Notes: a model not told the origin generated them from the sequence alone. A DNA stretch of 35,348 nucleotides from a virus (IMGVR_UViG_3300032333_000173:1-35348), one strand, 5' to 3'. Counted from the first letter of the stretch, positions 1 to 35,348 are shown. Numbers and translations: made by a program.

Positions 1-123
1 CCATCGCCAAGCGTATCGCTTCCGGTTTTGGTTACATACAGTTGATCTGTAATAGCAGGAAATTGGACTCCATCACCGAATTCAAAACCATTGGTTGTAA
101 AAGTTGTGGCTCGTCCGCCTTTA
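1..123. repeat. Terminal direct repeat, left copy (circular-assembly overlap)
   Basis: 1-123 is identical to 35226-35348, and a reading frame runs uninterrupted through the join. Confidence 0.97.
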
Positions 124-140
124 GGCCAAAATGTTCCCAT
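1..140 (-). CDS. 5' part of junction-spanning tailspike/receptor-binding protein (continues at 35225 down to 33581; 594 aa total)
   Basis: ATG at 138-140 overlaps the TAA of the upstream gene (TAATG). It reads MGTFWPKGGRATTF...LYVTKTGSDTLGDG and continues in frame across the circular join. Confidence 0.88.
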   Translation of the reverse strand, partial: MGTFWPKGGRATTFTTNGFEFGDGVQFPAITDQLYVTKTGSDTLGD

Positions 141-1108
141 TATGACACCCTAACTGCCACATACTCCGTGGCTGAAAGCCCTACTACTTGTGGCGTGATT
201 GTCACGGCCAAGGCTGGACCTATTGCCATCGGCATAGTTCCGTTGGAACCGGGGAGAATCGTGGCAATTATTCCAGCCCCAGCGTTTATTTCAATTACAG
301 CTCCAGAATTGTTATCCCAACTAAGTTGAGTAGCGCCTAGAGCATCGGTTGTGAAAATAGTTGCAGAAGGAACAGTAACTGCCAAAACTCCAACAACGTA
401 GCCATTCAAAATAGTTGCGCTTGTAGCCACAGGAGCCGCAGCGGTTGCGATTCTTAAAGCTCCCGAGGTATCCACAGCCAATTCTCTATGAGTAGCTCCA
501 TCCCAACCAAGTATCACCCCGGCTGTGGCCTTTATAGCCGTCAATGCGCCTGTGGTAAGTTGAGCTGCCGCCAACGCGATTGCACTTAAAAAGTTAGTCC
601 CATCTGATTCTCTATTTGACACCGGAAGCGTTACCACTCCCTTGTCTGCTATTTCAACTCGTAAAGTCTGAGCGCCTACTGCTCCAGCGTTGAAACTTGC
701 CGCTCCAGTGGCATTGCCAATTTCAGAAGCTGTCCTTAGAGTCTGAGCTCCGACTACTCCATAGTTGTAATCAATAGGGCCTGTGCCATTAGATAGGTTT
801 GTGTTGATAGACCCGTCGGTATTGATAGCCAGAGTATCCGTGCCATCACCAATTCTCATCGAATCAAAGTTAGGCCCTAAGTCGGTTGTATGTATATTGA
901 TATCCCCTGCCGTTATATTGATCGGAGTTGATCCGACTGTGTAGATTTCGACAGGAATAGGATTAGCTGCCGATACAGCCGCATTCCCAATTCCAAGCAT
1001 TGCCGCCACTCGTTGAGTTGACGGAGTTGCCGGAACTCCATAGTTTGAATCTGTAAATGTAGTTGGTCCGGCTGTTACACTAATATTTGCGCCTGTGAGT
1101 TCTAACAT
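140..1108 (-). CDS. Virion structural protein (fibre/appendage-like), 322 aa
   Basis: Ala/Gly/Thr-rich with an internal repeat (GVVGAQTLR/GAVGAQTLR). GGAG SD. Lies in an operon with the tailspike. Confidence 0.65.
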   Translation of the reverse strand: MLELTGANISVTAGPTTFTDSNYGVPATPSTQRVAAMLGIGNAAVSAANPIPVEIYTVGSTPINITAGDINIHTTDLGPNFDSMRIGDGTDTLAINTDGSINTNLSNGTGPIDYNYGVVGAQTLRTASEIGNATGAASFNAGAVGAQTLRVEIADKGVVTLPVSNRESDGTNFLSAIALAAAQLTTGALTAIKATAGVILGWDGATHRELAVDTSGALRIATAAAPVATSATILNGYVVGVLAVTVPSATIFTTDALGATQLSWDNNSGAVIEINAGAGIIATILPGSNGTMPMAIGPALAVTITPQVVGLSATEYVAVRVS

Positions 1109-1119
1109 TTTTTAATCTC

Positions 1120-1434
1120 CTATTGAATCGTACTTCTAGACGCCGAGAATAAAATTCTATAAAGTGCAGACGCTCCAAAAACCAAATTTACAGCCTTCAT
1201 AAACCCAAGGCCATCGATCACTAACCGCTCTCCTGGCTTCAATGTGAATAAATCCCCAAAACTAGCCGTCACGCCGTCTGAGTTGTACGCGAATTGAACT
1301 TGAAATGAATTAGCTGCATCGTCGTTGATTATGAAACCGCCTTGAGCAGGAGAACCTAGATCTGTAAGGATGTCTATTTGTAAATCAGCTGCCAAAGTAC
1401 CTGAATAAGTTTTGTAACCAAAAGCTGCGCTCAT
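1120..1434 (-). CDS. Small beta-rich virion protein, 104 aa
   Basis: IIND...FTLKPGE-type pattern of small beta-sandwich virion proteins. First gene after a late-type promoter. Confidence 0.6.
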   Translation of the reverse strand: MSAAFGYKTYSGTLAADLQIDILTDLGSPAQGGFIINDDAANSFQVQFAYNSDGVTASFGDLFTLKPGERLVIDGLGFMKAVNLVFGASALYRILFSASRSTIQ

Positions 1435-1440
1435 GCAAAA

Positions 1441-1487
1441 ATTCTATACGAATGATTCCATGGCTTAAATTTAATTAAATATTTTAA
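1441..1487 (-). promoter_or_regulatory. Late-type promoter 1
   Basis: TTAAAAT-ATTTAATTAAAT (1469-1480), 22 nt, TAGAAT (1441-1446), 6 nt, ATG. Confidence 0.7.
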
Positions 1488-1672
1488 GACACGGAATCCA
1501 TTTTATCTCTAGCTTCTTTTTTCTTGTATAAAACTTCAACCCATCCATGTTTTTTAAAGTCTGCAATTGTAGGCTTAACGCCTATTTTAAATTGAGTTAG
1601 CCATTTTAAAGTGTAGTAAATTGCTACCAGATAAATTATCAAAAAGAATAATGCTGCGAAATACATGCTCAT
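1484..1672 (-). CDS. Small membrane protein, 62 aa
   Basis: N-terminal hydrophobic helix and basic tail. ATGA overlap with the upstream gene. Confidence 0.65.
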   Translation of the reverse strand: MSMYFAALFFLIIYLVAIYYTLKWLTQFKIGVKPTIADFKKHGWVEVLYKKKEARDKMDSVS

Positions 1673-2097
1673 AACTGCCTAGTAATCCCTAATACTCCAA
1701 CGTTTTTATTCTGATCGAGAACCACTTGAACAGGGGTTGAATAAACATCCACTGGCCCAAGAACTGAATTCTGCTGCACATCTTTCCATCCCCAAACATA
1801 ATAAGTGTTTGATGTTACGCTCTGAATCGAAAAATTAAGCGAGTATCTAGATGAACCTATTTTATATTGTTTTATATAACCGTTTTTAGTATTTGCGTCA
1901 TTATCCAAAATCACAAACATGTTTACGCTCACAGAAGCGTTCGCGGTTTGATCATCCAAAGTCCCTGATAATGTAAATTTATTTGATGAAGGCACTACAG
2001 TGCCGCTTGTGGCTTGCTGGACACTCCCAGAACAGCCAATCAGACAAACGAACATTAATCCAGTCGAATAAACTAAAAATTGTTTCATGTGAAACAT
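1669..2097 (-). CDS. Lipoprotein, possibly superinfection exclusion; start revised to 2097 (or 2088)
   Basis: Signal peptide ending in lipobox LIG-C, Ser/Thr linker, beta-rich domain with YYVWGWKD. TGG-TAAAAT lies 5 nt before ATG 2097. Confidence 0.7.
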   Translation of the reverse strand: MFHMKQFLVYSTGLMFVCLIGCSGSVQQATSGTVVPSSNKFTLSGTLDDQTANASVSVNMFVILDNDANTKNGYIKQYKIGSSRYSLNFSIQSVTSNTYYVWGWKDVQQNSVLGPVDVYSTPVQVVLDQNKNVGVLGITRQL

Positions 2098-2165
2098 ATT
2101 TAATTTTACCATATTTATACTCTCTATTCTCCCTTGATTTCGGCTCAAGGGTAAGCCGTTGAATC

Positions 2166-2519
2166 TTATGCGTAGTGACTTTCAAGCATCGGCGTTCCAT
2201 CCCATTTGCCTAAACCAAATTGCCCATTAATGGAAAACCTTCCAAATTTATTTAGTCTACATTGAATAAGATTAGAAAAAATTGTTTGAGTCTTGATTTC
2301 GTCTGTAGGCACTACAGTATTCGACATAAAACCAGACTCAGAAACAAACTTGCTTTTTACTGGTTGAATCCAAATGGTCTTTCCAGTCATTTTTACAATT
2401 TTAAAAAAATCAACGTTTGTCTGGTCATATCCCCATGAACTTTCCATAATGTCTCCAACTTTTATTTCCTCTGTCTCATAGTTGCTTTCTCCAAAAAAAC
2501 CATTCTTTGTTATTCTCAT
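2166..2519 (-). CDS. Conserved phage hypothetical protein (SWGYDQTNVDF motif), 117 aa; start revised
   Basis: Motif VGDI..SSWGYDQTNVDFF. ATG 2519 follows the conserved leader box, and the ORF-track extension to 2564 is the translated leader. Confidence 0.75.
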   Translation of the reverse strand: MRITKNGFFGESNYETEEIKVGDIMESSWGYDQTNVDFFKIVKMTGKTIWIQPVKSKFVSESGFMSNTVVPTDEIKTQTIFSNLIQCRLNKFGRFSINGQFGLGKWDGTPMLESHYA

Positions 2520-2598
2520 TTCATCGCTCTCTTTCTGATTTTTAAGAGTTTTCTCTCTGTTCATGAATTAATCATAGCATATATTCGAATATTGTCAA
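2520..2598 (-). promoter_or_regulatory. Early promoter-leader cassette, copy 1
   Basis: TTGACA (2593-2598), 16 nt, TATGAT (2571-2576). Leader hairpin AGAG-AGAAAA-CTCT (2545-2558), then TAAAAATCAGAAAGAG. Confidence 0.85.
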
Positions 2599-2630
2599 CA
2601 ATGTAAAAAATAATGTATCGATTGATTCTG

Positions 2631-2807
2631 TTAGAATCTTGGCCCGCCAGGTGCATATTCATGCGGTATAGACGGCCTAGATAGCTCGTATTTCATTACA
2701 AAGACCACCTCAAGCATCATAAAACACAGCATGATTGAAAGCCCTGTCAAAATGACCATCATGTATAAAATTATTGTTTTCAGCTGCTCTCTATTTGGTA
2801 ACTTCAT
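2631..2807 (-). CDS. Small single-TM protein, 58 aa (MKLPNREQLKTIILYMMVIL...; not in ORF track)
   Basis: GGGGAG SD, ATG 2807, TAA 2631-2633, one long hydrophobic stretch. Confidence 0.6.
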   Translation of the reverse strand: MKLPNREQLKTIILYMMVILTGLSIMLCFMMLEVVFVMKYELSRPSIPHEYAPGGPRF

Positions 2808-3096
2808 TTACTCCCCCATTTGTTCCCCCATTTACTCCCCCAATGGCATTTAACGCCTCTTGCTCCGTGCATCCTGATACGGCCATATAACACAAGACTT
2901 TGATCTTAACGTTTCCCGATCTTAATAATTTCTGAAAAGCTATGTATTCGCCTAACGTCAGATCATTATTCTTCCGAGTCATCAAATATCCTTCAATGCA
3001 GCAAGATAAAAGTGGAATCAACGAATCGCCTTTGATGCTGTTTTGCTCAGAAAGCCAAACAATTGTTTCTAAATAGTGAACAGATTTTTTATTCAT
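2791..3096 (-). CDS. Hypothetical protein; start revised to MNKKSVH
   Basis: AGGTGG SD before ATG 3096, which overlaps the end of the upstream small ORF. Confidence 0.55.
   Translation of the reverse strand: MNKKSVHYLETIVWLSEQNSIKGDSLIPLLSCCIEGYLMTRKNNDLTLGEYIAFQKLLRSGNVKIKVLCYMAVSGCTEQEALNAIGGVNGGTNGGVNEVTK
2805..2842 (-). repeat. 12-bp tandem repeat x3 (GGGGAGTAAATG / GGGGAACAAATG)
   Basis: Read directly. Each unit is an SD plus ATG. Confidence 0.8.
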
Positions 3097-3223
3097 ACAT
3101 AACCACCTGAAAAGCTCTAGCTGGATGAAATTGTTGAAGCGCATACAGATTTAGATCGACCATCTCAGCTGCTTGAAATGTTATCCATTCCTGGCCTAGA
3201 TCATCTATTATTTTGTATTTCAT
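3089..3223 (-). CDS. Hypothetical protein, 44 aa (MKYKIIDDLGQEW...)
   Basis: ATGA coupling to 3220..3459; fills the gap. Confidence 0.55.
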   Translation of the reverse strand: MKYKIIDDLGQEWITFQAAEMVDLNLYALQQFHPARAFQVVMYE

Positions 3224-3459
3224 GCTGCCACATCCTTAATCTTAATGCCATTTTTATCGCACAAATACCAGTCTGCATTCATTGAGAAGACAGTAAAAGG
3301 TATAAGCGATTTGTAGTTTCTCTGTCTGCCCATAAACGAATCGGAAGTCTTTGGAATGTGTTCAATCTCTACATGCGCCTTAAAGCTTATAAAATCCATG
3401 TTTTTAGTTTTTATCATGTCTCCCACTTTAAATGCCGAACGAAATTCTTGAGCGTTCAT
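3220..3459 (-). CDS. Hypothetical protein, 79 aa
   Basis: ATGA coupling. FKVGD motif of small SH3/KOW-like phage proteins. Confidence 0.7.
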   Translation of the reverse strand: MNAQEFRSAFKVGDMIKTKNMDFISFKAHVEIEHIPKTSDSFMGRQRNYKSLIPFTVFSMNADWYLCDKNGIKIKDVAA

Positions 3460-3674
3460 TCATAAAACCCCGTCTTTCTTCTTAACATATTTAGAATATT
3501 TTCGATTGATTCTCTTTGTTTTGGCGTTAATGGAATATATTCATCCGATGCAAAGTTATTTTTTTCGTAAATTTCCATTAAAAACGAATCATCGAACCAA
3601 TCAACTACGTCCTCATGGCCAGCCAATTCAATGCATTCATCAATCATAATCTTGTCGTGATTCACACTACTCAC
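3456..3674 (-). CDS. Hypothetical protein, 72 aa
   Basis: Coupled ORF, acidic, LTPKQ motif. Confidence 0.7.
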   Translation of the reverse strand: MSSVNHDKIMIDECIELAGHEDVVDWFDDSFLMEIYEKNNFASDEYIPLTPKQRESIENILNMLRRKTGFYE

Positions 3675-3837
3675 CCGCCTCTATATATTTTGAAACAATA
3701 GTTACAATATCTGTTCTGGCTCTCCCATAATCAGCTAGCTTTCTAGGCATTATGCGTTCATATTCACTAAAAACAAGATGCCTCAACTCATTAACCATTT
3801 CACGGTATAAATGCTCCTTAAGTTTTGGCTTGCCCAT
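3667..3837 (-). CDS. Hypothetical protein, 56 aa; start revised to MGKPKLKEH
   Basis: GGAGGTG SD before ATG 3837. KEHLYREMVNELR pattern. Confidence 0.6.
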   Translation of the reverse strand: MGKPKLKEHLYREMVNELRHLVFSEYERIMPRKLADYGRARTDIVTIVSKYIEAGE

Positions 3838-3973
3838 TCCGCACCTCCCAATTAGTTCCGCTGCATTCTTTGCAAACTTGAAAACCATAACATGCAGCAT
3901 CACTTTCTGATATTGTTAGCAGCCCAACATCAACAGCCTTACAACATGAATTACACCAATAAAAACTACTCAT
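3818..3973 (-). CDS. Small zinc-finger protein, 51 aa (not in ORF track)
   Basis: MSSFYWCNSC...VCKECSG has two CxxC pairs. GAGGTG SD. Confidence 0.6.
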   Translation of the reverse strand: MSSFYWCNSCCKAVDVGLLTISESDAACYGFQVCKECSGTNWEVRNGQAKT

Positions 3974-4235
3974 TGATCACCTCAACAAAATGAGAATCGA
4001 TCCATGCTTGGCGGCCAGGCTCACCAGTTGCTTGAAAATTAATGGAGTTATATTCAAGAGCGACGCAAGGAATTGATATCGAGTTATCTACGAATCCTGA
4101 ATATAGCTCTACCTCCACTGGCTTCTTTGTTATCTGTGGGAATGCCCGGACAATACAATGGGCAATTTCAGGTATTGTGGCAATTTCCTTGCTTTTTGTA
4201 ATTATTTCGCAAATTATTCGCTCTTGTTCAGTCAT
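3966..4235 (-). CDS. Hypothetical protein, 89 aa (AFPQI paralogue)
   Basis: GAGG SD and ATGA coupling. Shares an N-terminal module with 4232..4486. Confidence 0.7.
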   Translation of the reverse strand: MTEQERIICEIITKSKEIATIPEIAHCIVRAFPQITKKPVEVELYSGFVDNSISIPCVALEYNSINFQATGEPGRQAWIDSHFVEVINE

Positions 4236-4486
4236 GACTTTACCTCTCGAATGAATACCTGAATATGCTTCTTTTGCTCGCTCATTGAGTATAGATGTCC
4301 CCCAAAGTCATTTAATGTTTCTGCATTTGGGATGCCATCAAAAGCATTATCCGCTAGGATTTGTGGGAATGCTTTTATAATTGCATTGAACGTATCTTCT
4401 TCATCAATTTTATATCCGCCATAGCCATCTTTTATATATTGAGCGTCTTTCAAAAGATCCATAAGCTTTTTTTCTTTGTCAGTCAT
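4232..4486 (-). CDS. Hypothetical protein, 84 aa (AFPQI paralogue)
   Basis: ATG directly follows the upstream stop. IIKAFPQI. Confidence 0.7.
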   Translation of the reverse strand: MTDKEKKLMDLLKDAQYIKDGYGGYKIDEEDTFNAIIKAFPQILADNAFDGIPNAETLNDFGGHLYSMSEQKKHIQVFIREVKS

Positions 4487-4612
4487 TTAAAGCCATCCAA
4501 TCTTTTTCTTGTATCCGTTTCGCATAGAGAAAGGAAAATTTCTCCACTGGATATAGAAACCTTTGCCGAAAAATCTAATCCAAAACATATCTTTATTTAA
4601 GAAAAAATTCAT
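4487..4612 (-). CDS. Small aromatic/basic protein, 41 aa (MNFFLNKDMFWIRFFGKG...FSMRNGYKK)
   Basis: ATGA coupling, GGAG SD, and it exactly fills the gap. Confidence 0.6.
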   Translation of the reverse strand: MNFFLNKDMFWIRFFGKGFYIQWRNFPFSMRNGYKKKIGWL

Positions 4613-4824
4613 GATTTCTTCTCCAATTCTTTTATAAGCGCATCGGCAGCTATCGAACTGCTTTTAGCGCAATCCTGAATATTATTATTAAAATTTGGAT
4701 TAGAAATAATCCCCTGCATCGCCATTGCTGCGAAATATTCCCGTTTGGTTAGGCCTTCATAAGAGAATACATTTCCTATCCACTCTTCAAATATTGGATA
4801 AACAGGATCGTTTGCTATACTCAT
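4609..4824 (-). CDS. Conserved phage protein with GLTKREYFAAMAMQG motif, 71 aa
   Basis: Widespread phage motif G[LM]T.R[ED]YFAA.AMQG...ADA[LM]. AAGGTG SD. Confidence 0.85.
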   Translation of the reverse strand: MSIANDPVYPIFEEWIGNVFSYEGLTKREYFAAMAMQGIISNPNFNNNIQDCAKSSSIAADALIKELEKKS

Positions 4825-4905
4825 TTCATCACCTTCTTTTTCTTCAAATCATTCAATAGCCAATACCTGACGGGATATTTTTCAACCATCCATATAAAAA
4901 AATAT

Positions 4906-5193
4906 TTAAAATAATCTCTCATTGCCCACCACTTTCAGATTGTATTTTTTGCAGAATTCTAAAGCTTTTTCTACTGAGTCAAAACATGAAGTTCCCCTTA
5001 AAAAAACATCTACATTTTTGTGATCCCAAATATGCATCTCAACATCCAACTGCTCAGGCTCGAATTGTTTGAGTGATTCGAGAATCGCTTTTGAATAGTA
5101 TTCGTCGTCTATATCGTAATCATTTTCAAACAAAGGCTTGATTGCCTTTCTTATCGCCTCAATCTTTTGCTCTTCAATTGTTTTCATTGCCAA
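4906..5193 (-). CDS. Hypothetical protein, 95 aa
   Basis: AAGGA SD; fits the gene tiling. Confidence 0.7.
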   Translation of the reverse strand: MAMKTIEEQKIEAIRKAIKPLFENDYDIDDEYYSKAILESLKQFEPEQLDVEMHIWDHKNVDVFLRGTSCFDSVEKALEFCKKYNLKVVGNERLF

Positions 5194-5455
5194 TGATCCT
5201 TTCTGTCACGATATCAATAAATTTTTGCGTTAATTCGACATTCTCATTCCTATAAACCGGCACAATGTCAAAATAAGAATCATTTTTTGAAGAGTAAAAA
5301 GCTGAGCAATTGATAGAATGTATCGGGATTTTTAAAACCCTAACACCAAACAATTCATCTAGCTCACTGGCATTTGTAGTAAGAAAAAAAACAGGGTTAA
5401 CACCACCGCATTCTCGTAATCCTAAAGCAATCAATTCTTTTTTTAATGAGTCCAT
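5174..5455 (-). CDS. Hypothetical protein, 93 aa
   Basis: AAGGA SD; fits the gene tiling. Confidence 0.65.
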   Translation of the reverse strand: MDSLKKELIALGLRECGGVNPVFFLTTNASELDELFGVRVLKIPIHSINCSAFYSSKNDSYFDIVPVYRNENVELTQKFIDIVTERIIGNENN

Positions 5456-5460
5456 TTTAT

Positions 5461-5604
5461 TTATCCTTCCTCAAATTCCTGTTCAATATCGTCAAAGTGA
5501 GTCCGTAAAAATCTTGGCGTTCTATTATAATTTTTTAGCATATCGCTTATCTTAGCCACTAACTCATCCTCATCCATTTGCTTTTGATCCATTCCGTCGT
5601 CCAT
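5461..5604 (-). CDS. Small acidic protein, 47 aa (MDDGMDQKQMDEDEL...)
   Basis: AAAGGA SD; fills the gap. Confidence 0.55.
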   Translation of the reverse strand: MDDGMDQKQMDEDELVAKISDMLKNYNRTPRFLRTHFDDIEQEFEEG

Positions 5605-5620
5605 ATTAATTCCTTTTTAA

Positions 5621-5645
5621 ATGTGGAGCCGTTATGACTCCACAT
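5621..5645 (-). terminator. Hairpin after the Tad1-like gene (terminator or stabilising stem)
   Basis: ATGTGGAGTC-ATAAC-GGCTCCACAT with only a short T run after it. Confidence 0.55.
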
Positions 5646-5649
5646 AAAA

Positions 5650-5961
5650 TCAATTTCCTTGATGCGTGCCTTCTGTCCCTTCGGCAGTCCGACGGGATGT
5701 TCTAGCGTTCATCCAATGCAAAGCCTCTTCAAGCTTTGTAATTGCCAAAGCATTCTCTCTGCATTTGAATTTTGATGCCTGGTAGTACTCCATCCGCTTG
5801 ATTGCAGCCTGAATCAAGTCCTCAACAAACGCCCCATTGCGTTCCTTGCGTACCCCGTCAACAGCCAGCGGTCCATTCTGCCAGCTGACATCGATTCCGA
5901 TTCCTTTAACGGTTCCACCAGCTGGATTACCTGCTTCATCATTTGTATTCTCAAATTCCAT
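5650..5961 (-). CDS. tad1: Tad1-family anti-defence nucleotide sponge, 103 aa
   Basis: WQNGP...NGAFVEDLI...RMEYYQASKFKCRENALAITKLEEALHWMNARTSRR...EGT matches the Tad1 signature as I recall it (FQKG...[44 protein letters not shown]...LGT). Confidence 0.85.
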   Translation of the reverse strand: MEFENTNDEAGNPAGGTVKGIGIDVSWQNGPLAVDGVRKERNGAFVEDLIQAAIKRMEYYQASKFKCRENALAITKLEEALHWMNARTSRRTAEGTEGTHQGN

Positions 5962-6015
5962 GTTTATTCACCTCCCCTCTTTTATTTATTCGAACCCTTC
6001 CTTCATCCATTGTTT

Positions 6016-6177
6016 TTACTCCTTTATTTCCTTAAACCATTCGGGATAGTGTTTTGTTCTCAAAAATACCCAGTCATGTTGCTGATCTTCATTTATGCAA
6101 ATGCATTCGTTTTCCTCCTCAAAAACTTTTCCAGCCTTAGCCCATGGCAAATCCTTTAACAGTTTAAATTTTCTCAT
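6016..6177 (-). CDS. Small phage protein, 53 aa ([16 protein letters not shown]...PEWFKEI)
   Basis: GGAGG SD, ATGA coupling, common KLLKDLP..KAG motif. Confidence 0.65.
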
Positions 6178-6764
6178 TTCAAGCCCTCCAAATAATTTAT
6201 AAAACCGATATATTCTCTATAAAATTTACTTGCAGAGTCTGGATAAGATCCCAAAACTTTAATCTTAAACTCATTAAGAGTCCCCCTAAAGCAGCCGCAA
6301 ATAATAATATCGTCATTAAAACAATATGTAGTCATGCCTTTGCGTGAACCAACGCACGCAATTTGAATGTATCTTTTATCAGTTTTGGCATAGCTGAGAT
6401 CGGCATAGCTGAGATCGGCATAGCTGAGATCGGCATAGCTGAGATTGGCAGAGCTGAGATCGGCATAGCTGAGATCGGCAGAGCGGAGATTGGCATAGCT
6501 GAGATCGGCATAGCTGAGATCGGCATAGCTGAGATCGGCAGAGCGGAGATTGGCATAGCTGAGATTGGCAGAGCGGAGATTGGCAGAGCTGAGATCGGCA
6601 GAGCGGAGATTGGCATAGCTGAGATCGGCAGAGCGGAGATTGGCAGAGCTGAGATCGGCAGAGCTGAGATCGGCAGAGCTGAGATCGGCTTTTATGCCTA
6701 TTTCGATGTTAAATAGCCATTTTCTATGCAGCTCTAAAATTTCATTTAATTTGTCTTTTTCCAT
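6174..6764 (-). CDS. Pentapeptide-repeat protein, 196 aa
   Basis: 20 x A[DN]L[SR][SY] between the typical N-terminus ([10 protein letters not shown]) and C-terminal domain (GSR...TTY...[10 protein letters not shown]). Confidence 0.92.
6390..6689 (-). repeat. 15-bp tandem repeat x20 (GCC RAT CTC MGC TMT)
   Basis: Read directly; encodes the pentapeptide repeats. Confidence 0.95.
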
Positions 6765-7051
6765 TTCCTCAATTTCCTTTCTCCAACACCCGCATAGATC
6801 AATACTTTTCTTGATTGCCTTGATCGTTCAGCTGCAATCTTGCTAATTCGTTTCTTTCTTGCTGGCACTTGGGCAAGATCTTTAGCCATGTAGTCTTTGA
6901 TGTAAAAGATACAGGCTTGCAAACAATCGCCCTTCCTTTGAACATCTGACTCCAAAAGCTTCTCAACTAAATCGTAGAGTCGTCCCCTGACAACCTCGGC
7001 GGATGATGAATTGCTAGTCACTTTCTTGATCCTTCCGTAGCCCAGATCCAC
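6746..7051 (-). CDS. Basic hypothetical protein, 101 aa
   Basis: Fits the gene tiling. Arg/Lys-rich C-terminal half. Confidence 0.6.
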
Positions 7052-7422
7052 GCCTCTAAATCGTCTGAGCCATGCAAAATCATGTAGGCTTTCATCTGGA
7101 TGACCACCTTTGGATATCGCTTCAATGCCTCCAAAGCGTGCTTGTCCTCGTCATTCAGAGTCAAGTGATCTCTGAAATTAAAAACACTGTCCATCGTGGC
7201 ATGTAAAAGAAACTGTTTGTGTTTGGCATGTTTTAGATTTTCGTCTGCTACTAGCCATTTCATTGCTTCGAGGTATGAACGTCCCATATCATGATGAAAA
7301 TCATAAGAGAATATTTTTGTATTCACAAAATCACCCCTAACAAAAAACCTAAGATAGCTGCTAAAACTGCGATGTGTTTCATTCTGAAATCCCAACGTCT
7401 GTAAAAGTTTCTGTTTCTCCAT
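7018..7422 (-). CDS. Hypothetical protein, 134 aa
   Basis: Fits the gene tiling; no motif recognised. Confidence 0.65.
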   Translation of the reverse strand: MEKQKLLQTLGFQNETHRSFSSYLRFFVRGDFVNTKIFSYDFHHDMGRSYLEAMKWLVADENLKHAKHKQFLLHATMDSVFNFRDHLTLNDEDKHALEALKRYPKVVIQMKAYMILHGSDDLEAWIWATEGSRK

Positions 7423-7455
7423 TCAATTGATCCACAAAAAACCCCGTTTAAAATC

Positions 7456-7755
7456 TCAATTCTCATTATCAATCATCTCCTCTGCATATTTTTGTCTCAA
7501 AAATTTAGAATCTAAGATGCGCTTTTTTCCAGCGTCAGTATCTGACCATGTATCAGCCAAACTGAGTTTTTGTTCTTCTGTTAAAACATCAAACGCCTCG
7601 CCCATCGCCTCGATCTGTTTGTGGTTTGCATCGATCCAAAAATCAATCAAAAGGTCATAAGTAGAAATGAATTCGTATCGATCCACATGAGTTAACTCGT
7701 ATTCCCATGCATCTTCTAATTCTTGTAGTCTGTTTTCATACGCATCTTGCTTCAT
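7456..7755 (-). CDS. Acidic early protein, 99 aa
   Basis: First gene after early cassette 2. GAGGGTG SD. Confidence 0.75.
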   Translation of the reverse strand: MKQDAYENRLQELEDAWEYELTHVDRYEFISTYDLLIDFWIDANHKQIEAMGEAFDVLTEEQKLSLADTWSDTDAGKKRILDSKFLRQKYAEEMIDNEN

Positions 7756-7832
7756 TACACCCTCTTTTCTGATTTTTTAGACTTTTCTGTCTGCTTGTTA
7801 ATTCAGTATAGCATATATACGAATCTTGTCAA
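7756..7832 (-). promoter_or_regulatory. Early promoter-leader cassette, copy 2
   Basis: TTGACA (7827-7832), 16 nt, TATACT (7805-7810). Hairpin AGAC-AGAAAA-GTCT (7779-7792), then AAAAAATCAGAAAAGAGGGTG. Confidence 0.85.
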
Positions 7833-7835
7833 CAG

Positions 7836-8114
7836 TTATTTGTAGCGAATCTTTCTGTTCATTTCAGCGAAAAGAGCCCTATTCTCAGCAGTCCATCTTT
7901 TGGCCTGGGCTGTTCTTATGTTCTTCTTAGCCGTCTCTGAAAATTCACCGCGAAGCTTTGCGCGTCCTATCAGTTTCTTGAAAATCTGTTCAACTCTTTG
8001 ACGAGAGCATCCAAGCTCTAAAGCGATTGCTTGATATGTTTTATTTTCTTTCTCTGATTTCAGCAAAAAATCTATCATGTCAGACATTGCAATGATTTTG
8101 ATCTTAGTCATCAA
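7836..8114 (-). CDS. HTH DNA-binding protein (sigma region 4-like), 92 aa
   Basis: TYQAIALELGCSRQRVEQI, followed by a basic NUMOD3-like tail. Confidence 0.75.
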   Translation of the reverse strand: MMTKIKIIAMSDMIDFLLKSEKENKTYQAIALELGCSRQRVEQIFKKLIGRAKLRGEFSETAKKNIRTAQAKRWTAENRALFAEMNRKIRYK

Positions 8115-8353
8115 TATCCCCTTTTTTCTGTCCAGAATTTACGAGTAAGATCCTTGATTTCAAATTCCTTTTCTCGAATCGATTGCCTGGATTTACTGAT
8201 TGCCATGGATAAATCTTTTTTCTTTGCGTCCAAGTCAATCATTGACCGCTCAATCTCATGCTTTGCGTCTGCGATAACTGCGTGAGATTTCCATAAGTCA
8301 GCAAGGTCTTTCTCAGCTTGAGCTATTAGATTCTCGGTGTGTTGGAATGTCAT
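8111..8353 (-). CDS. Coiled-coil hypothetical protein, 80 aa
   Basis: TAATG coupling and heptad pattern. Confidence 0.7.
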   Translation of the reverse strand: MTFQHTENLIAQAEKDLADLWKSHAVIADAKHEIERSMIDLDAKKKDLSMAISKSRQSIREKEFEIKDLTRKFWTEKRGY

Positions 8354-8565
8354 TAGAAAGGCACTCCAGAAACGTCTTCAAAATTTCCAGCTGGCTCTTC
8401 TCTTAATTGCTTTGGCAAAATAACAAAGTCAGGCTTATTGGGCGTGTCTTTGTATTTATTTTCAAAAGCAACGAATGGGATTTTTTTACCGTCTATTTCA
8501 ATTTGACCGCTTAAAAAAGAACCCTTTGTCCCTTTTCGTTTCCAGATTCCTCCGATGTTTGCCAT
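8353..8565 (-). CDS. Small ssDNA-binding-like protein (DUF736-like), 70 aa
   Basis: IGGIWKR...FLSGQI...F.NK.K...PDF, with an acidic SSB-type tail EDVSGVPF. Confidence 0.75.
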   Translation of the reverse strand: MANIGGIWKRKGTKGSFLSGQIEIDGKKIPFVAFENKYKDTPNKPDFVILPKQLREEPAGNFEDVSGVPF

Positions 8566-8951
8566 TATTTTTCCTTCTTTCTAGTGACTTTCAAATAGGT
8601 AGCCCCTTCAACCTTTTCAATCGCTTCGCTCTTTGGAAAACATGCCATGAACTTGTCATCGTCTAAAATATAGAACTGCTTTAGACTCATGCCAGCTTGA
8701 ATAATTTCGTCCTCAGCTTTCAGATAATTTAAACGTGCCTTAGTCTGCTTAACTTTCGTAAAAATGAAGCCGTCTTTAGTAAGCGAATCAATTCCGGTTT
8801 TCCCTAACTCCAAAAGCATTTTGATCTTGAATTGTGAGTATTCATACTCAAGATCCTTTAGCTCTTTTTTCTTGGCCTCTATTTTATCCATCAAAGATCC
8901 GAACGAATCATCGCTTATTAGGTTATCAATTACTTGCTGTAATGCGTTCAT
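8565..8951 (-). CDS. Coiled-coil protein of the recombination module, 128 aa
   Basis: Coupled between the annealase-like and SSB-like genes. Confidence 0.65.
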   Translation of the reverse strand: MNALQQVIDNLISDDSFGSLMDKIEAKKKELKDLEYEYSQFKIKMLLELGKTGIDSLTKDGFIFTKVKQTKARLNYLKAEDEIIQAGMSLKQFYILDDDKFMACFPKSEAIEKVEGATYLKVTRKKEK

Positions 8952-9493
8952 TTTACACCCGCTTTCAAAGGCTTAGACAAAAGTCCATCTCGAACCTTAA
9001 TTAGATTTTGAATGAATGCCTCGTCTAGCGTGTCCGCGCCTAAAGCTATCATCAGTTTTTGTTGATCGAATTCCCTAGTCAAAAAAAGCTCATTTATCTC
9101 ATCGATTAATTCTCTTCGAGAACTCTTTGATTTTTCTTCTATTTGCTCTACCTTTTGTTCTAATCTTGTTTCTTGCCCAACTGCCTCAAAAGCCTCGTCA
9201 TAACTCGCTATGCCAGCATCTAATCCTATTCCAGCAATCCCCAATGCTCTTCCGATGGCTCTAGTTTCACATTTTTCTAGCTCAAATTCTTTTGATATGT
9301 CTTTTGAAGCATGTCCGGTAGCTACAATTTTTCCATCAATCAAAACTTTCGCGCTAGCAACTGCCTTATTTCCAAATACTTGGATATCAGTCTCAATTGA
9401 TCCGTTCTCATATTTGTCTTTGAAAAATTTCAACCGCTCAACTACTTGGACATAGTCTTTGCCCTTGAATTTCATTTTGATCATTTCGTACAT
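8948..9493 (-). CDS. Putative single-strand annealing protein (Rad52/Sak-like fold), 181 aa
   Basis: KGKDYVQVVERL...ATGHA...LEKCETRAIGRALG. Next to an SSB-like gene. Confidence 0.7.
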   Translation of the reverse strand: MYEMIKMKFKGKDYVQVVERLKFFKDKYENGSIETDIQVFGNKAVASAKVLIDGKIVATGHASKDISKEFELEKCETRAIGRALGIAGIGLDAGIASYDEAFEAVGQETRLEQKVEQIEEKSKSSRRELIDEINELFLTREFDQQKLMIALGADTLDEAFIQNLIKVRDGLLSKPLKAGVK

Positions 9494-9570
9494 ATAGCAC
9501 CCTCTTTTCTGATTTTAAAGTGTTTTCTCACTTGTTGAATTGATTATATCAAACATTCGAACTTTTGCAA
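9494..9570 (-). promoter_or_regulatory. Early promoter-leader cassette, copy 3
   Basis: TTGCAA (9565-9570), 16 nt, TATAAT (9543-9548). Hairpin AAGTG-AGAAAA-CACTT (9518-9533), then TAAAATCAGAAAAGAGGGTG. Confidence 0.85.
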
Positions 9571-9713
9571 GCGTTATTTTTAAAATCATATTCAAGGATT
9601 CCAAACTGAAAAGCCAGTCTAAAATTCTTATAATCATGCTCATACTGGAATTGTGGGTCATACCAACAACCTAATTGATGATCTATTCTCAAATTTTTGT
9701 CTGTGTATTTCAT
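9549..9713 (-). CDS. Hypothetical protein (probable start MKYTDK)
   Basis: AAAGGGG SD. The 3' end overlaps promoter 3. Confidence 0.45.
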   Translation of the reverse strand: MKYTDKNLRIDHQLGCWYDPQFQYEHDYKNFRLAFQFGILEYDFKNNACKSSNV

Positions 9714-9825
9714 AACTAACCCCTTTCTCATTTGTAACTTTCAAACTGTCTTGATTAATCTTTTTGATCTTACTCAAAACTTGCACATTCTCGCTTAGAT
9801 TCAGCTCCATTTCGTAGTGATACAT
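9658..9825 (-). CDS. Hypothetical protein, 55 aa (MYHYEMELNL...)
   Basis: Strong GGAGGTG SD. Confidence 0.55.
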   Translation of the reverse strand: MYHYEMELNLSENVQVLSKIKKINQDSLKVTNEKGVSYEIHRQKFENRSSIRLLV

Positions 9826-9874
9826 TTTCTTCACCTCCCTATAAGTTTCTACCCACTTATCGGAGTTATATACG

Positions 9875-10105
9875 TCACTTATGTATTCGTTTTTTCTGTT
9901 CTTTTGTTCTTTGAGCTATGCATGACAAAAACTCTTGATAAATTTTATTAGGGCTAACCTTCAACAACATCATTTCCTGAAGAAAACGCGCCTTATCAAA
10001 AACAACATAAACAGATTTACAAAACTCATCAATTTCTTCGCATTGATTCTCAATAACTTTCATCGCTAATTCAACCTCTTTATCTCTTTTAAAAAGCTTA
10101 AACAT
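9875..10105 (-). CDS. Hypothetical protein, 76 aa
   Basis: AAGGAG SD. Confidence 0.7.
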   Translation of the reverse strand: MFKLFKRDKEVELAMKVIENQCEEIDEFCKSVYVVFDKARFLQEMMLLKVSPNKIYQEFLSCIAQRTKEQKKRIHK

Positions 10106-10236
10106 TTAATTACTCCTTATTATTTTATTTAAAATCAAAGTCCCACTTTTTACGGGATTTAACCCAGTCTCAAAATCTGATATATTAATACTGTCTAGGG
10201 TATCAATATTCAGGTAGTTAATTCTTTTATGCCCGC

Positions 10237-10389
10237 CTATTTACTGGTCAAAGAGAGCTTATATTCTTTATAAGCCTCTATGACTTTGTCTTCCCAATAT
10301 TGGCATTCATTTTTTAATGAATAGTCTTTTTTAAATTCTTCGAAAATTGGTAAAAGATAATGACTCACAAAAGTGTCTAAATTTTCCAT
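10237..10389 (-). CDS. Hypothetical protein, 50 aa (MENLDTFVSHYLLPIFEEF...)
   Basis: AAAGGAG SD; TAG at 10237-10239. Confidence 0.6.
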   Translation of the reverse strand: MENLDTFVSHYLLPIFEEFKKDYSLKNECQYWEDKVIEAYKEYKLSLTSK

Positions 10390-10399
10390 AAACTCTCCT

Positions 10400-10550
10400 T
10401 TCTGCCTAATAGGTCTTTTATCACAATCACCCGTTAAGGCTTCCCGTTGTGAGCAGAGTGGTCAACTGCATGACGGCTTCCAGATTAACTTCACGTCTCA
10501 GATTTACAGCTGGCTGAGTCCAGTGCATTGATTATCCGTTTGCTCGGCAT
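10400..10550 (-). other. Non-coding region with nested inverted repeats (structured RNA or origin candidate)
   Basis: Pairings GAGCA/TGCTC, TCAA-TGCA/TGCA-G-TTGA, CTCAG/CTGAG, TCACAA/TTGTGA. GC-richer than the flanks, with no credible ORF. Confidence 0.4.
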
Positions 10551-10567
10551 TTATTTTTGTTGGGAAT

Positions 10568-10603
10568 AAAAGAAAAACCCCAACTGTTCGAGGCAATTGG
10601 GGC
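10568..10603 (-). terminator. Rho-independent terminator
   Basis: 10-bp stem, 7-nt loop, TTTTCTTTT tail. Confidence 0.85.
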
Positions 10604-10641
10604 TAATTTAGATTAAATTAATACCGCTACCTCGAATAGCT
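10568..10641 (-). ncRNA. Three-hairpin RNA or attenuator with complementary loops
   Basis: GCTA-TTCGAGG-TAGC, then TAATTTA-ATC-TAAATTA, then GCCCCAATTG-CCTCGAA-CAGTTGGGGT plus T tract. A possible promoter TTTACT-17-TTTAAT lies just upstream. Confidence 0.6.
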
Positions 10642-10753
10642 AAATCAATTAAAAAACATTTTCAAACAAAAGTAAACTGTTTTTTTCAATGTATATAAAA
10701 GTTAATACGGTTTATGAAGTATTTTGAAGTCGAGCATCAACTTGGAGGGCAAG

Positions 10754-11410
10754 TCAATGCTCTGACTCCACCATTTTTTTTCTATTTTTTTTATTTGTAA
10801 ATATAGGTGTGTCAATTGCTTTTTTGACATCCCACCCCCTACGTATTCTTGCTCCGACGCAAGAATATTTATGCTTTAAATTCTTCATTCTTAAAATTTC
10901 AACTAATGGAATGCATTTTCCATTGTATGTGACAACTTTAGTATTCCGTTTATTAATTGAATTTTGATAAGGCGTAACAAATCTGCAGTTATCAGGTGAA
11001 TACCCTAAATCATTATTTATTCTATCTATCTGTAGACCCTCCTTAAAACCATTTCTTAATGCCCACGTTTTAAAATCTATAAAACTTTTTTGCCAATTTT
11101 CGCAAACAGATATCCCTCTGTCTTTATAAAGATGCTTTTGTACGAGAGGATTGTTACATCTGGTTCGCATTCCTCTCCAAGTGTTATAAATCTTAGAATG
11201 GCTAAACCCATGTCTTTCTGGCTGAATGCATCCACATGATTTAATTCTGCCTCTTACTAAATGAAGTAACCGAACTTTTTTAAACGAACCGCACTCACAT
11301 TGAGTTAAAAAAAATCTATTTATTTGACCACAAGGAATTCTCTCACTTTTCAATTCATTAATTACAGTTAGTTTATTAAACTTATCACCTGTATTAATAT
11401 TTAATCTCAT
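10754..11410 (-). CDS. HNH homing-endonuclease-type protein, 218 aa
   Basis: CECG...SCGC; YNTWRGMRTRC.NP; RGISVC..W; IDRINNDLGYSPDNCRFVT...N.R. Confidence 0.88.
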   Translation of the reverse strand: MRLNINTGDKFNKLTVINELKSERIPCGQINRFFLTQCECGSFKKVRLLHLVRGRIKSCGCIQPERHGFSHSKIYNTWRGMRTRCNNPLVQKHLYKDRGISVCENWQKSFIDFKTWALRNGFKEGLQIDRINNDLGYSPDNCRFVTPYQNSINKRNTKVVTYNGKCIPLVEILRMKNLKHKYSCVGARIRRGWDVKKAIDTPIFTNKKNRKKMVESEH

Positions 11411-11433
11411 AACTTATATTATATAATGCGTTT

Positions 11434-11817
11434 TCACTTTTCACAGCTATATTTTTTAATCATTGATCTTAATTCATCAAGAGTAAAATGCCGGCTTTGC
11501 TTCCATTTTATCCTCATATCATCTAGCCATTCACGCCCTCTAAGTTTTTCAAATAAGCGATAGAATTCTAGTGGAACGTGCTCCATAGCCATATTATGCC
11601 CAAAACAAGAGCAAACACAGTTTTCCTCATCCCATCTTGTTGATGTAGAAACCCTGGATAAAATGTGAAAATTACACATCGGACCACCGCATTGCCCAAT
11701 TTTATAAGTTTCTGAATTTCTACCTTTAAAAAAACAAGTATTAGAATCTCTTTCTCTAATAAACTTTGAAAATACAGCATCAAGCTTTTTTTTTAGTTTT
11801 GATCGATTCTCTTTCAT
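11434..11817 (-). CDS. NinG/Rap-like recombination endonuclease, 127 aa
   Basis: LKKKLDAVFSKFIRERD...H..SR..TSTRWDEENC...C..HN. Confidence 0.82.
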   Translation of the reverse strand: MKENRSKLKKKLDAVFSKFIRERDSNTCFFKGRNSETYKIGQCGGPMCNFHILSRVSTSTRWDEENCVCSCFGHNMAMEHVPLEFYRLFEKLRGREWLDDMRIKWKQSRHFTLDELRSMIKKYSCEK

Positions 11818-11984
11818 CTGGTCATCTCCCTAGACTTCGCATCTTCCGACCAGGTAAACCCGCACCTTAGACATTCATAAATTGAAATACGTTTAGAGTT
11901 AGGACTTTTCCCACGCACTACCTCGGAGATTTGTTTAGAATTAGTTGAACCACATTTTTCACACGGGAATTTGTTTTGTCTCAT
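11814..11984 (-). CDS. Zinc-ribbon protein, 56 aa (not in ORF track)
   Basis: MRQNKFPCEKCGS...IYECLRCGFTW. ATGA coupling at both ends. Confidence 0.75.
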   Translation of the reverse strand: MRQNKFPCEKCGSTNSKQISEVVRGKSPNSKRISIYECLRCGFTWSEDAKSREMTR

Positions 11985-12151
11985 TCGCTGATCCTGATTG
12001 TTATATGGCTCTTTTTGTCTTCCTTAACGTTCTTAGTTCGTTTAACAAAAGTCCACGCGGTGACTTTATTTCCAAAAGTAATTTGAGTTAACTCATGATC
12101 TTTTGGTATTTTACTTTTCTTGGTAAATGTACTTAGTATTCTGTTTTTCAT
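11981..12151 (-). CDS. Small basic protein, 56 aa (MKNRILSTFTKK...)
   Basis: GAGGGTG SD 6 nt before ATG; coupled to the next gene. Confidence 0.65.
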   Translation of the reverse strand: MKNRILSTFTKKSKIPKDHELTQITFGNKVTAWTFVKRTKNVKEDKKSHITIRISE

Positions 12152-12203
12152 TTTTTCCACCCTCTGGAGGCGGCGAGGGTGTCACCGCCCCAAAAAAATT
12201 CTA
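12152..12203 (-). promoter_or_regulatory. -10 box plus GC-rich leader with alternative hairpins
   Basis: TAGAAT (12198-12203). GGGGCGGTGA/TCGCCGCCTC competes with CACCCTC/GAGGGTG (the SD). Confidence 0.55.
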
Positions 12204-12230
12204 CTCTATGCCCTTAAATCAAATCATAAA

Positions 12231-12461
12231 TCAAAAATATAAATCGTCAAGCTCTCGCCTCGTTCTTGTCCCTATCTCACGGCTTCGAATCACTTTGTTT
12301 TTCTTCGCTATTGCGTCCTGTTTTTTAGCCGAACGCAGGTATTTCCCGAGTTGTCCTTTCAACGCCACAAGCATTTTAGAACGCCCAGGAAGCTCTATAT
12401 CGGCTATTTCGTCCAGTATTTTCTTGATGTCTAGAATTAAATAATATGACTGTTGATTCAT
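12231..12461 (-). CDS. Basic hypothetical protein, 76 aa
   Basis: GAGGGTG SD; Arg-rich C-terminus. Confidence 0.65.
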   Translation of the reverse strand: MNQQSYYLILDIKKILDEIADIELPGRSKMLVALKGQLGKYLRSAKKQDAIAKKNKVIRSREIGTRTRRELDDLYF

Positions 12462-12484
12462 GGTTCACCCTCTTTCATTAAATC

Positions 12485-12925
12485 CTAAAACTTGTATGGC
12501 AAATATACAATACCTTTTTTTGTTTTGTTTGCTATTAAGAATTGATTCCGCAAGTCCTTTGGGTCATAAGATAAATGCACCCATCCAAACTCGAGTATGC
12601 ATTGAGTGAACTGTAACTTCTTGTTTTTAATAATTCCTAGAAAATCCCTTGTGGAATATTTAACAGGCACACAATCAGCTGCCATGCCTTTGGTGTGGTG
12701 TGATGTGATGCTGGAGCCTATAGCTTTGTTTAAATCAGGGCATCGATACCCAGAGCTTATTCTGAATTTATCTATCGCATAAAACGGTTCCAGTAAATTC
12801 ACGCACAGGGCCTTTAAGTTGTCTATTTGTTGTTGATTGGGATAGTTAGGGATGTTTAATCTTTGCGCTGTTTCACTGAAAATTAATTGATCAATCGTGA
12901 AATTTTTTGACAGATAAACACTCAT
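12485..12925 (-). CDS. Endolysin, peptidase M15A family, 146 aa
   Basis: LSKNFT..., ISSGYRC..LN.AIG...TSHH.KG.AAD, WVHLSY. Confidence 0.92.
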   Translation of the reverse strand: MSVYLSKNFTIDQLIFSETAQRLNIPNYPNQQQIDNLKALCVNLLEPFYAIDKFRISSGYRCPDLNKAIGSSITSHHTKGMAADCVPVKYSTRDFLGIIKNKKLQFTQCILEFGWVHLSYDPKDLRNQFLIANKTKKGIVYLPYKF

Positions 12926-12930
12926 GCTTT

Positions 12931-12959
12931 ATTCTACCGATCCTGTGAAAAAATGTCCA
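12931..12959 (-). promoter_or_regulatory. Endolysin promoter (leaderless)
   Basis: TGGACA, 17 nt, TAGAAT, 5 nt, ATG. No SD. Confidence 0.65.
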
Positions 12960-13019
12960 AAATGTGGTTGGTTTACGAAATGGCTTCATGCTTCGATGCG
13001 CCATTGTTCTGAGTGTCAG

Positions 13020-13352
13020 TTATTCTTTCCGATGCCATTCGCTCATGAGAAGTGAAACGATAACATGGTAAACGTGAGGAAGTTGTGATTCTGAGTCTAA
13101 TAGTTCTGTGTTTGATTTTAATATATGCCTTAGAGCTGCCTTCTTAAATCGTTCTGTACCATCCGGCAAAGACTTCCAGTTATCACGGCTATAAATATGC
13201 TGCCCGTATTCAAATACTCGACAGATATTTTCCATCATTTCAAACTCAAGAAAACTCAAATCAATCTTATCATTATCGTGCTTAACCCCTACAAACCCAT
13301 TTATTTTCTGGGCCAACTGATCATCCGAGAATGAACCTTCCGCGTGAATCAT
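13020..13352 (-). CDS. dATP/dGTP diphosphohydrolase-domain protein (DUF5664); start revised to MIHAEG
   Basis: GVKHDNDK..., VFEYG..IY.RDNWK, AALRH, DSESQLPHV.H. ATGA coupling at 13349-13352. Confidence 0.85.
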   Translation of the reverse strand: MIHAEGSFSDDQLAQKINGFVGVKHDNDKIDLSFLEFEMMENICRVFEYGQHIYSRDNWKSLPDGTERFKKAALRHILKSNTELLDSESQLPHVYHVIVSLLMSEWHRKE

Positions 13353-13732
13353 TGACCGAACCCCCACAATGTAAATCCTGAAATAAAGTCTAAAACACTA
13401 ACGGCAATCAATGAACCACCGGCCAGCGGAAACCCTCCTACAGCGTATGCCGTAACGCCAAGCGTAAAGAACCCAAGTTCCCTAGCGTCCCAAAAGCCTA
13501 TTCTGTCTCGTTTATTTTGAATTGATTGATTGATTTGCTTTTGAAGTTCTAGGTTTCTTTGATCGCACTTCATCGCTAACGATTTTAACTCCCTCTCCCT
13601 GTTCGTCCACGTCTCCGTATTTGAGCTGTAGATAAGAGTATTCGATGTCGTTTTTTGCGTCGGAGAGCTTTCGGTCGAAAAACCTACCGAGCAAAACATA
13701 AAAAATATCAGAGATAATTTTAATAAATTCAT
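13349..13732 (-). CDS. Spanin-like lysis protein, 127 aa
   Basis: Signal/TM segment ending in Cys, then coiled coil, then C-terminal hydrophobic segment. Follows the holin with ATGA coupling. Confidence 0.55.
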   Translation of the reverse strand: MNLLKLSLIFFMFCSVGFSTESSPTQKTTSNTLIYSSNTETWTNRERELKSLAMKCDQRNLELQKQINQSIQNKRDRIGFWDARELGFFTLGVTAYAVGGFPLAGGSLIAVSVLDFISGFTLWGFGQ

Positions 13733-13736
13733 TCAC
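13512..13736 (-). CDS. Possible overlapping gene, 74 aa
   Basis: GTG start with GGGG SD 7 nt upstream, in another frame over 13349..13732. Confidence 0.35.
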   Translation of the reverse strand: MNEFIKIISDIFYVLLGRFFDRKLSDAKNDIEYSYLQLKYGDVDEQGEGVKIVSDEVRSKKPRTSKANQSINSK

Positions 13737-13914
13737 TTTGTTTCCCCTTTGGCATCATGTCATTTACTTTTTTTGTGGCCACAAGTCCAAGCCCGGCCAG
13801 TGCAATGGCCTCGGCTCCGTCTATTTTGTGCATCATTAAAATAGCCCCAACGCTAAAGGCAATAAATCCTATAAAATTTGTAAAAGTTATTTTGAAATCA
13901 ATCTTCATTGCCAT
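13729..13914 (-). CDS. Holin-like 2-TM protein, 61 aa
   Basis: Two hydrophobic helices, basic tail, dual Met start, position in the lysis cassette. Confidence 0.65.
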   Translation of the reverse strand: MAMKIDFKITFTNFIGFIAFSVGAILMMHKIDGAEAIALAGLGLVATKKVNDMMPKGKQSE

Positions 13915-14180
13915 TATAAATCGTCCTCATATTGTGAAAAATCATCAATTTTTTTTAATTGATCGTATGCCTCAGAAATAGAGTCAACGGGCACAATTAT
14001 GAATTCGCGAGTGCCTAGACATACTTTGTTATTTAACCTTGAGTCTTTATTCAGATAAATTCCGATAGTGACAATGGTCTCTTTTCCCCTGGAAACATCA
14101 AAATTGACCGAAATGGATTTTACCATGTGATAGCTCGCCACTACTCCTGTGTCTAATTCGATATCTTTTATAAATCCCAT
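13914..14180 (-). CDS. Tail-fibre-associated small protein, 88 aa
   Basis: Follows the fibre gene. TG..ASYH...AY..LK...F...ED pattern. Confidence 0.65.
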   Translation of the reverse strand: MGFIKDIELDTGVVASYHMVKSISVNFDVSRGKETIVTIGIYLNKDSRLNNKVCLGTREFIIVPVDSISEAYDQLKKIDDFSQYEDDL

Positions 14181-14190
14181 ACTTTCCTCC

Positions 14191-15621
14191 TTAATATTTT
14201 ATGAAGAAATTCACGCCTATATTTTTCATCAAAGTTTCATTCCCTGTCCTAGGCGTTCCATTTGTGCCATCTGTTATCGGCGATGCTATCGCCCCTGTTG
14301 ACACGGGGAAGCTTGGCGTTCCAGTCGCCTGGAAACCAGGAGTTGCCCCACCGCCAAACGGAGTTTCTAGATACGAATGCTTGTGGCCCTGTATTTGATC
14401 GTTTTGTATCCCGCCTAAGTTCACTGTATTGTTTTGGGTAAATAATGTAGACGTTCCTGAGCCTCTCAAAGTAGCGGCTCTCAAATCAGGAACTAAAAAA
14501 TCTGACGCGCCTGAAATCCCGAACGGGTTATATAAAAGCGTGTGAACTCCAGATTGCGTGCCTGTTGTTGTTATTTTAGTGCCTGCCAAAGCATTTGAAT
14601 AAGTCGTCGCCAGATTAAAATTATTCGCATCGACATAAACAACAAAATAATTCACATTAGCTGATAAGCCTGTTGGTAACGCGCCAGTAGTGGATAAGCT
14701 TACTTGATCTCCAGTTATTAATCCGTGTCCGGCAACAGTCACAACAGCCGGCGCGGCAATTGTAACTGCAAAAGTGCCTTTGTTTTCAGTGATCACACTA
14801 AAAAGGTTTACATACGTCGCCCTGCTGACAGCAGACCCATTACACGGCAGCCAACCGAATGGGGAGGTTATCGCTGAAGACGCTTTGATATCACCGACAG
14901 AAACTGATGCGGAATCTATGCCGCTCAAAGATATATTGTCTAGCTCTAAAGTGTAAGTGCTGGCGTTTACTGTTTGGATATGAAATATAATCCTGTATGA
15001 AGTGCTAACAGTTGTCGAGAAAGCAGCGTTTACCTGATTGAGGCCAGTTGGAATATTTACTGTTGATGGGTAAATCAAAGTGGAATTTGTTATGTCATAG
15101 ATATACACCCCCATATCTCCCGACGCATAAGCCCCCGATGATTGCGAATAAAATTGAATATTAACGGTTTGGCTAGTAAGACCAAGCGGTAAAGTAAAAT
15201 CATAACTGATCCCATTCCCCTGACAGTTAGACGCAGGCTTTGAGACAAGCCCAGATCCAACCCCAAACAGAGGGGCTAAAGTTGTCCGCTCGAATGTGAT
15301 AAGGGCAACGCCTCCAGTCCCATCAATAGGGACAGCCGTTGCGCCGTTGTCATAAGTTGCCCATCCAGCAATGCTCGCCTCGAAATTTCCATTTGAAATT
15401 ACACCAGCGCCAGCCACGCCACCGATAGAGCCGATGTAAACAGTATTAGGGCCCCCAATAGTATTAGCCACTAGTGTGTCTGCCGTTACTGATTGCACCG
15501 TCAAATCGTATTGGCCATTTGTAAGCCATTCGATGACCTGTTGCCAGTTATCCTTATAATCAACTTCGTTGATTAAATTATTCGTGTATAAAGTTAATTG
15601 GTTTAAGCTTGGCGTTGTCAT
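14191..15621 (-). CDS. Tail fibre with collar domain, 476 aa
   Basis: GDIK...PFGWLPCNGSAVSRATY.NLF..I, then VPDLR...LRG, then GHKH, then N..VNFFIKY. Also a CBM-like ISNGNFE domain. Confidence 0.9.
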   Translation of the reverse strand: MTTPSLNQLTLYTNNLINEVDYKDNWQQVIEWLTNGQYDLTVQSVTADTLVANTIGGPNTVYIGSIGGVAGAGVISNGNFEASIAGWATYDNGATAVPIDGTGGVALITFERTTLAPLFGVGSGLVSKPASNCQGNGISYDFTLPLGLTSQTVNIQFYSQSSGAYASGDMGVYIYDITNSTLIYPSTVNIPTGLNQVNAAFSTTVSTSYRIIFHIQTVNASTYTLELDNISLSGIDSASVSVGDIKASSAITSPFGWLPCNGSAVSRATYVNLFSVITENKGTFAVTIAAPAVVTVAGHGLITGDQVSLSTTGALPTGLSANVNYFVVYVDANNFNLATTYSNALAGTKITTTGTQSGVHTLLYNPFGISGASDFLVPDLRAATLRGSGTSTLFTQNNTVNLGGIQNDQIQGHKHSYLETPFGGGATPGFQATGTPSFPVSTGAIASPITDGTNGTPRTGNETLMKNIGVNFFIKY

Positions 15622-17507
15622 TGAGGCATCCTATCATTTTTCTTCCCGCGCATTCCAGACACAAGATTTTGGATAGACCCTGAATTCATGGCGCTGCGAG
15701 CTAGCATAGTTTTGGAAACGTTAGGCATAGGTATGTTGGGAATTTTCATATTTGGCAGATTAGGGATCAGCTTCCCAATCTGACTCAAACTTCCTGGAAG
15801 CTGTCCTGTTGATTGAAGCGCCTTGAGTCTGTTAATTCCAAACCCCGAAAGGATAGGGTTAGCCTCAGATTTAAATCTAGCATTGAGAAAATTTTCAGGA
15901 TTGATTTTTCCTGACTCCATAGCTTGAGCAAGTCTTTGTATCCTCGCGCGATCATTCCAAATAGGAAGCTCTGAAATTGCCTTTAAAGCAGGAATCCTGT
16001 TAAGCATCCCAACCGGCTTTGCCTCTTTTGCTTTGGCGAGATCCTGACCAACCTGAGCTTCCTTTATTTTATCAACTAACCCATCATATTCTTTTAGCTC
16101 AGGATGTTTTTTAATTAATGCATCAACTTGATCAAGAACTTCTACCCCTTTATCGTCCTTGAATGTTTTTGAAAGAAGCTTGTTCTTTAAATTCATCTGC
16201 CCGCGCAGAGTATCAAATTTCGTGGCTTTACTTAGCACGTCTTCAAGCTGTCGCAAATCCTTAAACTTCCCTCCAGCGCCTTGGATTTCAGGGATAGCAT
16301 TCTTTGCCTGATTGACTTCTTTTGCCAAATCCGAATACATAGAACCTATACTGTTGTCTCCTGAATTAAAATGCTTTTTAGCTTCATTTCTCAGTTCACG
16401 CTCTAGACTCAGGGTTTCCTCAAAAGATGCCTGACCATTCTTTTTTGCCAGTGTCTGCTTGATTCCTTGCACATATTCAGCGGCTTCTTGGATAGCTTTT
16501 TTGTTCGCGGGCGTTATAGCAATTGAATTAGCTTTGTTAGCTAGCTGAGCTTCCATATTATCTAAATTCTGAGTCAATGGAACTTTTGTTTTTTGAAAAT
16601 CTATTCCAGCATCTTGATAGAATTTCTTTCCTATATCGTGGATGTTGTCATTTAAATGCTGAAGTTTGTTTGCGGCTTCTTGCGCTATTTGATCAGATTC
16701 TTTTGTCATTGTATCCGCGCCTTTTTCGATCAGCGCTTTTCGGACATGTTGATTTTGCGCCACATGTTCAAGCGTCAAATCATCTAGCTGGCCTTTAAGC
16801 TCATCAATCGCGCGAACAGTATTCTCAACTTTCTTTGGAGTTTGTTTCGCGATAGCGTTTATTTCTTCCGGGGTTTTGGCAATTGTACTTAAAGCCTGTT
16901 TTTCAGGTGATTTCGCAACTGCTTCAACTGATTTTGCCGGAAGCAGCTTTTTAATTGATGGGATAACCGAGGGGAGTACTTTCGCCGCAACGTTTAACCC
17001 GCCAGAAAGAGCAAGTCTAGTCGGGTCCATGCCTTTATCCGTTAGCGCATCATATGCCGCTTGTTGCCCAACACCTTGAACGCCACTCATAGCGACTTTG
17101 CCCAGCATTGCCAATTTCGGCGCATATTGAGCCAGTTTTGCAGGAAGTGCGATTTCAGGAGCGAGCAGTGATGTGGCAAGAGTTGGCAAAATTTTTCCGG
17201 TAACATTCCCAACAATATTCGCAGTTTTATGAGTGTCTAAAAGCTTCTGCTCTTCAGGCGATATGCCCTCCATTTTCTGGCCTAATCTTTGGACTAGGTT
17301 ATTTTTCATGCTAGGAATAAATGGAGTATTTTTAGTTAACTTTTCAACTACATTCCCAAGTCCTTTAACGTCTTCACCAAGGCTCTTTCTGCCGGAAACA
17401 GTAAATGCCTTTAGGTTCTGCAAAACTTCATTAGGCTTGGCCTCTTCTATAGCCTTTTTTTCTAAAGCCTTTTGAATATTCTTTGCGACTTCATCAGAGT
17501 AAGCCAT
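15618..17507 (-). CDS. Large internal virion/ejection protein, 629 aa
   Basis: Helical, Ala/Lys-rich, with a Gly/Ala hydrophobic patch. Lies between nozzle and fibre. Confidence 0.7.
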   Translation of the reverse strand: MAYSDEVAKNIQKALEKKAIEEAKPNEVLQNLKAFTVSGRKSLGEDVKGLGNVVEKLTKNTPFIPSMKNNLVQRLGQKMEGISPEEQKLLDTHKTANIVGNVTGKILPTLATSLLAPEIALPAKLAQYAPKLAMLGKVAMSGVQGVGQQAAYDALTDKGMDPTRLALSGGLNVAAKVLPSVIPSIKKLLPAKSVEAVAKSPEKQALSTIAKTPEEINAIAKQTPKKVENTVRAIDELKGQLDDLTLEHVAQNQHVRKALIEKGADTMTKESDQIAQEAANKLQHLNDNIHDIGKKFYQDAGIDFQKTKVPLTQNLDNMEAQLANKANSIAITPANKKAIQEAAEYVQGIKQTLAKKNGQASFEETLSLERELRNEAKKHFNSGDNSIGSMYSDLAKEVNQAKNAIPEIQGAGGKFKDLRQLEDVLSKATKFDTLRGQMNLKNKLLSKTFKDDKGVEVLDQVDALIKKHPELKEYDGLVDKIKEAQVGQDLAKAKEAKPVGMLNRIPALKAISELPIWNDRARIQRLAQAMESGKINPENFLNARFKSEANPILSGFGINRLKALQSTGQLPGSLSQIGKLIPNLPNMKIPNIPMPNVSKTMLARSAMNSGSIQNLVSGMRGKKNDRMPQ

Positions 17508-17508
17508 T

Positions 17509-18258
17509 TTAGCTTGGCCGAACTAGTCGGGTCTTGTTAACTCTTCCGATATCAGAAACCCAGCTCAACGGATTTAAAGTCGCTTGCCTTGTAGTTTTAA
17601 GATTAGCCAAGGACCCCGGGTTAGTAACTGCGGCGATGTAGTCTTCTGAGCTCATGTTAGATTTTGCCAGCATATCTTTTAATTTGTCTTGCATGGCCAT
17701 TTTATCCTGCAGATTCTGTGCGCTATATTGAACCCCTCTATTTTGCACGCCTTCTCTTTCAGTTAGAGATCGGTTTCTTGCATTTTCTTGTTCATTGAAT
17801 TTTCTTTCTAATTCTTTTTGACCCGAATCATAAGCCTCTTTGTCTTTTGTCTGAGCGTATTCTTTTTGGAGTTCTTGTTGTTTCGCGCGAGCCTGAGCAT
17901 AAGCTTGAGCCCTAGCCGAATCTTGGCCTTGAGCATTTTGTGCCGACTCGCCATAAACCAGTTTTCCCTCCATGGTCGGGTCTAAAGCCCCAAGGATATT
18001 CTTTCCTGCCGATGAGCTAAGCAAAGAACCAATCCCAGAAGTCAATCCTTCCAGCCCTTCTCCGATATTCCCTTTGCCAAAATTAGACACTGCGCTTTTT
18101 AGTCCAGATTCGCTTTCATCTAACATAGATTTGGGCTGTGCTATTTGATCGGTCATGGATCTCATGTAAGCCTGTTTAATAGCGGAATCAGGATCTTGCT
18201 GTGGTTGCGGAGCTTGAGGCGCCACTATTTGATTAATAGGTTTAATTACTTTTGCCAT
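17509..18258 (-). CDS. Ejection protein, 249 aa
   Basis: Gln/Ala-rich coiled coil plus Gly-rich amphipathic segment; synteny. Confidence 0.65.
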   Translation of the reverse strand: MAKVIKPINQIVAPQAPQPQQDPDSAIKQAYMRSMTDQIAQPKSMLDESESGLKSAVSNFGKGNIGEGLEGLTSGIGSLLSSSAGKNILGALDPTMEGKLVYGESAQNAQGQDSARAQAYAQARAKQQELQKEYAQTKDKEAYDSGQKELERKFNEQENARNRSLTEREGVQNRGVQYSAQNLQDKMAMQDKLKDMLAKSNMSSEDYIAAVTNPGSLANLKTTRQATLNPLSWVSDIGRVNKTRLVRPS

Positions 18259-18266
18259 ATATTCTC

Positions 18267-18755
18267 CTATGCTGGCCCAACTGAAGGCGCAAGATATGCA
18301 GACTGCCCTCTACCAGACTTGCTCTGGAAATAGGCCATTTTCTGCGCTTGTTTATTTGCCAAATCTTGAGATTGAGACTGCGTTAAATCGCTTTGGATAT
18401 TCTCTGCGAGTTTCCCAGACTGTCTAGCCAGTTGTGTAGCAGCCTGGCCGCCTCGCACCCCTTGTTGAGCAAGTTGAGCCTGCATCTGCCTGTTAGCATC
18501 CTGCATGGTCTCTGTCCCTTGGCCTTTGATATCTTTCCCCACTTGGGTCAAGTATGGATTATCAGAATTTGCGACATCTAGGAACTGCTTTTCGCCTTCC
18601 TCTCCCATAGTTTTACCACGAGCTAAAGCTTCTTGATAGGCTTGCTGTTGTCTTTGTCTAGCTATAGTGGCCGCATCAGTCTTGTTTTTATCGCCTAATA
18701 AATTACCAGCAACTCCAATGGCTGTTTTACCTAAACTTATCGGATCAAAGCCCAT
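18267..18755 (-). CDS. Ejection/pilot protein, 162 aa
   Basis: MGFDPISLG...AIGVAGNLLG N-terminus, Gln-rich, LAQQGVRGG. Confidence 0.7.
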   Translation of the reverse strand: MGFDPISLGKTAIGVAGNLLGDKNKTDAATIARQRQQQAYQEALARGKTMGEEGEKQFLDVANSDNPYLTQVGKDIKGQGTETMQDANRQMQAQLAQQGVRGGQAATQLARQSGKLAENIQSDLTQSQSQDLANKQAQKMAYFQSKSGRGQSAYLAPSVGPA

Positions 18756-19094
18756 TTAAATCCCCTTTTCAAAATAACCAGCATCCTTCAAAAAATGCCC
18801 CATCTTGCCCTCTGCTAAAATTCTCACTTTTTTATACCCCAAACTTTTAGCCATATTTTCGCCATACTCCAGACCACTTTTAAGCCAGCTGCCAAAAGCC
18901 GCATTTTTGTCTTTATATCCGTTAAATTCAAAAGTCCCATCAACATCTCTCCAAATCAAAAATCCATTTTCTAACCGTTCGATATTCCACATTTCTTCAA
19001 TCATGAAGAAATTTAGCCTCATTCTTTTCTTGCATGACTCATATTCATGCCAGGCTATATTATCAATTAAATTGTTTTTATCTTGTATGTTCAA
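18756..19094 (-). CDS. Small GNAT-fold-like virion assembly protein; start uncertain
   Basis: AKSLGYKKVRI...FLKDAGY. Position between nozzle and ejection genes. Confidence 0.55.
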   Translation of the reverse strand: MNIQDKNNLIDNIAWHEYESCKKRMRLNFFMIEEMWNIERLENGFLIWRDVDGTFEFNGYKDKNAAFGSWLKSGLEYGENMAKSLGYKKVRILAEGKMGHFLKDAGYFEKGI

Positions 19095-19099
19095 TTTAA

Positions 19100-20890
19100 T
19101 TATTTATTTTCAAGCCCCTGCGCTTCAAACCCAAACCCCTGCAAATTAAACGCGCCCTCAGTTACCATAATTGAATACTTGTACCACCTAACCATTCGAT
19201 TGATATTGAATACGCGGTAGTCAAGACCATACTGATCTGTCAGGAAGAAATTAGGATTGAATATGTTGGGGTCGAATACTCCTCCGGTCATATGGAAATC
19301 TACATTCTCAGAAAATGCAGGATTGTTATCAGTCACACATTTAAACTTAGCCGTCCCATTTCTTGACCCGATAAACCAATAAATAAACTTATTCATGAAT
19401 TTATATTCTTTCGCTACTTGAATCTCTGGGCTTTCAATTGTTGCAATCACATTCTCGTCTCGGTAAGTCCTCCAGATATATTCTTTTTCCAGCCATCCAT
19501 CCTGTTGCCCGTTGTAGAAATTTCCATTAAGAATCGCCATAACCGTGGCGTTGTCTTTAAAGTTCTCAGTTTGGATATCGTGATATGTCCACTTTTGCAG
19601 TCTAGTATCAAAAACATACCGCACGCGACCTGTTAACAAGTGATACCTATAATCGAAATATTCTGCATAGATTTGCCCTTTTGCGCCTATTAGATCCCCT
19701 GGCAAAGTCCCGCGAATCGCTTGCGACCAGTTTTCAGTTCTAATATTATCAAGCGATGTCGAAACCGGCAGGGCCTGAAGTCCGTTAATGACTCTGACAT
19801 CTAGTTCTGTTGACACAAACATAAGCCCACCGGGAAAGTCACCAAACGCGGGCACTCTTTTCATGGAGTACCCGTCATAAACTCCAACGTTTGCGCGCGT
19901 AAAAGTTACGGACAGATCGGACGGGTCAACAAAGATTATGTTTAAACCTGACCCGATTACTAATTTAGCAAAGTCAGCCCCCATGCCATTAATGGCTGTA
20001 TTGTCGGTTCCGTAGTTGGTGACGTCTAGAGAATTGGCCGTGTCGAAAATTTCTTCATTTGTCCCGGTTAAGAAAAGCTGAGTCGGATATATGTCTACCT
20101 TTGCACCGAAAAGTATCTGATTGGCTGATTCCAGGAAATAAGGCTTTGATAATCCGTTATTGATTGGTGGTATAGCAATACCGAGAGATGAATCTGAAGA
20201 ATCATCGGTATATGAAATTGTGGTGTTACTGACAGATGCCAAGAAAAGAAGCGTACCCCCACCGTTCGCAGTTCTGTAAATTTTCTTTGTAGTGGTTCCC
20301 GCGTAACCTAGTGGGAGATCAAGCAAAACCTTTTGAGAGATTGGGTAACATACGTTACTGATTGAGCCTATGACTTCTTCCCCGCCAGCTGTTACATAGG
20401 TTAGTGCATAGTAATATCCTTGAGGGCCGTATGGGTTGCCTGAAACCGGTTGAGGAGTTGCAAACGGCGCACCCATTTCTTTTACTGCCACCAAAACTCC
20501 GTCGTAAATATTCACATAGTTTTTACCGTTGGCGATATAAAAACGATCATTAAAAGTGATCATCGAAACCTTCCCGGGTGTAAGTCCGGTTTTGACTTTA
20601 GTTTTGAATGTAAAATCCTCAGAGTTTGAAACCCAAATGTTTCCACCAGAAACCGCTACGTACTGAGTTTGCAATAAGTTGTTATCATCTTTAAACCTAT
20701 AGGTTTCCAGCCCATCAATTGGGAAACTGTCGATCTGCCTAACTCGGTCAGGGTATAGGATAGTCTCTATTCCCAAAGTCCCTGTCACTGGAAAATTAAA
20801 GTTTTTTAATCTAAAAAAATATTGAGGCTCGATCTGTTTTGAGTCTTCATCGTTTCGAAGTCCCCCAAATTGTTTTACCATCTCTTCCAT
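19100..20890 (-). CDS. Tail nozzle/stabilisation protein, 596 aa
   Basis: FGGL N-terminus, propeller-like repeats (FNDRFYIANG), FN3-like insert (YYYALTYV...KIYRT...YTD). Confidence 0.75.
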   Translation of the reverse strand: MEEMVKQFGGLRNDEDSKQIEPQYFFRLKNFNFPVTGTLGIETILYPDRVRQIDSFPIDGLETYRFKDDNNLLQTQYVAVSGGNIWVSNSEDFTFKTKVKTGLTPGKVSMITFNDRFYIANGKNYVNIYDGVLVAVKEMGAPFATPQPVSGNPYGPQGYYYALTYVTAGGEEVIGSISNVCYPISQKVLLDLPLGYAGTTTKKIYRTANGGGTLLFLASVSNTTISYTDDSSDSSLGIAIPPINNGLSKPYFLESANQILFGAKVDIYPTQLFLTGTNEEIFDTANSLDVTNYGTDNTAINGMGADFAKLVIGSGLNIIFVDPSDLSVTFTRANVGVYDGYSMKRVPAFGDFPGGLMFVSTELDVRVINGLQALPVSTSLDNIRTENWSQAIRGTLPGDLIGAKGQIYAEYFDYRYHLLTGRVRYVFDTRLQKWTYHDIQTENFKDNATVMAILNGNFYNGQQDGWLEKEYIWRTYRDENVIATIESPEIQVAKEYKFMNKFIYWFIGSRNGTAKFKCVTDNNPAFSENVDFHMTGGVFDPNIFNPNFFLTDQYGLDYRVFNINRMVRWYKYSIMVTEGAFNLQGFGFEAQGLENK

Positions 20891-20891
20891 G

Positions 20892-21845
20892 TCAATAAAT
20901 AAGATTATTGCCCCAAGGAATCCCAGATTCCGAGGTTAGGAATGGGTCGCGAATGCCTGTTCCCTGACGTCCGGCATAGTAGCCTTTTCTAATGTCCCTC
21001 TTATAAGTATCGAATAATTCCGCATAGTCCATTTTTAAAGGGGTAGATCTAGCAGGATCAACTTTGATTAAAATCTCGTATGCGGTCTTTTTGATAATGC
21101 CTTCCATATGTTCCTCAACAACTTCTATTTCCCTATTGAGTGTGGCGGGGTCGATAAAGTTTCTATCTGTCATTTCGATTTTGATAGGAAGTCTCGAGTA
21201 ATAAATTACAATGTTATTCGCCGTCACTAAATCATTCATTGTGTGAAAAGCCGGGATAGTCTGCTCTACTCCACGGGTGCAACCGTAGAAATTGGTATTG
21301 TCTTTATATTTGAAAAGAACTTTTTCTTCTCCGATCGTGAACCGGCCTTCATTATTTATGAAACCATTTGTTGAACTCACCGGGATAGTAGTATCAGATG
21401 GGTTTATGTCGGCATTAAGATGAACCTTTACTGGAGTAGTCCCATTCATTGGGAATACGCTCAGGAATTGTCCCTTACCTTGTCCCCACGGCATAACCCA
21501 GTTTGTTATCCCTTGGATTGGCCTGTATCTGAAATTATTAAGGGCATCCTGCTTCCCTCTCATGTCGATCGGGAAAATAGTTCCATTCACAATAATGTAA
21601 ATAAACTCATAGCTCTCGCTTCTTAACGCAAGCGGTGGCCCAGAAACAAAAGGCTCGTTAGTATTTAATGGGAATGTGTAGACATCCTTAATCCCCTTAG
21701 TGAACGCAGCATAATCATTTAGATTTGTATTAAGTTCGTCAATGATAACCCTGTTATATACAAGCTGATTGATCGCCTTTCCGCCAACGTCGTCTAAGGT
21801 TCCAATCTTGAAAGTGATTCTACGGACCGCTTCTTCAACACGCAT
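20892..21845 (-). CDS. Head-tail adaptor, 317 aa
   Basis: Helical ends with a beta insert (LNADI...TTIPVSST.GF...IGEE...CTRG). Upstream of the nozzle. Confidence 0.7.
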   Translation of the reverse strand: MRVEEAVRRITFKIGTLDDVGGKAINQLVYNRVIIDELNTNLNDYAAFTKGIKDVYTFPLNTNEPFVSGPPLALRSESYEFIYIIVNGTIFPIDMRGKQDALNNFRYRPIQGITNWVMPWGQGKGQFLSVFPMNGTTPVKVHLNADINPSDTTIPVSSTNGFINNEGRFTIGEEKVLFKYKDNTNFYGCTRGVEQTIPAFHTMNDLVTANNIVIYYSRLPIKIEMTDRNFIDPATLNREIEVVEEHMEGIIKKTAYEILIKVDPARSTPLKMDYAELFDTYKRDIRKGYYAGRQGTGIRDPFLTSESGIPWGNNLIY

Positions 21846-22337
21846 CTAAACTCCCAAAATGTAAACTTCGCAAGAACTTCCATCAACGCTTCCAGCTAAC
21901 TTTATATTTTTAATTGATCCGCTAGTTGCTTTGCCTGCGCCAAATGAATAACCCGCCGCACTCATGGCCTGAACTGTAATCTGCTCACTTGCTGTTAAAA
22001 ACGAATTAGAAGCCCCAGGGGTAAGTGTTATTACATTGGCCGAGTTGTTCACTATAAAAAGCGTGTAGACATTAGCAAGTGCTACAGGAGCAGAGTTATC
22101 TTGGATCGATAAGGTATCTGTGCCTCCAGTAACATTAACTAACGCGGTTAAATCTAAAGTCACAGGAGTTGTCCCCACTGTCCCATAATAAGCAACTGCT
22201 AGCGCAGCATCGGTATACGTAATGCTAGAATAAGCAGCTGGCATTATATACCTGACCACTTTCTCTCCCACGTTGGTTGATGTGTTAGTCGTAGTGATAT
22301 CATAAGCGATACCCGTACTTCCAGAAATTGTTATCAT
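21846..22337 (-). CDS. Minor virion protein, 163 aa
   Basis: Thr/Ala/Ser beta-rich; GGAG SD. Confidence 0.65.
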   Translation of the reverse strand: MITISGSTGIAYDITTTNTSTNVGEKVVRYIMPAAYSSITYTDAALAVAYYGTVGTTPVTLDLTALVNVTGGTDTLSIQDNSAPVALANVYTLFIVNNSANVITLTPGASNSFLTASEQITVQAMSAAGYSFGAGKATSGSIKNIKLAGSVDGSSCEVYILGV

Positions 22338-22346
22338 TTGCTACTC

Positions 22347-22706
22347 CTATTCGTAAGCTCTCCAAAGTATTGTTGCGGTTTCTCCAGATAAGTTTCTAAC
22401 TTTCAAAATATTTTTAAACCCAGACGACTTAATGATCTGGTTGTAAATATTCGGCAATTCGATCAACAAAATAGTTCCGGCTTCATCATAGAATGCTAGG
22501 TTCACAGCCTTATCAGACTGGAAATCAAATGATTTTGTAGCGTCTAGTGAATTGTTTAGCGTGACGTACTTATCCGCGAAAGGTATAACCACTTGATTTG
22601 AGCCACTTGAGTTTGTAAACGATGAAGCTATCACGAAATCCGGTAATGGGTTCTCTGTGCCGCTGTCATCAATTGTTTTCGGAGTTATTTGATATTTAAT
22701 ATACAC
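22347..22706 (-). CDS. Minor virion protein, 119 aa
   Basis: Beta-rich. GTG start 6 nt after TAGAAT. Confidence 0.6.
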   Translation of the reverse strand: MYIKYQITPKTIDDSGTENPLPDFVIASSFTNSSGSNQVVIPFADKYVTLNNSLDATKSFDFQSDKAVNLAFYDEAGTILLIELPNIYNQIIKSSGFKNILKVRNLSGETATILWRAYE

Positions 22707-22712
22707 AGCTAA

Positions 22713-22758
22713 ATTCTAATTCCTATTCTTGGAACTTAAATTTAATTTAATATTTTAA
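22713..22758 (-). promoter_or_regulatory. Late-type promoter 2
   Basis: TTAAAAT-ATTAAATTAAAT (22740-22751), 21 nt, TAGAAT (22713-22718). Confidence 0.7.
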
Positions 22759-22783
22759 GAGGGGGGAGTTTTTAGCTCCCCCC
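22757..22783 (-). terminator. Terminator after the capsid operon
   Basis: GGGGGGAG-CTAAAAA-CTCCCCCC-TCTT. Confidence 0.75.
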
Positions 22784-22788
22784 ATCAA

Positions 22789-23058
22789 TTAGTACCCTAT
22801 CGCTAGCCACGAACCGGATTGATTCGCATCAGTAACAATTGGGATGATCCCGCCAGCCGTATTTAGCGGCAAAGTGGCGTTGTAAACAGATTGGTTAGCT
22901 GTGACCGCTGCCCCTTTGGGGGTAAGCATAAAGATCTCAACTGTTCCAAGTCCGGTTGTGATACTCCCGCCTGTCGATCCTCCGCTTGATGCGTAAGATC
23001 CAGAAGCGAACTTCTTGCCAGTGTGGTCTTCGACAAAAGACGTAAAAGTAAAAGCCAT
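22789..23058 (-). CDS. Small capsid decoration-like protein, 89 aa
   Basis: Gly/Thr-rich, GSITTGL..V...WLAIG. AAGGAGG SD. Confidence 0.65.
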   Translation of the reverse strand: MAFTFTSFVEDHTGKKFASGSYASSGGSTGGSITTGLGTVEIFMLTPKGAAVTANQSVYNATLPLNTAGGIIPIVTDANQSGSWLAIGY

Positions 23059-23068
23059 AAAGCCTCCT

Positions 23069-23578
23069 TTAGATGGTTACTTGTTTGCGTTTTACAATAA
23101 CGCTAACAGTACCCGCTCCACCGGCTGTCGTAGCAAGCACGCCAACGGTTTTAGCCGTTTCAGTTGTGCCAGCTTCATCAGTAACAGTGGTTACGCCGTT
23201 CGCCAGTGAACAGGTGTTCCCTGCGGTCGTAGCACCTGCGCTAACTGCATTAGTGATTTTACCTTCAACAAGTAAAAATCCATAATACCCAGCGGTAAAA
23301 GCAACTTCAGCAAATCCGAATTCTTTGGAAACGGCACTGGTCGCTGGTGTTTGGGTTATCCATTCTGATCCAGCAGTATTGCTGGGAAGAATAACGTACG
23401 CACCACCGGCAGTTAGTGAACCTACGGACTTAATATATTTGTAAGTATTAAGCACAGTACTTCCACTTGCCGAATTATCAATTGATACTTCGAATCCTAA
23501 AGGGTAAGGCCCTTGCACTGCGGACGGAATGGTCAAATCTGAATTCATTCCAAGTCCAAAGCGATTTGAGTTTGTCAT
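23069..23578 (-). CDS. Capsid cement/decoration protein, 169 aa
   Basis: Directly after the MCP. YKYIK...AGYYGF...G pattern. Confidence 0.7.
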   Translation of the reverse strand: MTNSNRFGLGMNSDLTIPSAVQGPYPLGFEVSIDNSASGSTVLNTYKYIKSVGSLTAGGAYVILPSNTAGSEWITQTPATSAVSKEFGFAEVAFTAGYYGFLLVEGKITNAVSAGATTAGNTCSLANGVTTVTDEAGTTETAKTVGVLATTAGGAGTVSVIVKRKQVTI

Positions 23579-23590
23579 ATTAATTCCTTT

Positions 23591-24577
23591 CTAAGCTACT
23601 AACGTTTTGTTGACTGCAACTAAACGTCTGTTGTTACAAACCAAATTCATAGTCATGTAATGTTGTACAGACCAAATGGGTTGGTTAGGCAACTTTTCAG
23701 CTCCGTCAAACATTGATTTGTTTTCAAAACCAAAGTTATACGCAAGCTTCATGGTCTGGCGAGGGAATAAGTACAGATAGTTATCTGCTGTTATTCCATC
23801 TTGAGAACCCGTTACGTCGCTATCTAAGTACAGCTCAACACCATTTATCGAAATGCCCTCAAATCCAGTTTTGGCCATAGTATCCTCATAAAATCTTTGG
23901 CTGTTTTGGATTGACGAAAGCAATTTAGAATAAACAGCTTGGTTAGTTAAGCCGAAAATTCCAGTAGGCTTGAATGAATTTTCTTGCATTCGTGCCTTCA
24001 ATTGATTCAGCATTCCATTGAATGTGTTGTAGTTTACAGTCGTGTTGGTGTCGATATACGGCAGGTAAGCATTGCCAACATAATCCGTATTCAAAAGACC
24101 TGCATAAGCAGTACCCGAACCAGCGGTGACATTGATTAAGGAATCAAATGAAAGCGGTGTTACGTTTGAATCGCCTTGAGTAATTGCCAAAGCAAGTTCT
24201 CTGTTCGCGTCATCCATCGCGCCTTTTGTTTTGGCTTCGATGTAGTCCACAACCTCAGTTTTACCACGAGCTGCGTTTTCTTCTTGCAAAGAAAAGTTAG
24301 CATTGTAATTGTAGTACTTCCAGTTGAGTACTCCATATTGCATCTGGGTCGATGGGTTAGTGTTAACAACCGATCCAGTTCCAGGGATGAAACCTTGAGC
24401 CGCGTTCTTGATAAGCTTGATCGGGAACTGAACATATAGTCCAGAAGCCTTGAGCTTGCCGTCTTTACTGAGATGGTTCCAGAATGCAGTATTCCGATCT
24501 AAACCATCCGGAACTTCGTCAATGATCGTTTGATAAATCATTGAGGCAAGTTCTGATTGTCCTGTTTGAATTGTCAT
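23591..24577 (-). CDS. Major capsid protein, 328 aa
   Basis: Size and position after the scaffold. Motifs WKYY, GFEGISINGV..YLD, YLYLF, NLVCNNRR. Confidence 0.88.
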   Translation of the reverse strand: MTIQTGQSELASMIYQTIIDEVPDGLDRNTAFWNHLSKDGKLKASGLYVQFPIKLIKNAAQGFIPGTGSVVNTNPSTQMQYGVLNWKYYNYNANFSLQEENAARGKTEVVDYIEAKTKGAMDDANRELALAITQGDSNVTPLSFDSLINVTAGSGTAYAGLLNTDYVGNAYLPYIDTNTTVNYNTFNGMLNQLKARMQENSFKPTGIFGLTNQAVYSKLLSSIQNSQRFYEDTMAKTGFEGISINGVELYLDSDVTGSQDGITADNYLYLFPRQTMKLAYNFGFENKSMFDGAEKLPNQPIWSVQHYMTMNLVCNNRRLVAVNKTLVA

Positions 24578-24592
24578 AAAAAACCTCTTTCT

Positions 24593-25489
24593 TTAATTTA
24601 GAGCGTCGTATGTTTTACCGAACATAGCTTTTGCTAATCGGTCTTTAGTGCTCATTTTTTGAGGGGCACTTGGGGCAGGGCCAGACGCTTTTGGCACAAT
24701 CCCAGCTTTTTTATTCTTTTCAACTCTATTCATGAAATCAGCTTCAACCTTCTTGGCATAAGCAGAATTGATTATGTCCTCATATTCCACTCGAAACGCA
24801 TGATAGACGTGTTTAGGGTCTACACCGTTTTGTTCGCAATAGGTCAAAAACTCATTTCTAAAGTTTTCAGAAAGGGGAACCCCGTAATCCTTACATAACT
24901 TTTCAATCTTGGAATACCCTTGATCGATAGTGTCTGTAAGGCTACTGACTACTTTTTCGCTCTCAATTTGTTCACGTTCTGTTTTCATCCTGTTGAATTC
25001 ATTTTCAAGCGATTTAAAACGCTCGATCTGTTCTTGGTTCATTCCAGGAAATTGTTTTTGCAATTCCGCTTGCTCAAGCTCACTAAAAAAATTAATGACC
25101 TTTTGGGAATGTTCAGGGTGACTCAGCCACGTATCCATATATTGAGCGCGTTGGTTGGTCAGATTGTTAGGGTCTTTAAGCTCCCTGTATTCTTTGACGT
25201 ATTCAGGAAACTTTGCAAAGTCTAATTGATATTCTTTGAAAGTCTTTTCATACGTCCCAACTTTCTCTTTTAGCGGAGAAAGCATTTTTTCCATCTCTTT
25301 GTAGGATTTGTACGAATCCTCGTGAGACTTCCACATTTTTCCCCATCGCTTATCGTTCTCCCAAGATTCTTTAGCCGGTTGAGGAACGCTTTCTGCTTGC
25401 GCAGTGGTTTCTACAGCTTGGGCCTCTCCTGGATTCTCGATATCTTTATTTTCAATGTTTTCGGCTACTTGAGCCTCTATTTTTGGCAT
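24593..25489 (-). CDS. Scaffolding protein, 298 aa
   Basis: Acidic N-terminus, KSY.EMEK motif, coiled coils, upstream of the MCP. Confidence 0.8.
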   Translation of the reverse strand: MPKIEAQVAENIENKDIENPGEAQAVETTAQAESVPQPAKESWENDKRWGKMWKSHEDSYKSYKEMEKMLSPLKEKVGTYEKTFKEYQLDFAKFPEYVKEYRELKDPNNLTNQRAQYMDTWLSHPEHSQKVINFFSELEQAELQKQFPGMNQEQIERFKSLENEFNRMKTEREQIESEKVVSSLTDTIDQGYSKIEKLCKDYGVPLSENFRNEFLTYCEQNGVDPKHVYHAFRVEYEDIINSAYAKKVEADFMNRVEKNKKAGIVPKASGPAPSAPQKMSTKDRLAKAMFGKTYDALN

Positions 25490-25512
25490 TTAATACTCCT
25501 TACGGTTCGTAT

Positions 25513-25623
25513 TTATTTTTTATTTTCTTTGGTTTCGATCTTATTCATAACCATGGCGATATTTCGTAAATCAGAATTCGAAAAATGTCTTTCGCCGAAT
25601 TTTTCTGGGTGTTCAAATCCCAT
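25513..25623 (-). CDS. Small hypothetical protein, 36 aa (MGFEHPEKFGERHF...)
   Basis: GGGAGG SD; fills the gap. Confidence 0.45.
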   Translation of the reverse strand: MGFEHPEKFGERHFSNSDLRNIAMVMNKIETKENKK

Positions 25624-25625
25624 AA

Positions 25626-25871
25626 CTACCTCCCCATTTTCTCGAGCGCAGCCATCATTTTGTCGCGCTTGCTTGGCTCTGGAACGGCTTCAGGAGCCCC
25701 TTCAGATGATTCTTCTTGAGCTTGCTCGCCCTTCATTTGCTGAAGCGCTGCAATTGCTCCCTCTGAATCGCCAGATTGGATTAATCCGATAACCTGATCG
25801 ATCATCTGGCCGATAGCGTCTTGAGCCGGAGCTTCAGGCGCTTCTTCTTGCATTAATTGTGGTTTGTCCAT
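25626..25871 (-). CDS. Acidic head-module protein, 81 aa
   Basis: GAGGTG SD; Glu/Ala/Gln-rich. Confidence 0.7.
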   Translation of the reverse strand: MDKPQLMQEEAPEAPAQDAIGQMIDQVIGLIQSGDSEGAIAALQQMKGEQAQEESSEGAPEAVPEPSKRDKMMAALEKMGR

Positions 25872-25887
25872 CTTTCACCTCATGGTG

Positions 25888-25934
25888 ATTTTATGGACTT
25901 GTTATGAGTAGTGGAATTTAATTAAATATTTTAA
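25888..25934 (-). promoter_or_regulatory. Late-type promoter 3 (scaffold-capsid operon)
   Basis: TTAAAAT-ATTTAATTAAAT (25916-25927), 22 nt, TAAAAT (25888-25893). Confidence 0.72.
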
Positions 25935-26377
25935 ACTGACTTTTTAGGCCTGCCCTTTTTCTTGGGCTTTTCTTGTAATTGCTCAACTAGAACTTCCTCC
26001 TGGACTTCAGGCAATTCTTTGGCATCCAGTTTTATTTCTGACGGATGAACCTCTTCAAGAATAACTTCAGGGGGTTTAATTGGCTTGGGGCCGCTAATTA
26101 AATGGGCAATAAACTCTTTATTTGGAGCATACGGAACAGAAGGGACTTCTGAAACCTCGAAAGCCTCAATTTTTCTTTCTTCTCCTGTCAATTTCTGCAA
26201 TAAAATATCCATAGAATACTCAGTCAAAAATAGGTGCACACCGTCTATTGTTACCCGGTAGTAATTATCGGCCATTGTATCTAGCCTTACACCACAAGAT
26301 TTCGGGAAACACCCTGTAATCTCGAATAGATCAGCTGTCGCCTTTTGAATAAATTTTTCACCTGTTTGGAATTTCAT
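25931..26377 (-). CDS. Hypothetical protein with KKKGRPKK tail, 148 aa
   Basis: AAGGAG SD; AT-hook-like C-terminus. Confidence 0.7.
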   Translation of the reverse strand: MKFQTGEKFIQKATADLFEITGCFPKSCGVRLDTMADNYYRVTIDGVHLFLTEYSMDILLQKLTGEERKIEAFEVSEVPSVPYAPNKEFIAHLISGPKPIKPPEVILEEVHPSEIKLDAKELPEVQEEVLVEQLQEKPKKKGRPKKSV

Positions 26378-26387
26378 ATCATGCTCC

Positions 26388-28481
26388 TTAATGTATATTA
26401 TGTTTCTTGTCCATTATAGCAGCTGTAACCTTTTGGCTTTCGTCTGCTAGTTTTGGATCATTCGAAATAACCTCTGGGACTGCCGTTGCGGTAGTCGCTA
26501 CGTCAGATTTAGAGACAATGCTTTGCGCTGGTGCGTCAGTGATCTTATCCACTGCTTGAGCCTGGAATCCCAACTGCGCCAAGAATTCAGCTTTGGCCCC
26601 TGAGTTGAATTCAAGCGCTTTTAACATATCGCTGGCAGCCTTGGATTGATTTGGGTCTGAAAGTATTTGCATGTACATCGGTTTTGGAGGAGCTTTGGCT
26701 AATTCGTCTTGCTTCTTTCGTGAAATAGCAATGAATTCCCGATAATTTGGGATATCAAGAGCTTTTAGGTACTGTTCCTTCAAATCTATATCTTGAGGGT
26801 CTCCTAGTACCCCGGAATTGAACAAATTAGAAACAACCGTGGCATTCTCGCGCCTTGTCCTAGGGATATCATTTCCAGCTATTACTTTGACCTGAAATTT
26901 CCAGTTCGGGCTTACCTCGATCATATGAACTGCCTTGCCAGCCTTGTCATATAAACTCACATTTTGAGTAACCGTACCGTCTTCTTGAGTTTTCCCACCA
27001 AATCCAGCATGAGTTATCTCTACCCCGCCAAACGTCATTCTCGTTGTCAAGGATAAAAGGTCTTGTGTGTTGCAGTGGCATTGAATCAACGTCAAAACCT
27101 TTTCTCCTACTCGAATAAGCGTATCAACTAGATTCCTCTGGACCAGTCGAATAGAAGCCATCGGAGAATCTTGTAGCGCCTCAACCTGATCTGCCGAGCT
27201 AGTTCCCGTTTGCTGCATTCCGTTTACAAATGTTTCGTTAACTCGAGCTACCGCATAGGCTTGGTTTTTAAGGAAATCAATATACGTTTCTAAAGTCTGA
27301 ACTTCTGAAAGCGTGTTATTTGTCAGGACAGGAGGAAGTTTCCCCTCTCCCCTTCCAACGTTGTCCATAAACATCACGAACTGGTTCACGAAGTCATTCT
27401 CTTCTACATCGATATCTAGGCCCTTGTCTAAAAGAATAATGGATACGTATTTAGCTATTAATTGCCTGAGTCTAAATAGAGCAGCATTGATCCGATCTTG
27501 GACAGGTATTAATTGCTCAACTTCGCTTAATCCCTTTACCCCCTCAATATTGTAAGGCTTGAAAATGTCGACGTTCCCTATATTCTTAAACGACTCTGGT
27601 ACAGCATCATCCTTCAATACTATTTTCTGTTTTGAATCTGGGATAAAAACAATTATGCGCCCATTTGGATATTTCATTTGCCAAACTTCTTTTTCTACTT
27701 GTTTTTCATCGTTCTCGTTTGAGTTTGGGGAATAAAGAGAGTCATCTAAAAGGTACATGGAAACGATCTTTACAGTCTTGCCAACAGTCTCAAGACCCCC
27801 CTGATAGGCATACTGTTGCCCGCCCTGTTGATCGTTGGTATATGAGAAGACGGCCCCGCGAGCTCCCTTTTCTTTTTCTCGCTTTACGTTAGTCATTAAG
27901 TCGATCTGTTCGATCATGTCCATATCCCATGAACCATCTGGCAATTTAGCATAGGTTTTTTTAACCTCAGCTGGGTTCATGTTGGTTTCATATGCAAAGA
28001 ATGTCGCATTCTCTATCGAAGTGGCCGTCTTATCCCACCTCAAACACTGGGATTCCAGAACCCTGATTTTAATATCTCCCTTTTCTGTCTCAGCATCAAA
28101 ATAAGTCTGCACAGGCGAATAACTGGCAATCAACCCCTGCCTGGCCAATCGTTCCTTTAAGACCGACATATGATTCTCGTCTAAAATCTGCTTCAGCTTG
28201 TCCTGGTAAACATCCGCCACAGCTTGAAGCTCTCTCATTGAAGTAAGATCCTGAAAAGATCCGATTTGAGGAATAACGTTTAAAGTTACATTCTGCTCTA
28301 AAATCTCGGATAACTTGGCTTCGATAATTTGAAATATAACATTGTAAGCCGATTGCCCTGAGTTATCCCCATCAGCCAGAAATGCAGGTTTGCCCATCCA
28401 GTACTTGTTATATTTCTCAACTACCGTCTGCTCATTAGCCGCATTCTTCCACAGTTCGGATACTTTCTCGTAAATTCCCAT
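26388..28481 (-). CDS. Portal protein (P22-like size), 697 aa
   Basis: Size and position. Motifs YNVI..IIE, GLSEVEQLIPVQDRIN, FQVKV.AG...P.TR. Confidence 0.88.
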   Translation of the reverse strand: MGIYEKVSELWKNAANEQTVVEKYNKYWMGKPAFLADGDNSGQSAYNVIFQIIEAKLSEILEQNVTLNVIPQIGSFQDLTSMRELQAVADVYQDKLKQILDENHMSVLKERLARQGLIASYSPVQTYFDAETEKGDIKIRVLESQCLRWDKTATSIENATFFAYETNMNPAEVKKTYAKLPDGSWDMDMIEQIDLMTNVKREKEKGARGAVFSYTNDQQGGQQYAYQGGLETVGKTVKIVSMYLLDDSLYSPNSNENDEKQVEKEVWQMKYPNGRIIVFIPDSKQKIVLKDDAVPESFKNIGNVDIFKPYNIEGVKGLSEVEQLIPVQDRINAALFRLRQLIAKYVSIILLDKGLDIDVEENDFVNQFVMFMDNVGRGEGKLPPVLTNNTLSEVQTLETYIDFLKNQAYAVARVNETFVNGMQQTGTSSADQVEALQDSPMASIRLVQRNLVDTLIRVGEKVLTLIQCHCNTQDLLSLTTRMTFGGVEITHAGFGGKTQEDGTVTQNVSLYDKAGKAVHMIEVSPNWKFQVKVIAGNDIPRTRRENATVVSNLFNSGVLGDPQDIDLKEQYLKALDIPNYREFIAISRKKQDELAKAPPKPMYMQILSDPNQSKAASDMLKALEFNSGAKAEFLAQLGFQAQAVDKITDAPAQSIVSKSDVATTATAVPEVISNDPKLADESQKVTAAIMDKKHNIH

Positions 28482-28487
28482 TTGGCT

Positions 28488-28527
28488 ATAGTATTTTATT
28501 TAACCTGTTGGCCATATTTAATTTAAT
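28488..28527 (-). promoter_or_regulatory. Late-type promoter 4 (portal)
   Basis: ATTAAATTAAAT (28516-28527), 22 nt, TACTAT (28488-28493), 6 nt, ATG. Confidence 0.6.
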
Positions 28528-28940
28528 CTGAATTTGCCTTTTTCCATTAATGACTTTTGGAAAGAAAACCCTTGATATAACTTATCGACTTTTGATTCAA
28601 TATTCTTACGCATTTTTAACCTAGCCTTTTCGTCCAAGTATTTTTTATTCCTTGCCGTCTCTCTTGAGAATTCATCATGCTTGCAGAATATTTTTCCAGA
28701 TCTCTCCAAGTCCCTCATTTGCTTCAGGCTCTCGATCTTAGTCCCTGTACCGATGTCAAAAAAAGAATTGAAAATAGCTCTAGACTTTGGAACAGCTTGC
28801 CCGTAATAGAACAAGTAATCCCCGCCACATTCACAATGCCCAGCCAAAAACCCTTTGTCGGCGAATCTGCGGATAAGCTTAACATCTCGGCATTTGTCAC
28901 AGATAATTTTAACCCCTTTAAAAAGATTCTTAAATTTCAT
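28518..28940 (-). CDS. Zinc-ribbon protein (FmdB-like), 140 aa
   Basis: CDKC...CECGG, then FD...G..IES..Q. Confidence 0.7.
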   Translation of the reverse strand: MKFKNLFKGVKIICDKCRDVKLIRRFADKGFLAGHCECGGDYLFYYGQAVPKSRAIFNSFFDIGTGTKIESLKQMRDLERSGKIFCKHDEFSRETARNKKYLDEKARLKMRKNIESKVDKLYQGFSFQKSLMEKGKFRLN

Positions 28941-29232
28941 CCAAAAACCTCGCTATTCTCGGGAAATAACTATTCCTAATTCTCTGTCCTGATCTGTAAC
29001 CATTGACAATCTGCCAGGCCCTAGGAGTTGTAACACATAAGTGCTCTGCCAATTGCGGATAGGTTACTTTCTTTTTAGACATCATTTGTTTGAATTTGTC
29101 TCTTGAGAATCTCTTTGCCTTTATAGAGTAATAATCGCTTAACCCGTCAAAATAAAGACTTATCCCGTAAACCAGACTATCCATCGCGTCTAGATTTGAC
29201 CTAATGGAATCAAATTTTATTCTTGAGTGCAT
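28930..29232 (-). CDS. HTH (Cro/XRE-like) protein, 100 aa
   Basis: KKVTYPQLAEHLCVTTPRAWQIVNG...IARFL. Confidence 0.7.
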   Translation of the reverse strand: MHSRIKFDSIRSNLDAMDSLVYGISLYFDGLSDYYSIKAKRFSRDKFKQMMSKKKVTYPQLAEHLCVTTPRAWQIVNGYRSGQRIRNSYFPRIARFLDEI

Positions 29233-29611
29233 GGTATCTTAGGAATTTGCCAATAATTGACCTTATAGTCAAATCTTTAACGTGGCCGCTAACTAATCTG
29301 TATGCGTAATCTTCAGATTGATATTCAGATACCTTCATCTTTGCTAGAAATTCGATGATATTCTGGACCTTAAGACCGCTTTCCTGATAAAAAGCCTTGA
29401 TCTCGTCATCCTTAAACTCTTCCATGAACTTCTTGTCAAAATCAAGTGTTTGAAGCTTTATTGAAACGGTATTCATGATCCTGTTTAAATCTTCGATCTG
29501 ATTATTGATATTCTCCAGCCTGGCCTCGACAGTATTAGGATTCCTAAACTGAGCTACTGAATCGATTTGATCCTGCAGGTCCTTAATCTTAATTCTGACC
29601 GATTCTTCCAT
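29210..29611 (-). CDS. Coiled-coil protein, possibly with a C-terminal DNA-binding domain; start revised to MEESVR
   Basis: AGGGG SD before ATG 29611; heptad N-terminal half. Confidence 0.6.
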   Translation of the reverse strand: MEESVRIKIKDLQDQIDSVAQFRNPNTVEARLENINNQIEDLNRIMNTVSIKLQTLDFDKKFMEEFKDDEIKAFYQESGLKVQNIIEFLAKMKVSEYQSEDYAYRLVSGHVKDLTIRSIIGKFLRYHALKNKI

Positions 29612-29621
29612 AACTTTCCCC

Positions 29622-29816
29622 CTAGTAAAATTCTGACATAAACTCACGCGCTTTAACCTCAGTATCAAATGCTACATCTAAAGGCTTTGAGCCAACTAAT
29701 GTGATACTTACTACCCATTTGTCTTCTGACTTGTTAATCAGCATAAGGCTTAATTGTTTTGGATTTATGAATATGGTGTTGAGTGGCTTACTGAAATATC
29801 TTGAAATATCTAGCAT
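29622..29816 (-). CDS. Hypothetical protein, 64 aa
   Basis: Preceded by TTGAAT, 16 nt, TAGAAT, 7 nt. Confidence 0.6.
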   Translation of the reverse strand: MLDISRYFSKPLNTIFINPKQLSLMLINKSEDKWVVSITLVGSKPLDVAFDTEVKAREFMSEFY

Positions 29817-29836
29817 TAATCTGATTCTATACGATC

Positions 29837-31201
29837 TTAGCCAAGATTCAAATACCTTTTTGGCTTCTTGGCGTTATATCCAGCAAGCGATTTCTTGTAA
29901 GCCATAACGCTAGGGTTCACGGTCTTGAATTTCTCGATGTGCGAAATCAGATAAAGCATCGCATCAATTGCATCATTCTCAGTGTCGCTTGGCTTATCGG
30001 CTTGTCTCTTATCAGTTCCAAGTCTAAGCTTTTTAACCTTGTAGTTCATAATCTGTTTCCAAAGTGTTACGCACTTTCTACTAATAAATAACCTGTCTGT
30101 TTTAAATAACATGTTGGCCAGAAGGATATTGGCCATTTCCTGCTTGTTGGACTCAATAAGTGCCAGCCCAAAAGGTGAATTGCTCAATATGTCCCAGATA
30201 CTTTTCCCATCTGACTCTGGTCTCTTGATTGCATAATCTGCCACAATAGAAAAGTTCCCGTGTTGCTTTGCGGCAGCTGCTATCGCGTCTGGGGTTTGCC
30301 GGTTCATTACCCATTCATCAAAGATGAATATCCGACCGTCATAGTCAACAAATGCCCACAGTATCGCCGTATCATGCAGCCATCCATAATCCAGTGATTG
30401 GTAAATGTTGAACTTCTTGGCGTCACTCGGATCGATTAGATCCACAATGTTCTTTGATTCTCTGAACTCACTAAACACTGCATCAACCAGGTTCTCCCAT
30501 CCTCCCCTAAGAAACCTGTTCACCCATTCTCTAGGGTAGTTATTCTCGATAAATTCAATGTACCCAGCCGGTAGGTTCTTTCGGTTCTCCTCAGTGTCTA
30601 CGTCTATGAACAAAATCCCGTCATTCTCTAGCTGTTCTGTGGTCCGATCTTTGTACCGTTTCTTTGGCCAACTCGCCCCTGGATTTCCCTCAGTTAAAAG
30701 TAATGGCTGTGGGAGGTTCTTACCTGATAATCGAGATAAAGCCAGTAAGAATATATCTTCAGGGTTGTCTTCAGCTTGGCAGAAAGCGATCACATCGTAT
30801 TCAGTAGACAAAATCCCTTTCCCGTCAACATCAAAAGCCCTGAACTTGACCACGCTATTGTTTTTAAACTTAGCGCTTCTTTCAGTCTTTAAGTATTCAA
30901 ACTGTCCTGACATCCCAAAATCATCATTGAATTGCTGAATAACAGAATCTTTAAGTTGGTCATAAGTGTCACGAACATAAAGCACTTTAATGTTTGGGTA
31001 CTTGGAACATAGATAAAACACAGCAAATTGGTAAATAAATGACTTGCCAGCCCTAACCCCACCAAAGAACGCTATTTCTCTGAACGTTGGAAGATACTCC
31101 CCGTTTTTAAAGATCGATTCTGTGAATATCTTTTGAGACGGATTAAGAACATAGGTTCTTTCAAACGATCCAGCTTTATCCCGAAGCGTTATTTCTTTCA
31201 T
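29837..31201 (-). CDS. terL: Terminase large subunit (PBSX-like), 454 aa
   Basis: Walker A GGVRAGKS, motif III EGNP, nuclease motifs LDYG / AD / DAIDA. Confidence 0.93.
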   Translation of the reverse strand: MKEITLRDKAGSFERTYVLNPSQKIFTESIFKNGEYLPTFREIAFFGGVRAGKSFIYQFAVFYLCSKYPNIKVLYVRDTYDQLKDSVIQQFNDDFGMSGQFEYLKTERSAKFKNNSVVKFRAFDVDGKGILSTEYDVIAFCQAEDNPEDIFLLALSRLSGKNLPQPLLLTEGNPGASWPKKRYKDRTTEQLENDGILFIDVDTEENRKNLPAGYIEFIENNYPREWVNRFLRGGWENLVDAVFSEFRESKNIVDLIDPSDAKKFNIYQSLDYGWLHDTAILWAFVDYDGRIFIFDEWVMNRQTPDAIAAAAKQHGNFSIVADYAIKRPESDGKSIWDILSNSPFGLALIESNKQEMANILLANMLFKTDRLFISRKCVTLWKQIMNYKVKKLRLGTDKRQADKPSDTENDAIDAMLYLISHIEKFKTVNPSVMAYKKSLAGYNAKKPKRYLNLG

Positions 31202-31596
31202 TCCTTGATTATGATTTCAAACGTATTTGTAACTTTGGCCTCAATGTCCTGTTTATCTCTCCAACCAAATCTGTTCTTCATGTTTATAAACCACATCGCA
31301 GGGTTGACGTTAGTATGGATTTGTTTCCCGCCACTCGAATGATAGATACCCGTTCGCCCTACGTTTAGCCACCAAGTCTCGCAAAGGATCTGCCCTCTTT
31401 TTATGGTTTCTGTAAATTCTGGTTCTTCTTCTAGGAATCTAGCCCAAACCTCTTTTGAGATGTCCAGCATAGCCATGCATTCAACATCTGAACCGCCTTC
31501 TGATTTAAGCTTTAGGATTTCTTGTTCCCAGTTATCTGGTAAGTCGTTAAGTGTCTTTTTAGGTCTACCTACTGGATTCTTTGTTAGATTCTCCAT
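31198..31596 (-). CDS. terS: Terminase small subunit, 132 aa
   Basis: VGRP N-terminus, HTH, PEF.E...RG, MKNRFGWRDKQ. ATGA coupling to TerL. Confidence 0.88.
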   Translation of the reverse strand: MENLTKNPVGRPKKTLNDLPDNWEQEILKLKSEGGSDVECMAMLDISKEVWARFLEEEPEFTETIKRGQILCETWWLNVGRTGIYHSSGGKQIHTNVNPAMWFINMKNRFGWRDKQDIEAKVTNTFEIIIKE

Positions 31597-31639
31597 GCGG
31601 GGATAATATCATTTCTATCTGTTTTTAGCCTTACTAATT

Positions 31640-31777
31640 TCAAAGATCATCTATCAAAGCCTTGATCTCTTCCTTTTTTACCGGAATTTGATCGCGAAGC
31701 TCTTTTGTTACCTTAACCTTAAATGCTTCTTTCATTTGGCTGAGTTCTTTTACCTTATTTATAATATTATCGCTCAT
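31640..31777 (-). CDS. Small helical protein, 45 aa (MSDNIINKVKEL...)
   Basis: AGGAGG SD. Confidence 0.6.
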   Translation of the reverse strand: MSDNIINKVKELSQMKEAFKVKVTKELRDQIPVKKEEIKALIDDL

Positions 31778-31907
31778 TTTTCCTCCTAATAAAATCAAAA
31801 TTCTTGGCCATGTACCAAATGAAAAACAATTCCCCCACAGCTATTCCAAGAGCTCCGTAGTTTAAGAATGTCTCTACCAATCGAATCAAAAAATCATAAA
31901 TCTGCAT
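31767..31907 (-). CDS. Single-TM holin-like protein, 46 aa (not in ORF track)
   Basis: MQIYDFLIRLVETFLNYGALGIAVGELFFIWYMAK..., AGGGGG SD. YGALG is reminiscent of BhlA-type holins. Confidence 0.55.
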   Translation of the reverse strand: MQIYDFLIRLVETFLNYGALGIAVGELFFIWYMAKNFDFIRRKNER

Positions 31908-32169
31908 TTGATTTCCCCCTTAAAAGATATTTGAACACGAAAAATATATCCAGCAAAACAAACGCAGGAACCAAAAGCCGATAGTTTTCAATCCCTGAAT
32001 GTATCGCTGTGGCCATGTAAAAGAACATGAAAGAATTCGTATAAAATACACCTGCAAATGCTGAACGTATCGCGTTGTCATCTGTCATCTTAGCCTCTCC
32101 GTACAGCCGAAGGGCAACGTACAAACAGACCAACGCAAACACGAAATAGCTAATCATCAAGAACGCCAT
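31894..32169 (-). CDS. 3-TM membrane protein, 91 aa (paralogue B)
   Basis: Three hydrophobic segments; aligns with 32157..32441. Confidence 0.75.
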   Translation of the reverse strand: MAFLMISYFVFALVCLYVALRLYGEAKMTDDNAIRSAFAGVFYTNSFMFFYMATAIHSGIENYRLLVPAFVLLDIFFVFKYLLRGKSNADL

Positions 32170-32441
32170 AAATACCTCAATACTGGGATTATACTCACAA
32201 ACACAAAAATAACCGCTCCAGCATCATAATTTCTAATGCCGACAATCAAGCAAATGTCTTGATAGATAAATAACCACCCATTTACCTGAAAAACCCAATA
32301 GAAAGCAAACTTTAAATCATAGGAATCATTCTGTTTATCGTCATGATTCATTAGTATTTTGAACTTCCATGCAATCGAGAAAAACAATATTCCAGAAAGC
32401 AAAAACCCTAAAAATATAAATGAAATGTATTGCTCACTCAC
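32157..32441 (-). CDS. 3-TM membrane protein, 94 aa (paralogue A)
   Basis: Three hydrophobic segments; GTGA coupling. Confidence 0.75.
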   Translation of the reverse strand: MSEQYISFIFLGFLLSGILFFSIAWKFKILMNHDDKQNDSYDLKFAFYWVFQVNGWLFIYQDICLIVGIRNYDAGAVIFVFVSIIPVLRYLWRS

Positions 32442-32770
32442 AGCTGACCCCGTGCTTCTATGCGGTCTATTTTTACCGTGAGTTTATCAATGTGAGATTT
32501 TATGTAATTAAGTTCGACTTGATCAGATGCTTGCCTGGAGATCACACTATTTGAAAGAGACTTAAGCTCGATACTCATTGCATTTAAATTCGTGTCTAAC
32601 CGTTTTAAATATGTTTCGGTCAGGTCTAACGTGACTTCCTTTTTGGATTCCTTGATCTTTTTTAGTATCCAGTTGTAAGCGTGAATGATCATTCCAAATT
32701 GTAATACATCCACAACATTCAGGGATTTAACTATCTCTGTGATTTCTTTGGATAGCTTAATGATATCCAT
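32438..32770 (-). CDS. Coiled-coil protein with a hydrophobic N-region (holin/XhlA-like), 110 aa
   Basis: Position after the fibre genes; heptad C-terminal half. Confidence 0.6.
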   Translation of the reverse strand: MDIIKLSKEITEIVKSLNVVDVLQFGMIIHAYNWILKKIKESKKEVTLDLTETYLKRLDTNLNAMSIELKSLSNSVISRQASDQVELNYIKSHIDKLTVKIDRIEARGQL

Positions 32771-32771
32771 A

Positions 32772-33581
32772 TCATTGAATAATCATGACATTCACAACTG
32801 GTTCATCTTGATATGTGGCATCGCTTCGTTTTGTCATAACAGTTACACTATTAACAGTTTGCGGAATCGTTGGATCTAGCCCGATAGCTGAATTAAGGGT
32901 TCCTGACCCTGACATCACGGCAGTGCAGAACGTTGCATAATTCACATTTGGCATTGGCGTTGCAAAAACAATTTCATAAACACCTACTGTAATATAATTC
33001 ACCGCAGCAACATTGAAAGAATTTAAAATTATAATCGCCGGAGCTGCATTGGCCGAATCAAAGCTCACCCATGCTTTGACTGGGAAAGTTGCTACAGACG
33101 GAACATAAGCTTCAATCGATTCGATGTAAGCATAGGAAGTATTAGCAGCAAGTGAGCCATAAATTACAGCAAAATTATTTGCCCCAGTTTCTCTTAATTC
33201 AACTTGTATATTAGTTACGGGTGAAACAATAGCCTTTGCAATTTGTTGAGAGCTTGGATCGCCTGTTGTATATGTCAGAGCCGAAGCCTGCCCATTTGCC
33301 CCGAGCAGAACATTATTTGTAACATCATACCATTGGTAGACAAGATACTGAGCACCACCCCCATTGCCAGCACCAAAAACAACACCCTCTAAAATATATT
33401 TTCTACCCGCTAGTAAAGTGATTAAACCGTTTGCCTGTCCAGCTCCCGTGCTTAAAGCTAAATTGCCAACGATCGTATCATATTCAATATGCTCGCCAAC
33501 TGTTGGTGTTTGGTTTTGAGTCGCTGTTAAGAAAGCATAATCTTTTTTTTGAAGGCCTGTATTTATAATTGAGTTTCCCAT
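32772..33581 (-). CDS. Tail fibre/receptor-binding protein, 269 aa
   Basis: C1q/BclA-like N-domain plus the common fibre C-domain VKAWVSFD...SFNV......GVYEIVFATPMPNVNY. TAATG coupling. Confidence 0.75.
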   Translation of the reverse strand: MGNSIINTGLQKKDYAFLTATQNQTPTVGEHIEYDTIVGNLALSTGAGQANGLITLLAGRKYILEGVVFGAGNGGGAQYLVYQWYDVTNNVLLGANGQASALTYTTGDPSSQQIAKAIVSPVTNIQVELRETGANNFAVIYGSLAANTSYAYIESIEAYVPSVATFPVKAWVSFDSANAAPAIIILNSFNVAAVNYITVGVYEIVFATPMPNVNYATFCTAVMSGSGTLNSAIGLDPTIPQTVNSVTVMTKRSDATYQDEPVVNVMIIQ

Positions 33582-35348
33582 TATGCTAACCTCGCAATCG
33601 TGATTTGATTCGCTGTGAAACCGATTAGATCAGCGTCTGTAGCATCATTCAGTATCCAAACTTCTTCTCCCGCATTGATTAACCCAGTCCATGCACATGA
33701 GTTATGTCCGGCGGTGGTGCTTAATGTTCTGGCATCACCGACATTTAGCAACCCAACACTGATTCCCGTTGATCTAGCAATAACGCCCACATATTGATAA
33801 TTAGACACTGAATAAATCCCCGTGGTGTTTATAACGAACTTGTCACCATTTGCAGCATCGGGGACATAAGTAATATCAGTCCCGGACGATTCTGCAGCCG
33901 CTAAGAATCTTAACGTAGTTGTTGCGACAGTGCCGTGCAAGGTTCCATCGGTTCTGCGCATATATGAACCCAAAGGATTAAAGTTTGTCGCTAGCGAAGT
34001 AATCACCGGCCCTATGTCCAACGTGTTAGCGTCAACAATTTTACCGACCAATACCTGCAGACCAACAATCGGCTGAGTGCCTGTGAGTGCTCCAGCCGTA
34101 GTTTGATCGTTGTAAAAATAATCACCCAGTGGGGTTAGCCCATGGGCCGGAACTACTACACGACCACCACGCACAACAATGAAATCATTCGCGGTCACAT
34201 TAGTAACGACGCCTTCTGCTGCAAAGTTTGGGTTGTTAATGTCTGCGATAGCCAATTGCCATACTCCTGCAGAATCTTGATAAACCGCTTGTCCGAGTGT
34301 GAACCCGTGAGCGGCTTGATTAACGGGTATCGCCACTCCATTCAGAAGCGATAACTCATCGATTGCTTGTTGAACATCTGTTGCAATTAATCCGCTAGAT
34401 GTGTTGTTGTACATGATATTATCAGCGCCATCCATCGAGAAAGGAATTGCCCCAGCTCCAGCGTTTAAAGTAGCCGCGAATGCTCCTGCACCGAATTTTG
34501 CAGCCAAAAGATAATTAAAACTCCCGTTTCCGGTTACGCATGGATTCGCGCTTGTGATAAAGCTTGCGTTTCCACATAAAACGAATCCTGCAGTGGTTGT
34601 AACTAAATTCGGAACGCTTGTGGTAGATACACCCATAACACTGAAATTCAGAGATGTGCCGCCAGAGAAAACCATTTGTCCGCCGATAGCTCCGAATTGG
34701 TGAGACCAGCCTCCGCCAGTTCCTGAAAAATCCAAACAAATATTGTCATTATTATCCTGAATGCCTACAGTCACCTTGAAACAATTAAAATTTGCGTCTC
34801 CTGTTTGGACGATACATTTAGAACCGCCGGTTGAGTCATTCACTTGAAAATTAGAATCGGTTAAGTTCACTGCACTGCCGTTGGAATTTGACGCTGAAAA
34901 TAATGGAGTTGTAGAGCCAGCCTGCAAAATACAATTACAATCAATAACGTCTAATGATTGATTTAACACGCCGCCAAATATAAAAATCGAGTTAGCGGTG
35001 TTTTGAAAATTAATATTCTGAACAGACACTTGCCCGCCAAGGCTTTGAGTGAACACCCCTGTAATAAAAGTTGTATTCTTGCTTTCGCCTATTAAAGCCA
35101 ATGCGAAAGCAATAGCTGGGATAGTCAAATCCTCGGTGTAAACACCTGGCGATATAAAAATATTGCAATTTGCGGCTGCGGTATCAATTGCTTTTTGAAT
35201 TGTAAGAAATGGCTTAACGATTGACCCATCGCCAAGCGTATCGCTTCCGGTTTTGGTTACATACAGTTGATCTGTAATAGCAGGAAATTGGACTCCATCA
35301 CCGAATTCAAAACCATTGGTTGTAAAAGTTGTGGCTCGTCCGCCTTTA
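33581..35348 (-). CDS. Main part of junction-spanning tailspike/receptor-binding protein
   Basis: Frame is open to the contig end. Beta-helix entry motif LYV...GSD..GDGS..KPF.TIQKAI...I.PGVY.E.L; SGLIATDVQQAIDEL; NQAAHGF..GQAVY domain. Confidence 0.85.
   Translation of the reverse strand, partial: KGGRATTFTTNGFEFGDGVQFPAITDQLYVTKTGSDTLGDGSIVKPFLTIQKAIDTAAANCNIFISPGVYTEDLTIPAIAFALALIGESKNTTFITGVFTQSLGGQVSVQNINFQNTANSIFIFGGVLNQSLDVIDCNCILQAGSTTPLFSASNSNGSAVNLTDSNFQVNDSTGGSKCIVQTGDANFNCFKVTVGIQDNNDNICLDFSGTGGGWSHQFGAIGGQMVFSGGTSLNFSVMGVSTTSVPNLVTTTAGFVLCGNASFITSANPCVTGNGSFNYLLAAKFGAGAFAATLNAGAGAIPFSMDGADNIMYNNTSSGLIATDVQQAIDELSLLNGVAIPVNQAAHGFTLGQAVYQDSAGVWQLAIADINNPNFAAEGVVTNVTANDFIVVRGGRVVVPAHGLTPLGDYFYNDQTTAGALTGTQPIVGLQVLVGKIVDANTLDIGPVITSLATNFNPLGSYMRRTDGTLHGTVATTTLRFLAAAESSGTDITYVPDAANGDKFVINTTGIYSVSNYQYVGVIARSTGISVGLLNVGDARTLSTTAGHNSCAWTGLINAGEEVWILNDATDADLIGFTANQITIARLA
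35226..35348. repeat. Terminal direct repeat, right copy
   Basis: Identical to 1-123. Confidence 0.97.

What the first reader, a model, noticed from the sequence alone, without database searches (positions are those of the whole stretch)
2520..9570. Three early leaders share a covarying AGAAAA-loop hairpin plus a fixed box: candidate new nut-like RNA element
Seen: each of the three strong promoters is followed by a hairpin with an invariant loop and a stem changed by compensatory substitutions. These are AGAG-AGAAAA-CTCT (2545-2558), AGAC-AGAAAA-GTCT (7779-7792) and AGTG-AGAAAA-CACT (9519-9532). In all three, exactly 5 nt then separate the 4-bp stem from ATCAGAAA(A)GAG, which runs into the SD. 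Known: lambda boxB is a short stem with a GAAAA-type loop, bound by an Arg-rich N protein next to boxA. Inference: a protein-binding RNA signal for antitermination or translational control of the three early operons. Arg-rich candidates are 6746..7051, 12231..12461 and the tail of 7836..8114. I do not recognise the family.
Basis: partly seen in the sequence, partly recalled or inferred. Interest (0 to 1): 0.85.

Follow-up and report, generated by a model that had tools for sequence, protein, structure and literature searches.

The report
Shared hairpin in phage early leaders
An uncultured phage places the same small predicted RNA hairpin between each of its three best consensus promoters and the next ribosome-binding site, and a near-identical copy sits in an otherwise unrelated phage; it likely is a protein-binding site that tunes translation of early genes, but no partner or effect has been shown.

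Summary
Each of the genome's three best sigma70-type promoters is followed by a 4-bp hairpin with an AGAAAA loop, 5 nt, ATCAGAAA and the SD. Two inner pairs change on both sides (p about 7e-4 under a simple null). A 26/27-nt copy sits in the same position in an unrelated 127-kb phage that shares no detectable protein with the window; a looser version occurs twice in a 180-kb phage. No Rfam match. The nut reading is poorly supported: the box follows the hairpin, does not resemble boxA, and its AGAAA is likely just the 5' extension of the SD; no N-like protein and no strong terminator was found. The layout instead matches Aca1/Aca2 control regions: a conserved word in the promoter spacer, a hairpin right after the predicted start site ending 23-25 nt before the start codon, an HTH gene closing one of three neighbouring operons, and a Tad1-like anti-defence gene. 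Best reading: a translational control site (about 0.4), reader unproven (phage HTH or host factor). Evidence is thin: six copies, three lineages, a weak stem, no RNA data.

The parts
2571..2598 (-). P1 predicted promoter: TTGACA, 16 nt, TG-extended TATGAT
   Evidence: 11/12 consensus; no transcript data
2584..2589 (-). Conserved spacer word TTCGAA, centre of a 12-bp palindrome (2581-2592); candidate operator core
   Evidence: in a relative's contig 7 of 16 spacer positions differ but the word changes only at the W position
2545..2558 (-). Hairpin 1: AGAG-AGAAAA-CTCT
2527..2539 (-). Box ATCAGAAA plus SD GAGAG; in-frame start codon at 2519 (gene 2166-2519)
   Evidence: the ATG at 2524 is out of frame
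7805..7832 (-). P2 predicted promoter: TTGACA, 16 nt (TTCGTA at 7818-7823), TG-extended TATACT
   Evidence: 11/12 consensus
7779..7792 (-). Hairpin 2: AGAC-AGAAAA-GTCT
7760..7773 (-). Box ATCAGAAA plus SD AGAGGG; start codon 7755 (gene 7456-7755)
9543..9570 (-). P3 predicted promoter: TTGCAA, 16 nt (TTCGAA at 9556-9561), TG-extended TATAAT
   Evidence: 10/12 consensus
9518..9533 (-). Hairpin 3: (A)AGTG-AGAAAA-CACT(T)
9500..9513 (-). Box ATCAGAAA plus SD AGAGGG; start codon 9493 (gene 8948-9493)
7836..8111 (-). 91-aa HTH-like protein, last gene behind P3, ending 3 nt before the P2 -35; candidate reader of the spacer word and possibly the hairpin
   Evidence: weak sigma70-r4/HTH hits below cut-off, HTH neighbours in the Atlas at 0.75-0.78, low-confidence model with a helix-turn-helix; no close homologue
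5650..5961 (-). Tad1-like anti-defence gene in the region behind P2
   Evidence: PF24729 31.2 bits, cut-off 27; Tad1 structure 8kbb E 1.5e-14

Best explanation
The hairpin and the A-rich stretch after it likely form a sequence-specific binding site on the 5' end of the three predicted early mRNAs, and a protein bound there would block or tune ribosome loading on the extended SD that starts 8 nt further on. Shown: the repeat, its position between promoter and SD, the compensated stem, the constant loop and spacing, and a second lineage with the same core. Inferred: that the promoters fire where predicted, that the stem folds in vivo, and that a protein binds. It would work like the Aca1/Aca2 leaders: strong host-polymerase promoters give an immediate burst of anti-defence and recombination proteins, and a feedback regulator then turns the three units down. 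The best phage candidate is the HTH protein 7836-8111, which may also bind the TTCGWA word between -35 and -10; because the unrelated phage G001 has the RNA core but neither that protein nor that word, a host RNA-binding protein is nearly as likely a reader.
For: Compensated stem with all six variable core columns confined to inner pairs and spacer. Loop, AAA and ATC unchanged across three copies while 6 of 16 promoter-spacer columns vary (p about 0.004 at that rate). In a relative's contig 8 substitutions fall in the 28-nt P1 promoter and none is listed in the hairpin and box apart from a one-base loop deletion (table truncated). G001 carries the core with 1 mismatch in 27 versus P1, 13 nt after a perfect promoter and directly before the SD; expected by chance 3e-5 to 2e-3 times under a Markov model of early leaders and an assumed 6 million to 200 million candidate positions. 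G020 has two leaders with the fourth W-S combination of inner pairs, an AACAAA loop, the same 5-nt gap and ATGAGAAA (E 0.005 and 0.04 over 1.35 Mb). Stem ends 23-25 nt before the start codon, close to the Aca1 layout (hairpin directly after the start site, ending ~20 nt before the start codon; up to three neighbouring operons with only one aca gene; PMC13551039, passages and section 22). HTH gene ends the P3 unit; Tad1-like gene lies behind P2.
Against: No binding, start-site or expression data. The window and G001 share no protein (0 of 117 frames at E<=1e-3), so a common phage-encoded reader is not visible. The HTH has no relatives with which to test co-occurrence and no hit to a named Aca family; no acr gene was recognised. 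The spacer word is palindromic in only two of three copies. The loop alone is invariant with p=0.06 and is apparently one base shorter in one relative's contig. Part of the box is ordinary SD extension. Short hairpins with A-rich loops are a general feature of some phage early leaders (20 of 369 versus 4.2 in shuffles), which makes convergence easier than the Markov estimate suggests. The G020 copies were picked by a model that rewards pairing, so their support is partly circular. Aca1 itself binds its hairpin without silencing reporters (PMC13551039).
Confidence: 0.42

Rival explanations
1. No dedicated protein: the hairpin and A-rich spacer are a cis-acting ribosome-loading or 5'-end insulating device. 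The stem keeps the 5' end from pairing with the SD, the A-run and extended SD give fast initiation, and the loop repeats the AGAAA that matches the 16S tail end (possible standby site 18 nt upstream of the real one).
For: Box AGAAA pairs with a GAUCACCUCCUUUCU-type tail; the same core in a phage with no shared protein; A-rich-loop hairpins enriched in early leaders of 19 other phage records; in P1 the 3' arm pairs with the SD when the 5' arm is removed.
Against: An insulator would not need a fixed loop, fixed outer pairs and a fixed 5-nt gap; the arm-SD pairing is seen in P1 only, not P2, P3 or G001; the host and its 16S tail are unknown; about 5-6 unpaired 5' bases and a weak stem make a poor stabiliser (own knowledge).
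Confidence: 0.25
2. The unit is simply a duplicated promoter-to-SD cassette (PeSL-like) that drives gene shuffling by recombination; the hairpin hitchhikes and has no reader.
For: The whole 69-nt unit is repeated. A 5420-nt contig of a relative holds the P2 cassette twice with 182 nt between, and 348 other bases right behind the box, the pattern described for PeSLs (PMC2839356 abstract and section 14; PMC4122927 parts 1-2).
Against: Hitchhiking does not explain compensated changes or a 26/27 core in G001 next to an unrelated spacer. PeSL stems are described as terminators, mostly within or upstream of the promoter; this one is weak, transcribed and has no U-tract. Shuffling is compatible with the best explanation and probably also happens.
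Confidence: 0.13
3. A nut-like antitermination signal: an arginine-rich phage protein binds the GAAAA-containing loop and, with host Nus factors on the box, lets polymerase read through terminators.
For: Promoter-proximal position in every early unit; loop contains GAAAA like nutR boxB; hairpin-then-box is the order in rrn leaders (PMC2724277); the unit behind P2 is about 5 kb of small genes, where Rho termination could matter.
Against: Box unlike boxA and overlapping the SD; lambda order reversed; hexaloop on a 4-bp stem rather than a pentaloop on a 5-bp GC stem; no N-like protein; only weak terminator-like hairpins (-7.7 to -9.4 kcal/mol, inside reading frames) between 9.5 and 1.2 kb, the one clear site lying upstream of P3 at about 10577-10604.
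Confidence: 0.1
4. A Q/AlpA-like system: a protein binds the DNA word between -35 and -10 and loads on a polymerase paused in the leader; the hairpin is a pause or loading signal (analogy recalled, not from a call).
For: TTCGWA is kept at a fixed place in the spacer; the HTH protein resembles sigma70 region 4 weakly.
Against: No conserved -10-like pause hexamer after the start site in all three copies (sequence); G001 has the RNA core without the spacer word; such systems act on late or lysis promoters (own knowledge).
Confidence: 0.05
5. The A-rich stretch is the target of a late antisense hairpin RNA from 25554-25598 that shuts the early leaders off.
For: A 9-nt complement of AAATCAGAA lies at 25568-25576 on the transcribed strand, in the loop of a predicted hairpin, and is the only 9-mer complement common to all three leaders.
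Against: It lies within a probable 36-codon gene with a strong SD (25513-25623); folding is not better than shuffles (z -1.0 and +0.3); a 9-mer like this is expected about 0.3 times per strand by composition (hand estimate); G001 has two further such 9-mers, one on each strand, not inspected as RNAs.
Confidence: 0.03

Closest known systems
Aca1 / Aca2 (also Aca10, Aca12) control regions of acr-aca operons (PMC13551039; passages, section 22 and supplement search read)
   Same: DNA word over the promoter, hairpin directly after the predicted start site ending about 20-25 nt before the first start codon, a small HTH gene at the end of one of three neighbouring operons, anti-defence cargo (Tad1-like).
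   Different: No homology of the HTH to a named Aca family and no recognised acr gene; shorter 4-bp stem with a fixed purine hexaloop; a fixed single-stranded stretch that merges with the SD; the RNA core also occurs in a phage without the HTH. The paper's motif drawings are figures and could not be compared letter by letter.
Lambda nut site (boxA-spacer-boxB) and rrn antiterminator (PMC2724277, passages)
   Same: Short stem with a GAAAA-containing loop and a fixed box near early promoters.
   Different: Box sequence unrelated to boxA, order reversed relative to lambda, box overlaps the SD, no N-like protein, no clear terminators.
PeSL cassettes of T4-like phages (PMC2839356 abstract and section 14; PMC4122927 parts 1-2 of 3)
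   Same: Repeated sigma70 promoter + stem-loop + SD cassettes that mark sites of gene gain, loss and exchange.
   Different: PeSL stems act as terminators and sit mostly in or before the promoter; here the stem is weak, lies in the predicted transcript and has a conserved loop.
Phage translational operators such as T4 gp43 (hairpin upstream of the RBS) and RegA sites (PMC3014915, passages); CsrA/RsmA two-site leaders (recalled)
   Same: A small RNA feature next to the RBS as the handle for repression; two copies of one short word, one in a loop and one at the SD.
   Different: No RegA or polymerase gene recognised in the window; the repeated word is AGAAA, not GGA.

Membership tests
lambdoid nut site | boxA consensus (CGCUCUUA / UGCUCUUUA) | tested here: not met
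   Box is AUCAGAAA versus sequences in PMC2724277
lambdoid nut site | boxA upstream of the boxB hairpin | tested here: not met
   Hairpin comes first in all copies
lambdoid nut site | boxB: 5-bp GC-rich stem with GAAAA-type pentaloop | tested here: not met
   4-bp stem, AGAAAA hexaloop; nutR boxB
lambdoid nut site | N-type arginine-rich antiterminator gene | tested here: not met
   No hit in PHROGs, Pfam, NCBIfam or PDB for 7836-8111; at most 5 Arg in 15 aa in six candidates. A very divergent N could be missed.
lambdoid nut site | Processive read-through of terminators | not testable with these tools
   Only weak intrinsic candidates downstream; Rho sites cannot be seen
acr-aca (Aca1/Aca2-type) control region | Small HTH or RHH gene in the operon | tested here: inconclusive
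   7836-8111 has only below-cut-off HTH hits and a low-confidence model
acr-aca (Aca1/Aca2-type) control region | Homology to a named Aca family | tested here: not met
   No such hit in Pfam, PHROGs, NCBIfam or PDB; no close relative in 1.84 billion representatives
acr-aca (Aca1/Aca2-type) control region | acr gene in the operon | tested here: inconclusive
   None recognised; most early genes are unknown; a Tad1-like gene is present
acr-aca (Aca1/Aca2-type) control region | Inverted repeat overlapping the promoter | tested here: inconclusive
   12-bp palindrome in P1, 6-bp in P3, broken (TTCGTA) in P2 and in a relative's P1
acr-aca (Aca1/Aca2-type) control region | Covarying hairpin right after the start site, about 20 nt before the start codon | tested here: met
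   Stem begins 10-12 nt after the -10 box and ends 23-25 nt before the ATG; start site itself only predicted
acr-aca (Aca1/Aca2-type) control region | Regulator binds the DNA and RNA motifs | not testable with these tools
   Needs EMSA or reporters
PeSL cassette | Repeated sigma70 promoter + stem-loop + SD unit | tested here: met
PeSL cassette | Gene gains and exchanges at the cassette | tested here: met
   One contig of a relative (runs X1 and X2, apparently the same data) with a doubled P2 cassette and replaced sequence behind it
PeSL cassette | Stem-loop is a stable terminator | tested here: not met
   Weak stem, followed by an A-run rather than a U-run; not found by either terminator scan
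Any Rfam 15 family | Covariance-model match | tested here: not met
   No match over the leaders at E<=5 in the window or E<=10 in six loci

The most novel reading that the evidence does not exclude
A portable 27-nt early-leader element used by phages that share no proteins, read by a conserved host factor or by the ribosome itself: two AGAAA words 18 nt apart, one displayed in a hairpin loop and one forming the SD extension, give host-state-dependent control of the first phage genes. It would be a new class of phage translational signal and would point to an unrecognised host RNA-binding specificity.
Probability: 0.15. Interest if true: 0.75.

Novelty: new variant of a known kind. Interest (0 to 1): 0.45.

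Why it matters
Phages must fire anti-defence genes at once and then throttle them. The Aca work shows one way (HTH proteins that read both promoter DNA and a leader hairpin). If this motif works likewise, it extends that logic beyond anti-CRISPR loci to a Tad1-bearing phage and marks about 25 unknown early genes as anti-defence candidates. The unit is under 100 nt and cheap to test with reporters. It matters less if it is only an efficient ribosome-binding design.

Tried and rejected
Rfam: nothing over the leaders. These tools may leave out very close relatives of the window. INPHARED and PLSDB BLAST with the leaders gave only chance-level or promoter-consensus matches. Relatives by protein: capsid none, recombinase-like gene one distant record without the element, terminase relatives at 36-53% identity exist but their DNA could not be fetched. 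Link between leader hairpins and the winged-helix gene family of G001: 15/44 versus 24/325 (p 4e-6) vanished after matching leader length (15/37 versus 24/69, p 0.67); only 1 of 44 such leaders has this motif and the window lacks that family. A conserved stem/anti-SD switch: seen in P1 only. Coding explanation: the P1 leader is in frame with an ATG at 2564, but P2 and P3 have no such ATG and a relative has a one-base deletion there. Antisense partner at 25.5 kb: chance level. No RNA holder listed among public runs, which says nothing on expression. A closer look at leader haplotypes in the relatives' contigs could not be obtained. No complex prediction was run. Literature: searches for AGAAAA+hairpin loop+phage+leader (0 papers), leader hairpin/early promoters/translational repression and phage RNA motif/5-UTR/covariation found no description; the original Aca2 paper was not among the search results and is known here only through PMC13551039; motif figures in that paper and its supplement could not be seen.


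Full report
Setting. The window is a complete virus record with 123-nt terminal repeats, a tailed phage with all recognisable genes on the minus strand. It has no close relative among cultured phages (capsid no match, terminase about 25% identity). The host is unknown. The stretch from 9.5 to 1.5 kb holds about 25 small genes behind three predicted promoters.

Observation. They belong to a ~69-nt repeat that runs from the -35 box to the box. The three promoters are the only minus-strand sites with 10-11/12 consensus and a TG extension, so every top promoter has the hairpin and a model built from the copies finds no fourth in the window (next score 11 bits against 53-57). In the 27-nt core only the four inner stem positions and two gap positions vary. 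Four random stem substitutions would leave all stems paired with p=7e-4; a column-shuffle control gives 29/500. The stems are weak and the leaders do not fold better than shuffles.

A word TTCG(A/T)A sits 3 nt after each -35 box, the centre of a 12-bp palindrome in P1. The last gene behind P3 (7836-8111) is an HTH-like protein on weak but consistent evidence and has no close relatives. A Tad1-like anti-defence gene lies behind P2. The AGAAA of the box pairs with a 16S tail ending CCUCCUUUCU, which many bacteria have (PMC6288834, passages), and 13 of 65 other start positions tested in the window also have AGAAA upstream (some of those starts were rough). So the box is mostly extended SD; its specific part is AAAUC.

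Relatives. Contigs from four public runs labelled marine or seawater (two appear to be the same data) were laid on 1.5-11.5 kb. One 5420-nt contig follows the window from 7.5 to 10.6 kb, holds the P2 cassette twice with 182 nt between, and has 348 other bases right behind the box: the cassette marks gene gain and exchange, as PeSLs do (PMC2839356, PMC4122927). Another contig covers P1 with 8 substitutions in the 28-nt promoter (7 in the spacer, only one in the TTCGWA word, at W) and, among the rows shown, no substitution in hairpin or box but a one-base deletion at 2553 in the loop. The table was truncated and this is one low-depth contig.

Other phages. Five pattern scans of IMG/VR, metagenomes and GTDB with relaxed variants returned one true outside copy, in the 127-kb phage G001 (also seen as metagenome contig L010): perfect promoter, 13 nt, AGAG-AGAAAA-CTCT, 5 nt, ATCAGAAA, SD, then a 120-aa gene of a family with weak winged-helix hits. 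It differs from P1 at 1 of 27 positions; a Markov model of 629 post-promoter stretches puts the expected number of chance hits at 3e-5 to 2e-3 for an assumed number of leaders. G001 shares no protein with the window, and the leaders are the best DNA matches between the two genomes. G001 has many early promoter cassettes and only this one carries the motif; 1 of 44 leaders of that gene family has it. A covariance model over 20 phage records gave as next hits two promoter-proximal leaders in the 180-kb phage G020 with AG-TC/GA-CT stems, AACAAA loops, the 5-nt gap and ATGAGAAA (E 0.005 and 0.04 over 1.35 Mb). With them all four W-S combinations of the inner pairs are seen and 24 of 24 cells pair, but these two are near duplicates, lie about 10 nt further from the promoter, and were chosen by a model that rewards pairing. 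Across 369 leaders in 19 records, A-rich-loop hairpins are enriched (20 versus 4.2 shuffled) and the exact anatomy occurs 3 times versus 0.01, so a loose background class exists and convergence is not excluded.

Mechanism. The element ends 23-25 nt before the start codon and 8 nt before the SD extension, inside the zone where a bound protein competes with the 30S subunit (established knowledge; T4 examples in PMC3014915, passages). Constant loop, outer pairs and gap with free inner pairs are what a protein-binding hairpin looks like. The whole layout matches the Aca1/Aca2 regions described in PMC13551039: DNA motif over the promoter, hairpin directly after the start site, one HTH gene serving up to three neighbouring operons. 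I put 0.42 on a protein-read translational control site, split about 0.24 for the phage HTH and 0.18 for a host protein. A protein-free ribosome-loading or insulating role gets 0.25, hitchhiking in a shuffling cassette 0.13, nut-like antitermination 0.10, a Q/AlpA-like DNA mechanism 0.05 and an antisense partner 0.03. Against nut: wrong box, reversed order, overlap with the SD, no N-like protein, no clear terminator. The antisense idea, prompted by earlier notes of this scan, yielded only a 9-mer inside a probable short gene.

Comparison and novelty. It works like an Aca leader or a phage translational operator but is not a member of a named family: no Rfam match, no Aca homology, not a nut site, not a terminator-type PeSL. 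The paper searches made show no description of this motif; subscription journals and figures were not visible. I rate it a new variant of a known kind.

Verdict. Real and previously unlisted as far as searched, but small and thinly sampled: three related copies, one near-exact outside copy, one looser lineage, no RNA or binding data. The most surprising fact is the near-exact copy in a phage without shared proteins; if that reflects a host reader the finding would deserve about 0.75.

Noticed in passing
window 5650-5961 (-): Tad1-like anti-defence (signal-sponge) gene: Pfam Acb2/Tad1 hairpin above cut-off and E 1.5e-14 to a solved Tad1.
   Followed up: partly
window 1464-1489, 22735-22760, 25911-25936: A 26-nt AT-rich repeat with a central palindrome (ATTTAATTAAAT) in three intergenic gaps ahead of structural-type genes (D6); possible late promoter or activator site.
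   Followed up: no
window 10576-10604 (-): The clearest intrinsic terminator in the early half, about 1 kb upstream of P3; would insulate the early units from late transcription.
   Followed up: no
window 7737-7838: A relative's contig has the P2 cassette duplicated around a 182-nt insert and different sequence behind it, i.e. cassette-linked gene shuffling.
   Followed up: partly
window 25513-25623 (-): Probable 36-codon gene with a strong SD; holds a 9-nt complement of the leader box in a weak hairpin loop.
   Followed up: partly
window 6174-6764 (-): Pentapeptide-repeat protein in the early region (21 copies of a 15-nt unit).
   Followed up: no
window 1669-2148 (-): Early gene behind P1 with a lipoprotein-like N-terminus (hydrophobic stretch then Cys; read by eye) and no family hit; could be an exclusion protein.
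   Followed up: no
window 13020-13367 (-): dATP/dGTP diphosphohydrolase domain (PF18909 above cut-off), a gene type linked to modified-base phages (recalled), here without a recognised DNA polymerase.
   Followed up: no
G001 39.6-48.5 kb (L062); G020 155-180 kb and 0-1 kb (L264, L271-L273): Dense arrays of near-perfect sigma70 promoter cassettes, one per small gene; several G020 leaders carry long GC-rich structured RNAs (for example near 168467, 172966, 169239) with no Rfam check beyond two loci.
   Followed up: no
L067-L088 and records G001-G020: An unnamed ~120-aa protein family with weak winged-helix hits occurs in up to five paralogues per large phage, each behind its own promoter; several leaders share a 5' hairpin with an AAAAGAA loop.
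   Followed up: partly
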